DNA of 32,000 nucleotides from contig PBAU01000010.1 of assembly GCA_002716355.1 (NCBI GenBank), positions 91,645-123,644 of the forward strand, in the 5' to 3' direction. The notes under the pieces were generated by a model. The model was not told the DNA's origin and made no database searches. It saw nothing but the letters and a program-made list of their open reading frames with translations. Positions 1 through 32,000 of the stretch are shown here, in pieces. Both the position numbers and the translations under genes were made by a program. The stretch's first letter is position 1, and every line of letters starts with the position of its first letter. The stretch is from a bacterium. Its GTDB lineage: Bacteria > UBP7 > UBA6624.

Positions 1-607
1 CTATTGGTTCTATTTCACCATCAAAATAACCTTGCTTTAAAGCGTTCTGGTATCTCTCTTGTGTTAAAACTGCAAATTCCTCACACTCTTTTCTTGAAAT
101 TGAAAAATCATCTGCTAGATTCTCTGCCGTTATTGCCATTGGTAATTTACAGTATCCATCTGTCAAACTGTCCCATAAAAAATCTCTCAATTCCAATGAA
201 CCCCATTTCTGTCCAGATCTAATACCATGCGTGTAATGAAAAGCTCTACTCATTGATTCAGTGCCGCCAACCAAAACCACATCAGCATCTCCTCTTTCCA
301 ATAAATACGCTCCCTGAACTATAGATTCTGCCCCTGATCCACATAGTCGATTTACTGTAAGAGCCGGCTTTTCGATTGGTATGCCTGAATTTAAAGCAAC
401 ATGCCTAGCGCAATAATAGGCATTGCTATCAGTTTGCCCCACCATACCAAAGACACAAGCATCAAATTCAGAAGCATCAATGCCAGAATCTTTTATAGCT
501 GCCTTTGCAGCATGTGAACCAAGATCATTAGCAGGAACCCTTGCTAAACTTTCTAAATAACCTCCAAATGGAGTTCTTTTTCCTCCAACAAAAACAATTT
601 TACTCAT
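1..607 (-). CDS. Acetyl-CoA acetyltransferase (thiolase), N-terminal part; 3' end lies outside the window
   Basis: Not in the ORF track because it runs off the window edge. My reverse-strand translation from ATG at 607 reads MSKIVFVGGKRTPFGGYLESL...NRLCGSGAESIV...VLVGGTESMS...AITAENLA. It carries the thiolase active-site Cys motif NRLCGSG and the GGxESMS motif. Confidence 0.85.
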   Translation of the reverse strand, partial: MSKIVFVGGKRTPFGGYLESLARVPANDLGSHAAKAAIKDSGIDASEFDACVFGMVGQTDSNAYYCARHVALNSGIPIEKPALTVNRLCGSGAESIVQGAYLLERGDADVVLVGGTESMSRAFHYTHGIRSGQKWGSLELRDFLWDSLTDGYCKLPMAITAENLADDFSISRKECEEFAVLTQERYQNALKQGYFDGEIEPI

Positions 608-619
608 GACAATCTCCTT

Positions 620-1180
620 TCAAGAGAACCTTTCCTCTAACCAAGGATCTCCCCTATTATGATACCCTCTAGTCTCCCAAAAACCTAATTTTTCCTGAGC
701 CATAACCTCAATCCCTGTAGCCCACTTAGCGCTTTTCCACAAGTAAAGATGTGGAATTATGAACCTTACAGGCCCACCATTTTCATAAGGTATTTCTTTC
801 CCATTACGACTCCATACAATTAAACTTGAATCCAAAAAAGCATCTTCTATATTCACATTTGTTGAATAGTCAACTAAGCCATAACACATAATACATTTTG
901 AATCTTTTTTCAAACCAGCATGGTTCAAAATCTTAGACAAGGGAACACCTTCCCAGTCATTGTCCAAAAGACTCCAATGTGTCACGCAATGCAAATCTGA
1001 ATTCAAACGAACAGGACCCAGTTTACAAAGATCTTCAAAATTTAACTCAACAGGATTTTCAACATTACCAAAAACTCTAATTTTCCAATCTTCCAAGCTC
1101 GCTGAAACACTTGGGGGGTTGATGTCTAACCTGGGCCACTTCTTTACTACAACCTGACCTGGAGGCACTCTAGATTTCAT
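620..1180 (-). CDS. Small sulfite-oxidase-like molybdopterin-binding oxidoreductase (no signal peptide seen)
   Basis: 186-aa ORF with an ATG start. It has the Cys-containing motif DLHCVTHWS...WEGVPL and GGPVRFIIPHLYLWKSAKW, typical of the Moco-binding oxidoreductase fold. Its stop lies 12 nt upstream of the thiolase start. Confidence 0.65.
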   Translation of the reverse strand: MKSRVPPGQVVVKKWPRLDINPPSVSASLEDWKIRVFGNVENPVELNFEDLCKLGPVRLNSDLHCVTHWSLLDNDWEGVPLSKILNHAGLKKDSKCIMCYGLVDYSTNVNIEDAFLDSSLIVWSRNGKEIPYENGGPVRFIIPHLYLWKSAKWATGIEVMAQEKLGFWETRGYHNRGDPWLEERFS

Positions 1181-1188
1181 CTAATCAA

Positions 1189-1638
1189 CTAATCCTTTTT
1201 CCCATATGCCCTCTCTAAAATGCTAATTGGAGGGTTTACAAGAACAAAATCACCATAATCCAAAGTTGGAATAACTCTTCTTCCAAGAGATACTAAAAGA
1301 ACCTCTTTTAAAGATTTCTCGTGAATGTCTATGTCAAAAGTCTCATAATTTACACTTCTTTGCAATAAATACTTATACAAAACCTTACAGTCTCCACACC
1401 ATTCTGTTGTGTAAACTTTCAGCTCTTTGTTTTTAATACTCTTTGAGTTATTTTTTTCAAAAAAAGAAAGACCATTCATGCTTGGAAAAACACCTACAGG
1501 TCTATTCACATCACCCATAATCGCTAAAGGAAAAAGAATTGGCCATCTTCTTTTCAGTTTTTTAATAGAGGCTCTTAAAATTTTAGAAATATCTTTGCTC
1601 TCCAAGTCAACCTCTTTAATTATGGTGATTTTGTCCAT
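1189..1638 (-). CDS. Glutaredoxin/NrdH-like thiol-disulfide protein with an ~80-aa N-terminal extension
   Basis: 149-aa ORF. The C-terminal part VYTTEWCGDCKVLYKYL...VIPTL has a CxxC motif and a cis-Pro-type motif of the thioredoxin fold. It ends 8 nt upstream of the Moco gene. Confidence 0.55.
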   Translation of the reverse strand: MDKITIIKEVDLESKDISKILRASIKKLKRRWPILFPLAIMGDVNRPVGVFPSMNGLSFFEKNNSKSIKNKELKVYTTEWCGDCKVLYKYLLQRSVNYETFDIDIHEKSLKEVLLVSLGRRVIPTLDYGDFVLVNPPISILERAYGKKD

Positions 1639-1670
1639 CTATTAAATCCTACTATGGTTAAAATCTAATT

Positions 1671-3209
1671 ATGCTTTTTCTTGAATATTTTTTCTTAAGC
1701 TGTAATTCTGAAATTGAATTACAAAAAAACTCATCTATAAAAGGAACTGCCACTTGCTTGATCCAAAAAGAAGAAGAAAACGTTGATTTTTATATTTCGG
1801 AAAATTTTGAAATAGAAGAAGTATTTTTTACAAGGGGCGGAACAAGTCTTTATTATGAAAAAAAAGAAATCCAGAATGATTTATCCGGCTGGAGTTTGAT
1901 CTCAATTCCTGAAGGAGAATATGAAATAACAATTGAATATTCAGGTTTTTTTGGCAAAAAACATGACTCTTATAATGAGCTTGATCTCAAAAAAGGCTTG
2001 TTGCCTTTGAGCAAAAATCAAAAAGGATGTTCTAGATTCAGCCTTAAAGGAACAAAAAAAATCATACTCAATTCTGAAAAAAATCAGGATGATTTAATTT
2101 ACTTATGCAATTTAGAAAACAAACTATTTGAAATAAATGAAAATACCATCATGACAGAAGGCCCCGGTTTAAAAATAATATCAAAACAAACAAAAGAAAG
2201 TCACAAAACGTGGATTGAAGCTATCGAGTCATCATTGAAAGAAATTCAACAAAAAACAAATTACAAAAATCCTCAAGAAATCATTCTTTTAGAGGGTCAA
2301 GATTGGTATAGCCAAAAAGGATTAATAATTGTTCCTAAAAATTATCTTCAAAATAAACCTTTATTTTCAGAAATGACTGAACATCTTGTTTACCAATGGG
2401 AAAATGTAGAGAAGCCTGTGCTTGAAAACCCAAAAGGAAGGATTTTAAATTCATATTTAAACAAAAAATTTACACCTATTTCAAGAAGGATCAATGATAG
2501 AGCACATTTACAAAAAACAAATGGCAAGGATGAAATTAAATTCGAAACAGTTATGGCTGAATATACAAACAGAAACAAAGATACATGCGTTGAAGAAAAA
2601 TGGCCACAACTAACAATAACAAAAACAAAAGTAGCAAGACTGAATGATGGTTACGAGCTATCAATTTATACTGACTGGAATGGAAAGTGCAAGAGGAAAC
2701 TAGATGTCATAATATCAAACAGCAATACAGAAAAAAATGAGCAAATCGAAATTCAAAATGGAAGTTCAATTTACAAAGTAATGTTAAAGTGGATTCCTAG
2801 ATATCTAGAAATCGATCCTGGTTTTTGGTTTCCAGGTGAACTTGAAAGAGATTCAAGCATTTCTCTTATTTTTGAATCTCTCAATCTAACTAAATCTGAA
2901 TGGATTCAGCCAAGAAACACAATAAGCTCAATTGGCCCTGGTGGAACTTCATGGCCAAATAAAGAAAAAATAAAACTTCCAGACGGAACAGAAAGATATT
3001 GGACTGAAAAAAGCTATCTGGTCCTAGCTTCAAGCAAAGAGGTTTTCTTGATTTCATCAAAAAAAACCGCTATTCCAAAATTAAATCAAGACGTAATAAA
3101 TTGGGGATGGGTTCTCTTTGAAGATGGGACTCCTGTTAAATGGGGGAACAATACAAAAACAAAAACTTACAAGCTGCCAAAGCCAGAAATATTTTCCTGG
3201 GGAAACTAA
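1671..3209 (+). CDS. Hypothetical protein, 512 aa, short hydrophobic N-terminus ending in Cys (possible lipoprotein)
   Basis: Long uninterrupted ORF in an AT-rich background. An in-frame stop lies 12 nt upstream of the ATG. No recognisable catalytic motif; see the finding on a degenerate M1-peptidase-like stretch. Confidence 0.6.
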   Translation: MLFLEYFFLSCNSEIELQKNSSIKGTATCLIQKEEENVDFYISENFEIEEVFFTRGGTSLYYEKKEIQNDLSGWSLISIPEGEYEITIEYSGFFGKKHDSYNELDLKKGLLPLSKNQKGCSRFSLKGTKKIILNSEKNQDDLIYLCNLENKLFEINENTIMTEGPGLKIISKQTKESHKTWIEAIESSLKEIQQKTNYKNPQEIILLEGQDWYSQKGLIIVPKNYLQNKPLFSEMTEHLVYQWENVEKPVLENPKGRILNSYLNKKFTPISRRINDRAHLQKTNGKDEIKFETVMAEYTNRNKDTCVEEKWPQLTITKTKVARLNDGYELSIYTDWNGKCKRKLDVIISNSNTEKNEQIEIQNGSSIYKVMLKWIPRYLEIDPGFWFPGELERDSSISLIFESLNLTKSEWIQPRNTISSIGPGGTSWPNKEKIKLPDGTERYWTEKSYLVLASSKEVFLISSKKTAIPKLNQDVINWGWVLFEDGTPVKWGNNTKTKTYKLPKPEIFSWGN

Positions 3210-3319
3210 ATCTTTAAAAATTTCCTGAAATCCCGGTAAAGATGAACCATATCCAAAAGACCAACTTAGCAAGCAGGTCCAAAAGAACAGCAGCAACAAC
3301 CAGCCACAATAAAACTAAA

Positions 3320-3340
3320 GCAATTTTTTTAATAAATTGC
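3320..3340. terminator. Possible bidirectional intrinsic terminator between convergent genes
   Basis: gcaattt-ttttaat-aaattgc forms a 7-bp stem with a 7-nt loop. It is followed by a T-rich tract on the minus strand (downstream of sod) and is T-rich in the loop region on the plus strand. The stem is weak and all-AT-rich. Confidence 0.3.
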
Positions 3341-3349
3341 CGACATCAG

Positions 3350-3958
3350 TTAGCAGTTTTTGCACCTCTCCTCTACAGCATTCCAGTCAACAACATTCCA
3401 CCAAGCACCTATGTATCCGCCCCTTAGGTTTTGATAGTTAAGATAATATGCATGTTCCCAGACGTCTAAACCCAATATGGGAGTTCCCTCTCCAGTCATC
3501 AATGGATTCTCTTGGTTTGCTGTTGAGGTTATTGAAAGTTTTCCATCTTTGCAGACAAGCCAAGCCCAGCCTGAACCAAATCTTGTCATGGCTGCATTTG
3601 CAAACTCTTCTTTAAACTTGTCAAAAGACCCGAAGGAAGAATCAATCAAATCAGCTAGATTTCCTGAAGGAGACCCTCCTCCATTAGGAGACATGATGGA
3701 CCAAAATAAAGAATGGTTGTAATGTCCTCCTCCATGGTTTCTTACAGCAGTTTTAACTGAATCAGGAAGATTGTTAACCATTTGACAAAGATTGCCCAAT
3801 CCTGCGTTTGCAAGATTTGGCTCTTTCTCCAAAGCAGCATTCAGGCCGTTTACATATGCCTGATGGTGTTTTGTGTGGTGTATCTCCATTGTTTTAGCAT
3901 CTATATGAGGCTCTAAAGCATCATATGAATAATTTAATTCTGGTAAAGAATGACTCAT
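3350..3958 (-). CDS. sod: Fe/Mn-family superoxide dismutase
   Basis: 202 aa. Motifs seen: [26 protein letters not shown] and [13 protein letters not shown], which carry the metal ligands. GGAGGA RBS upstream of the ATG. I cannot decide Fe versus Mn specificity by eye. Confidence 0.95.
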
Positions 3959-3976
3959 TTTTTTCCTCCGTTTTCC

Positions 3977-6574
3977 TTAAAGATCCAAAGCTCTTCTTAT
4001 TTCATAAGCGATATTTGTCATGTGGGCAGCAACCATTGGGTCACTATCTTCAGACATGTTGGTAGCACTTTCGTACATATCGATTAAAGCATCTGTAGAC
4101 AATGCAAGCATGTCAGGACCGCTATTTCCCATCTGAATCAAATAACTTGTCCACAAAGATTGGGAATCTCTATTGAAAGAATTAGCAGCATCAACATTCC
4201 ATAAAGCTTCATGAACCGCTGCAAACACATCACTGATAGAAAGAGAATCTCCTCCATTTGCTTCGTGATACCAGGCTGCATCTCTCATCCTCACTAACCT
4301 AGAACTGTCAAAAAGATACATCAAAGTCATCATCTTTCTGGAAGCAACAGTACTGTGAATGTCAGTATTGAGATCCTGCATAAAACTCCTGCCACCTAAA
4401 CCATAAGCCCTAAATGAATTAACCATATATGGGTAAAAGTCAACAAGCATAGCAGTATCAACTGTCAATGATTCAATAAGAAGATCCAAAGCTCTTTCTT
4501 GCTCTGAGTAAGAAATAAAAGATATTGGTGCAGGAGCACCAGGGTCACCCTTGTGCGCTCTGCTCATATCATGACCACCAAGATATTTTGCAGCAAAAGG
4601 GCCACCTCTTGACATGTCATAAAGAATTTGGCTTACACCGCCTCTTAAGTCAGTCCATTCTTCACCTTCTGAAACAACCCTATCCTCAATTTCGGAAATC
4701 AAACTCTTAGCAAGTTTAATCCTGTCCTCGAAGAATGAAAGTGGATCTGATAAGTCCCAATAATTTGTATAAGGGTCCCATCCAAATGCTGTTGCTGAAT
4801 CCTGATCAGTTGCAAAATGATGGTGGGGGTGAGTATTATCAGAAGCTAATTCCTTTAGCCATTCATGCTGAACACCACTTATCTCGTCTGGCAAATATTT
4901 ATAACCATACTGAACTGCCCAATCATCATAATCTCCAGTAACTGGTGAAGAATAATGTCCTTGGTTGTCTCTATCAGAAGAAACATTTGATTCTGCGTAA
5001 TCCATAACTGAAGAAATAAGTCCATGTTTGGAAGTGTATTCTTTATTGTTTATTTCTTCCCAAGGAATGCCATGACTAGATTTGAAATTATGCCTTAGGC
5101 CTATAGTGTGCCCTACTTCATGCATCGTAACCTCAATTAATGCTTCAGTAATAAAACTATGAGGGATCGGGTCATCAGCACCGATAACTCCATCAGCAAT
5201 CAAAGCGTTTCTCAAAACAATTGGTGAAAAGTTACCTCCTGAAACCGGACTTAACATAGCGCAATACCTTTCCATATCAAAACCTTCAGGAAGATCTCCA
5301 TAACCATATAAGCTCGCCTCAAATTCTTTAAACTTTCCTTCTTTCCCAATTTCTAATATTTCCTCATAATGAGGCAAATTAAATAAAGGGTGAGCTGTAA
5401 CTTCAGCGTCACCTGTCCAAGCTTTTATCCATGAAGCTGTGAAAACAATATCAGCATTGAGTATCTCTCCTGTTCTTGGATCAACATTTGAAGGACCAAT
5501 CGCAAATGTGCTTGCCAAACTAGGAGCCCACGAAACGCTTGAATACCTCGAATCTCCAGCAGAATAATCATCTGGCCAATCTTCATCTCCAGGAAGAACT
5601 GCTTTAACAGCTCCCTTCCATCCAGCAGCCTCAAAAGACTTATTCCATTTCTCAATACCTATTTTGACATACTCTCTCCAATCTTCAGAAACTGTTGGAT
5701 CAACATAATATGTAATTGGTTTGATTGGCTCAAGCATTTCAGCATCAGGATCTTTTGGTTCAAGTCTCCATTTGTTTGCAAGCCTCACCACACCACCATC
5801 AGTCTGCTCTGGATTTACATCCATGTCGTAATACTGAGTATCAAAATAACCTATTCTTTGGTCTGAAGTTCTTGTTGTCATAAGGTCATCAGGAAGCCTC
5901 TGCACTGAAAAATGTACACCTTCCTCGCTACTCCCCATATTGAAAATAATATCAAATTCCATATTGGTTGGATAAACATCTGATCTGTTGACATAGCTTA
6001 AATCCCTATTGAATCCGCGCATGTAACCCAAACCACTATTAATCCAATCACTAACATCTAAAAGATAATGGGTTGTTTCTCCATCTTTTTCCCTCGTTGC
6101 AACAGGCATCATAGCCATCATCCTTGTACCATCAGAAACACCAAGTGCATTTGCATTTGCTAATTTTCCTTCAGGATCCCACCTGTGACTCCAGTTAGGT
6201 TCAACAATGTCTATCCTTCTTCCATCAGGATTCATTCTGAATTCAAAAGACATATCCCCACTCGGCATATGCAAAAGGGAGCGTTGTGCATCAGCATGTG
6301 ATGTAAGCATTATCGCAACCATAGGATGATTAAGCTCAGAAGCTGGAACTTCAAGCATGAATTGACCTCTTCTATCATCGCTTCCAACATAAAGATTCAG
6401 CCAACCTTCTCTCTTCTCTAGACCTTTAGCAGCCTGATCAATAGGGTCAACTGGAGCTTTCTCAACAACTGGTGGCTTTGGTGTAACCCAGCTTCCAGTT
6501 TTCCAATCCCAAACAGGTGCCGCCTCTAAAGAAAAGGCTTTAAATAAAATAGTAATTAAAAAAATATTTCTCAT
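3977..6574 (-). CDS. Secreted zinc metalloprotease (Met-zincin type, large multi-domain)
   Basis: 865 aa. N-terminal signal peptide MRNIFLITILFKAFSLEA. Zincin motif TMHEVGHTIGLRHNF (HExxHxxGxxH). AGGAGG RBS upstream of the ATG. Confidence 0.85.
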   Translation of the reverse strand: MRNIFLITILFKAFSLEAAPVWDWKTGSWVTPKPPVVEKAPVDPIDQAAKGLEKREGWLNLYVGSDDRRGQFMLEVPASELNHPMVAIMLTSHADAQRSLLHMPSGDMSFEFRMNPDGRRIDIVEPNWSHRWDPEGKLANANALGVSDGTRMMAMMPVATREKDGETTHYLLDVSDWINSGLGYMRGFNRDLSYVNRSDVYPTNMEFDIIFNMGSSEEGVHFSVQRLPDDLMTTRTSDQRIGYFDTQYYDMDVNPEQTDGGVVRLANKWRLEPKDPDAEMLEPIKPITYYVDPTVSEDWREYVKIGIEKWNKSFEAAGWKGAVKAVLPGDEDWPDDYSAGDSRYSSVSWAPSLASTFAIGPSNVDPRTGEILNADIVFTASWIKAWTGDAEVTAHPLFNLPHYEEILEIGKEGKFKEFEASLYGYGDLPEGFDMERYCAMLSPVSGGNFSPIVLRNALIADGVIGADDPIPHSFITEALIEVTMHEVGHTIGLRHNFKSSHGIPWEEINNKEYTSKHGLISSVMDYAESNVSSDRDNQGHYSSPVTGDYDDWAVQYGYKYLPDEISGVQHEWLKELASDNTHPHHHFATDQDSATAFGWDPYTNYWDLSDPLSFFEDRIKLAKSLISEIEDRVVSEGEEWTDLRGGVSQILYDMSRGGPFAAKYLGGHDMSRAHKGDPGAPAPISFISYSEQERALDLLIESLTVDTAMLVDFYPYMVNSFRAYGLGGRSFMQDLNTDIHSTVASRKMMTLMYLFDSSRLVRMRDAAWYHEANGGDSLSISDVFAAVHEALWNVDAANSFNRDSQSLWTSYLIQMGNSGPDMLALSTDALIDMYESATNMSEDSDPMVAAHMTNIAYEIRRALDL

Positions 6575-6606
6575 GATTCCTCCTTTGGTGCATCAATTGA
6601 TAAGTC

Positions 6607-6628
6607 TGATTATATATATATATAATCA
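6607..6628. repeat. 22-nt perfect AT-rich palindrome containing a (TA)n run
   Basis: tgattatatatatatataatca is its own reverse complement. It lies between the SNF2 stop (6632) and the protease start (6574) and contains TATAAT on both strands. Confidence 0.6.
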
Positions 6629-6631
6629 AAA

Positions 6632-8935
6632 TTAAGAAAGAAGCAAGTCAATTAATTCTTTTTTTGATAAAATTTCAGCATATTCTTTCTTTTCAAAATC
6701 ACAACTTTCTAAAACCTTATGGAATAAATTCTTCTTTCTTTCTAAAATCGATAATATCTTTTCTTCAACAGTATTTTCAGAAACTAGATGTATTGCTAAG
6801 ACAGAATTTTTACTACCTATACGGTGAGCCCTAGCCACTCTTTGAGCAATTTTTGCTGGATTATACAAAAGTTCAAAATTTACAACAAGATCGACAAATT
6901 GTAAATTCAAGCCCGAAGATGCTGCATCAGTTGCTATAAAAATATTAATTTCAGAATCATTTTTAAATTTATCAATGACTTGATCTCTGTTTTTTTGGTT
7001 AAGGGCCCCATGGTAAAAAACAGAATTTATATTTTTTTCACGTAAAAATTCGCCAATTATTTTACCCATCCTGACCCACTGTGTAAAAATAATCATTTTT
7101 TTCCCTGGGCCAATATTTGCACTTTCAATAATTTCAATTAACTCTTTTAGCTTGTTTCCTACGCCCTGCTCCCCTAGCAGCTCTGGACATGTGCAAGCTT
7201 CCCTCATCCTCAAAATACCTTCCAGGGCATTCATTTGACCTTCATCTGACCTGTCTGACTCCCATGATTTATAAACTTTTTTAAAAATTTTTCGATAAAG
7301 TTTTTTTTGGCTAATTGACATTTTGACATAACGAACACTCTCAGTTAATTCAGGCAGCGAATCCAAAACTTCATCTTTTCTTCTTCTCAGAAAAACACCA
7401 TTCATTTTCTTTCTCACTTCATCTATGTTCTTGACCTTAACAACAGAACCAAACCTATCTAAAACCAAATACCTCTTTCTAAAACCAAATGGCGAGGGCC
7501 CAAAGACTGAGGGCTGTATCACCTTCATTATGGTGTAAAGTTCTTCAATTGAATTCTCTAGAGGGGTTCCTGAAAGCCCAAAGCAATACCTGAAAGCATA
7601 CGAACTGATAATCTTGCTTGTTTTTGTTTTCCAGTTTTTTACTCTTTGGCATTCATCCAAAACAATCAAACCATCTTTTACATATTCTTTAACTTCAATA
7701 TCCCTTCTAAGCAATTCATAATTGACTATTTTTATATCAGCTGAAGACTTCCATAACAACTGTCTTTTTTCAGGTTTTCCTCTTACAATTTCAACATTCC
7801 TACCTGTAAATTTGTTAAACTCACTTCTCCATTGAGTCCTTAAGCTTGCCGGCACAACGATCAAAACCTTTAAATCAGGGTCTTTTCTTTTCATCTTTTC
7901 TATAGCCGCAATTGCCTGAACTGTTTTTCCTAAACCCATTTCATCACCCAGCAATGCCCTCTTCCTTATCGACAAAAACAATGCTCCTTTTTCCTGATAA
8001 TCCAAAAGCGGCAAATTGATCATGCTGTTGTCAAATTTCTGATGGATTGCCTCATCATCTGAAGCTAGGATCATTGCTGAAGGATGTATGTTAAATTTGA
8101 CACTCAAAGCTTTAAGCTTTTTAGATAAAATTTTTAAAGACCTAGCTGAAGTTAATAACGAAGATCCATTCAAGAAGGAATCACATATCTCTTTTATATC
8201 ATTTGACATAAACTCCCTTGCCGGAAAAGCTTCAATTTGATTAAAAAACTTAACAGATGGAGCAAAAGAAACCTTGTTTAAAGATGCAATTTTATTAATC
8301 TTCCAAGCTTTCTCACTGACCTCAACCCATGATCCTGCAAATTTCAAAGCCTCGACTAACGGTTTTAAAAATAATGGATCAATTAAAATTTTTGCATTTG
8401 CATAGTCCGATATTACCAAAACATATTTTGACAACAGAGAAGAGTGGTAGTCAATTTGTATCTGATTATTTGATTCAAAAATTTTAACTAAGTTCTTTCT
8501 CTTGAACCTATCTAGAGCTTCTTTTCCGGAGGTGCTATACGTGACAACAACCCCTAAAGACCTCAAATCTAATAAAAATGACCCTAGTTTTAAAGGCTCT
8601 AGTATCCAGCCTTTTGGAGATATTTTTCTTATCAATCTTAAAATCCTTTTATCCTTACCTCTATATCTAAAAATAATGCTTCCATTCTTAGAAGAATCTA
8701 AAATTACTGATTTTTGATTTTTAAAACCTTCAAAAGCCTTTATGCTCTTTTTCTCTACAATCAAAACCCAATCAGCTTTCTTTAAAAAATCTCTAAAATC
8801 CCAAAAAAGATCTAGAACAACCTCATCACCTTGAAGAAATCTTTGGAACTCAGTCAGAAAACTTTTTGGAAGGCTTTTAAAATTTGACACCTTTGCTAAA
8901 TCTTCTGATTGAAAAAAAATTTTAACTTTTTTCAT
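6632..8935 (-). CDS. SNF2-family DNA/RNA helicase with ~300-aa uncharacterised N-terminal region
   Basis: 767 aa. Helicase motifs seen: LLDYQ, LGDEMGLGKTVQ (I), LVLDECQRVKN (II), LSGTPLENS (III), ATDAASSGLNLQ (V), YNPAKIAQRVARAHRIGS (VI). Confidence 0.9.
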   Translation of the reverse strand: MKKVKIFFQSEDLAKVSNFKSLPKSFLTEFQRFLQGDEVVLDLFWDFRDFLKKADWVLIVEKKSIKAFEGFKNQKSVILDSSKNGSIIFRYRGKDKRILRLIRKISPKGWILEPLKLGSFLLDLRSLGVVVTYSTSGKEALDRFKRKNLVKIFESNNQIQIDYHSSLLSKYVLVISDYANAKILIDPLFLKPLVEALKFAGSWVEVSEKAWKINKIASLNKVSFAPSVKFFNQIEAFPAREFMSNDIKEICDSFLNGSSLLTSARSLKILSKKLKALSVKFNIHPSAMILASDDEAIHQKFDNSMINLPLLDYQEKGALFLSIRKRALLGDEMGLGKTVQAIAAIEKMKRKDPDLKVLIVVPASLRTQWRSEFNKFTGRNVEIVRGKPEKRQLLWKSSADIKIVNYELLRRDIEVKEYVKDGLIVLDECQRVKNWKTKTSKIISSYAFRYCFGLSGTPLENSIEELYTIMKVIQPSVFGPSPFGFRKRYLVLDRFGSVVKVKNIDEVRKKMNGVFLRRRKDEVLDSLPELTESVRYVKMSISQKKLYRKIFKKVYKSWESDRSDEGQMNALEGILRMREACTCPELLGEQGVGNKLKELIEIIESANIGPGKKMIIFTQWVRMGKIIGEFLREKNINSVFYHGALNQKNRDQVIDKFKNDSEINIFIATDAASSGLNLQFVDLVVNFELLYNPAKIAQRVARAHRIGSKNSVLAIHLVSENTVEEKILSILERKKNLFHKVLESCDFEKKEYAEILSKKELIDLLLS

Positions 8936-8968
8936 ACTTTATTAAGAATATGATAGATTGTAGTAAAC

Positions 8969-10114
8969 ATGACTTTAAAAATACCCTTTTGGAAGCATTC
9001 TTTAAAAAATATTGATTTTGAAAATGTTAAAAAAGCAATATCGAATAACCATATAACATCTGGTCCAATATCAAAAAATGTTGAAGAAAAAATATCAAAA
9101 TATCTTGATAGCAATTATGCAGTGTTAACCTCCTCATGCACAACGGCATTACAGGTTTCCCTAATGGCCATTGGTCTAAAAAAGAATGACGAAGTGATCA
9201 CCACCCCAATGTCTTTTATAGCAACTTCAAATGCAATAATACTTGCAGGTGGAACTCCTAAATTCGTCGATGTAGACCCTTATACAGGCTTGATGGATTT
9301 AAAAAAACTAAAAAAATCAATTTCAAAAAAAACTAAAGCAATAATTCCAGTTCATCTTTATGGTCAAATGACGAATATAGAAGCAATAAAAAAAATAACA
9401 GCCAATCGTGACATAAAAATCATTGAGGATTCAGCGCATGCATTTGAAGCAAAAATGAATGGCAAATCACCTGGTTCATTTTCATCCTCTTCAGCATTAT
9501 CTTTCTATGCAACAAAAGCAATCACATGCGGAGAAGGTGGATGTTTGGTAACTAATGAAAAAACAATTTACGAAAAAGCAAGAAAAATAATCCTTCATGG
9601 AATGGATAAAGCTCCTGCATCAAGAGGTTCTCGTTTTTATTCTCATTACGATATGCCAAATCTTGGAATGAAATGTAATCTAGATGATGTATCAGCGTCT
9701 TTGCTCATTGACCAAACTGAAGAAAAATGGATTAAAGAAAATCTTCAAAAAAGATGGTTATTGGATTCTAAATACCGTGAAAATCTAAATGGAATTGAAC
9801 ATTTCGGGATAACTCTTCATCCAACTTTGAAAAAAGAAGACTCGCCCTACCTTTTCACGTTAAGAATACCAGAAAAAAGAGATCTTTTCATCAGGCGGCT
9901 AGAAGAAGCCGGAATTGGTATTGCCGTAAATTATAGACCTATACACCTTATGGAATACTATAAAAAAACATTCCATTATAAGAATGGGGATTTTCCAGAA
10001 GCTGAAAAAATCGGCAAGCAAACATTAACTATCCCATCTCATGGAAACCTAAAAGATGATGAAATCAACTATATTTGTCAAAAAATAAAAAAAATAGCAA
10101 GTGAAGTCCTCTAG
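8969..10114 (+). CDS. DegT/DnrJ/EryC1/StrS-family PLP-dependent sugar aminotransferase
   Basis: 381 aa. Motifs seen: ITSGP, SCTTALQ, DSAHAF, and SFYATKAITCGEGG, which holds the PLP-lysine. Confidence 0.9.
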   Translation: MTLKIPFWKHSLKNIDFENVKKAISNNHITSGPISKNVEEKISKYLDSNYAVLTSSCTTALQVSLMAIGLKKNDEVITTPMSFIATSNAIILAGGTPKFVDVDPYTGLMDLKKLKKSISKKTKAIIPVHLYGQMTNIEAIKKITANRDIKIIEDSAHAFEAKMNGKSPGSFSSSSALSFYATKAITCGEGGCLVTNEKTIYEKARKIILHGMDKAPASRGSRFYSHYDMPNLGMKCNLDDVSASLLIDQTEEKWIKENLQKRWLLDSKYRENLNGIEHFGITLHPTLKKEDSPYLFTLRIPEKRDLFIRRLEEAGIGIAVNYRPIHLMEYYKKTFHYKNGDFPEAEKIGKQTLTIPSHGNLKDDEINYICQKIKKIASEVL

Positions 10115-11354
10115 AAAAAAATTCAAAAATTTTAAAAGTTTTTTTGTGGTTGGCCACTACCTTACACCAGTTTTAAGAAAAACAATTATAGAAATAATTA
10201 ACGAATCAAAAAGATACCTAGAAGGCTCTGAATTAATATTAATCTATTGGTGGCCAGGTGTAGAAAAAAGCGAACTTGCAAAAGAAGCCTCAGAAAAAGG
10301 CATAACTGTCCATGAAATATGGATGGCAGGGCCAATAAATCAGGCAAAAATACATGGTTGGTATAAAAATCTCAATCACTATATCGACACAAACATAAAA
10401 GCTTTTTTAAAAATCCAAAAAATTTTTAGAAAAAATTCAAAATTTAATTGTGCATTAACTATATTCCATACTCCCTGGTACGCAGAATTTCTAGCACTTC
10501 TTGCAGCACGACCAAGAAAGTTAGCAGTTAAATTCTTCACATCCACAGAACCTTTTGTCCCAATTCATAAAAAAATTGCTCTTGCATTAAATTCAATATT
10601 TCTAAATAGGCTCATAGTAAACTCAAATGAAGCTAAAAAATTCGCAATGTCACTTGGACACATTTTTTCAAAAATATCAATTATGAGAAATATTGATATA
10701 GTTGCAAGACAATTTGATAAATACAAATCTGATGGCAATATAGTCAGAAAAGAATTCGGCATAGATGAAAAAGCAATCTTGGTTGGCTCTGTAAGCAGGC
10801 TTGATCCAACAAAAGGTCATAAAACTTTAATCAACTGCTGGAAAAAAGTTCAAGAAAGATTTCCTAAATCAAGATTGCTTATTGTTGGTGGATCAATATA
10901 TGGAGAAAAAGATCCGTATCTAATCCAGCTCAAAAAAATTGTTAAAGATAGCAATCTAGAAGATTCTCTAGACTTTGCTGGTTTAAGGGAGAATGTAAAT
11001 GATTTTTATGCAGCGATGGACATACTTGTACACCCATCTATATTCGATCTATTCCCATTCACAATATTAGAGGCTCAAAGCATGAAAATCCCAGTAATAT
11101 CGACAAAAGTAGGCACCATACCTCAAATGATTTCAAATGGAAAAGAAGGAATCTTGGTTGAAGAGGAAAATGAAAATGAATTAGCTGACGCAATTATTAA
11201 GTTGATAAAAAACAAAAATGAAAGAAAAATCATGGGTGAAAACGGATATAAAAGAAACACAAAAACTTGGACTGCCGAAAGAGCAGCAAAATCATGCATT
11301 AATCTCTACAATGACGTAATTGAAAGAAAATGGACTAAAGATTACGAATGTTAA
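10101..11354 (+). CDS. Glycosyltransferase, GT-B fold (family 4-like)
   Basis: 417 aa. GTG start overlapping the DegT 3' end by 14 nt. The C-terminal half has LVGSVSRLDPTKGH...LLIVGG...PSIFDLFPFTILEAQSMKIPVISTKVGTIPQMI...GILVE, typical of Glycos_transf_1. Confidence 0.8.
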   Translation: MKSSRKKFKNFKSFFVVGHYLTPVLRKTIIEIINESKRYLEGSELILIYWWPGVEKSELAKEASEKGITVHEIWMAGPINQAKIHGWYKNLNHYIDTNIKAFLKIQKIFRKNSKFNCALTIFHTPWYAEFLALLAARPRKLAVKFFTSTEPFVPIHKKIALALNSIFLNRLIVNSNEAKKFAMSLGHIFSKISIMRNIDIVARQFDKYKSDGNIVRKEFGIDEKAILVGSVSRLDPTKGHKTLINCWKKVQERFPKSRLLIVGGSIYGEKDPYLIQLKKIVKDSNLEDSLDFAGLRENVNDFYAAMDILVHPSIFDLFPFTILEAQSMKIPVISTKVGTIPQMISNGKEGILVEEENENELADAIIKLIKNKNERKIMGENGYKRNTKTWTAERAAKSCINLYNDVIERKWTKDYEC

Positions 11355-12310
11355 AAGAAATCAAAAAAATAGAAGATTTTAAAAATATTGAAAGTTTTGC
11401 AAAAAAAATATTAGCATCGCCTTATAGGTTTATAAAAGAATACCCCTCGCATGTCCACCAAGAACATCTTTTGAAAAAATGGCAAAGTTCAATTGGGTCC
11501 GAAAAAAATCTTTTTTTGGTTTCTGAAGATTCAGTTTGCACGGTAGACCATTCCATATTTGATTCAGAAGCTTTTGGTAAAAAATCAGGAATTCTAAATC
11601 TTTTTCATTCGGTAAAAAAATCCCAAAAAGAATCAGACAAGTTGATCAAGGAAGCAACAAGATGGGCAGATGAAAATAATTTTTCATTCCTGCAAACAAG
11701 AATTGATGCTCAAAACATAGTGGGCATTAGAGCTTTAGAAAATAACAAATTCAATTATGCAGATATAGTTTTAAGAAGCATTTTCACATACGAAGAAGGA
11801 ATTACGCATGAAATTTATGGGATAAAAAGCAAAACCAACGTCAGGCTTGCTGAAAAAAAAGACTTTGAAAAAATATTAAACATAGCAAAAAAAATATTCA
11901 AAAATTCAAGATTTCATAAAGATCCTAATTTTCCTGATGGTTTTGCTGAAAAAATTCATGAATCATGGGTCGAAAAATCTCTAAACCAGGAAAGGGGATT
12001 CTGTTTTGTATCAGAGGAGAATAATTCTTTATGCGGATTTTTTACAGCAGCTTTTGATAATGAAATAAATGAACATAGTTCAGACAAACTCATTAGATTT
12101 GAATTATCAGCAGTCTTACCAATGAGAAGAGCATCAACTATATGGCTTGATCTTTTAAATGCTGTGGTTAGACATGGGTATTCAAAAGGTGGCAAATTTT
12201 TCGAGGGAAGACCTCAGGCTTATAATTACCAAATACTTCAAAGACAAATGAAAGTGCCTCCTAAATATTTAAAAGCGGAAATGGCGCTTCACAGGATGAA
12301 AAATAAATGA
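11348..12310 (+). CDS. Hypothetical protein, possibly a two-domain GNAT-like N-acyltransferase
   Basis: 320 aa. ATGTTAA overlap with the GT gene and ATGA overlap with purH. The assignment rests on context (next to the sugar aminotransferase) and on a weak GNAT-like segment, FCFVSEENNSLCGFFTAAF...SAVLPMRRASTIWLDLLNAVVRHG. Confidence 0.35.
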   Translation: MLKEIKKIEDFKNIESFAKKILASPYRFIKEYPSHVHQEHLLKKWQSSIGSEKNLFLVSEDSVCTVDHSIFDSEAFGKKSGILNLFHSVKKSQKESDKLIKEATRWADENNFSFLQTRIDAQNIVGIRALENNKFNYADIVLRSIFTYEEGITHEIYGIKSKTNVRLAEKKDFEKILNIAKKIFKNSRFHKDPNFPDGFAEKIHESWVEKSLNQERGFCFVSEENNSLCGFFTAAFDNEINEHSSDKLIRFELSAVLPMRRASTIWLDLLNAVVRHGYSKGGKFFEGRPQAYNYQILQRQMKVPPKYLKAEMALHRMKNK

Positions 12311-13794
12311 AAAAATATGCAATATTATCAGTAACCAACAAAGAAAATTTAGAAAACCTGGGTAAAGAACTTGTAAAAAATAATTTTTTAATATTCTCAA
12401 GTGGGGGAACAAGAAAATATCTAGAAAAACATGGTGTTGATGTTTGCTCTGTCTCTGAATTGACTACATTTCCTGAAATATTAGATGGCAGAGTGAAAAC
12501 ACTTCATCCAAAAGTTTTTGGTGGGATACTTGCAGATGTAACTAATAAAAAACATATAAAAGAAATGAACGAAAATCAAATAAACAGAATTGATATGGTT
12601 GTTGTTAATTTCTATAACTTTTCAGAAGGAAAAAACAAAGAATTCTCTAAAGCGATTGAATCAATAGATATTGGTGGCCCAAGCATGGTTAGAGCTGCAG
12701 CAAAAAATCATCAAAATTGTTTAGTTGTAACAGATCCAAAGGATTATGAAGAAGTTATAAAAAATTTAGATAAAGGTTTTGATTCCGAAATAAGAAAAAG
12801 ATATGCTGCAAAAGCCTTTGAAAAAACTGCAAAACTTGATCTTGACATCTCAGAATGGATGAACAAGGGAGGCAAAGAATCTGAATTTGCTCTAGAAGGA
12901 GAATGGGAAGAATTAAGATATGGTGAAAACCCTCATCAAAAAGCAGCTGTTTTAATTTCAAAAAACCTTAAAAAAGAACAAATACAACATCAAGGAAAAG
13001 AACTTTCTTACAATAATTATCTAGACATTGATGCTGCTCTAAGGATTTGCAAATCTCTCCCTTCTGATGGTTCGGTAGTTGTCAAGCATACAAATCCAAC
13101 TGGAGTTGCACTTAACAATAATTTAAGACAATCAATGGAGGATGCTTGGAATGGAGACCCAAGAGCAGCTTTTGGCTCTGTTATAGCAGTAAAACCAAGA
13201 TTGGACCGAGAAACAGCTAAATATCTGTCTGATTTCTTTGTTGAGGTTATAGTTACACCTTTTGTGGAAAAAGAAGCCCTTGAGATATTAAGCGAAAAGA
13301 AAAATCTAAGAATTATCACAATGCCTCTTCTTGAGCGAGAAAAATGGTCACTAAAAACCTTATCAGGCATAACCCTTCGTCAAGATAATGATAAAAAAAC
13401 TACATCTCCAAAAGATTGGTCTTGGCATGGACCTAAAGCTGACAGTAAAACAGTTTCGGACCTACATTTAGCAAACATTATTGTTAAAGAAATGAAGTCA
13501 AATGCAATATGTCTGGTAAAAAATGGTGTGATGATTGGAGGTGGAGCTGGTAGCACAAGCAGAGTTGGAGCTCTAGAAACTGCACTTTCAGTTTCTGGTA
13601 AAAAATCACATCAATCAGTCATGTCTTCAGATGCTTTTTTTCCCTTCAGAGACTCAATAGATCTAGCTGCCAAGCATGGAGTAAAAGCAATTGTCCAACC
13701 AGGGGGATCAATTAGAGATGATGAAGTTATCCGAGCTTCTGAAGAAAATAATATATCCCTAGCACTGACTGGAACCAGGCATTTTAATCACTAA
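12307..13794 (+). CDS. purH: Bifunctional AICAR transformylase / IMP cyclohydrolase
   Basis: 495 aa. Motifs seen: YAILSVTNKENL, SSGGTRKYL, GRVKTLHPKVFGGIL, IDIGGPSMVRAAAKNH, and C-terminal SDAFFPFRDSID...IVQPGGSIRD. Confidence 0.95.
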   Translation: MKKYAILSVTNKENLENLGKELVKNNFLIFSSGGTRKYLEKHGVDVCSVSELTTFPEILDGRVKTLHPKVFGGILADVTNKKHIKEMNENQINRIDMVVVNFYNFSEGKNKEFSKAIESIDIGGPSMVRAAAKNHQNCLVVTDPKDYEEVIKNLDKGFDSEIRKRYAAKAFEKTAKLDLDISEWMNKGGKESEFALEGEWEELRYGENPHQKAAVLISKNLKKEQIQHQGKELSYNNYLDIDAALRICKSLPSDGSVVVKHTNPTGVALNNNLRQSMEDAWNGDPRAAFGSVIAVKPRLDRETAKYLSDFFVEVIVTPFVEKEALEILSEKKNLRIITMPLLEREKWSLKTLSGITLRQDNDKKTTSPKDWSWHGPKADSKTVSDLHLANIIVKEMKSNAICLVKNGVMIGGGAGSTSRVGALETALSVSGKKSHQSVMSSDAFFPFRDSIDLAAKHGVKAIVQPGGSIRDDEVIRASEENNISLALTGTRHFNH

Positions 13795-13814
13795 AAATTT
13801 ATATAATATAAACC

Positions 13815-14321
13815 ATGAAAGTTCAAGGAAATGTATTTAAGTTTGAAGATAACATAGATACTGACATCATTATTCCAGCAAGATATTGCTCAAGCTATCA
13901 AAAAGAAGATTTAACTCCACATTGCATGGAGGGTCATCCTGAATGGACAGACGGATCTTTTGCGAAGCAAGTAAAACAAGGTGATATTATTGTTGCAGGT
14001 GAAAATTTTGGTTGTGGATCATCAAGAGAAGTAGCTCCATTATGCATAAAATGGTCTGGGGTATCACTTGTTATAGCAAACTCATTTGCAAGGATTTTTT
14101 ATAGAAATTCAATCAACATAGGGCTTCCAATTCTTGTTTGCAAAGAAATGGTTGAAATTACTGATCACAGCGATGAGATAAAAGCAAATTTAAGAACAGG
14201 TAAAATTACGAATATAACTAAAAACAAAAAATTTTCAGCAGAACCGTTTCCAAAATTTATTGAAGAAATAATTAAATCTGGCGGTTTGATAAACTGGATT
14301 AAAGATCAAGGTTTAACATAA
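13815..14321 (+). CDS. leuD: 3-isopropylmalate/homoaconitate dehydratase small subunit (LeuD type 2-like)
   Basis: 168 aa. Motifs seen: DNIDTDIIIPARY and GENFGCGSSREVAP. No large-subunit gene is adjacent. Confidence 0.8.
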   Translation: MKVQGNVFKFEDNIDTDIIIPARYCSSYQKEDLTPHCMEGHPEWTDGSFAKQVKQGDIIVAGENFGCGSSREVAPLCIKWSGVSLVIANSFARIFYRNSINIGLPILVCKEMVEITDHSDEIKANLRTGKITNITKNKKFSAEPFPKFIEEIIKSGGLINWIKDQGLT

Positions 14322-14323
14322 TT

Positions 14324-15544
14324 TTGAAAAAATCAAATAATCTAATTTTTGATTGGAATAAAAAAAACACTAACTTCTTTCCAGAAAAAACTCCTCAACT
14401 TGATGATGAAACATTAAGAGATGGACTACAAAGCCCTTCTGTAAAAACACCCACAATGGAAGAAAAGATAAAAATAATACATCTAATTAATGATTTAGGA
14501 ATTGAATCTGCAAACATCGGGCTTCCTGGGGCTGGAAAACATGTAGAAGATTCAGCCTTAAAATTGGCGCAAGAAATATCTAATCAAAAATTAAACATCT
14601 ATCCGAATTGCGCTGCAAGAACATTAAGAATAGATGTTGAACCTGTGATAAGAATACAACAAAAAACAGGATTAAAAATGGAAGTTAGCACATTTATTGG
14701 ATCCTCCCCTATTAGACAGTATGCAGAAGGCTGGACTATAGATAAAATGCTCAAAGATACTGAAGATTCAGTTTCGTTTGCAATTGAAAATGGATTAGAT
14801 GTAATGTATGTTACCGAAGACACAACAAGAGCAGATCCGGAAGACCTCAAAAAACTTTATAGGGCAGCTATAGAATGCGGTGCAAAACGAGTAACAATCT
14901 GCGACACTGTTGGCCATGCAACCCCCCAGGGAGTAAAGGCCTTGGTGAGCTTTATAAGAAATTTTGTAGACAATATCGAAAATGGGATACAAGTTGATTG
15001 GCATGGCCATAGAGATAGAGGTCTTGATATGCCAAATACATTAGCAGCTATTGAAGCTGGAGCAGACAGAGTTCACGGAACTGCTTTAGGGATCGGAGAA
15101 AGGGTTGGAAACACACCAATAGATCAACTTCTAGTAAATTTTCAACTTCTTGGGTGGATAGACAGGGACCTTTCAAAACTTTCAGAATATGTCAAGACAG
15201 TTAGTGATGCCACAGGTGTTCCAATACCTAAAGGTTATCCAGTAATTGGTGAGGATGCCTTTAGAACAGGAACAGGCGTTCATGCTGCAGCGGTTATCAA
15301 AGCCTTGAAGAAAGGTGACAACTGGCTAGCTGACAGAGTATATAGTGGTGTTCCAGCAGCAAATTTCGGCTTAAAACAAAAAATTGAAATCGGACCAATG
15401 AGCGGAAAATCAAATATCATATTCTGGTTACGGGAAAATGGTTACGAAGAAGACGAAACAATAATTGAAGCTATATTTCAAACAGCAAAAAAATCAAAAA
15501 AAATACTTGCTGAAAAAGAAATTCATAAACTAGCATCTTCATGA
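14324..15544 (+). CDS. HMGL-like 2-isopropylmalate/homocitrate/citramalate synthase family enzyme, short form without the LeuA regulatory domain
   Basis: 406 aa. TTG start 3 nt after the leuD stop, with no in-frame ATG before the conserved core. Motifs seen: DDETLRDGLQSP and DWHGHRDRGLDMPNTLAAIEAGADRVHGTALGIGERVGNTPIDQL. Confidence 0.75.
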   Translation: MKKSNNLIFDWNKKNTNFFPEKTPQLDDETLRDGLQSPSVKTPTMEEKIKIIHLINDLGIESANIGLPGAGKHVEDSALKLAQEISNQKLNIYPNCAARTLRIDVEPVIRIQQKTGLKMEVSTFIGSSPIRQYAEGWTIDKMLKDTEDSVSFAIENGLDVMYVTEDTTRADPEDLKKLYRAAIECGAKRVTICDTVGHATPQGVKALVSFIRNFVDNIENGIQVDWHGHRDRGLDMPNTLAAIEAGADRVHGTALGIGERVGNTPIDQLLVNFQLLGWIDRDLSKLSEYVKTVSDATGVPIPKGYPVIGEDAFRTGTGVHAAAVIKALKKGDNWLADRVYSGVPAANFGLKQKIEIGPMSGKSNIIFWLRENGYEEDETIIEAIFQTAKKSKKILAEKEIHKLASS

Positions 15545-16320
15545 TTTTTTTAACACTTTTAATATTCTTTCAAGAAAACCTCATACCCGAAAAATTCAAA
15601 GAGCCATCAGGTTTGGCATATTCCGAAAAAAGAAAAACTATTTTTGTTGTAGGGGATGAAGGCCATATTGCTGAATTAGACAAAGATGGAAAACTTATAA
15701 AAATGAAAAAAATGCCGGGAGACTCTTGCGAACGAGACTTTGAGGCAGTATCAATTGATCCAAGAAACAACAATTTACTAATCATGAGAGAGCCTTTATG
15801 GGAAATAATTTCAGTTAATCCGGAAAGTTTTGAAATTGAATTCACATACAAACTTCCTGGAGCACCATCAAACTGCAAAGATGAAGACTGGGGGCTTGAA
15901 GCGTTAACCGTTATCGGTAATGATGAAGGAAAAGATGGTTGGCTAAAAGTGTTAGCTGGAAAACAAAGGTATCCTGCAGCAATTTATGAATTCTCAATTC
16001 CTCTAGAGGGAAATGAGGATCCGACACTGAATAAAGAGCATAAACTCAAAATTGAATCTATTTCTGACCTATATTACGAAAAAGAAACTAATAATTTATG
16101 GATTTTAGATTCATGGCTAATCCAAAGAATGCTCACTGCAGGTGGTTTTCATGGAAGACTGTTTCTTTTTAAAGATTATAAAAAAATAAAAACTTGGCAT
16201 CTACCTTTCCCTTTATCAGAAGGAATATCATTTACTCCAAGTGGTGATCTCTGGGTAGCAGATGATACAGGCGGGATTTATCTATTTAAAAAATGGAAAG
16301 AAAAAAATCTTAATTTTTAA
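15541..16320 (+). CDS. SdiA-regulated/YjiK-like beta-propeller-type protein (tentative)
   Basis: 259 aa. ATGA overlap with the upstream gene. Hydrophobic N-terminus MIFLTLLIFF. EPSGLAYS...IFVVGDEGHIAELDKDGKL and C-terminal SEGISFTPSGDLWVADD recall that family. Confidence 0.45.
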   Translation: MIFLTLLIFFQENLIPEKFKEPSGLAYSEKRKTIFVVGDEGHIAELDKDGKLIKMKKMPGDSCERDFEAVSIDPRNNNLLIMREPLWEIISVNPESFEIEFTYKLPGAPSNCKDEDWGLEALTVIGNDEGKDGWLKVLAGKQRYPAAIYEFSIPLEGNEDPTLNKEHKLKIESISDLYYEKETNNLWILDSWLIQRMLTAGGFHGRLFLFKDYKKIKTWHLPFPLSEGISFTPSGDLWVADDTGGIYLFKKWKEKNLNF

Positions 16321-16993
16321 AATCTTGAAAATCTAAAAAATTATCCCAAAAAGGAATCAAAATTCTTTCTTTGTCAAAAATCACTTCAAGCATCAGTATC
16401 TGATCAAAACTTATGACTTCAGTCAAAACCAAAAGCCTTTTAGAGTACCAAGGCAACAAAGAATTATCATCCCATAAAAACCTAACAATATTGTTACCCT
16501 TTTGAGCTTGAAGGAAATCGTCATCTTCTTGAGGGATAAAACGTTGTAAAGTTTCACCATTTTTTAAATGAAACTTAACATAAGGCAAAGAATTTTCAAC
16601 AGTATCTTTAGTTTGGTTGTGAATGTTCAAAAGCCAAAGCTGTTTGCCAGATATCAAACTATCACTATCAGACAAAAGTATCAAATCAGCTTCGTAATTC
16701 AAAGACGATGAAAAGCCATAATAAACTTTATCTTTTTGTAAAGTTTGGATATTCTGAATAACAAGATCTTTTAAAGATTCTAAATCTCCATATTTGAACC
16801 AAAGCCATGAATAAGAATAACTCAAAAAAGTACGTTGAGTTGAAGCATTTATTTCATCATTTTGAGATTCGTAATCAGAAAGCATTCTTTTTGAATCTTC
16901 TACTTTTAAATACCAATCTTCAATATCAGCTTTTTCCTGAAAGCTGAACGAATCCCCTAGTATAAAAATTAAAAAAAATAAAAACTTAATCAT
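16310..16993 (-). CDS. Hypothetical secreted protein
   Basis: 227 aa. Signal-like N-terminus MIKFLFFLIFILGDSFSF. ATGA overlap with the gatB stop. Its 3' end overlaps the convergent gene by 11 nt. Confidence 0.55.
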   Translation of the reverse strand: MIKFLFFLIFILGDSFSFQEKADIEDWYLKVEDSKRMLSDYESQNDEINASTQRTFLSYSYSWLWFKYGDLESLKDLVIQNIQTLQKDKVYYGFSSSLNYEADLILLSDSDSLISGKQLWLLNIHNQTKDTVENSLPYVKFHLKNGETLQRFIPQEDDDFLQAQKGNNIVRFLWDDNSLLPWYSKRLLVLTEVISFDQILMLEVIFDKERILIPFWDNFLDFQDFKN

Positions 16994-18378
16994 GTTAATT
17001 TTATATTCTTTTCAATTTCAAGCTTTAGTAATTCAGGATGTGCCCTTCCTTTAGACTTTCTCATCCCCATGCCAACTAACGACTTAATAACAGCAGTTTT
17101 GCCATTTAAATACTTTTCAACAATCCCAGGATTCTGTCTTACTATATCTTCGGCAAGCACTGAAAGATCCTGATCGGATAAATAATTAGAATCTCCGAGT
17201 GCATTTATGAGAGAATCGATATCTGATCCTTTGATGAGCTTAGGTAAGATTTCTTTAGCTATTGCCCTTGTAACTTTCCCAGACTCAACATAACAAATCA
17301 ACTCAGTCATATCTTTTACTTTTGGAGATATCCCCAAAACACTTGAATCGTTTTTCCAAAATGATGACAAGGGTCCAGTTATCCATGCAGCCAATTCCTT
17401 ATTGTTTATACCCTTTGGAAAACTTTGATAATAATTAAAAACTTTATGATTTAAAGAGATGGTTCTTGCCATCTGAAAAGAAACCCCTTTATCCATCATT
17501 ATCTTAACTTTCTGATATGGTGTCAAAACATCAAAAGAGCTTTTGCGAGTTTTAATCATGCTTAAATCTGGATCAGGGAAATAACGATAATCCGAAGCTG
17601 ACTCTTTCACTCTTTGGAGAATGCATTTTTGACTAGACTCATCCCAGCCTTTCGTTACAGAATTAACAACCTCGCCATCTTCAACCTGCTTAACCTGACA
17701 AGCAATCTCCCATTTTATAGCTTTTTCAACTCCACTTATACTGCCTAAATTTTTAATCTCCACTTTGTTTGAGACTCTCCCATCAACAGATACTGAAACG
17801 TTTGGCTCACACCTCATAGCTCCAGTTTCCATTTTTCCAGTTGAAATCTCACACTCTATTAATGATGACCTTAAGCTTCGCAAAAACTCGCCTGCCTCTC
17901 TTGAATTTTTAAAATCAGGCTCTGTAACTATTTCCAACAAAGGGATTCCTGATCTATTAAAGTCCAACAATGAATCCTGACCTTTCACAATTAATTGTGC
18001 AGTATCTTCTTCAACCTGTATCCTTCTTATTCTTGCCTTGCACTCAACACCCTCGCTAAAGAAAAACCATTCTCCATTTTCTCCAATCGGTTTTAAAAAT
18101 TGACTTATCTGATAACCCTTAGGCAAGTCAGGATAAAAATAATTTTTTCTTTCAGCTACACTAAATTCGTTTAAGCTACACTTGAGAAGATGTGCACATC
18201 TTGATGCAAGATCAAAAACATATTTGTTTGGTACTGGTAATGCTCCAGGAAGCCCATAACAAACAGGACAGCAATTCGTATTTGGATCTGAATAAGAACA
18301 AGAACACCTGCAGTACATTTTTGTTTGGCTCATTAATTGAACATGAATCTCTAAACCTATCATTGGATTTAAATTCAT
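16990..18378 (-). CDS. gatB: Asp-tRNA(Asn)/Glu-tRNA(Gln) amidotransferase subunit B
   Basis: 462 aa. Motifs seen: IGLEIHVQL, TKMYCRC, CPVCYGLPGALP, NYFYPDLPKGYQISQ, and a C-terminal YqeY-like tail. Confidence 0.95.
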   Translation of the reverse strand: MNLNPMIGLEIHVQLMSQTKMYCRCSCSYSDPNTNCCPVCYGLPGALPVPNKYVFDLASRCAHLLKCSLNEFSVAERKNYFYPDLPKGYQISQFLKPIGENGEWFFFSEGVECKARIRRIQVEEDTAQLIVKGQDSLLDFNRSGIPLLEIVTEPDFKNSREAGEFLRSLRSSLIECEISTGKMETGAMRCEPNVSVSVDGRVSNKVEIKNLGSISGVEKAIKWEIACQVKQVEDGEVVNSVTKGWDESSQKCILQRVKESASDYRYFPDPDLSMIKTRKSSFDVLTPYQKVKIMMDKGVSFQMARTISLNHKVFNYYQSFPKGINNKELAAWITGPLSSFWKNDSSVLGISPKVKDMTELICYVESGKVTRAIAKEILPKLIKGSDIDSLINALGDSNYLSDQDLSVLAEDIVRQNPGIVEKYLNGKTAVIKSLVGMGMRKSKGRAHPELLKLEIEKNIKLT

Positions 18379-18387
18379 ATCAAATAA

Positions 18388-19689
18388 TCACCTTGTCCAT
18401 TTTGAAAAATTATTTATCCAAAGAGCCTCATTTATTAGATTCTCATCCATATCAACCCCTGAAGATACCTGAAAACCATAAGGAAGTCCTTTATATTTAT
18501 TCCAAGGAATATTAATAGCTGGAACCCCAGCAAGAGATGGAGCTGTTGTAAAAAAATCTTGCCTATACATTGATATTGGATCTTTTTTAGAGTTGATTCC
18601 AAATGCAACAGATGGAGTAGTTGGCGTTAAAAGCAGTCCATCTTTTGACCAGTCATTTAAAGTTGAAGAAAGATGCTTTCTTAAGTGGACGGCTTTTTCA
18701 TACAATCCTTCCTTGTGGCCTTCAGAAAGAACATGACAACCCATTAATATCCTTCTTCTAACCTCCTCGCCGAGAGAATCTTTTCTCCAAACATCTGCAT
18801 GATGGTTGTTTTTTGGTCCAAATCTTATTCCGTCAAATCTAGAAAGATTGGAGCTTACTTCAGCATAACAGATCAAATAATATACAGGGAGAGAGTTTTC
18901 AAAAATATCACATTCAATTTCCTGTATGTCAATATTTTCTTTTGCTAAATCTTTAATTAAGATTTCAAAATCTTCGAAAATGTAAAGTTCAACGATTTTT
19001 GCTAAATCTTTTAATTTTGGAACAAAAACTTTTTTTGGCTTTTTTGATCCAAAAGTAATATTTTCCTTAACATCATAAGAGGTAGAATCATTTCTATCAA
19101 AACCTTTAATCACGTCAAAAACCCAACGAACCTCATTTAAAGTTTTTGAAAAAATTCCTATCACATCCATTGATGACGCCATTGAAATCAAGCCGTACCT
19201 AGAAACACGACCCCATGTTGGCCGAAAGCCAAAAACGCCACAAAAAGATGCGGGATGCCTGACGGAGCCACCTGTATCTGAACCAAGAGCAAAAGGAACA
19301 ATGCCAGCAGCAACAGATGCTGCACTGCCACCCGAACTACCACCACAAACTTTTGTTGGATCCCATGGGTTCAAGGAAGGCCCATAAAAGCTAGTTTCTG
19401 AGCTTGTTCCCATTGCAAACTCATCTAAATTTGTTTTTCCCACCTCGAAACAATCATGTTTTTTGAGCTTGGTTAAAACAGTTGCCTCATAAGGACTAAT
19501 GTAGCCGTCTAAAATCCTAGACGCACAAGTGGTTGGTGTTGTCAAAGTGCAAATATTATCTTTAACAGCAAAGGGGACCGAACTATCTTTTGCCTCGCAA
19601 ACTAAAGATATAAATATATTATTTTTATCCTGTCGCGCAAGGCTTAAAGATTTAGAGAAACTAATAAAATCATTTGGATAGCCCAACAT
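18388..19689 (-). CDS. gatA: Glutamyl-tRNA(Gln) amidotransferase subunit A (amidase signature family)
   Basis: 433 aa. Motifs seen: PFAVKDNI, GKTNLDEFAMGTSSE, GGSSGGSAASVAAG, GSDTGGSVRHPASFCG. It lies directly upstream of gatB with a 9-nt gap. Confidence 0.88.
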   Translation of the reverse strand: MLGYPNDFISFSKSLSLARQDKNNIFISLVCEAKDSSVPFAVKDNICTLTTPTTCASRILDGYISPYEATVLTKLKKHDCFEVGKTNLDEFAMGTSSETSFYGPSLNPWDPTKVCGGSSGGSAASVAAGIVPFALGSDTGGSVRHPASFCGVFGFRPTWGRVSRYGLISMASSMDVIGIFSKTLNEVRWVFDVIKGFDRNDSTSYDVKENITFGSKKPKKVFVPKLKDLAKIVELYIFEDFEILIKDLAKENIDIQEIECDIFENSLPVYYLICYAEVSSNLSRFDGIRFGPKNNHHADVWRKDSLGEEVRRRILMGCHVLSEGHKEGLYEKAVHLRKHLSSTLNDWSKDGLLLTPTTPSVAFGINSKKDPISMYRQDFFTTAPSLAGVPAINIPWNKYKGLPYGFQVSSGVDMDENLINEALWINNFSKWTR

Positions 19690-19704
19690 ATATGTCAGGG
19701 CTAG

Positions 19705-20055
19705 CTATTTTTTAGAAAGCTCTGAAACTAAAGACTTAAAAGCTTCAGGTTCAATTATTGCAATTTCCGAAAGCATTTTTCTATTAAGCTCTACTTGAGA
19801 TTTTTTCAACATGTTTTGAAATCTTGAATAAGAAACACCGTGTTCCTGTAAGGCTGAAGTTAATCTTGATATCCACAGCCTTCTAAAATTTCTTTTATTG
19901 TTTTTTCTATCCCTGTAAGCGCTTGTGCCAGCATTCAAAAGAACCTCTTTTGCCTTTCTAAACCTTCTAGAGCCTGATGCTCTAAAACCTTTTGCAAGCT
20001 TAAGAACTTTCTTATGTCTTGCTCTTCTTGTCGATCCAGTTTTAACTCTTACCAT
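19705..20055 (-). CDS. rplT: 50S ribosomal protein L20
   Basis: 116 aa, MVRVKTGSTRRARHKKVLKLAKGFRA... Position after rpmI matches the conserved infC-rpmI-rplT order. Confidence 0.97.
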   Translation of the reverse strand: MVRVKTGSTRRARHKKVLKLAKGFRASGSRRFRKAKEVLLNAGTSAYRDRKNNKRNFRRLWISRLTSALQEHGVSYSRFQNMLKKSQVELNRKMLSEIAIIEPEAFKSLVSELSKK

Positions 20056-20056
20056 T

Positions 20057-20287
20057 TTACTTACCTAAATTCCTTAAAATTTTCTTCTTTAACGCACCCT
20101 CTACCCTAGTACCTTGAGAAAGAGATCTCTTTCTTTTGGAGGATTTTTTTCCAGTCTTATGATTCAAGCCGGGAGATTTAGAAATCACTTTGCCAGTTTT
20201 TGTAACTCTAAACCTTTTAGCAATTGCTTTATTTGTTTTTACTTTATTGCTTTTAGTATTTGTTTTTATTTTATTGCTTTTGACCAT
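20057..20287 (-). CDS. rpmI: 50S ribosomal protein L35 with a duplicated Lys/Asn/Thr-rich N-terminal extension
   Basis: 76 aa. Core AIAKRFRVTKTGKV...HKTGKKSSKRKR. It sits between infC and rplT with 1-nt gaps on both sides. Confidence 0.9.
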   Translation of the reverse strand: MVKSNKIKTNTKSNKVKTNKAIAKRFRVTKTGKVISKSPGLNHKTGKKSSKRKRSLSQGTRVEGALKKKILRNLGK

Positions 20288-20288
20288 T

Positions 20289-20846
20289 TTAAGATTTTCC
20301 AGGATTAAACATTAATGTTGCTTGTGTGTTTTCAACTTTTATGTCGGACAAAACAACTCCGAAATCCTTTACTTCCTCCTTAATATATTCAAGTAATTCT
20401 AACCCTCTTGACTTGTGAATCCTCTCTCTCCACTTGCGAAAATGAACTGTAACCTTAACTCTATGACCTTGAGAAAGGAATTTTTTAACTCTTTTTGTCC
20501 TTACTTCCAGGTCTCCCTTGTCTATATTTAGCTTTAAACGAATTTCCTTCAATTGAGACTTAGCAGTAGCATTTTTAGACTTAATAACCTTTTCTTTCCT
20601 TCGCTTTTCATATAAAAACTTACCATAATCTAAAATTTTTGCCACTGGAGGATCGCTGTTTTCAACAGTTAGAACCAAATCAAGCCCACTATTCTTAGAC
20701 TTTTCTAAAGCTGATCGGACGTCCATAACTCCCAAATTCTCACCATTTTCATCTATCACCCTAATGCGTCTAGCTCTTATATCTTCATTTATAAAATGTA
20801 ACCTTTTTGGTTTTTTCTGTGAAGATCCTCTTCTAAAGCGACTCAA
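20289..20846 (-). CDS. infC: Translation initiation factor IF-3
   Basis: 185 aa. Motifs seen: INEDIRARRIRVIDENGENLGVM and the C-terminal domain KEIRLKLNIDKGDLEVRTKRVKKFL. TTG start overlapping the thrS TGA stop (TTGA). Confidence 0.93.
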   Translation of the reverse strand: MSRFRRGSSQKKPKRLHFINEDIRARRIRVIDENGENLGVMDVRSALEKSKNSGLDLVLTVENSDPPVAKILDYGKFLYEKRRKEKVIKSKNATAKSQLKEIRLKLNIDKGDLEVRTKRVKKFLSQGHRVKVTVHFRKWRERIHKSRGLELLEYIKEEVKDFGVVLSDIKVENTQATLMFNPGKS

Positions 20847-22567
20847 TTAACATTACCTTCTTTTTTTAATTCTTCTATTAGTTCATTTTTGGATACAGAA
20901 CCTCTGTCTCCATCGTCTCTATGCCTTACAGAAACAGACGAAGAATTCATCTCTCTATCCCCAACAACAAACATATAAGGAACTTTATTCAACTCAGCAT
21001 CTCTAATTTTTTTACCTACTTTTTCATTTCTGTCGTCAAGCTTAGCTCTTATCCCTGCTGATTTTAAATCATTCAAAAACTCTCTCCCATAATCAAAATG
21101 CTTTTCTGAAATGGGCACTATTATAGCCTGAGTGGGAGAAAGCCAGAAAGGAAAGTTGCCCGCATAATGCTCAATCAATATGCCAATAAACCTCTCCATT
21201 GAACCGAAAATTGCTCTATGTATAAGAACTGGAACCTCTTCCTCATCATTCGAATTAACATAGCTTAGATTAAATCTATCTGGAAGATTAAAATCGATTT
21301 GCACAGTTGTGCACTGCCAATGCCTACCTAAAGCATCTTCTATTTCAAAATCAAGTTTAGGACCATAAAAAGCACCATCACCTGGAATGTATTCAGCATC
21401 AATTCCTGCTTTTGAAATTGCAGCCTTTAGTGAAGATTCGGCTTTCTCCCATGCTGCATCAGAGCCTATTGATTTGTCAGGACGTCCCTTGAAAAACAAC
21501 TTCCACTTAAAGCCAAATTTAGAGAAAATACTTTCAGCAAAATTCAAAACTTCAATTATTTGATTTTCAAGCTGGTCAAAAGTACAAAATATATGCGCAT
21601 CATCTTGAGTGAAGCCTCTAACTCTAAAAAGACCGTGCATTGTTCCCGCTTTTTCATTTCTGTAAACAGTACCAAATTCCATTAATTTCACCGGTAACTC
21701 TTTATAGCTTCTTCTTTTTCTTGAATAAACCAACATATGACCTGGACAATTCATCGGCTTTATCCCAACACCTGAATCACCTTCATCATCTGGACAGATA
21801 AACATAAAATCTTTAAAATTTGCCAAATGTCCGCTTTTTTCCCAGAGGTTAGTATGTACAATATGAGGTGTTTCAATCTCCCTGTAGCCATCTTTAACAT
21901 GCATTGATCTGGACCATTCCATTAATGAATTTAAAAGTTTTTTACCTTGGGGTAGCCAAAAAACTAAACCGCTACCAGCATCTTGAGAAAATATTTCAAA
22001 AAGATTCAATTTCTGACCAATTCTCCTATGATCTCTTTTTTCAGCCTCTTTCAACTTATCCAAATAAGCTTTTAATTCAGACTTTTTCTCAAAAGATGTT
22101 GCATAAATCCTTTGCAACATAACATTATTTTCATTACCTTTCCAGTATGCTCCTGATGTTGATAGTATTTTGAATTTTCCAATTTGTGATGTTGACGCTA
22201 CATGAGAAGGCTTGCCTTCACAAAGGTCAGTAAACTCACCCTGCTTGTAGAAAGATATTTCTTCTGATTCAGGTATATCCATTACTAATTCTTGCTTAAA
22301 GGGTTGACCTTCCAGCTCTTCTAAAGCTTTCTCTCTGCTTAAAGTAAATTTTTCAAGCTTGTAATCATCTTTAACAATACGATGCATCTCTTCTTCAATC
22401 TTTAAAAAATCATCTTCAGAAAACTCTCTACCAAATAAAAAATCATAGTAAAAGCCATCTTGTATTACAGGTCCTATTCCCAACTTTACATCAGGGAACA
22501 ACCTTAAAACAGCTTGAGCCAAAACATGACTTGCTGTATGTCTCATATTTTCAATTTTATTAATCAT
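20843..22567 (-). CDS. thrS: Threonyl-tRNA synthetase lacking the N-terminal TGS domain
   Basis: 574 aa. It starts about 8 aa before the editing-domain motif HTASHVLAQA. Class II motifs FRVRGFTQDDAHIF and GSMERFIGILIEH are present, followed by an anticodon-binding tail. Confidence 0.95.
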   Translation of the reverse strand: MINKIENMRHTASHVLAQAVLRLFPDVKLGIGPVIQDGFYYDFLFGREFSEDDFLKIEEEMHRIVKDDYKLEKFTLSREKALEELEGQPFKQELVMDIPESEEISFYKQGEFTDLCEGKPSHVASTSQIGKFKILSTSGAYWKGNENNVMLQRIYATSFEKKSELKAYLDKLKEAEKRDHRRIGQKLNLFEIFSQDAGSGLVFWLPQGKKLLNSLMEWSRSMHVKDGYREIETPHIVHTNLWEKSGHLANFKDFMFICPDDEGDSGVGIKPMNCPGHMLVYSRKRRSYKELPVKLMEFGTVYRNEKAGTMHGLFRVRGFTQDDAHIFCTFDQLENQIIEVLNFAESIFSKFGFKWKLFFKGRPDKSIGSDAAWEKAESSLKAAISKAGIDAEYIPGDGAFYGPKLDFEIEDALGRHWQCTTVQIDFNLPDRFNLSYVNSNDEEEVPVLIHRAIFGSMERFIGILIEHYAGNFPFWLSPTQAIIVPISEKHFDYGREFLNDLKSAGIRAKLDDRNEKVGKKIRDAELNKVPYMFVVGDREMNSSSVSVRHRDDGDRGSVSKNELIEELKKEGNVN

Positions 22568-22588
22568 TAAACAATTAGATTTCCATCA

Positions 22589-22662
22589 TGGGAGATGGTG
22601 GACTTGAACCACCGACCTCTTGAATGTCAATCAAGCGCTCTATCCAGCTGAGCTAATCCCCC
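22589..22662 (-). tRNA. tRNA-Val (anticodon GAC), CCA not encoded
   Basis: I folded a cloverleaf by hand: acceptor GGGGGAT/ATCTCCC, anticodon arm CTTGA-TTGACAT-TCAAG, T-arm GGTGG-TTCAAGT-CCACC, A73. Confidence 0.9.
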
Positions 22663-22684
22663 TTTTTTTATTATTCTCAAAATA

Positions 22685-22758
22685 AGGGCGCGGTCGGATT
22701 CGAACCGACGAATATAGGCTTTGCAGGCCCACGCCTTAAACCACTTGGCCACGCGCCC
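22685..22758 (-). tRNA. tRNA-Cys (anticodon GCA), CCA not encoded
   Basis: Acceptor GGGCGCG/CGCGCCC with U73, the Cys identity discriminator. Anticodon arm TGGGC-CTGCAAA-GCCTA and T-arm GTCGG-TTCGAAT-CCGAC. Confidence 0.9.
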
Positions 22759-22765
22759 AAGAAAA

Positions 22766-22838
22766 AGCGGAAGACGGGACTTGAACCCGCGACCTCCAGC
22801 TTGGGAAGCTGATGCTCTACCAACTGAGCTACTTCCGC
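22766..22838 (-). tRNA. tRNA-Gly (anticodon CCC), CCA not encoded
   Basis: Acceptor GCGGAAG/CTTCCGC, U73, anticodon arm TCAGC-TTCCCAA-GCTGG, T-arm GCGGG-TTCAAGT-CCCGT. Confidence 0.9.
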
Positions 22839-22871
22839 AATAAAAATCAAACATAAAAGCGATCCTATTCA

Positions 22872-24293
22872 TTATTTGATTTTATTCCAAGTTGTACCTG
22901 ATGAAGAATCTTTGATTTGAATACCTAAACCTAACAATTCGTCTCTTATGCAGTCAGCTTTTTTCCAATCCTTATCATCTCTCGCTTTGTTTCTTTCTTC
23001 TATCATTTCTTTAATCTTTTGATTATCTGAGCTATCCTGTTTGACAAAAATCCCCAAAACTTCATTAACTTCAGAAAGAAAAGACTTTGCACTCACTGCA
23101 ATATCATCAAGTCCTTTTTTTCTTGAGTCTTTTACAAGATCCATAACAACAGCAATAGCCTGAGGAACATCTAGATCTTTTTGCATAAAATCTACAAAAG
23201 AATCTTTATACTTTTGCACAAAATCATGATTATGAGAATTTGCTTCTTTGACATCATCTAAATCTTGAACGAAATTATGAAGCCTTTTTAAAGCTGATCG
23301 AGAATCCTTCAAGAGTTCAAAGCTAAAATTTAATGGTTGCCTGTAATGACCTCTTATAAGTGAATATCTTAACTCGGAGCCGTTAAAACCCCTGTTGTAA
23401 ATATCACTTGGAGTATAAGCATTGCCCAAACTTTTTCCCATCTTGCCACCATCTACCAATAAAAACCTACAATGCATCCAATGCCCTGCAAGCTTTTTAC
23501 CAGAAAACGCTTCACTTTGAGCTATTTCGCATTCGTGATGAGGAAAAACTAAATCCTCTCCTCCAGAGTGAATGTCTAACTTATCACCAAAAAGCGAATT
23601 CACCATTGCAGAACATTCAATGTGCCACCCTGGAAATCCATCACATCCTAATTCTGTATCCCATTTCATAAGATGTTTTGGATCAGTTTTCCAAAGAGCA
23701 AAATCTCTAGCATCTCTTTTCTCAGAATTGATATCAATCCTGTGGCCTAAGTCAAGCTTTTCGATTAAGTTCTTTGATAAATTTCCATATTTTTTAAATG
23801 ATTTAACTGAAAAATAGATATTGCCATTAGATTCATATGCATAACCTTTGTCAACAAGTTCACGAATCATCGAAACCATATCGTCAATATGCTTTGTTGC
23901 TTTAGACATATGTGTAGGCTTTTTCATATTCAAAGAATCCATATCACTAAAAAACTGTTTTTCATATCGTGCAACGATATCCCATGGAGAAAGGCCTTTT
24001 TCTTTTGCTTTTTCTTGTATCGGATCAATCTTAAGTGATGAATCATCACTTTCTCTCATGTGTCCAACATCAGTAATATTCATAGCTTGAAAAACTTTCC
24101 AGCCACCCCACTCCAAAGTCCTCCTTAAAACATCCGAAAAAAGAAAAGATCTCCAATTCCCAATGGTAGGACAACTATACAAAGTTGGCCCACAATGATA
24201 CATTCTCACAACACCTTCTTCATGAGTTTTCAAGGGAAAGAGATCAGCTCTTAAGGTATCAAAAAAAATTGGCTTTAGCCAGGGTTTATTCAA
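22872..24293 (-). CDS. cysS: Cysteinyl-tRNA synthetase
   Basis: 473 aa. Motifs seen: MYHCGPTLY, NITDVGH, GWHIECSAM, HSGGEDLVFPHHECEIAQSEA (zinc and cysteine site) and KMGKS (KMSKS motif). The TTG start overlaps the upstream TGA, and no in-frame ATG precedes the conserved N-terminus. Confidence 0.93.
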   Translation of the reverse strand: MNKPWLKPIFFDTLRADLFPLKTHEEGVVRMYHCGPTLYSCPTIGNWRSFLFSDVLRRTLEWGGWKVFQAMNITDVGHMRESDDSSLKIDPIQEKAKEKGLSPWDIVARYEKQFFSDMDSLNMKKPTHMSKATKHIDDMVSMIRELVDKGYAYESNGNIYFSVKSFKKYGNLSKNLIEKLDLGHRIDINSEKRDARDFALWKTDPKHLMKWDTELGCDGFPGWHIECSAMVNSLFGDKLDIHSGGEDLVFPHHECEIAQSEAFSGKKLAGHWMHCRFLLVDGGKMGKSLGNAYTPSDIYNRGFNGSELRYSLIRGHYRQPLNFSFELLKDSRSALKRLHNFVQDLDDVKEANSHNHDFVQKYKDSFVDFMQKDLDVPQAIAVVMDLVKDSRKKGLDDIAVSAKSFLSEVNEVLGIFVKQDSSDNQKIKEMIEERNKARDDKDWKKADCIRDELLGLGIQIKDSSSGTTWNKIK

Positions 24294-25045
24294 TTAGTTA
24301 TCCATCTCCCACAATTTGAACAAACACAAATACAACCTTTTTCTTCAAGCTCCTCTAAACATAACGAAGGTAGTGCAGAGTTACACGCAACACATATAAA
24401 AACAATATTGTCTTCAAAATCTTTATCTTTTCTTGCCTCGGTTAAAACTAAGCCTTTTGATCTTTTTGCCAAATCTATAAATCTAGCAACAACTTTTTCA
24501 TCTAAATCTGAACAAGAGTCTTCAATCTCTTTGCTGATGCTTTTGATATTTTCATCCTTTTGATTAACTATGTCATTAAACTCTTTTTCTCTATTTGCTA
24601 CAGCTTCCTCGATATTTGCTAACCTTTCCCTGTTGTCTCTAATGGATTTTTCAAGATTTTCGATCTGTATGGACCTTCCAGCAAAATCTTTTTCCTTGTC
24701 GTCTTTCTCTTCTCGCTTTTGAATTAAGGACTCAGCAAGTTCCTGAGCGACCCTATGCGAGATATCTTCAGAGCTCATACTTTCAAGCCTTTCAATATCC
24801 TGAACTATCATTTGCAATTCAGATTCAGCTTCAATTAATTCTTTTTTAACCCTGTTGTAAACTTCCTCTCTTCTTTTCAATCTTTGCTCTTCATCCCTTG
24901 CAGATCTTCTCCTCTGGGCTAATCTAAACTCAACAGCTTTATGCTGTTTCTCTTCCTCTAATGATTGAATTTCTAAAGTTTTCTCTTGGATGCTTTTCAA
25001 AGCCTCCAGCTCTTTTTCCTTTAAAACAAAATCTAAACTAAACAT
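24290..25045 (-). CDS. Coiled-coil protein with C-terminal C4 zinc ribbon (COG1579-like)
   Basis: About 251 aa, mostly heptad-like E/K/R-rich helix, ending in CVACNSALP...CSNCGRWI. I moved the start from the track's TTG (25051) to ATG 25045, because the TAAGGAG RBS sits 8 nt upstream of that ATG. Confidence 0.75.
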   Translation of the reverse strand: MFSLDFVLKEKELEALKSIQEKTLEIQSLEEEKQHKAVEFRLAQRRRSARDEEQRLKRREEVYNRVKKELIEAESELQMIVQDIERLESMSSEDISHRVAQELAESLIQKREEKDDKEKDFAGRSIQIENLEKSIRDNRERLANIEEAVANREKEFNDIVNQKDENIKSISKEIEDSCSDLDEKVVARFIDLAKRSKGLVLTEARKDKDFEDNIVFICVACNSALPSLCLEELEEKGCICVCSNCGRWITN

Positions 25046-25063
25046 AAACAATACTCCTTATTA

Positions 25064-25140
25064 TGGTGGGGAGAGAGGGACTTGAACCCCCGACCTCCTG
25101 TTTGTAAGACAGGCGCTCTATCCAGCTGAGCTATCCCCCC
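25064..25140 (-). tRNA. tRNA-Val (anticodon TAC), 3' CCA encoded
   Basis: Acceptor GGGGGGA/TCTCCCC, A73 followed by CCA, anticodon arm CCTGT-CTTACAA-ACAGG, T-arm GGGGG-TTCAAGT-CCCTC. Confidence 0.9.
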
Positions 25141-25153
25141 CCACTTCTCAGCA

Positions 25154-25226
<73 letters not shown>

Positions 25227-25295
25227 ACGATTTGAGTATCCTATCATAATCGAGATTTAATGTGATACACTAAACTTATTGGGTGGTTTTAACCC

Positions 25296-25442
25296 ATTGG
25301 GTTATACCTTAAAAAGGGAAAATTGTGAGAATCAATTACGGCCCCCGCCACCGTAACTGGCACAAAAAAATATTGCCACTGTTTTGAAGAATGGGAAGGC
25401 AAGATTGTTTCAAACGCCAGTAGTCGGGAGACCTGCCTAAGC
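25296..25442 (+). ncRNA. Cobalamin (B12) riboswitch; boundaries approximate
   Basis: Conserved blocks appear in the correct order: AAAAAGGGAAaattGTGAGAATCaattACGGCCCCCGCCACCGTAA, then GCCACTG...GGGAAGGC, then the B12 box AGTAGTCGGGAGACCTGCC (25419-25437). The GGGAGG RBS of the next gene begins about 15 nt after the box. Confidence 0.85.
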
Positions 25443-25463
25443 TTAAAAATTACGGGAGGTAAT

Positions 25464-26600
25464 ATGATGAAAAAATTTATCAAAGCAAAAATATTATTAA
25501 TTATTCTTATTTTCTGCTCATGTTCGGGACAAACACCTGAAAATTCCAATAGAGCAAACCTTGTTCTTTTAACAAACGACTGGAGTCTAAATGAAACTAA
25601 CTTTTCTATAAACACAGAAAAAGGAGACTGGCTTGAAAGTTCTGAATATCTTGATATAAATGATACCTTTAGCGCTGATACCGTAGCTAGATCCTTCAAG
25701 GAGAATGAAGCTTGGTTTCTGGACAGGCATAATCATTCAGTTTCAAAAATCAGATTTTCAAAAAATGGCTCCCCCCAGATGGTTTCAAAATGGACATTAG
25801 AAGATAGTCCAAATCCACATGATGTATGGCTTCATAATCAAATTCTTTACATAACACAATATGAAAATGAATCTCTAATTATGCTTGACGAAGAAAACGG
25901 TCAAAAAATAACTGAAATCAACCTCTCAAATGGAGAATTGAGCAGTTGTGCTCAAAATGATGGAAAATCAGAAATGGATCAGATATTCATGAAAAATAAT
26001 AAAATTTACATTTCTATGCAATGTCTTGACACAACAGGTTCCTGGAATCCAGTTACTGAAGGAAAGCTAGCAGTCTTAGACACAAATACAAATTCAATAT
26101 CAGAAATAATAACGTTAAATGACTGCTTCAATCCAGTTGATGCTTCAGAAGGACCTTCTGGTAATTATTTATATTTTTCTTGCGTCAACAATTATGAAGG
26201 TGGAAATGATGGCTCGATAATAAAAATGAATTACGCTAACCACTCCATTCAAAAAATTGCTGATGAATCGTTATTCGGAGGAGACATTGGAGGAATAACA
26301 ATAAAAAATGATGAAAATATATTTGTAACTGTTACCGCTCCGGATTGGAGTCACACATGGGTTTCGAAAGTAAATATAAATGAAAACCAAGCAGAAACAA
26401 TACATCAAAAAAATACACCTTGGCATAACAGGATAGCTTTCAAGAACGAGACCTTGTGGCTTATAGGCAATGAAGGGCTTTACTCTATTTCTGATTGTGG
26501 TTTGTTTTGCACAGATGAACAATTGATAAAATCTTCATCAAAATCAGCTCAACTACTATTTTGGCTTGGAGATCCGATGTTCGGTGGTGGTGGGCATTAA
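25464..26600 (+). CDS. Riboswitch-controlled hypothetical lipoprotein, probably a beta-rich/propeller-like fold
   Basis: 378 aa. GGGAGG RBS. Signal peptide MMKKFIKAKILLIILIFCSCSG ends in Cys. Recurrent strand-like segments such as ILYITQYENESLIMLDEENGQKITEINL, KIYISMQC, KLAVLDTNTNSISEIITL and LYFSCVNN. Gly-rich C-terminus GDPMFGGGGH. Confidence 0.7.
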   Translation: MMKKFIKAKILLIILIFCSCSGQTPENSNRANLVLLTNDWSLNETNFSINTEKGDWLESSEYLDINDTFSADTVARSFKENEAWFLDRHNHSVSKIRFSKNGSPQMVSKWTLEDSPNPHDVWLHNQILYITQYENESLIMLDEENGQKITEINLSNGELSSCAQNDGKSEMDQIFMKNNKIYISMQCLDTTGSWNPVTEGKLAVLDTNTNSISEIITLNDCFNPVDASEGPSGNYLYFSCVNNYEGGNDGSIIKMNYANHSIQKIADESLFGGDIGGITIKNDENIFVTVTAPDWSHTWVSKVNINENQAETIHQKNTPWHNRIAFKNETLWLIGNEGLYSISDCGLFCTDEQLIKSSSKSAQLLFWLGDPMFGGGGH

Positions 26601-27561
26601 AAAGCTGATACATGCTTTATATGTTTTAATATTACTAATTCCCACCTCCTGCAAAGAAGCAGGTCAAGAACAAATTCAAAAATCTGAGATAAAGGAATGG
26701 AAAATAATATCTTTAGCACCATCAACAACAAGCATGCTTGCAGAGCTTGGCTTGTCTGAACACATTGTTGCAGTAGATTCATTTTCAAAAAAAGGTTCAA
26801 GTTTTTTAGACATTGGTGGACTCATTGATCCGAACTATGAATTAATAACAACAATCAAACCAACGCATATCATTGGCTTGAATAGCCATTCAAAAATCAA
26901 AGAGAAGCTGCATTTCATGAATTCGAAATGGATGTTAAATCCATCAGAAAGCCTTAATGATTATTTTCAAACAATCCAAGAAATAGGTAAAGAATTCAAT
27001 AAAGACCTTGAAGCAGAAAAACATTTGATGGAGATAGAAGAACTTGTAAAATCCTTAAGGGAGCTGATATCCCTAAATACAAATTGCGAATTGCTAAAAT
27101 TTGAATATTGCCAAAATGAAAAAAAAATAATGATGATTATTTCAAGAAAACCTGGTGAAATAACAAACATGTTGGCAGCTGGAAAAGGAACTTTCCTTTC
27201 TGAAATTATTGAAAAACTAGGTGTAAAAAACGCAATAAAGAATCAAGAAAGGGCATTGAATCCTTATTGGCCAAATATAGGTGCTGAAAGCTTAATTGCA
27301 ATAAACCCGGATGAAATATGGGAATTTGGAGAAAAGAGCGATGATCAAAATTTATGTTGCGATATTGATAGTTTTTTTTACCCTTACCTTAAGCTAGAAA
27401 ACATCACAGCTGTAAAAAATAAAAAAATAAAACTATTCCAGGATACCGACTTAACCGTTCCGGGAACAAATATAAAAAAAACATTGATTCGATTTGCAAT
27501 AGAGCTCTATCCTGAAATAAAAGATAATATAAAAATACTAATCAAGCCAGCGAGAAGCTGA
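26566..27561 (+). CDS. BtuF-like periplasmic binding protein (class III / Peripla_BP_2 type), probable lipoprotein
   Basis: 331 aa as tracked. The real start may be one of the GTG codons at 26584-26592, which would give VVVGIKKLIHALYVLILLIPTSC. Motif KIISLAPSTTSMLAELGLSEHIVAVDSFS...LITTIKPTHIIGL is typical of cobalamin/siderophore binding proteins. It overlaps or abuts the upstream ORF. Confidence 0.7.
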   Translation: MEIRCSVVVGIKKLIHALYVLILLIPTSCKEAGQEQIQKSEIKEWKIISLAPSTTSMLAELGLSEHIVAVDSFSKKGSSFLDIGGLIDPNYELITTIKPTHIIGLNSHSKIKEKLHFMNSKWMLNPSESLNDYFQTIQEIGKEFNKDLEAEKHLMEIEELVKSLRELISLNTNCELLKFEYCQNEKKIMMIISRKPGEITNMLAAGKGTFLSEIIEKLGVKNAIKNQERALNPYWPNIGAESLIAINPDEIWEFGEKSDDQNLCCDIDSFFYPYLKLENITAVKNKKIKLFQDTDLTVPGTNIKKTLIRFAIELYPEIKDNIKILIKPARS

Positions 27562-28890
27562 CCATAATTCAAGTGAATTATCACCTTTGTAACAAAGAAA
27601 ATCGCTACCATTAAAAGCTAACATAAGTGTTGAGCGTGACGCTAAATTTTGATCTTTTTTACCAATTACCTTCAAGCCAAAATGACCTGCTGCTAAGTAA
27701 TTTTGGCCTATGTCCAATAAGGAAAGTACGGAACTCTTCAAATTAATCTTTTTAAAGTTTTTATCTTCAAAATAAACACTTCCATCAACAGTCGAAAATG
27801 CTGAACCTGAAAAACTTAAACCTGCACAGCTCAAATCTTTTTTCTTTTTAGGCATGAAGCTGTTGTTTTTTTCGTAAAGCGTAAATAAGCTTCCATAAAG
27901 ATCAACAAGGTGAATGTTTTTCTCTCCATAAAAAACAATACTGATACCATTTTTTTCCTCAAAAACTACAGTGGGTTTATCATTTTCTACAAGGACTAAG
28001 GAACCTTCCAGAGAGCCTATTAGAAGCTTGTTGTTTTCAAGATCTGCACAAATAGGCTTTATGTTCAATTTAAAATCTGAAATAAGATTCAGGCCCTTGT
28101 CCCATTTTGAAACGAAGCCGTCTGAAGATACTGCAAATAAAAAATTCTTGTTTGAAACAAGTGCGATTATTTTTTTCTTGTGAAAATCTAAAATTCTTGA
28201 TTCGCTTATCTCTTTTTCATGAATGTTTAAAACAGCAATATCACCATTAACCTTTCCCGTAATCCAAAATCCTGAAAAATACGCTACTGCAGTCAAGCCA
28301 GAAAAATCAGAAAAAGCCCTGGGTGATTCACCAACCTCTACGAGGGCGTCATTTACCCATTCTCCATTTAAGTTTTCAGAAACGGCTTGATTGCATAATG
28401 CAATGGTTTTTAAATATTTTTTTTCGCTTAATGCATTTTTAATATCTCTTTTATAGAGTTTCTTTTTTTCTCTTTTTTCGCTTAAAGCCAGGTCTTCTAG
28501 ATGTTGTTTTGCTGATGCGTTGGAACCATCAACAGACAGAATTTCAAGAGCTATCTCTTTTGCCTTTGCAGGCTTAGAGCGCTTTAGCTTATTCATGTTT
28601 TCCAATAATTTTTCTATTTTTTCTTTTTTTAACTTCGTTAAAATTTCTTGGGCCCATTGTATGGATGGAGCCTTTTTAAGAACCTTTAGGACATGGTCAT
28701 AGCAGTCATCCCAACTACCATTTTCCAAAAGTTCCTCACATTTTTCTTTTTGCTCATCTGCCCACATTGCCTTATCTACAGATTCCCTACCACCTTCAAT
28801 AAGCCAAGAACCACAAAAACGACACTTGTAAGCACCTTGCATAATCATCTCTCCACAGTAAGGACAAGGTATTCTTTTTTCGTTACTCAT
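27538..28890 (-). CDS. Zinc-ribbon / helical / degenerate WD40-like beta-propeller protein (cytoplasmic, uncharacterised)
   Basis: 450 aa. N-terminus CPYCGEMIMQGAYKCRFCGSW is a C4 zinc ribbon, followed by a K/E-rich helical region. The remaining ~260 aa carry repeated motifs (SSDGFVSKWD, SLEGSLVLVEN, LYGSLFTLYE, TVDGSVYFED). The ATG overlaps the upstream gene stop by 8 nt. Confidence 0.7.
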   Translation of the reverse strand: MSNEKRIPCPYCGEMIMQGAYKCRFCGSWLIEGGRESVDKAMWADEQKEKCEELLENGSWDDCYDHVLKVLKKAPSIQWAQEILTKLKKEKIEKLLENMNKLKRSKPAKAKEIALEILSVDGSNASAKQHLEDLALSEKREKKKLYKRDIKNALSEKKYLKTIALCNQAVSENLNGEWVNDALVEVGESPRAFSDFSGLTAVAYFSGFWITGKVNGDIAVLNIHEKEISESRILDFHKKKIIALVSNKNFLFAVSSDGFVSKWDKGLNLISDFKLNIKPICADLENNKLLIGSLEGSLVLVENDKPTVVFEEKNGISIVFYGEKNIHLVDLYGSLFTLYEKNNSFMPKKKKDLSCAGLSFSGSAFSTVDGSVYFEDKNFKKINLKSSVLSLLDIGQNYLAAGHFGLKVIGKKDQNLASRSTLMLAFNGSDFLCYKGDNSLELWSASRWLD

Positions 28891-31513
28891 TTCTCTCTTC
28901 CATGTTTAAAAAAACCAAATTTTCCTCTGAAACAACAACGAGCATTTCAATATCTAAATAATTCAAAAAGCCTAATGTCCAAATCTTGCCCAAAGAAGGA
29001 TCCCAATTTATCTCAGATAACTGATTGCCATCTGAATCAAAAACAAACACCTTGTCAGTAAATTCAGTTGCAAAAGCAAAGCTACCACTATCATTCACCA
29101 CAACACTTCCAAGCTTGATAGATTTTGGATCTTTTAACATTTTTTTTGCTTTCGGAAAATCCTGAGATGCGTTCCCTATCCACACCTGACCATTTTGATC
29201 AAATGCAAAAATAGTTCCAGAATCATTAAGAAGGACATCTGTAACTGGTTGATTTATTGTCAAATTTCCTACAGCAGATAAACCCATAAGCTCTCCTTTC
29301 ATTACACTGTAAAGGGAAACAATGGAGTTGTTGGGTCCAAAATTATAACCAATAGCAATATGTTCATTATTGTTAACGCTTAACTTGATCTGTCTTGACT
29401 CAAGCCCATCCCAAACAAACTTACTAGAGCCATAGCCCATAACAACCTGGAGGGATCTTGTTTCACTCTCGTGAAAAACACCGAAACCATTATCTGCAAG
29501 ATCAAAAGCATCAAAATACCTTTTGCTTGAAATGATCTTTCTCTTTTCCGATCCGGCCTGAGAGTCCACCCACGCCCCTTTTGAAGAAGCCCAAAAAACT
29601 TCACTTTCAAAATGAACTTTTTGCACTAGTGAGTCGTCAACATCACCATCACCATTCTCTAAATTTGAAAATCTGAATGGTGAAGAAGATAATATACGAT
29701 ATCCACCCCTTACACCTAGCAACAATTCAATATTTTTAAAATCTTCAGATTGTGAAAGCGAATAAACCTGTTCCGGCAAGTTGAAAACATACACGGGAAG
29801 ATTGTCAATTTTAGAAAGTTCATAAAGTTGTGCAAAAATCAAAGCTTCATCTTCTTTCTCTAATAGCAACAAAGGGAAGGCTTTTTCTGAAAAATACCGT
29901 ACCTCTTCAGCAGTTGAGTTTTTTAAAAAATAATCTAAATTATCCTTAAACAAGCTTCCAAATGGTATTTTTTGAGATAGCTCAAACATAACTTCTGCTT
30001 CAAGAAGCCAATCCGGCTTCTCTATCCTAAGCCCACTTAAAAGCAAGGATAACTCTTTTAAAAAATCATCATCATAATCAAGATAAGGGTTGATGTGCAT
30101 GTCTATTTTTGTTGACTCTTTTATTTCGGACAATCTCATTTCGTAAGATTTTTTCAGAAGTAAAGATACCCACGCCAAATCTGGTTTCAAAGGTATTTTT
30201 TTCAACTCTGATATCGATTCTTTGAAATTTCCTGAATCAAATAAAGATTGAATTTTTATCTTTAAAGAAACAAAAGCGTCTTGCTCATAGCTTGCAAGCA
30301 GGTTTGAAACATCTGCACTTTCTGGCCATTCTTGACTTAAATCATTCAACAAGGATGAAGCTCTAACCCAATTTTCCTCTTCTATATAAGACCTTGCTTC
30401 CCTTATTTTGCTTTTTGGCGGAATGCTTGGGTCTTTCAGCAAAAGTGAAGATATCAAGAAAATAACCGCTATCGCACAAATTTGAAAGTATCTATTTTTT
30501 AAAAACTTTTTCTCTTTGATTTGGCTTATGAAAGATACATCACCCCTTCCTTCATCCTTTTTTTCAACTAATAATTCAACTTTTTCTCTTTTTTCTTTTT
30601 TAGGCTTTTTGGCTATTTTGTTTGATTTTGGCTTTTTGCCCCAGCCTAAAACTGTGCCATTTGAAAGCGTTCCAAGCAAAGCAGCACCATCTAAAGACCA
30701 TTCGAAAGAGGTTACTCCTTCGCTTTTTGAAATATTTGACAAATATTTTTTTCTTTTGTTCCAATCTAACAAAATTGCATTTTCATACTTTCTTCCAACG
30801 GCCAAAAGTGAATGTTTTGGAGAAAAAGATAACGATGTTACAGGAGCTTCACAATCAAAATTTTTCAAAAGTGTCCAATCCCCATTTTTCCATATAGAAA
30901 CAGAACCATCATCCGATCCTGTAGCTATTAAAAATCCACCGGAGTGAACAGCTAGAGATGAAATACTATCCCTATGTGCAGGTATTTCTGAAATCAAATT
31001 ACCTCTTATGTCTAAAACATGAAAACTAGGCCTTTCCCCAACTACCAAAAGAGAAGAATCTGGCAACTTTTCCAAACCATGCACACTTCCTATATCTATT
31101 TGCTTTTCCCAAATAGCCTCGCCATCTAAGCCCCAACATCTAACCCTGCCATCCTGGCCTCCAGAAACCAAAAAATTAGAAAAAACAGATAAAGAATAAA
31201 CAAAACCTTTAAAACCGGCTATCTTGCTTAACGTTTCCCCGGTTTCAACATCAACACGCAAAATAGAACCATTGCCTCCAACAAAAAGAGAGCCATCTTC
31301 ATGGAAGAACAAAGACAAAACCATACCTCCAAAACCCCTTATGACTTTCTTTCTAGATCCTGTTGAATAATCCCATATCAAAACACGATCGTCTAAACCA
31401 CCTGTGGCATAAATTTTTCCATTTGGATGAGCTGCAACACAAGCAGCTTCTGCTAGATGTTCTACCAGTTTAAAAGACTTCATAACTCTTACTGGCTCAA
31501 ATACAAGAACCAT
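28883..31513 (-). CDS. Membrane-spanning protein: N-terminal WD40 propeller, Lys-rich linker, single TM helix, helical region, C-terminal propeller-like domain
   Basis: 876 aa. WD-like blades are visible (GGLDDRVLIWD, GGQDGRVRCWG, GSDDGSVSIWK, SNGTVLGWG). The linker is KKPKSNKIAKKPKKEKREK and the TM helix is YFQICAIAVIFLISSLLL. The C-terminal part has DQNGQVWIGN and FDSDGNQLSEINWD. The start could instead be M11. Confidence 0.75.
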   Translation of the reverse strand: MVLVFEPVRVMKSFKLVEHLAEAACVAAHPNGKIYATGGLDDRVLIWDYSTGSRKKVIRGFGGMVLSLFFHEDGSLFVGGNGSILRVDVETGETLSKIAGFKGFVYSLSVFSNFLVSGGQDGRVRCWGLDGEAIWEKQIDIGSVHGLEKLPDSSLLVVGERPSFHVLDIRGNLISEIPAHRDSISSLAVHSGGFLIATGSDDGSVSIWKNGDWTLLKNFDCEAPVTSLSFSPKHSLLAVGRKYENAILLDWNKRKKYLSNISKSEGVTSFEWSLDGAALLGTLSNGTVLGWGKKPKSNKIAKKPKKEKREKVELLVEKKDEGRGDVSFISQIKEKKFLKNRYFQICAIAVIFLISSLLLKDPSIPPKSKIREARSYIEEENWVRASSLLNDLSQEWPESADVSNLLASYEQDAFVSLKIKIQSLFDSGNFKESISELKKIPLKPDLAWVSLLLKKSYEMRLSEIKESTKIDMHINPYLDYDDDFLKELSLLLSGLRIEKPDWLLEAEVMFELSQKIPFGSLFKDNLDYFLKNSTAEEVRYFSEKAFPLLLLEKEDEALIFAQLYELSKIDNLPVYVFNLPEQVYSLSQSEDFKNIELLLGVRGGYRILSSSPFRFSNLENGDGDVDDSLVQKVHFESEVFWASSKGAWVDSQAGSEKRKIISSKRYFDAFDLADNGFGVFHESETRSLQVVMGYGSSKFVWDGLESRQIKLSVNNNEHIAIGYNFGPNNSIVSLYSVMKGELMGLSAVGNLTINQPVTDVLLNDSGTIFAFDQNGQVWIGNASQDFPKAKKMLKDPKSIKLGSVVVNDSGSFAFATEFTDKVFVFDSDGNQLSEINWDPSLGKIWTLGFLNYLDIEMLVVVSEENLVFLNMEERNE

Positions 31514-31536
31514 TCATTATAGTTAAAATATTAATA

Positions 31537-31556
31537 TAATTCAATTAATTGAATTA
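31537..31556. promoter_or_regulatory. 20-nt perfect palindrome in a 58-bp divergent intergenic region (candidate operator)
   Basis: taattcaattaattgaatta equals its own reverse complement. It lies between the start of the WD40 gene (31513) and the RBS/ATG of the repeat-protein gene (31572). Confidence 0.4.
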
Positions 31557-31571
31557 AAGGGAGGTCTCTTA

Positions 31572-32000
31572 ATGAACACTAAATATCTATGGCTTATAGC
31601 TGGTTTAATCATTTTGGTTTTATCCACCTCAGAGCCAGAAGAAGGCAACAGGATGCAAATGATCCAAATGACAAAACAGGAAGGAAATGACTGGAGTCAA
31701 GAAAGAATGGAAGATTGGCGTGAGGTTGAAATGAAGCGAAGGGAGATGATGGAAAGAGGCAATTGGGACCGAGATGAGATGGGAGACAGGCGCGAGATGG
31801 AAAGAGGCAATTGGGACCGAGATGAGATGGAAAAAGATATTAGAGTTTTTCATTTTGAAACAAGCAACCCTGACGAAGCTAGAAAAAAAATGGCTGAAAT
31901 GATGGAAAGCATTGTAAAAGGCATGGGCAATATGCACATGGAGAAAGGCTGGGACATGAAAGGCAAAGGCATGGAGAAAGGCTGGGACATGAAAGGCAAA
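31572..32000 (+). CDS. Met/Trp/Asp/Arg-rich tandem-repeat protein with N-terminal signal/anchor; 3' end lies outside the window
   Basis: Not in the ORF track because it runs off the end. AAAGGGAGG RBS 8 nt upstream of the ATG. My translation: MNTKYLWLIAGLIILVLSTSEPEEGNRMQMIQM...EMMERGNWDRDEMGDRREMERGNWDRDEMEKD...GMGNMHMEKGWDMKGKGMEKGWDMKGK. It is in frame through position 32000. Confidence 0.7.
   Translation, partial: MNTKYLWLIAGLIILVLSTSEPEEGNRMQMIQMTKQEGNDWSQERMEDWREVEMKRREMMERGNWDRDEMGDRREMERGNWDRDEMEKDIRVFHFETSNPDEARKKMAEMMESIVKGMGNMHMEKGWDMKGKGMEKGWDMKGK
31749..31830 (+). repeat. Two identical 34-nt copies spaced 48 nt apart, in-frame coding repeat
   Basis: atggaaagaggcaattgggaccgagatgagatgg occurs at 31749-31782 and again at 31797-31830. 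It encodes MERGNWDRDEM. Confidence 0.9.
31938..32000 (+). repeat. 33-nt tandem coding repeat continuing past the window end
   Basis: atggagaaaggctgggacatgaaaggcaaaggc occurs at 31938-31970 and restarts at 31971. It encodes MEKGWDMKGKG. Confidence 0.9.

What the first reader, a model, noticed from the sequence alone, without database searches (positions are those of the whole stretch)
25296..27561. Cobalamin riboswitch drives a minimal two-gene unit (unknown lipoprotein + BtuF-like binding protein) with no BtuB or BtuCD nearby
The B12 aptamer blocks are unambiguous. The only genes it can control are a 378-aa Cys-anchored hypothetical and a class III binding protein, because the next gene is convergent. 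Canonical B12 uptake loci put BtuF with BtuCD and/or a TonB-dependent BtuB. Here the binding protein is orphaned and partnered with an uncharacterised lipoprotein instead. That points to a non-canonical capture module, or a split transporter encoded elsewhere. The aptamer ends about 15 nt before the GGGAGG RBS and I see no stem plus U-tract, so control is probably translational.
Basis: partly seen in the sequence, partly recalled or inferred. Interest (0 to 1): 0.7.

Follow-up and report, generated by a model that had tools for sequence, protein, structure and literature searches.

The report
B12-switched BtuG-like lipoprotein plus orphan BtuF
A vitamin-B12-sensing RNA switch in an unclassified marine bacterium controls two lipoproteins, a distant relative of the Bacteroides B12-capturing protein BtuG and a BtuF-like binding protein. 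Neither has a membrane transporter next to it, which suggests BtuG-type B12 capture also exists outside Bacteroidota and without the usual outer-membrane partner.

Summary
RF00174 matches window 25264-25454 at 86 bits. It is followed by ORF1 (25464-26600, lipoprotein) and ORF2 (26584-27561, PF01497 lipoprotein), then a convergent gene. No TonB-dependent receptor, FecCD permease or ABC ATPase lies within about 25 kb upstream or 10 kb downstream.

ORF1 is not an orphan fold. It is a beta-propeller whose profile reaches Bacteroides BtuG (hhalign probability 92-96%; BtuG chains are the top PDB hits by profile and by Foldseek). Eight of ten distant relatives sit beside BtuB-like receptors or BtuFCD-type ABC genes, and seven of the ten have a detected B12 riboswitch.

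ORF2 keeps both glutamates that E. coli BtuF uses to dock on BtuC. Both genes are under purifying selection (dN/dS 0.09-0.20).

Syntenic relatives of the same deep lineage fill the slot behind the propeller differently: binding protein only (this clade), binding protein + ATPase + permease (L009), or a DUF6580 membrane protein (L020).

Control is translational. The Shine-Dalgarno sequence sits in a covarying P13 hairpin loop that is complementary to aptamer loop L5.

Best reading: a B12-repressed capture pair feeding a permease encoded elsewhere. This is a new variant of a known kind. B12 binding and the partner permease are untested.

The parts
25228..25263 (+). Conserved intergenic leader between tRNA-Met (minus strand) and the aptamer. 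Probably holds the promoter(s).
   Evidence: Almost invariant in the five-genome alignment A2. No promoter passed the sigma-70 consensus scan, so the promoter assignment is inferred.
25264..25454 (+). Cobalamin riboswitch aptamer (RF00174, classical class with the P6 extension). The B12 box AGTCGGGAGACCTGCC lies at 25422-25437.
   Evidence: 86.2 bits, E 3.8e-20, full-length model match. Conserved upstream of ORF1 homologues in L001-L004, L009 and L020.
25340..25349 (+). Aptamer loop L5 region, GGCCCCCGCC. Proposed kissing-loop partner of the Shine-Dalgarno loop.
   Evidence: Invariant in A2. It contains CCCG, matching the published L5 consensus UCCCG (PMC10327014). Duplex with CGGGAGGU is predicted at -10.5 kcal/mol.
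25449..25463 (+). P13 hairpin AUUAC-GGGAG-GUAAU. The Shine-Dalgarno GGGAGG (25454-25459) occupies the loop and the 3' stem, and the start codon follows directly.
   Evidence: MFE hairpin of -2.7 kcal/mol. Across seven sequences of the lineage, 94% of cells are paired and 2 of 5 pairs change on both sides (AU>GC, AU>UA), while the loop GGGAG is invariant.
25464..26600 (+). ORF1: 378-aa lipoprotein with a beta-propeller core (residues ~72-343). It is a distant BtuG/YncE-family relative and the predicted corrinoid-capture protein. It carries a lineage-specific C-terminal tail, GDPMFGGGGH.
   Evidence: fold and profile links to BtuG; B12 contexts of relatives; dN/dS 0.09-0.14; C-terminal tail.
26584..27561 (+). 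ORF2: 325-aa lipoprotein (Cys23) of the cluster A / class III substrate-binding type (PF01497), BtuF-like. Its start overlaps the end of ORF1; an alternative TTG start is at 26566.
   Evidence: Glu86 and Glu235 align with E. coli BtuF Glu72 and Glu202 and are invariant. dN/dS is 0.15-0.20.

Best explanation
This is a B12-repressed, translationally controlled bicistronic operon for corrinoid scavenging.

Regulation. When intracellular cobalamin is high, it binds the RF00174 aptamer. Loop L5 (CCCG) then kisses the loop of the downstream P13 hairpin (CGGG of the GGGAGG Shine-Dalgarno sequence). This stabilises P13 and hides the ribosome binding site, which abuts the ATG. When B12 is scarce the site is free. 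ORF1 is translated, and ORF2, whose start overlaps the end of ORF1, follows.

Proteins. ORF1 is a lipid-anchored beta-propeller distantly homologous to Bacteroides BtuG. It is inferred to capture corrinoids with high affinity outside the cytoplasmic membrane. ORF2 is a lipid-anchored BtuF-like binding protein. It is inferred to take the corrinoid to a type II (BtuCD/FecCD-type) ABC permease encoded elsewhere in this genome.

Shown:
- the riboswitch, the operon anatomy and the absence of a local transporter;
- conservation and purifying selection on both genes;
- the profile and fold link of ORF1 to BtuG;
- the B12-locus context of relatives;
- the conserved docking glutamates of ORF2;
- covariation in P13.

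Inferred:
- B12 binding by either protein;
- hand-over from ORF1 to ORF2;
- the existence and identity of the unlinked permease;
- where in the cell envelope ORF1 sits.
For: Riboswitch and platform:
- RF00174 at 86 bits; no terminator.
- P13 pairs in 94% of cells, with 2 of 5 pairs compensatory, and an invariant GGGAG loop across GC 35-67% relatives.
- L5/L13 complementarity fits the published kissing-loop mechanism (PMC10327014).

ORF1:
- AlphaFold model: pLDDT 64, pTM 0.67, propeller core.
- Foldseek top hits are BtuG2, BtuG1, BT1954, BT2095 and XusB, E 2e-10.
- A profile of ORF1 plus its 41 best remote relatives hits 12 BtuG/YncE-family chains first in the PDB, E 3e-8 to 1e-5. Eight of the 41 relatives hit Pfam DUF5074.
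- hhalign of the lineage profile against ten Bacteroides BtuG sequences gives probability 91.8% (local, E 7.5e-7) and 96.3% (global, E 1.3e-9), with the lipobox Cys aligned.

Context of ten relatives at 20-33% identity:
- L009: riboswitch, propeller, binding protein, ATPase, FecCD.
- L013: riboswitch, binding protein, FecCD, ATPase, propeller.
- L010, L014, L016, L023: riboswitch, TonB-dependent receptor, propeller, mostly beside cob salvage genes.
- L024: receptor, propeller.
- L020: riboswitch, propeller, DUF6580.
- L015 and L025 lack any B12 context.

ORF2:
- PF01497.
- Its profile hits 4m7o, V. cholerae BtuF (5e-53), ShuT and E. coli BtuF (5e-44).
- Both BtuF docking glutamates are invariant.
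- It has a lipobox Cys.

Both genes have dN/dS 0.09-0.20. L009 and L020 are syntenic members of the same lineage. The version carrying BtuCD therefore shows what the binding protein normally works with.
Against: - ORF1 itself matches no Pfam or NCBIfam model. The profile of its closest relatives alone does not reach BtuG in the PDB, so the link needs intermediate sequences or profile-profile comparison.
- Many unrelated propellers score nearly as well in Foldseek.
- The model resolves about six blades with confidence, and both termini are poorly predicted.
- The hhalign register differs between local and global modes. Conservation of the BtuG2 B12-contact residues (Glu55, Phe58, Gln93 and others) therefore cannot be established.
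- ORF2 is far below the BtuF equivalog cut-off (25.8 against 234 bits). It scores better against IsdE, and its fold matches haem and siderophore binders equally well. BtuF Trp66 is not conserved.
- No permease was found for this genome.
- The organism's phylum and envelope type are unknown.
Confidence: 0.6

Rival explanations
1. The pair is a self-contained capture or hoarding module. The two lipoproteins bind and hold corrinoids at the cell surface or in the periplasm, as a reservoir or to deny competitors. There is no dedicated ABC permease, and uptake goes through some unrelated route, for example a DUF6580-type or ECF-type carrier elsewhere.
For: - No permease, ATPase or receptor lies within about 35 kb.
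- The propeller is the constant element, while the membrane partner changes between relatives: ABC in L009, DUF6580 in L020.
- Bacteroides uses extra B12-binding lipoproteins (BtuH, BtuJ, BtuK) as reservoirs (PMC13616437).
Against: - ORF2 keeps both glutamates used to dock on BtuC, and they are invariant across the family.
- Its nearest relatives, inside and outside the lineage, are encoded with an ATPase and a FecCD permease.
- Unlinked binding proteins that share a permease are common (general knowledge).
Confidence: 0.15
2. The cargo is not complete B12. It could be a related molecule whose uptake is sensibly shut off when B12 is plentiful, such as cobinamide or another incomplete corrinoid, a cobalt chelate, or another tetrapyrrole such as haem.
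For: - ORF2's best single-sequence matches are haem and iron binders: IsdE 2e-16 and 4m7o 7e-12.
- BtuF Trp66 is not conserved.
- BtuG2 itself binds cobinamide (PMC6143338).
- XusB, a siderophore binder, ties with BtuG in Foldseek.
Against: - Seven of ten distant propeller relatives are riboswitch-linked to BtuB-like receptors, BtuFCD-type genes or cobalamin salvage genes such as CbiB, CobD, CobS, CobT and CobU.
- No iron- or haem-related gene or regulator was found in the window.
- Incomplete corrinoids would still count as corrinoid scavenging, so that version is a sub-case of the main explanation rather than a true rival.
Confidence: 0.12
3. ORF1 is an enzyme or chaperone rather than a binding protein, for example a propeller-fold hydrolase or lactonase acting on corrinoids or on the cell envelope. 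It would merely be co-regulated with a B12 binding protein.
For: - Propeller folds include lactonases, Drp35 and luciferin-regenerating enzyme among the hits.
- ORF1 has invariant His, Asp and Cys residues and a peculiar invariant C-terminal GGGGH tail.
Against: - The enzyme hits rank below the BtuG group in the profile search.
- Relatives sit immediately after TonB-dependent receptors, as BtuG does.
- The protein has a lipoprotein anchor.
Confidence: 0.08
4. The unit is a decaying remnant of a btuFCD operon that lost its permease genes and no longer functions.
For: The syntenic relative L009 has the ATPase and permease that are missing here.
Against: - Both ORFs are intact in five or more genomes spanning 53-96% protein identity.
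- dN/dS is 0.09-0.20.
- The riboswitch, Shine-Dalgarno hairpin, lipobox cysteines and docking glutamates are all conserved.
Confidence: 0.03

Closest known systems
BtuG (BT1954/BtuG2, BT1490, BT2095) of Bacteroides: surface lipoprotein, seven-bladed propeller, femtomolar B12 binder and lid of BtuB (PMC6143338, PMC10404256)
   Same: - N-terminal lipoprotein signal followed by a beta-propeller.
- Encoded in a B12-riboswitch-controlled uptake locus, together with a lipoprotein BtuF.
- Detectable profile-profile homology (probability 92-96%), and the top structural and profile hits in the PDB.
   Different: - Only about 11-16% identity, and ORF1 itself has no DUF5074 hit.
- No adjacent BtuB and no TonB-dependent receptor within about 35 kb.
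- No Bacteroidota lipoprotein export signal after the Cys.
- An extra C-terminal GDPxFGGGGH tail.
- The host is an unclassified deep-branching marine lineage, whereas BtuG was reported as exclusive to Bacteroidetes and lid/receptor pairs as essentially Bacteroidota-specific.
E. coli BtuF / BtuFCD (type II ABC importer for B12)
   Same: - PF01497 two-lobe fold (AlphaFold pLDDT 86).
- Both BtuC-docking glutamates (Glu72, Glu202) are conserved.
- The relatives in L009 and L022 are encoded with an ABC ATPase and a FecCD permease.
   Different: - 17% identity; below the NCBIfam BtuF cut-off (25.8 against 234 bits).
- Trp66 is not conserved.
- Lipid-anchored, as in B. thetaiotaomicron BtuF, not soluble.
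- Two Cys-containing insertions.
- No btuCD next to it.
E. coli btuB and env8 HyCbl translational cobalamin riboswitches (L5-L13 kissing loop controlling the ribosome binding site)
   Same: A classical aptamer followed by a short P13 hairpin whose loop is complementary to L5 and whose sequence contains the ribosome binding site. There is no terminator.
   Different: - The platform is very compact: a 15-nt hairpin that abuts the ATG, with the Shine-Dalgarno sequence itself as the kissing partner.
- Its function has not been tested.
YncE (E. coli) and XusB (Bacteroides): propeller proteins partnered with TonB-dependent receptors
   Same: The same propeller superfamily by Foldseek and profile search.
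   Different: These belong to iron or siderophore regulons rather than B12 regulons, and each is partnered with a receptor that is absent here.

Membership tests
Cobalamin riboswitch RF00174 | Covariance-model score above the curated gathering threshold over the full aptamer | tested here: met
   86.2 bits against 31.5, model positions 1-189. Homologous leaders score 78-89 bits.
Cobalamin riboswitch RF00174 | Expression platform with a P13 hairpin whose loop L13 can pair with L5 (kissing loop) and which governs the ribosome binding site or a terminator | tested here: met
   Hairpin at 25449-25463 with the Shine-Dalgarno sequence in its loop. Compensatory changes in 2 of 5 pairs. CCCG/CGGG complementarity with L5. 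No terminator. Ligand response was not tested.
BtuG (Bacteroidota B12-capturing surface lipoprotein) | Seven-bladed beta-propeller fold | tested here: inconclusive
   The model has five complete four-stranded blades plus a partial sixth. The termini have pLDDT below 50. The best Foldseek matches are seven-bladed BtuG, XusB and YncE, at TM about 0.5.
BtuG (Bacteroidota B12-capturing surface lipoprotein) | Sequence homology to BtuG1-3 | tested here: met
   hhalign probability 91.8-96.3%, E 7.5e-7 to 1.3e-9. An extended profile hits BtuG chains first. However, single-sequence and close-family searches fail, and ORF1 has no DUF5074 hit.
BtuG (Bacteroidota B12-capturing surface lipoprotein) | N-terminal lipobox Cys followed by the Bacteroidota lipoprotein export signal (surface exposure) | tested here: not met
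   The lipobox Cys20 is present and invariant. The sequence after it (SGQTPEN) lacks the acidic export signal described for BtuG. Surface exposure is unknown.
BtuG (Bacteroidota B12-capturing surface lipoprotein) | Encoded next to, and forming a lid complex with, a BtuB TonB-dependent transporter | tested here: not met
   No Plug or TonB_dep_Rec gene in the window or the flanks. More distant relatives do sit next to such receptors.
BtuG (Bacteroidota B12-capturing surface lipoprotein) | Located in a B12-riboswitch-regulated btu locus | tested here: met
BtuG (Bacteroidota B12-capturing surface lipoprotein) | Direct high-affinity corrinoid binding through conserved contact residues (BtuG2 Glu55, Phe58, Gln93, Asn107, Ser131, Trp149, Ser195, Gln219, Trp272) | tested here: inconclusive
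   The N-terminal motif NETNF (or TNDW) aligns with BtuG NEGNF, but the register changes between alignments. Binding itself cannot be tested with these tools.
BtuF (vitamin B12 ABC transporter substrate-binding protein) | PF01497 cluster A fold | tested here: met
   PF01497 at E 2e-12. Model pLDDT 86 with TM 0.6-0.8 to cluster A binding proteins.
BtuF (vitamin B12 ABC transporter substrate-binding protein) | Score above the NCBIfam equivalog cut-off (NF002894) | tested here: not met
   25.8 bits against a cut-off of 234. IsdE scores higher at 59.8 bits, also below its own cut-off.
BtuF (vitamin B12 ABC transporter substrate-binding protein) | The two lobe glutamates that dock on BtuC (E. coli Glu72, Glu202) | tested here: met
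   They align with the invariant Glu86 and Glu235 of ORF2 in A8. Their role in E. coli is taken from established knowledge of the BtuCD-F structures.
BtuF (vitamin B12 ABC transporter substrate-binding protein) | Encoded with, or shown to work with, BtuCD | tested here: not met
   No FecCD or ABC gene is nearby. The orthologue in L009 has both. The rest of the genome could not be searched.

The most novel reading that the evidence does not exclude
In this deep-branching lineage, and independently in the L013 organism, a BtuG-type propeller works without any TonB-dependent receptor. It would be the constant front-end of corrinoid uptake, handing its cargo to interchangeable inner-membrane systems: a BtuF-like binding protein with an ABC permease, linked in L009 and unlinked in the window clade, or a DUF6580 membrane protein in L020. 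DUF6580 would then be a previously unrecognised class of B12 transporter. The lineage-specific C-terminal GGGGH tail might take part in cobalt ligation or in the hand-over.
Probability: 0.3. Interest if true: 0.75.

Novelty: new variant of a known kind. Interest (0 to 1): 0.6.

Why it matters
BtuG is the best-known bacterial B12 'super-binder'. It has been described as exclusive to Bacteroidetes and as a lid for BtuB (PMC6143338; bioRxiv 10.1101/2023.03.17.533168). This locus and the relatives collected here point to three things.

- Distant BtuG-type propellers belong to B12 regulons in other lineages as well.
- They can be paired with ABC importers, or with an uncharacterised DUF6580 membrane protein, instead of a TonB-dependent receptor.
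- In an abundant but unclassified Tara Oceans lineage, the capture proteins are kept under riboswitch control while the permease is encoded elsewhere.

B12 is a limiting, traded micronutrient in the ocean, so new capture proteins matter for predicting who competes for it. The work also yields concrete, clonable candidates: ORF1, ORF2 and DUF6580.

Tried and rejected
- Single-sequence searches with ORF1 (Pfam, NCBIfam, PDB phmmer) and the close-family profile against the PDB gave nothing. Only the exhaustive HMMER search and profiles built from it linked ORF1 to BtuG.
- The word-indexed protein search found just five close relatives.
- Mapping the BtuG2 ligand-contact residues onto ORF1 failed because the local and global hhalign registers disagree.
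- Foldseek on the ORF2 model cannot separate B12, haem and siderophore binders.
- Phylum assignment failed. NCBI labels the MAG only as 'bacterium'. Outside its own clade, GatB's best relative is an unnamed 48% match. All other hits are about 35-41% identical, and the few named ones are Bipolaricaulota, Caldisericia, Thermotogae, Riflebacteria and Anaerolineae. Shine-Dalgarno usage in the window (10 of 25 genes) is uninformative.
- An alignment of 42 remote relatives was too divergent for a metagenome locus scan. The narrower alignment returned four loci, one of which (L020) was informative.
- The sigma-70 scan found no promoter in the leader.
- Whole-leader MFE folding is no better than shuffled sequence (z -0.67), as expected for a tertiary-structured aptamer.
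- The decaying-remnant idea was rejected on dN/dS.
Full report
**1. Observation**

Rfam places a full-length cobalamin riboswitch (RF00174) at window 25264-25454 on the plus strand: 86.2 bits against a gathering score of 31.5, E 3.8e-20.

The aptamer sits directly after two minus-strand tRNA genes, Val and Met, at 25064-25227. Two plus-strand ORFs follow:
- ORF1, 25464-26600, 378 aa.
- ORF2, listed from TTG 26566. Public gene calls start it at GTG 26584 (325 aa). It ends at 27561.

The next gene (27538-28890) is on the minus strand and overlaps the end of ORF2 by 24 nt, so the riboswitch can control only these two genes.

The rest of the 32-kb window (GC 35%) encodes housekeeping or unrelated proteins. 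These include ThrRS, IF3, L20, GatA/B, CysRS, PurH, SOD, an SNF2 helicase, glycosyltransferases and WD40 proteins. tblastn with FecCD, ABC ATPase, three TonB-dependent receptors and DUF6580 as queries finds nothing in the window. It also finds nothing in the flanks of close relatives, which reach about 10 kb past ORF1.

**2. The unit is conserved and under selection**

Four MAG loci (L001-L004, 66-84% ORF1 identity) keep the same arrangement: tRNAs, riboswitch (82-89 bits), ORF1, ORF2, the convergent 450-aa gene and the WD40 gene.

The same protein is found on Tara Oceans contigs up to 243 kb long. NCBI labels the source only as 'bacterium' (MBG98497.1). Outside its own clade, GatB's best relative is an unnamed 48% match. 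All other hits are about 35-41% identical, and the few that carry an organism name are scattered deep phyla. This is therefore an unclassified, deep-branching marine lineage.

Pairwise dN/dS is 0.09-0.14 for ORF1 and 0.15-0.20 for ORF2. Neither gene is a decaying remnant.

**3. Expression platform**

No terminator-like site lies between the aptamer and the ATG.

The bases 25449-25463 form the hairpin AUUAC-GGGAG-GUAAU, at -2.7 kcal/mol. The Shine-Dalgarno sequence GGGAGG (25454-25459) occupies its loop and 3' stem, and the start codon follows at 25464.

In two distant syntenic relatives the stem reads GUUUC/GAGAC (L009) and GUUUC/GAAAC (L020), with the same loop. Across seven sequences, 94% of cells pair and two of the five pairs change on both sides. 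Versions with the 3' partner slid by 1-3 columns show no such changes on both sides; cells paired fall to 31-51% for five of the six slides and to 80% at -3.

Aptamer loop L5 (GGCCCCCGCC, 25340-25349) is invariant. It contains CCCG, close to the published L5 consensus UCCCG, and is complementary to CGGG of the hairpin loop.

This is the published L5-L13 kissing-loop arrangement that controls ribosome access in the E. coli btuB and env8 riboswitches (PMC10327014). Translational repression by B12 is thus well supported structurally, although it has not been tested. Other, unrelated relatives use different platforms: an intrinsic terminator in L013 and an anti-Shine-Dalgarno hairpin in L010.

**4. 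What ORF1 is**

ORF1 has a signal peptide with an invariant Cys20 (F-x-S-C) and six further invariant cysteines. It matches no Pfam or NCBIfam model.

Searches gave the following:
- The word-indexed search found only five close relatives.
- The exhaustive profile search found three cluster representatives below 1e-30 and 381 below 1e-3.
- The AlphaFold model (pLDDT 64, pTM 0.67) is a beta-propeller over residues 72-343, with poorly predicted termini.
- Foldseek against the PDB puts the Bacteroides B12-binding lipoproteins BtuG2, BtuG1, BT1954 and BT2095, and the siderophore-binding XusB, on top (E 2e-10, TM about 0.5). Many other propellers follow closely.

Fold alone is therefore weak evidence. 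Three further results carry the link to BtuG:
- A profile of ORF1 plus its 41 best remote relatives finds twelve BtuG/YncE-family chains as its first twelve PDB hits, E 3e-8 to 1e-5.
- Eight of those relatives match Pfam DUF5074.
- A profile of the lineage only (window clade plus P0006) was aligned to ten Bacteroides BtuG sequences taken from Table S2 of PMC6143338. It gives hhalign probability 91.8% (E 7.5e-7, local) and 96.3% (E 1.3e-9, global), with the lipobox cysteines aligned.

The close-family profile alone does not reach BtuG in a PDB search.

The BtuG2 ligand-contact residues could not be mapped reliably, because the alignment register shifts between modes.

**5. Genomic context of relatives**

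I examined ten relatives at 20-33% identity to ORF1.

| Locus | Arrangement |
|---|---|
| L009 (P0006) | riboswitch, propeller, binding protein, ABC ATPase, FecCD |
| L013 | riboswitch, binding protein, FecCD, ATPase, propeller |
| L010 | riboswitch, TonB-dependent receptor, propeller, CobD, CbiB |
| L014 (a 'Deltaproteobacteria' MAG) | riboswitch, receptor, propeller |
| L016 | riboswitch, CobS, BtuFCD, BtuR, receptor, propeller, cob genes |
| L023 | riboswitch, receptor, propeller, beside CbiB, CobD, CobQ, CobS, CobT, CobU |
| L024 | receptor, propeller, on a contig that starts just before the receptor |
| L020 | riboswitch, propeller, DUF6580 |
| L015, L025 | no B12 context |

Eight of the ten are in B12 or receptor contexts, and seven have a detected riboswitch. 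This is strong guilt by association for a corrinoid-related role. It mirrors the BtuB-BtuG pairing of Bacteroides.

**6. A variable slot in one lineage**

L009 and L020 belong to the same deep lineage as the window:
- L020 (GC 51%) keeps ThrRS, the tRNA clusters, CysRS, the riboswitch, the propeller, the convergent zinc-ribbon/propeller gene and the WD40 gene in the same order.
- The gene downstream of the L009 operon is homologous to window 27538-28890 (E 2e-11).
- The L020 propeller is 54% identical to that of L009.

At this one chromosomal site, the gene or genes after the propeller differ:
- binding protein only (window clade);
- binding protein + ATPase + permease (L009);
- a 185-aa DUF6580 membrane protein (L020; PF20221 at E 1e-53).

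The propeller is the constant element, and the membrane partner turns over.

**7. What ORF2 is**

ORF2 is a lipoprotein; its Cys23 is nearly invariant (at least 90% of sequences) among relatives. It has the PF01497 cluster A fold (model pLDDT 86).

As a single sequence it is closest to an S. epidermidis 'iron-binding protein' (4m7o) and to IsdE. A family profile hits 4m7o (8e-80), V. cholerae BtuF (5e-53), ShuT (4e-47) and E. coli BtuF (5e-44). Foldseek cannot separate B12, haem and siderophore binders. It falls far below the NCBIfam BtuF cut-off (25.8 against 234 bits).

When ORF2 is aligned with E. coli BtuF, fetched from NC_000913.3, BtuF Glu72 and Glu202 fall on Glu86 and Glu235 of ORF2. 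Both columns are invariant across all eleven sequences. From the BtuCD-F structures, which I cite from memory, these two glutamates are the residues that dock on BtuC. BtuF Trp66 is not conserved.

The ORF2 orthologue in L009 (34% identity) shares two Cys-containing insertions with it and is followed by an ATPase and a permease. The closest binding protein outside the lineage (P0347, 31%) is also followed by both.

I conclude that ORF2 is built to dock on a type II ABC permease, and that in this clade the permease must be encoded elsewhere. I could not search the rest of the genome for it.

**8. Mechanism proposed**

- B12 replete: cobalamin binds the aptamer, L5 kisses L13, P13 is stabilised and the Shine-Dalgarno sequence is hidden. 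Neither protein is made.
- B12 scarce: both lipoproteins are made. ORF1 captures corrinoids and ORF2 delivers them to an unlinked BtuCD-type permease.

Steps shown and steps inferred are listed under the best explanation. Overall confidence is 0.6.

**9. Comparison with what is known, and novelty**

The BtuG literature describes the family as exclusive to Bacteroidetes (PMC6143338). It describes lid/receptor pairs as essentially restricted to Bacteroidota (bioRxiv 10.1101/2023.03.17.533168). A 2026 review discusses BtuH and BtuJ beyond Bacteroidota, but not BtuG. In B. thetaiotaomicron the BtuF proteins are also lipoproteins.

This locus works like a BtuG plus BtuF pair, but it fails two defining BtuG features: an adjacent BtuB, and the Bacteroidota export signal. 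ORF2 fails the BtuF equivalog threshold. I therefore file it as a new variant of a known kind, not as a member of either family.

**10. Limits**

- B12 binding is untested.
- The ORF1 model is of moderate quality.
- Taxonomy and envelope type are unknown.
- The remote homologues' taxa are mostly unnamed.
- The sample of contexts is small (ten).
- The partner permease has not been found.

Noticed in passing
L020:8066-8623 (contig JACKQG010002674.1), the slot that ORF2 occupies in the window: A 185-aa polytopic membrane protein of Pfam DUF6580 (E 1e-53) follows the riboswitch and propeller in a fully syntenic relative, in place of the binding protein. There is no literature on it and no PDB relative by sequence. 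It is a candidate for an unrecognised corrinoid transporter.
   Followed up: partly
window 26565-26597 (ORF1 residues 368-378): ORF1 ends in an invariant tail, GDP[M/Y]FGGGGH-COOH. The tail is shared with the L009 and L020 propellers but is absent from 40 remote relatives, which end at the GLPPxxIxF strand. A terminal His on a Gly4 linker could be a cobalt ligand or a docking peptide. It remains unexplained.
   Followed up: partly
window about 27100-27140 and 27370-27390 (ORF2 residues ~173-185 and ~262-266 in 325-aa numbering): ORF2 and its L009 orthologue share two Cys-containing insertions (NTNCELLKFEYC and QNLCC). These are missing from E. coli BtuF and other cluster A binding proteins. 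They may form disulfides or an interface specific to the propeller partner.
   Followed up: no
window 27538-28890 (-) and 28883-31513 (-): A 450-aa protein with an N-terminal CPYC...C..C zinc-ribbon and a beta-propeller-like C-terminus, and an 876-aa WD40-repeat protein, are conserved downstream neighbours throughout the lineage (window, L001-L004, L020; partial in L009). Their function is unknown. WD40 proteins of this size are uncommon in bacteria.
   Followed up: no
window 22589-22838 and 25064-25227 (-): Two tRNA clusters (Val-GAC, Cys-GCA, Gly-CCC; Val-TAC, Met-CAT) bracket cysS and a 253-aa coiled-coil protein. The arrangement is conserved even in the GC 51% relative L020. The riboswitch leader abuts tRNA-Met, so divergent promoters probably share 25228-25263.
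   Followed up: no
L013:1230-1300 and L010:355-395: Riboswitches upstream of distant propeller loci use other expression platforms: an intrinsic terminator in L013, and a hairpin whose loop is anti-Shine-Dalgarno in L010. The same gene family is therefore under transcriptional or translational B12 control depending on the lineage.
   Followed up: partly
whole window; The organism is labelled only 'bacterium' at NCBI. Outside its own clade, its GatB has one unnamed 48% relative and otherwise about 35-41% matches. Sister MAGs come from projects that target novel lineages, so the lineage may be at phylum or class level and undescribed.
   Followed up: partly

Follow-up and report, generated by a model that had tools for sequence, protein, structure and literature searches.

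Organization of the locus

The analysis centers on two neighboring genes in the window, i.e. the whole stretch of 32,000 nucleotides of bacterial DNA that was analyzed. The assigned features are the following:

25264..25454, plus strand: cobalamin riboswitch aptamer in the operon leader (Rfam RF00174 match)
25455..25460, plus strand: Shine-Dalgarno sequence GGGAGG, read from the sequence; it borders directly on the aptamer's 3' end, 3 nt ahead of the ATG
25464..26600, plus strand: gene of a BtuG-like, putative seven-bladed β-propeller lipoprotein, 378 aa (ORF from ATG to TAA; homologues, AlphaFold, Foldseek and profile links)
25464..25523, plus strand: predicted lipoprotein signal peptide, residues 1-20, with C20 as predicted lipidated cysteine (basic n-region, hydrophobic core, invariant Cys)
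25560..26564, plus strand: propeller body, residues 33-367, built from 28 strands in 7 blades (secondary structure of the model; inferred blade register)
26568..26597, plus strand: C-terminal tail GDPMFGGGGH-COOH, residues 369-378 (subfamily alignment)
26584..27561, plus strand: gene of a BtuF-type (Peripla_BP_2, class III) substrate-binding lipoprotein, 325 aa (PF01497; gene call)

The propeller protein belongs to a rare subfamily of about nine clusters, all from uncultured bacteria, whose loci range in GC content from 35 to 73%. The gene is present in the metagenome-assembled genomes GCA_014384545.1, CAXGSM01, CAZDPU01 and CAZFBE01 and on the 243-kb Tara contig ERZ976865 k127_460557. With 86.2 bits (E 3.8e-20), the riboswitch of the window exceeds the gathering score of 31.5; it matches model positions 1-189 of 189 and ends 9 nt before the ATG of the propeller gene. 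Given this spacing, the propeller gene is the first gene behind the riboswitch, as the first-pass annotation of this DNA had stated. RF00174 lies directly upstream of the propeller gene in the window as well as in all eight other subfamily loci with upstream DNA (L001-L005, five of five; L093-L095, three of three). Because a terminator has no space between aptamer and start codon, we infer that control acts at translation initiation; judging from the spacing, the operon is probably repressed by the cobalamin riboswitch at this step. A thermodynamic fold of the leader allows the Shine-Dalgarno sequence to pair with ACCUGCC of the aptamer; as the fold carries no significant structure signal (z = -0.67), the proposed mechanism is based on the spacing only.

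For the second gene, gene callers place the start at GTG 26584, which gives a 17-nt overlap with the propeller gene – the contact with the next gene that had been read from the sequence at first pass is thus real – and the longest possible ORF begins at TTG 26566. The operon is closed by a convergent gene (27538..28890, minus strand). An antisense ORF of 136 aa (25289..25699, minus strand), which overlaps both the riboswitch and the signal peptide, was treated as spurious.

The propeller lipoprotein

The N-terminus of the first product, MMKKFIKAKILLIILIFCSCSG, reads as a lipoprotein-type signal, and the early recognition of such a signal is borne out by the signal peptide together with C20, which is invariant across the subfamily. 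This cysteine stands behind F-C-S in the window protein, and high-GC relatives show the canonical L-A-A at this place; the AlphaFold model (me61e7c843fff) places a helix at residues 3-17 of the signal region. Behind C20 follow S-G-Q-T-P-E-N in the window protein and G-S or S-P in relatives. Neither the window protein nor its relatives have, behind this cysteine, the Bacteroidota lipoprotein export signal, which directs surface exposure and reads MKWD in BtuG2 (PMC6143338). Since the signal is specific to Bacteroidota, its absence tells little about the location of a protein in another lineage. Among the subfamily representatives, four further cysteines are invariant (C162, C187, C221, C240), and these fit a protein outside the cytoplasm; four histidines (H119, H314, H321, H378) and a WHNR motif at residues 320-323 are likewise invariant.

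Scans of the propeller protein against Pfam and NCBIfam matched no model above its cut-off; the best scores, DUF4221 (E 0.069) and L-NosZ (E 0.074), are both far under the threshold. Catalytic families were matched neither in these two databases nor in a comparison of a narrow profile (A1) with the PDB sequences, which returned hydrazine synthase only (E 0.28).

The AlphaFold model (pLDDT 77.5, pTM 0.81) comprises 28 strands arranged as seven four-stranded blades, in line with the strand-rich propeller body expected at first pass. The C-terminal strand 361-367 of the model completes the blade of the N-terminal strands 33-59; the repeat motif and the mapping of BtuG2 contacts together served to set the blade register. 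The suggested comparison of a predicted structure with BtuG was made: in a Foldseek search of the PDB, the best 13 matches are all BtuG (BtuG2, BtuG3 or 3DSM), with target-normalised TM-scores of 0.63-0.69. The margin of this fold assignment is modest, as the siderophore binder XusB scores about equal to BtuG1; luciferin-regenerating enzyme and Drp35 lactonase are also among the matches of the fold and profile searches.

Relationship to BtuG

BtuG (BT1954/BtuG2, BT2095/BtuG3, BT1490/BtuG1; PDB 3DSM, 8BMY, 8BAI, 8OKV, 8PTD) is the surface lipoprotein of B12 uptake in Bacteroides; it is characterized by picomolar or tighter affinity for cobalamin and also takes cobinamide as ligand. With it the window protein shares a lipoprotein character, predicted in our case, as well as a seven-bladed propeller and control by a B12 riboswitch (for BtuG: PMC10404256). 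Direct similarity to BtuG1-3, taken as BlastP E < 1e-10 (Wexler 2018) or a match to Pfam DUF5074, was not detected. Likewise, the hhalign comparisons of A1 with a BtuG2 homologue and of the subfamily profile (A5) with BtuG are not significant and lie level with the WD40 control (2-3% for the WD40 controls in hhalign); hence, we do not claim a direct similarity to BtuG.

The link is provided by an intermediate family, which is the closest family by sequence (alignment A3, 41 sequences). A5 aligns with A3 at 100% hhalign probability over 347 columns (E 8.8e-58), and A3 aligns with BtuG2 and P0179 at 98.3% over 324 columns (E 1.3e-14). When profile A2 was compared with all PDB sequences, the top nine matches were BtuG (E 3e-9 to 6e-8), followed by Drp35 (E 5e-6). 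On the strength of these profile alignments, the propeller protein is a distant homologue of BtuG, with the homology resting on the intermediate family. The initial idea of an analogous but possibly unrelated solution is therefore abandoned. Of the profile searches proposed at the same time, the Pfam scan gave no match, and the route to BtuG led through the intermediate family.

The window subfamily and the intermediate family both consist of riboswitch-controlled lipoproteins and have in common the motifs S-D-x-x-x-R, N-P-H/Q-D, Q-[RC]-L-D, N-P and G-G-D, at an identity of about 20%. The loci of the intermediate family (L013-L092; representatives P0031 and P0036) come from a metagenome scan queried with 10 closer sequences. 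In at least 54 of these 80 loci a TonB-dependent receptor precedes the propeller gene in the same orientation, at a distance of up to about 65 nt and mostly of 10-30 nt; a cobalamin riboswitch lies upstream in 16 of the 18 loci with enough flank. Some members of this family reach Pfam DUF5074. A word-indexed search with the 61-sequence alignment returned 10 proteins.

Candidate corrinoid pocket

The residues of BtuG2 that contact B12 (list in bioRxiv 10.1101/2024.02.16.580637) were transferred to the window protein by HMM-HMM alignment, not by structural superposition: N107, S131, R133, W194 and Q219 correspond to R88, N117, H119, Q186 and N223. In 61 sequences, N223 is conserved throughout (61/61), N117 in 59, and R88 and Q186 in 54 each; H119 is found in 24 and replaced by Q in a further 20. 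The mapped positions R88, N117, Q186 and N223 coincide with the most conserved polar columns, although the residue identities differ from BtuG2, e.g. N in place of S131. The pocket of BtuG2 is closed by three aromatic residues, W194, W272 and Y316, whose counterparts in the window protein are Q186, D274 and N322. With these aromatics replaced, the affinity and even the identity of the ligand could differ from BtuG2.

The C-terminal tail

At first pass, the C-terminus GDPMFGGGGH was described as an unusual feature. Its presence stands, yet it is not a quirk of one protein: the tail WxGDPxFGGGGH-COOH is invariant in all eight representatives of the subfamily, among which overall identity falls as low as 32%, and no other segment of these proteins is as well conserved. 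Within residues 369-378, M, Y or T at one position is the sole variation among these eight. Alignment comparison finds no such tail in BtuG2 or in the intermediate family, whose proteins stop right behind the last strand (...GLPP....). AlphaFold confidence is low over the tail.

One explanation for this conservation could be the overlap with the next gene, and it was rejected. In L003, L093 and L095 the next gene begins 6-16 nt past the stop codon of the propeller gene; here the peptide is identical and the codons are different. Between loci of 35% and 73% GC, the codons of the tail differ synonymously, and the tail is kept regardless of the type of partner gene, which we count as selection on the tail itself. 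GDPxFGGGGH probably serves the propeller's own function rather than a partner-specific docking.

Gene partners of the subfamily

The second gene of the operon matches Pfam PF01497 with 47.3 bits, above the cut-off of 27.5. Its scores against the NCBIfam models IsdE, FhuD and BtuF are all under the cut-off; the BtuF model, whose cut-off is 234, yields 25.8 bits and is outscored by IsdE, and the best PDB relatives of the product are iron and heme binders. It is solely the riboswitch that points to B12 as the putative ligand of this binding protein. Its N-terminus ends in ...LLIPTSC, that of the corresponding protein in L095 in LLLLAGC.

The partners vary among the subfamily loci. In L095 they are a substrate-binding protein, ABC_tran and FecCD (BtuFDC), and in L093 and L094 a DUF6580 membrane protein; P0184 is a propeller protein with such a DUF6580 neighbor. 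For DUF6580 we found neither a mention in the literature nor an NCBIfam name; a comparison with the PDB gave no relative, so that no solved transporter is connected to it by sequence. No TonB-dependent receptor is encoded in the 32-kb window, and a search of 13 subfamily sequences, with about 5-25 kb of flank each, detected no ORF of this kind. The neighborhood had been overlooked at first pass: within these flanks the subfamily never lies beside btuB and is accompanied instead by a BtuF-like protein, BtuFDC or DUF6580.

Proposed function

The propeller protein is best read as a putative corrinoid binder similar to BtuG, on the evidence of the riboswitch, the B12-uptake partners, the fold match to BtuG and the conservation of the contact positions. 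As the best joint explanation of the findings, the window likely carries a two-gene corrinoid-uptake operon. We favor, with reasonable though not full confidence, a propeller that binds corrinoids and supplies uptake at the inner membrane, its presumed binding, compartment, hand-over and tail role being drawn from the features above. According to this model, the first product would be exported, anchored by a lipid at C20 and folded as a seven-bladed propeller of the BtuG superfamily. It would bind a corrinoid – B12 or cobinamide – in a pocket equivalent to that used by BtuG2; the binding face would be formed at the meeting point of two sets of loops, those preceding the innermost strands and those following the second strands. 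In the window, the propeller would be translationally coupled to the BtuF-like lipoprotein; in relatives, the coupling would be to BtuF-BtuD-BtuC or the DUF6580 membrane protein. Because these couplings occur with no TonB-dependent BtuB alongside, the propeller may be a module for high-affinity capture or for chaperoning, passing its corrinoid on to the uptake system of the inner membrane.

The main alternative is a classical BtuG, i.e. a surface-exposed lid on a TonB-dependent BtuB encoded elsewhere, in which case the linkage to BtuF, BtuFDC or DUF6580 would merely reflect a co-regulated, split pathway. This model draws on the fact that all characterised BtuG genes adjoin a TonB-dependent receptor (PMC10404256), as do those of the intermediate family in the counts given above. 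The btu genes of E. coli are likewise scattered (PMC13616437), and with about 5-25 kb of inspected flank a btuB gene may lie elsewhere in the host genome. Against it, a receptor was seen within this flank for none of the 13 subfamily sequences, in contrast to its nearly constant presence in the sister family, and the partner is always a translationally coupled component of inner-membrane uptake. Furthermore, the subfamily-specific tail and the remodelled floor of the pocket suggest an altered mode of action, and the cysteine is followed by no export signal of the type described for Bacteroidota (PMC6143338). We regard the lid model as unlikely.

A more daring version of the capture model, which we put forward as a doubtful but specific proposal, concerns the tail. 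The propeller would be a BtuB-independent BtuG fold acting as a membrane-anchored corrinoid chaperone that directly loads importers of the inner membrane, a BtuF lipoprotein in part of the genomes and DUF6580 in others, and the C-terminal His on its Gly4 tether would ligate the cobalt. The tail would emerge from the closing blade's innermost strand, at the lower end of the central channel, and extend up the channel, so that the His could meet the cobalt from the side of the upper ligand, in place of the aromatic plug of BtuG2 (W194, W272, Y316). If true, corrinoids would be captured in a new way, and DUF6580 would be a new family of corrinoid transporters.

BtuG has been described as an invention of Bacteroidetes only, used for B12 piracy in the gut (PMC6143338). 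Our results suggest that this view is too narrow and that the BtuG fold belongs to a much wider, ancient superfamily of riboswitch-controlled, putative corrinoid-capture lipoproteins. Environmental bacteria sampled from marine sites, sediments and soils carry its members, at a GC content of up to 73%. They also suggest that one branch was rewired from an outer-membrane transporter to parts of inner-membrane uptake and gained the invariant Gly4-His tail. What is new here is the rare subfamily itself, with no receptor in the inspected flanks of about 5-25 kb, with partners of the inner-membrane type and with this invariant tail. Should binding be confirmed, the propeller would represent a second, sequence-divergent "super-binder" scaffold for corrinoids and offer a testable model of B12 delivery to BtuF-type proteins in the host lineage; DUF6580 would become a candidate for a new corrinoid transporter. 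B12 is a limiting and traded micronutrient of the ocean, and the capture devices of uncultured marine lineages bear on the competition for it.

Comparison with other propellers

An operon logic similar to that of the window is known from AztD (PDB 6CMK, 6N01), which we take to be a periplasmic propeller metallochaperone that loads AztC, the binding protein of an ABC importer; its ligand is presumably zinc and its partner presumably a binding protein of the ZnuA type. In both cases a propeller is encoded with, and presumably feeds, a substrate-binding protein. By analogy, the window protein could be a chaperone for cobalt or another metal, whose C-terminal and other invariant His residues (H119, H314, H321, H378) bind the free ion and pass it to the binding protein. 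B12 riboswitches also control cobalt transporter genes, according to comparative genomics of B12 regulons, and AztD (6n01, 6cmk) is indeed among the fold matches. However, its TM-score is only 0.46-0.47, compared with the values above 0.6 obtained for BtuG, and no kinship is detectable; the sequence homology leads to BtuG and not to AztD. The binding protein of the window belongs to Peripla_BP_2, the class for siderophores, heme and B12, rather than to the ZnuA/TroA-type metal binders, and the conserved positions of the propeller match contacts of BtuG2 with the corrin amides. A metal chaperone is highly improbable.

Equally remote is another corrinoid role, such as remodelling, decyanation or reduction before import, or no ligand function at all: the pocket floor is unlike that of BtuG2 (Q186, D274, N322, WHNR 320-323), Cys and His residues are invariant and the fold class includes many enzymes, among them the lactonase and the luciferin-regenerating enzyme matched here, but no catalytic family was matched, the nearest relatives by both sequence and fold are binding proteins and the operon is made up of uptake components only.

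XusB (PDB 9HQK, 9HQE), a xenosiderophore-binding propeller lipoprotein of Bacteroides that sits on the TonB-dependent transporter XusA, shares fold and lipoprotein architecture with the window protein (Foldseek TM 0.57-0.65). It differs in its siderophore ligand, in the lack of control by a B12 riboswitch and in its Pfam family, DUF4374, to which we observed marginal matches only, namely in P0180 and P0181.

Riboswitch, operon and window neighbourhood

Features of the window around the propeller gene (position, strand, description)
15541-16320, +, SdiA-regulated-domain protein (PF06977), 259 aa
22589-22838, -, tRNA cluster, three genes
24290-25051, -, coiled-coil protein, 253 aa, with a four-Cys zinc-ribbon-like motif at its end
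25067-25226, -, tRNA cluster, two genes
25264..25454, +, cobalamin riboswitch aptamer (Rfam), full-length, 86.2 bits (gathering score 31.5)
25289-25699, -, 136-aa ORF antisense to the riboswitch and the signal-peptide region
25455-25460, +, Shine-Dalgarno-type GGGAGG, read from the sequence
25464..26600, +, propeller gene, 378 aa, ATG to TAA
27538-28890, -, zinc-ribbon/coiled-coil protein, 450 aa, zinc ribbon at the N-terminus, weak propeller signal
28883-31513, -, WD40 protein, 876 aa, its middle with a Lys-rich stretch and a hydrophobic segment

The propeller gene is indeed, as the first-pass annotation had stated, the first gene behind a B12 riboswitch, its ATG lying 9 nt past the end of the aptamer. 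This leaves no space for a terminator, so the riboswitch likely acts on translation initiation; thermodynamic folding of the leader gave no useful information. Upstream of the aptamer are tRNA genes on the opposite strand: the nearer cluster diverges from the riboswitch promoter region, with about 37 nt between tRNA end and aptamer start, and the two clusters flank cysS and the coiled-coil gene. The antisense 136-aa ORF is most likely spurious.

The second gene starts at GTG 26584 in public gene calls, and the overlap with the propeller gene noted earlier amounts to 17 nt. Its product belongs to the binding proteins of the Peripla_BP_2 family (47.3 bits; cut-off 27.5) and has an N-terminus that resembles a lipoprotein signal; the relative at subfamily locus L095 carries a canonical LLLLAGC. 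Behind the second gene the unit is ended by a convergent gene (27538..28890, -), and the operon therefore consists of two genes. Neither a TonB-dependent receptor nor btuCD is present in the window, whose remaining genes are housekeeping.

Homology to BtuG and predicted fold

The sequence evidence for kinship with BtuG is transitive, yet strong. Pfam and NCBIfam models do not match the window propeller, and the profile of its subfamily (A5) does not reach BtuG by itself. In hhalign, A5 aligns with the profile of an intermediate family of propeller lipoproteins (A3) at a probability of 100% (E 8.8e-58, 347 columns), and A3 with BtuG2 and its close homologue P0179 at 98.3% (E 1.3e-14, 324 columns); as a control, both profiles score only 2-3% against the window's own WD40 propeller. 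This chain speaks for homology with BtuG and against the unrelated origin that had been thought possible. Of the HMM searches proposed earlier, those with family models thus found nothing, and a mixed profile (A2, 61 sequences) against all PDB sequences retrieved BtuG entries in its first nine places (3e-9 to 6e-8; next match 5e-6). A2 aligns with BtuG at 98.8% when hhalign runs globally and at 98.2% when it runs locally. P0179, which matches 8BMY at 1e-110, is a genuine homologue of BtuG2 and carries Pfam DUF5074; the same model is reached by 7 of the 61 sequences in A2.

From 6 close sequences AlphaFold gave a first, mediocre model (pLDDT 64), and Foldseek returned a mixture of BtuG, XusB, YncE and others at TM ~0.5. 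The second, from 12 more diverse sequences (pLDDT 77.5, pTM 0.81), predicts seven blades with 28 strands, in line with the suggested beta-propeller; the closing blade would combine the C-terminal strand 361-367 with N-terminal strands 33-59. Here the best 13 PDB matches are all BtuG2, BtuG3 or 3DSM (target-normalised TM 0.63-0.69), followed by XusB and BtuG1 and, lower, by Sec12, AztD and YncE.

Four cysteines are invariant throughout the subfamily: C162, C187, C221 and C240 (codons 25947-25949, 26022-26024, 26124-26126 and 26181-26183); C345 and C349, in DCGLFC, occur in the low-GC clade only. Disulfide bonds between these cysteines are probable and would suit an extracytoplasmic protein.

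The putative ligand pocket

In BtuG2, B12 sits in the central cavity, its upper ligand directed inwards and its corrin amides hydrogen-bonded; the cavity is narrowed by Trp194, Trp272 and Tyr316 (PMC10404256). Its contacts are E55, G56, F58, Q93, N107, S131, R135, W149, S195, Q219 and W272 (bioRxiv 10.1101/2024.02.16.580637). We reconstructed BtuG2 residues 39-366 from a printed alignment; the numbering reproduces E55, G56, F58, Q93, N107, S131, W149, W194, S195 and Q219, and our R133 was equated with the preprint's 'R135', two positions apart. Positions were mapped by HMM-HMM alignment and conservation was counted in A2.

BtuG2 pocket residues, their window counterparts and conservation in A2 (61 sequences)
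N107, R88, conserved in 54/61
S131, N117, conserved in 59/61
R133, H119, H or Q
W194, Q186, conserved in 54/61
S195, C187, mostly R (36/61), C in 3
Q219, N223, 61/61, the sole invariant column
W272, D274, conserved in 34/61
Y316, N322, variable; within a WHNR motif invariant in the subfamily

Because the contact positions map to conserved columns, the conserved propeller face would be the same as that of BtuG2, which speaks for a ligand pocket at the same site. To judge from the aligned residues, it is lined with amide and guanidinium side chains, a lining that suits corrin amides; in place of the aromatic plug of BtuG2, however, the window propeller has smaller polar residues. Pocket conservation is no proof of an identical ligand or affinity. 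The earlier guess of a BtuG-type corrinoid function is well supported.

The intermediate family as a B12 system

A metagenome scan for the intermediate family yielded 80 loci. At least 54 have the propeller within ~65 nt (mostly 10-30) 3' of a same-strand TonB-dependent receptor, and most of the others have no upstream sequence. A cobalamin riboswitch precedes the receptor in 16 of the 18 loci having a complete receptor and upstream flank, as in L078 (riboswitch 1402-1592, then receptor, then propeller 3914-5200). Other recurrent neighbours resemble, by eye, FecCD permease, a BtuF-like binding protein and CobS. Given the GC content of the contigs (median 0.605, up to 0.73), most loci are unlikely to be from Bacteroidota. 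A BlastP survey of gut genomes led to the description of BtuG as exclusive to Bacteroidetes (PMC6143338), and its distribution has been reviewed only within gut Bacteroidota (PMC13616437); set against this literature, the large environmental family looks like a wide, undescribed distribution of BtuB-BtuG-type systems.

Operon partners and proposed function

The sequence of the binding protein encoded by the second gene does not mark it specifically as BtuF, and its assignment to B12 rests on the riboswitch. At L095 the propeller is followed by a binding protein, an ABC ATPase and a FecCD permease. At L093 (11192-11749, +) and L094 (1548-2117, +), two further subfamily loci, a DUF6580 gene (Pfam E 1e-53) replaces the BtuF-like gene behind the same B12 riboswitch. 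The product, ~185 aa long, has several hydrophobic segments; we found no NCBIfam name, PDB relative or literature for it. It is a candidate inner-membrane corrinoid transporter.

We consider it probable that the propeller is a lipid-anchored, corrinoid-binding member of the BtuG superfamily feeding inner-membrane uptake: under B12 scarcity, it and its BtuF-like partner would be made together. B. thetaiotaomicron offers a precedent for a lipid-anchored BtuF, and AztD/AztC a functional one for a propeller that loads a binding protein. That the propeller instead serves as the classical lid of a BtuB whose gene lies elsewhere appears rather unlikely; an HMM built from 25 receptors detected no TonB-dependent receptor in 13 subfamily sequences with ~5-25 kb of flank. 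A chaperone for cobalt or another metal is very improbable, and hardly any weight falls on another role or an enzyme. The propeller is a new and rare BtuG variant, with a changed operon partner and an invariant tail.

The C-terminal tail

The GDPMFGGGGH terminus that had attracted attention is real, and part of a tail, W-[LV]-G-D-P-x-F-G-G-G-G-H-COOH, invariant in 8/8 subfamily representatives at 32% overall identity. Its codons differ between genomes of GC 35% and GC 73%, it is kept also where propeller and next gene do not overlap, and it is missing in the intermediate family and BtuG2. Since it is identical with either a BtuF-like or a DUF6580 partner, the tail probably serves the propeller itself. 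In the blade register, contacts lie at the starts of innermost strands and the ends of second strands. Strand 361-367 would then be the innermost of the closing blade and run away from the binding face, so that the tail should emerge at the bottom of the central channel; speculatively, His378 on its Gly4 tether could reach a bound corrinoid on its upper-ligand side.

Distribution of the subfamily

Close relatives are few: five clusters at 67-99% identity came out of a word-indexed search, every one from a marine metagenome or MAG. The propeller gene is present in five species-representative genomes, each with the same succession of tRNA, riboswitch, propeller, binding protein, zinc-ribbon protein and WD40 protein. 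An exhaustive profile search of 1.84 billion representatives gave 3 matches below 1e-30, 45 below 1e-10 and 381 below 1e-3. One of the three strong matches, P0029 (33% identity, GC 73%), opened the way to three more clusters; in all three extra loci (L093-L095) the riboswitch lies directly 5' of the propeller. The locus of another member, P0184 (GC 52%), is syntenic with the window – gatB, gatA, rplT, rpmI, infC, thrS, cysS, coiled-coil gene and propeller, then zinc-ribbon and WD40 genes – which argues for inheritance of the subfamily within one uncultured lineage.

Some neighbours deserve mention. The coiled-coil gene, whose product has no Pfam match, overlaps the cysS start by 4 nt, and its synteny is kept in L003 and L093. 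PF06977 is another propeller-like family; its gene belongs to the conserved neighbourhood and also lies upstream in L006 and L093. The zinc-ribbon and WD40 genes overlap by 8 nt, and the pair stays beside the B12 operon from GC 35% to 73% (L003, L093, L094).
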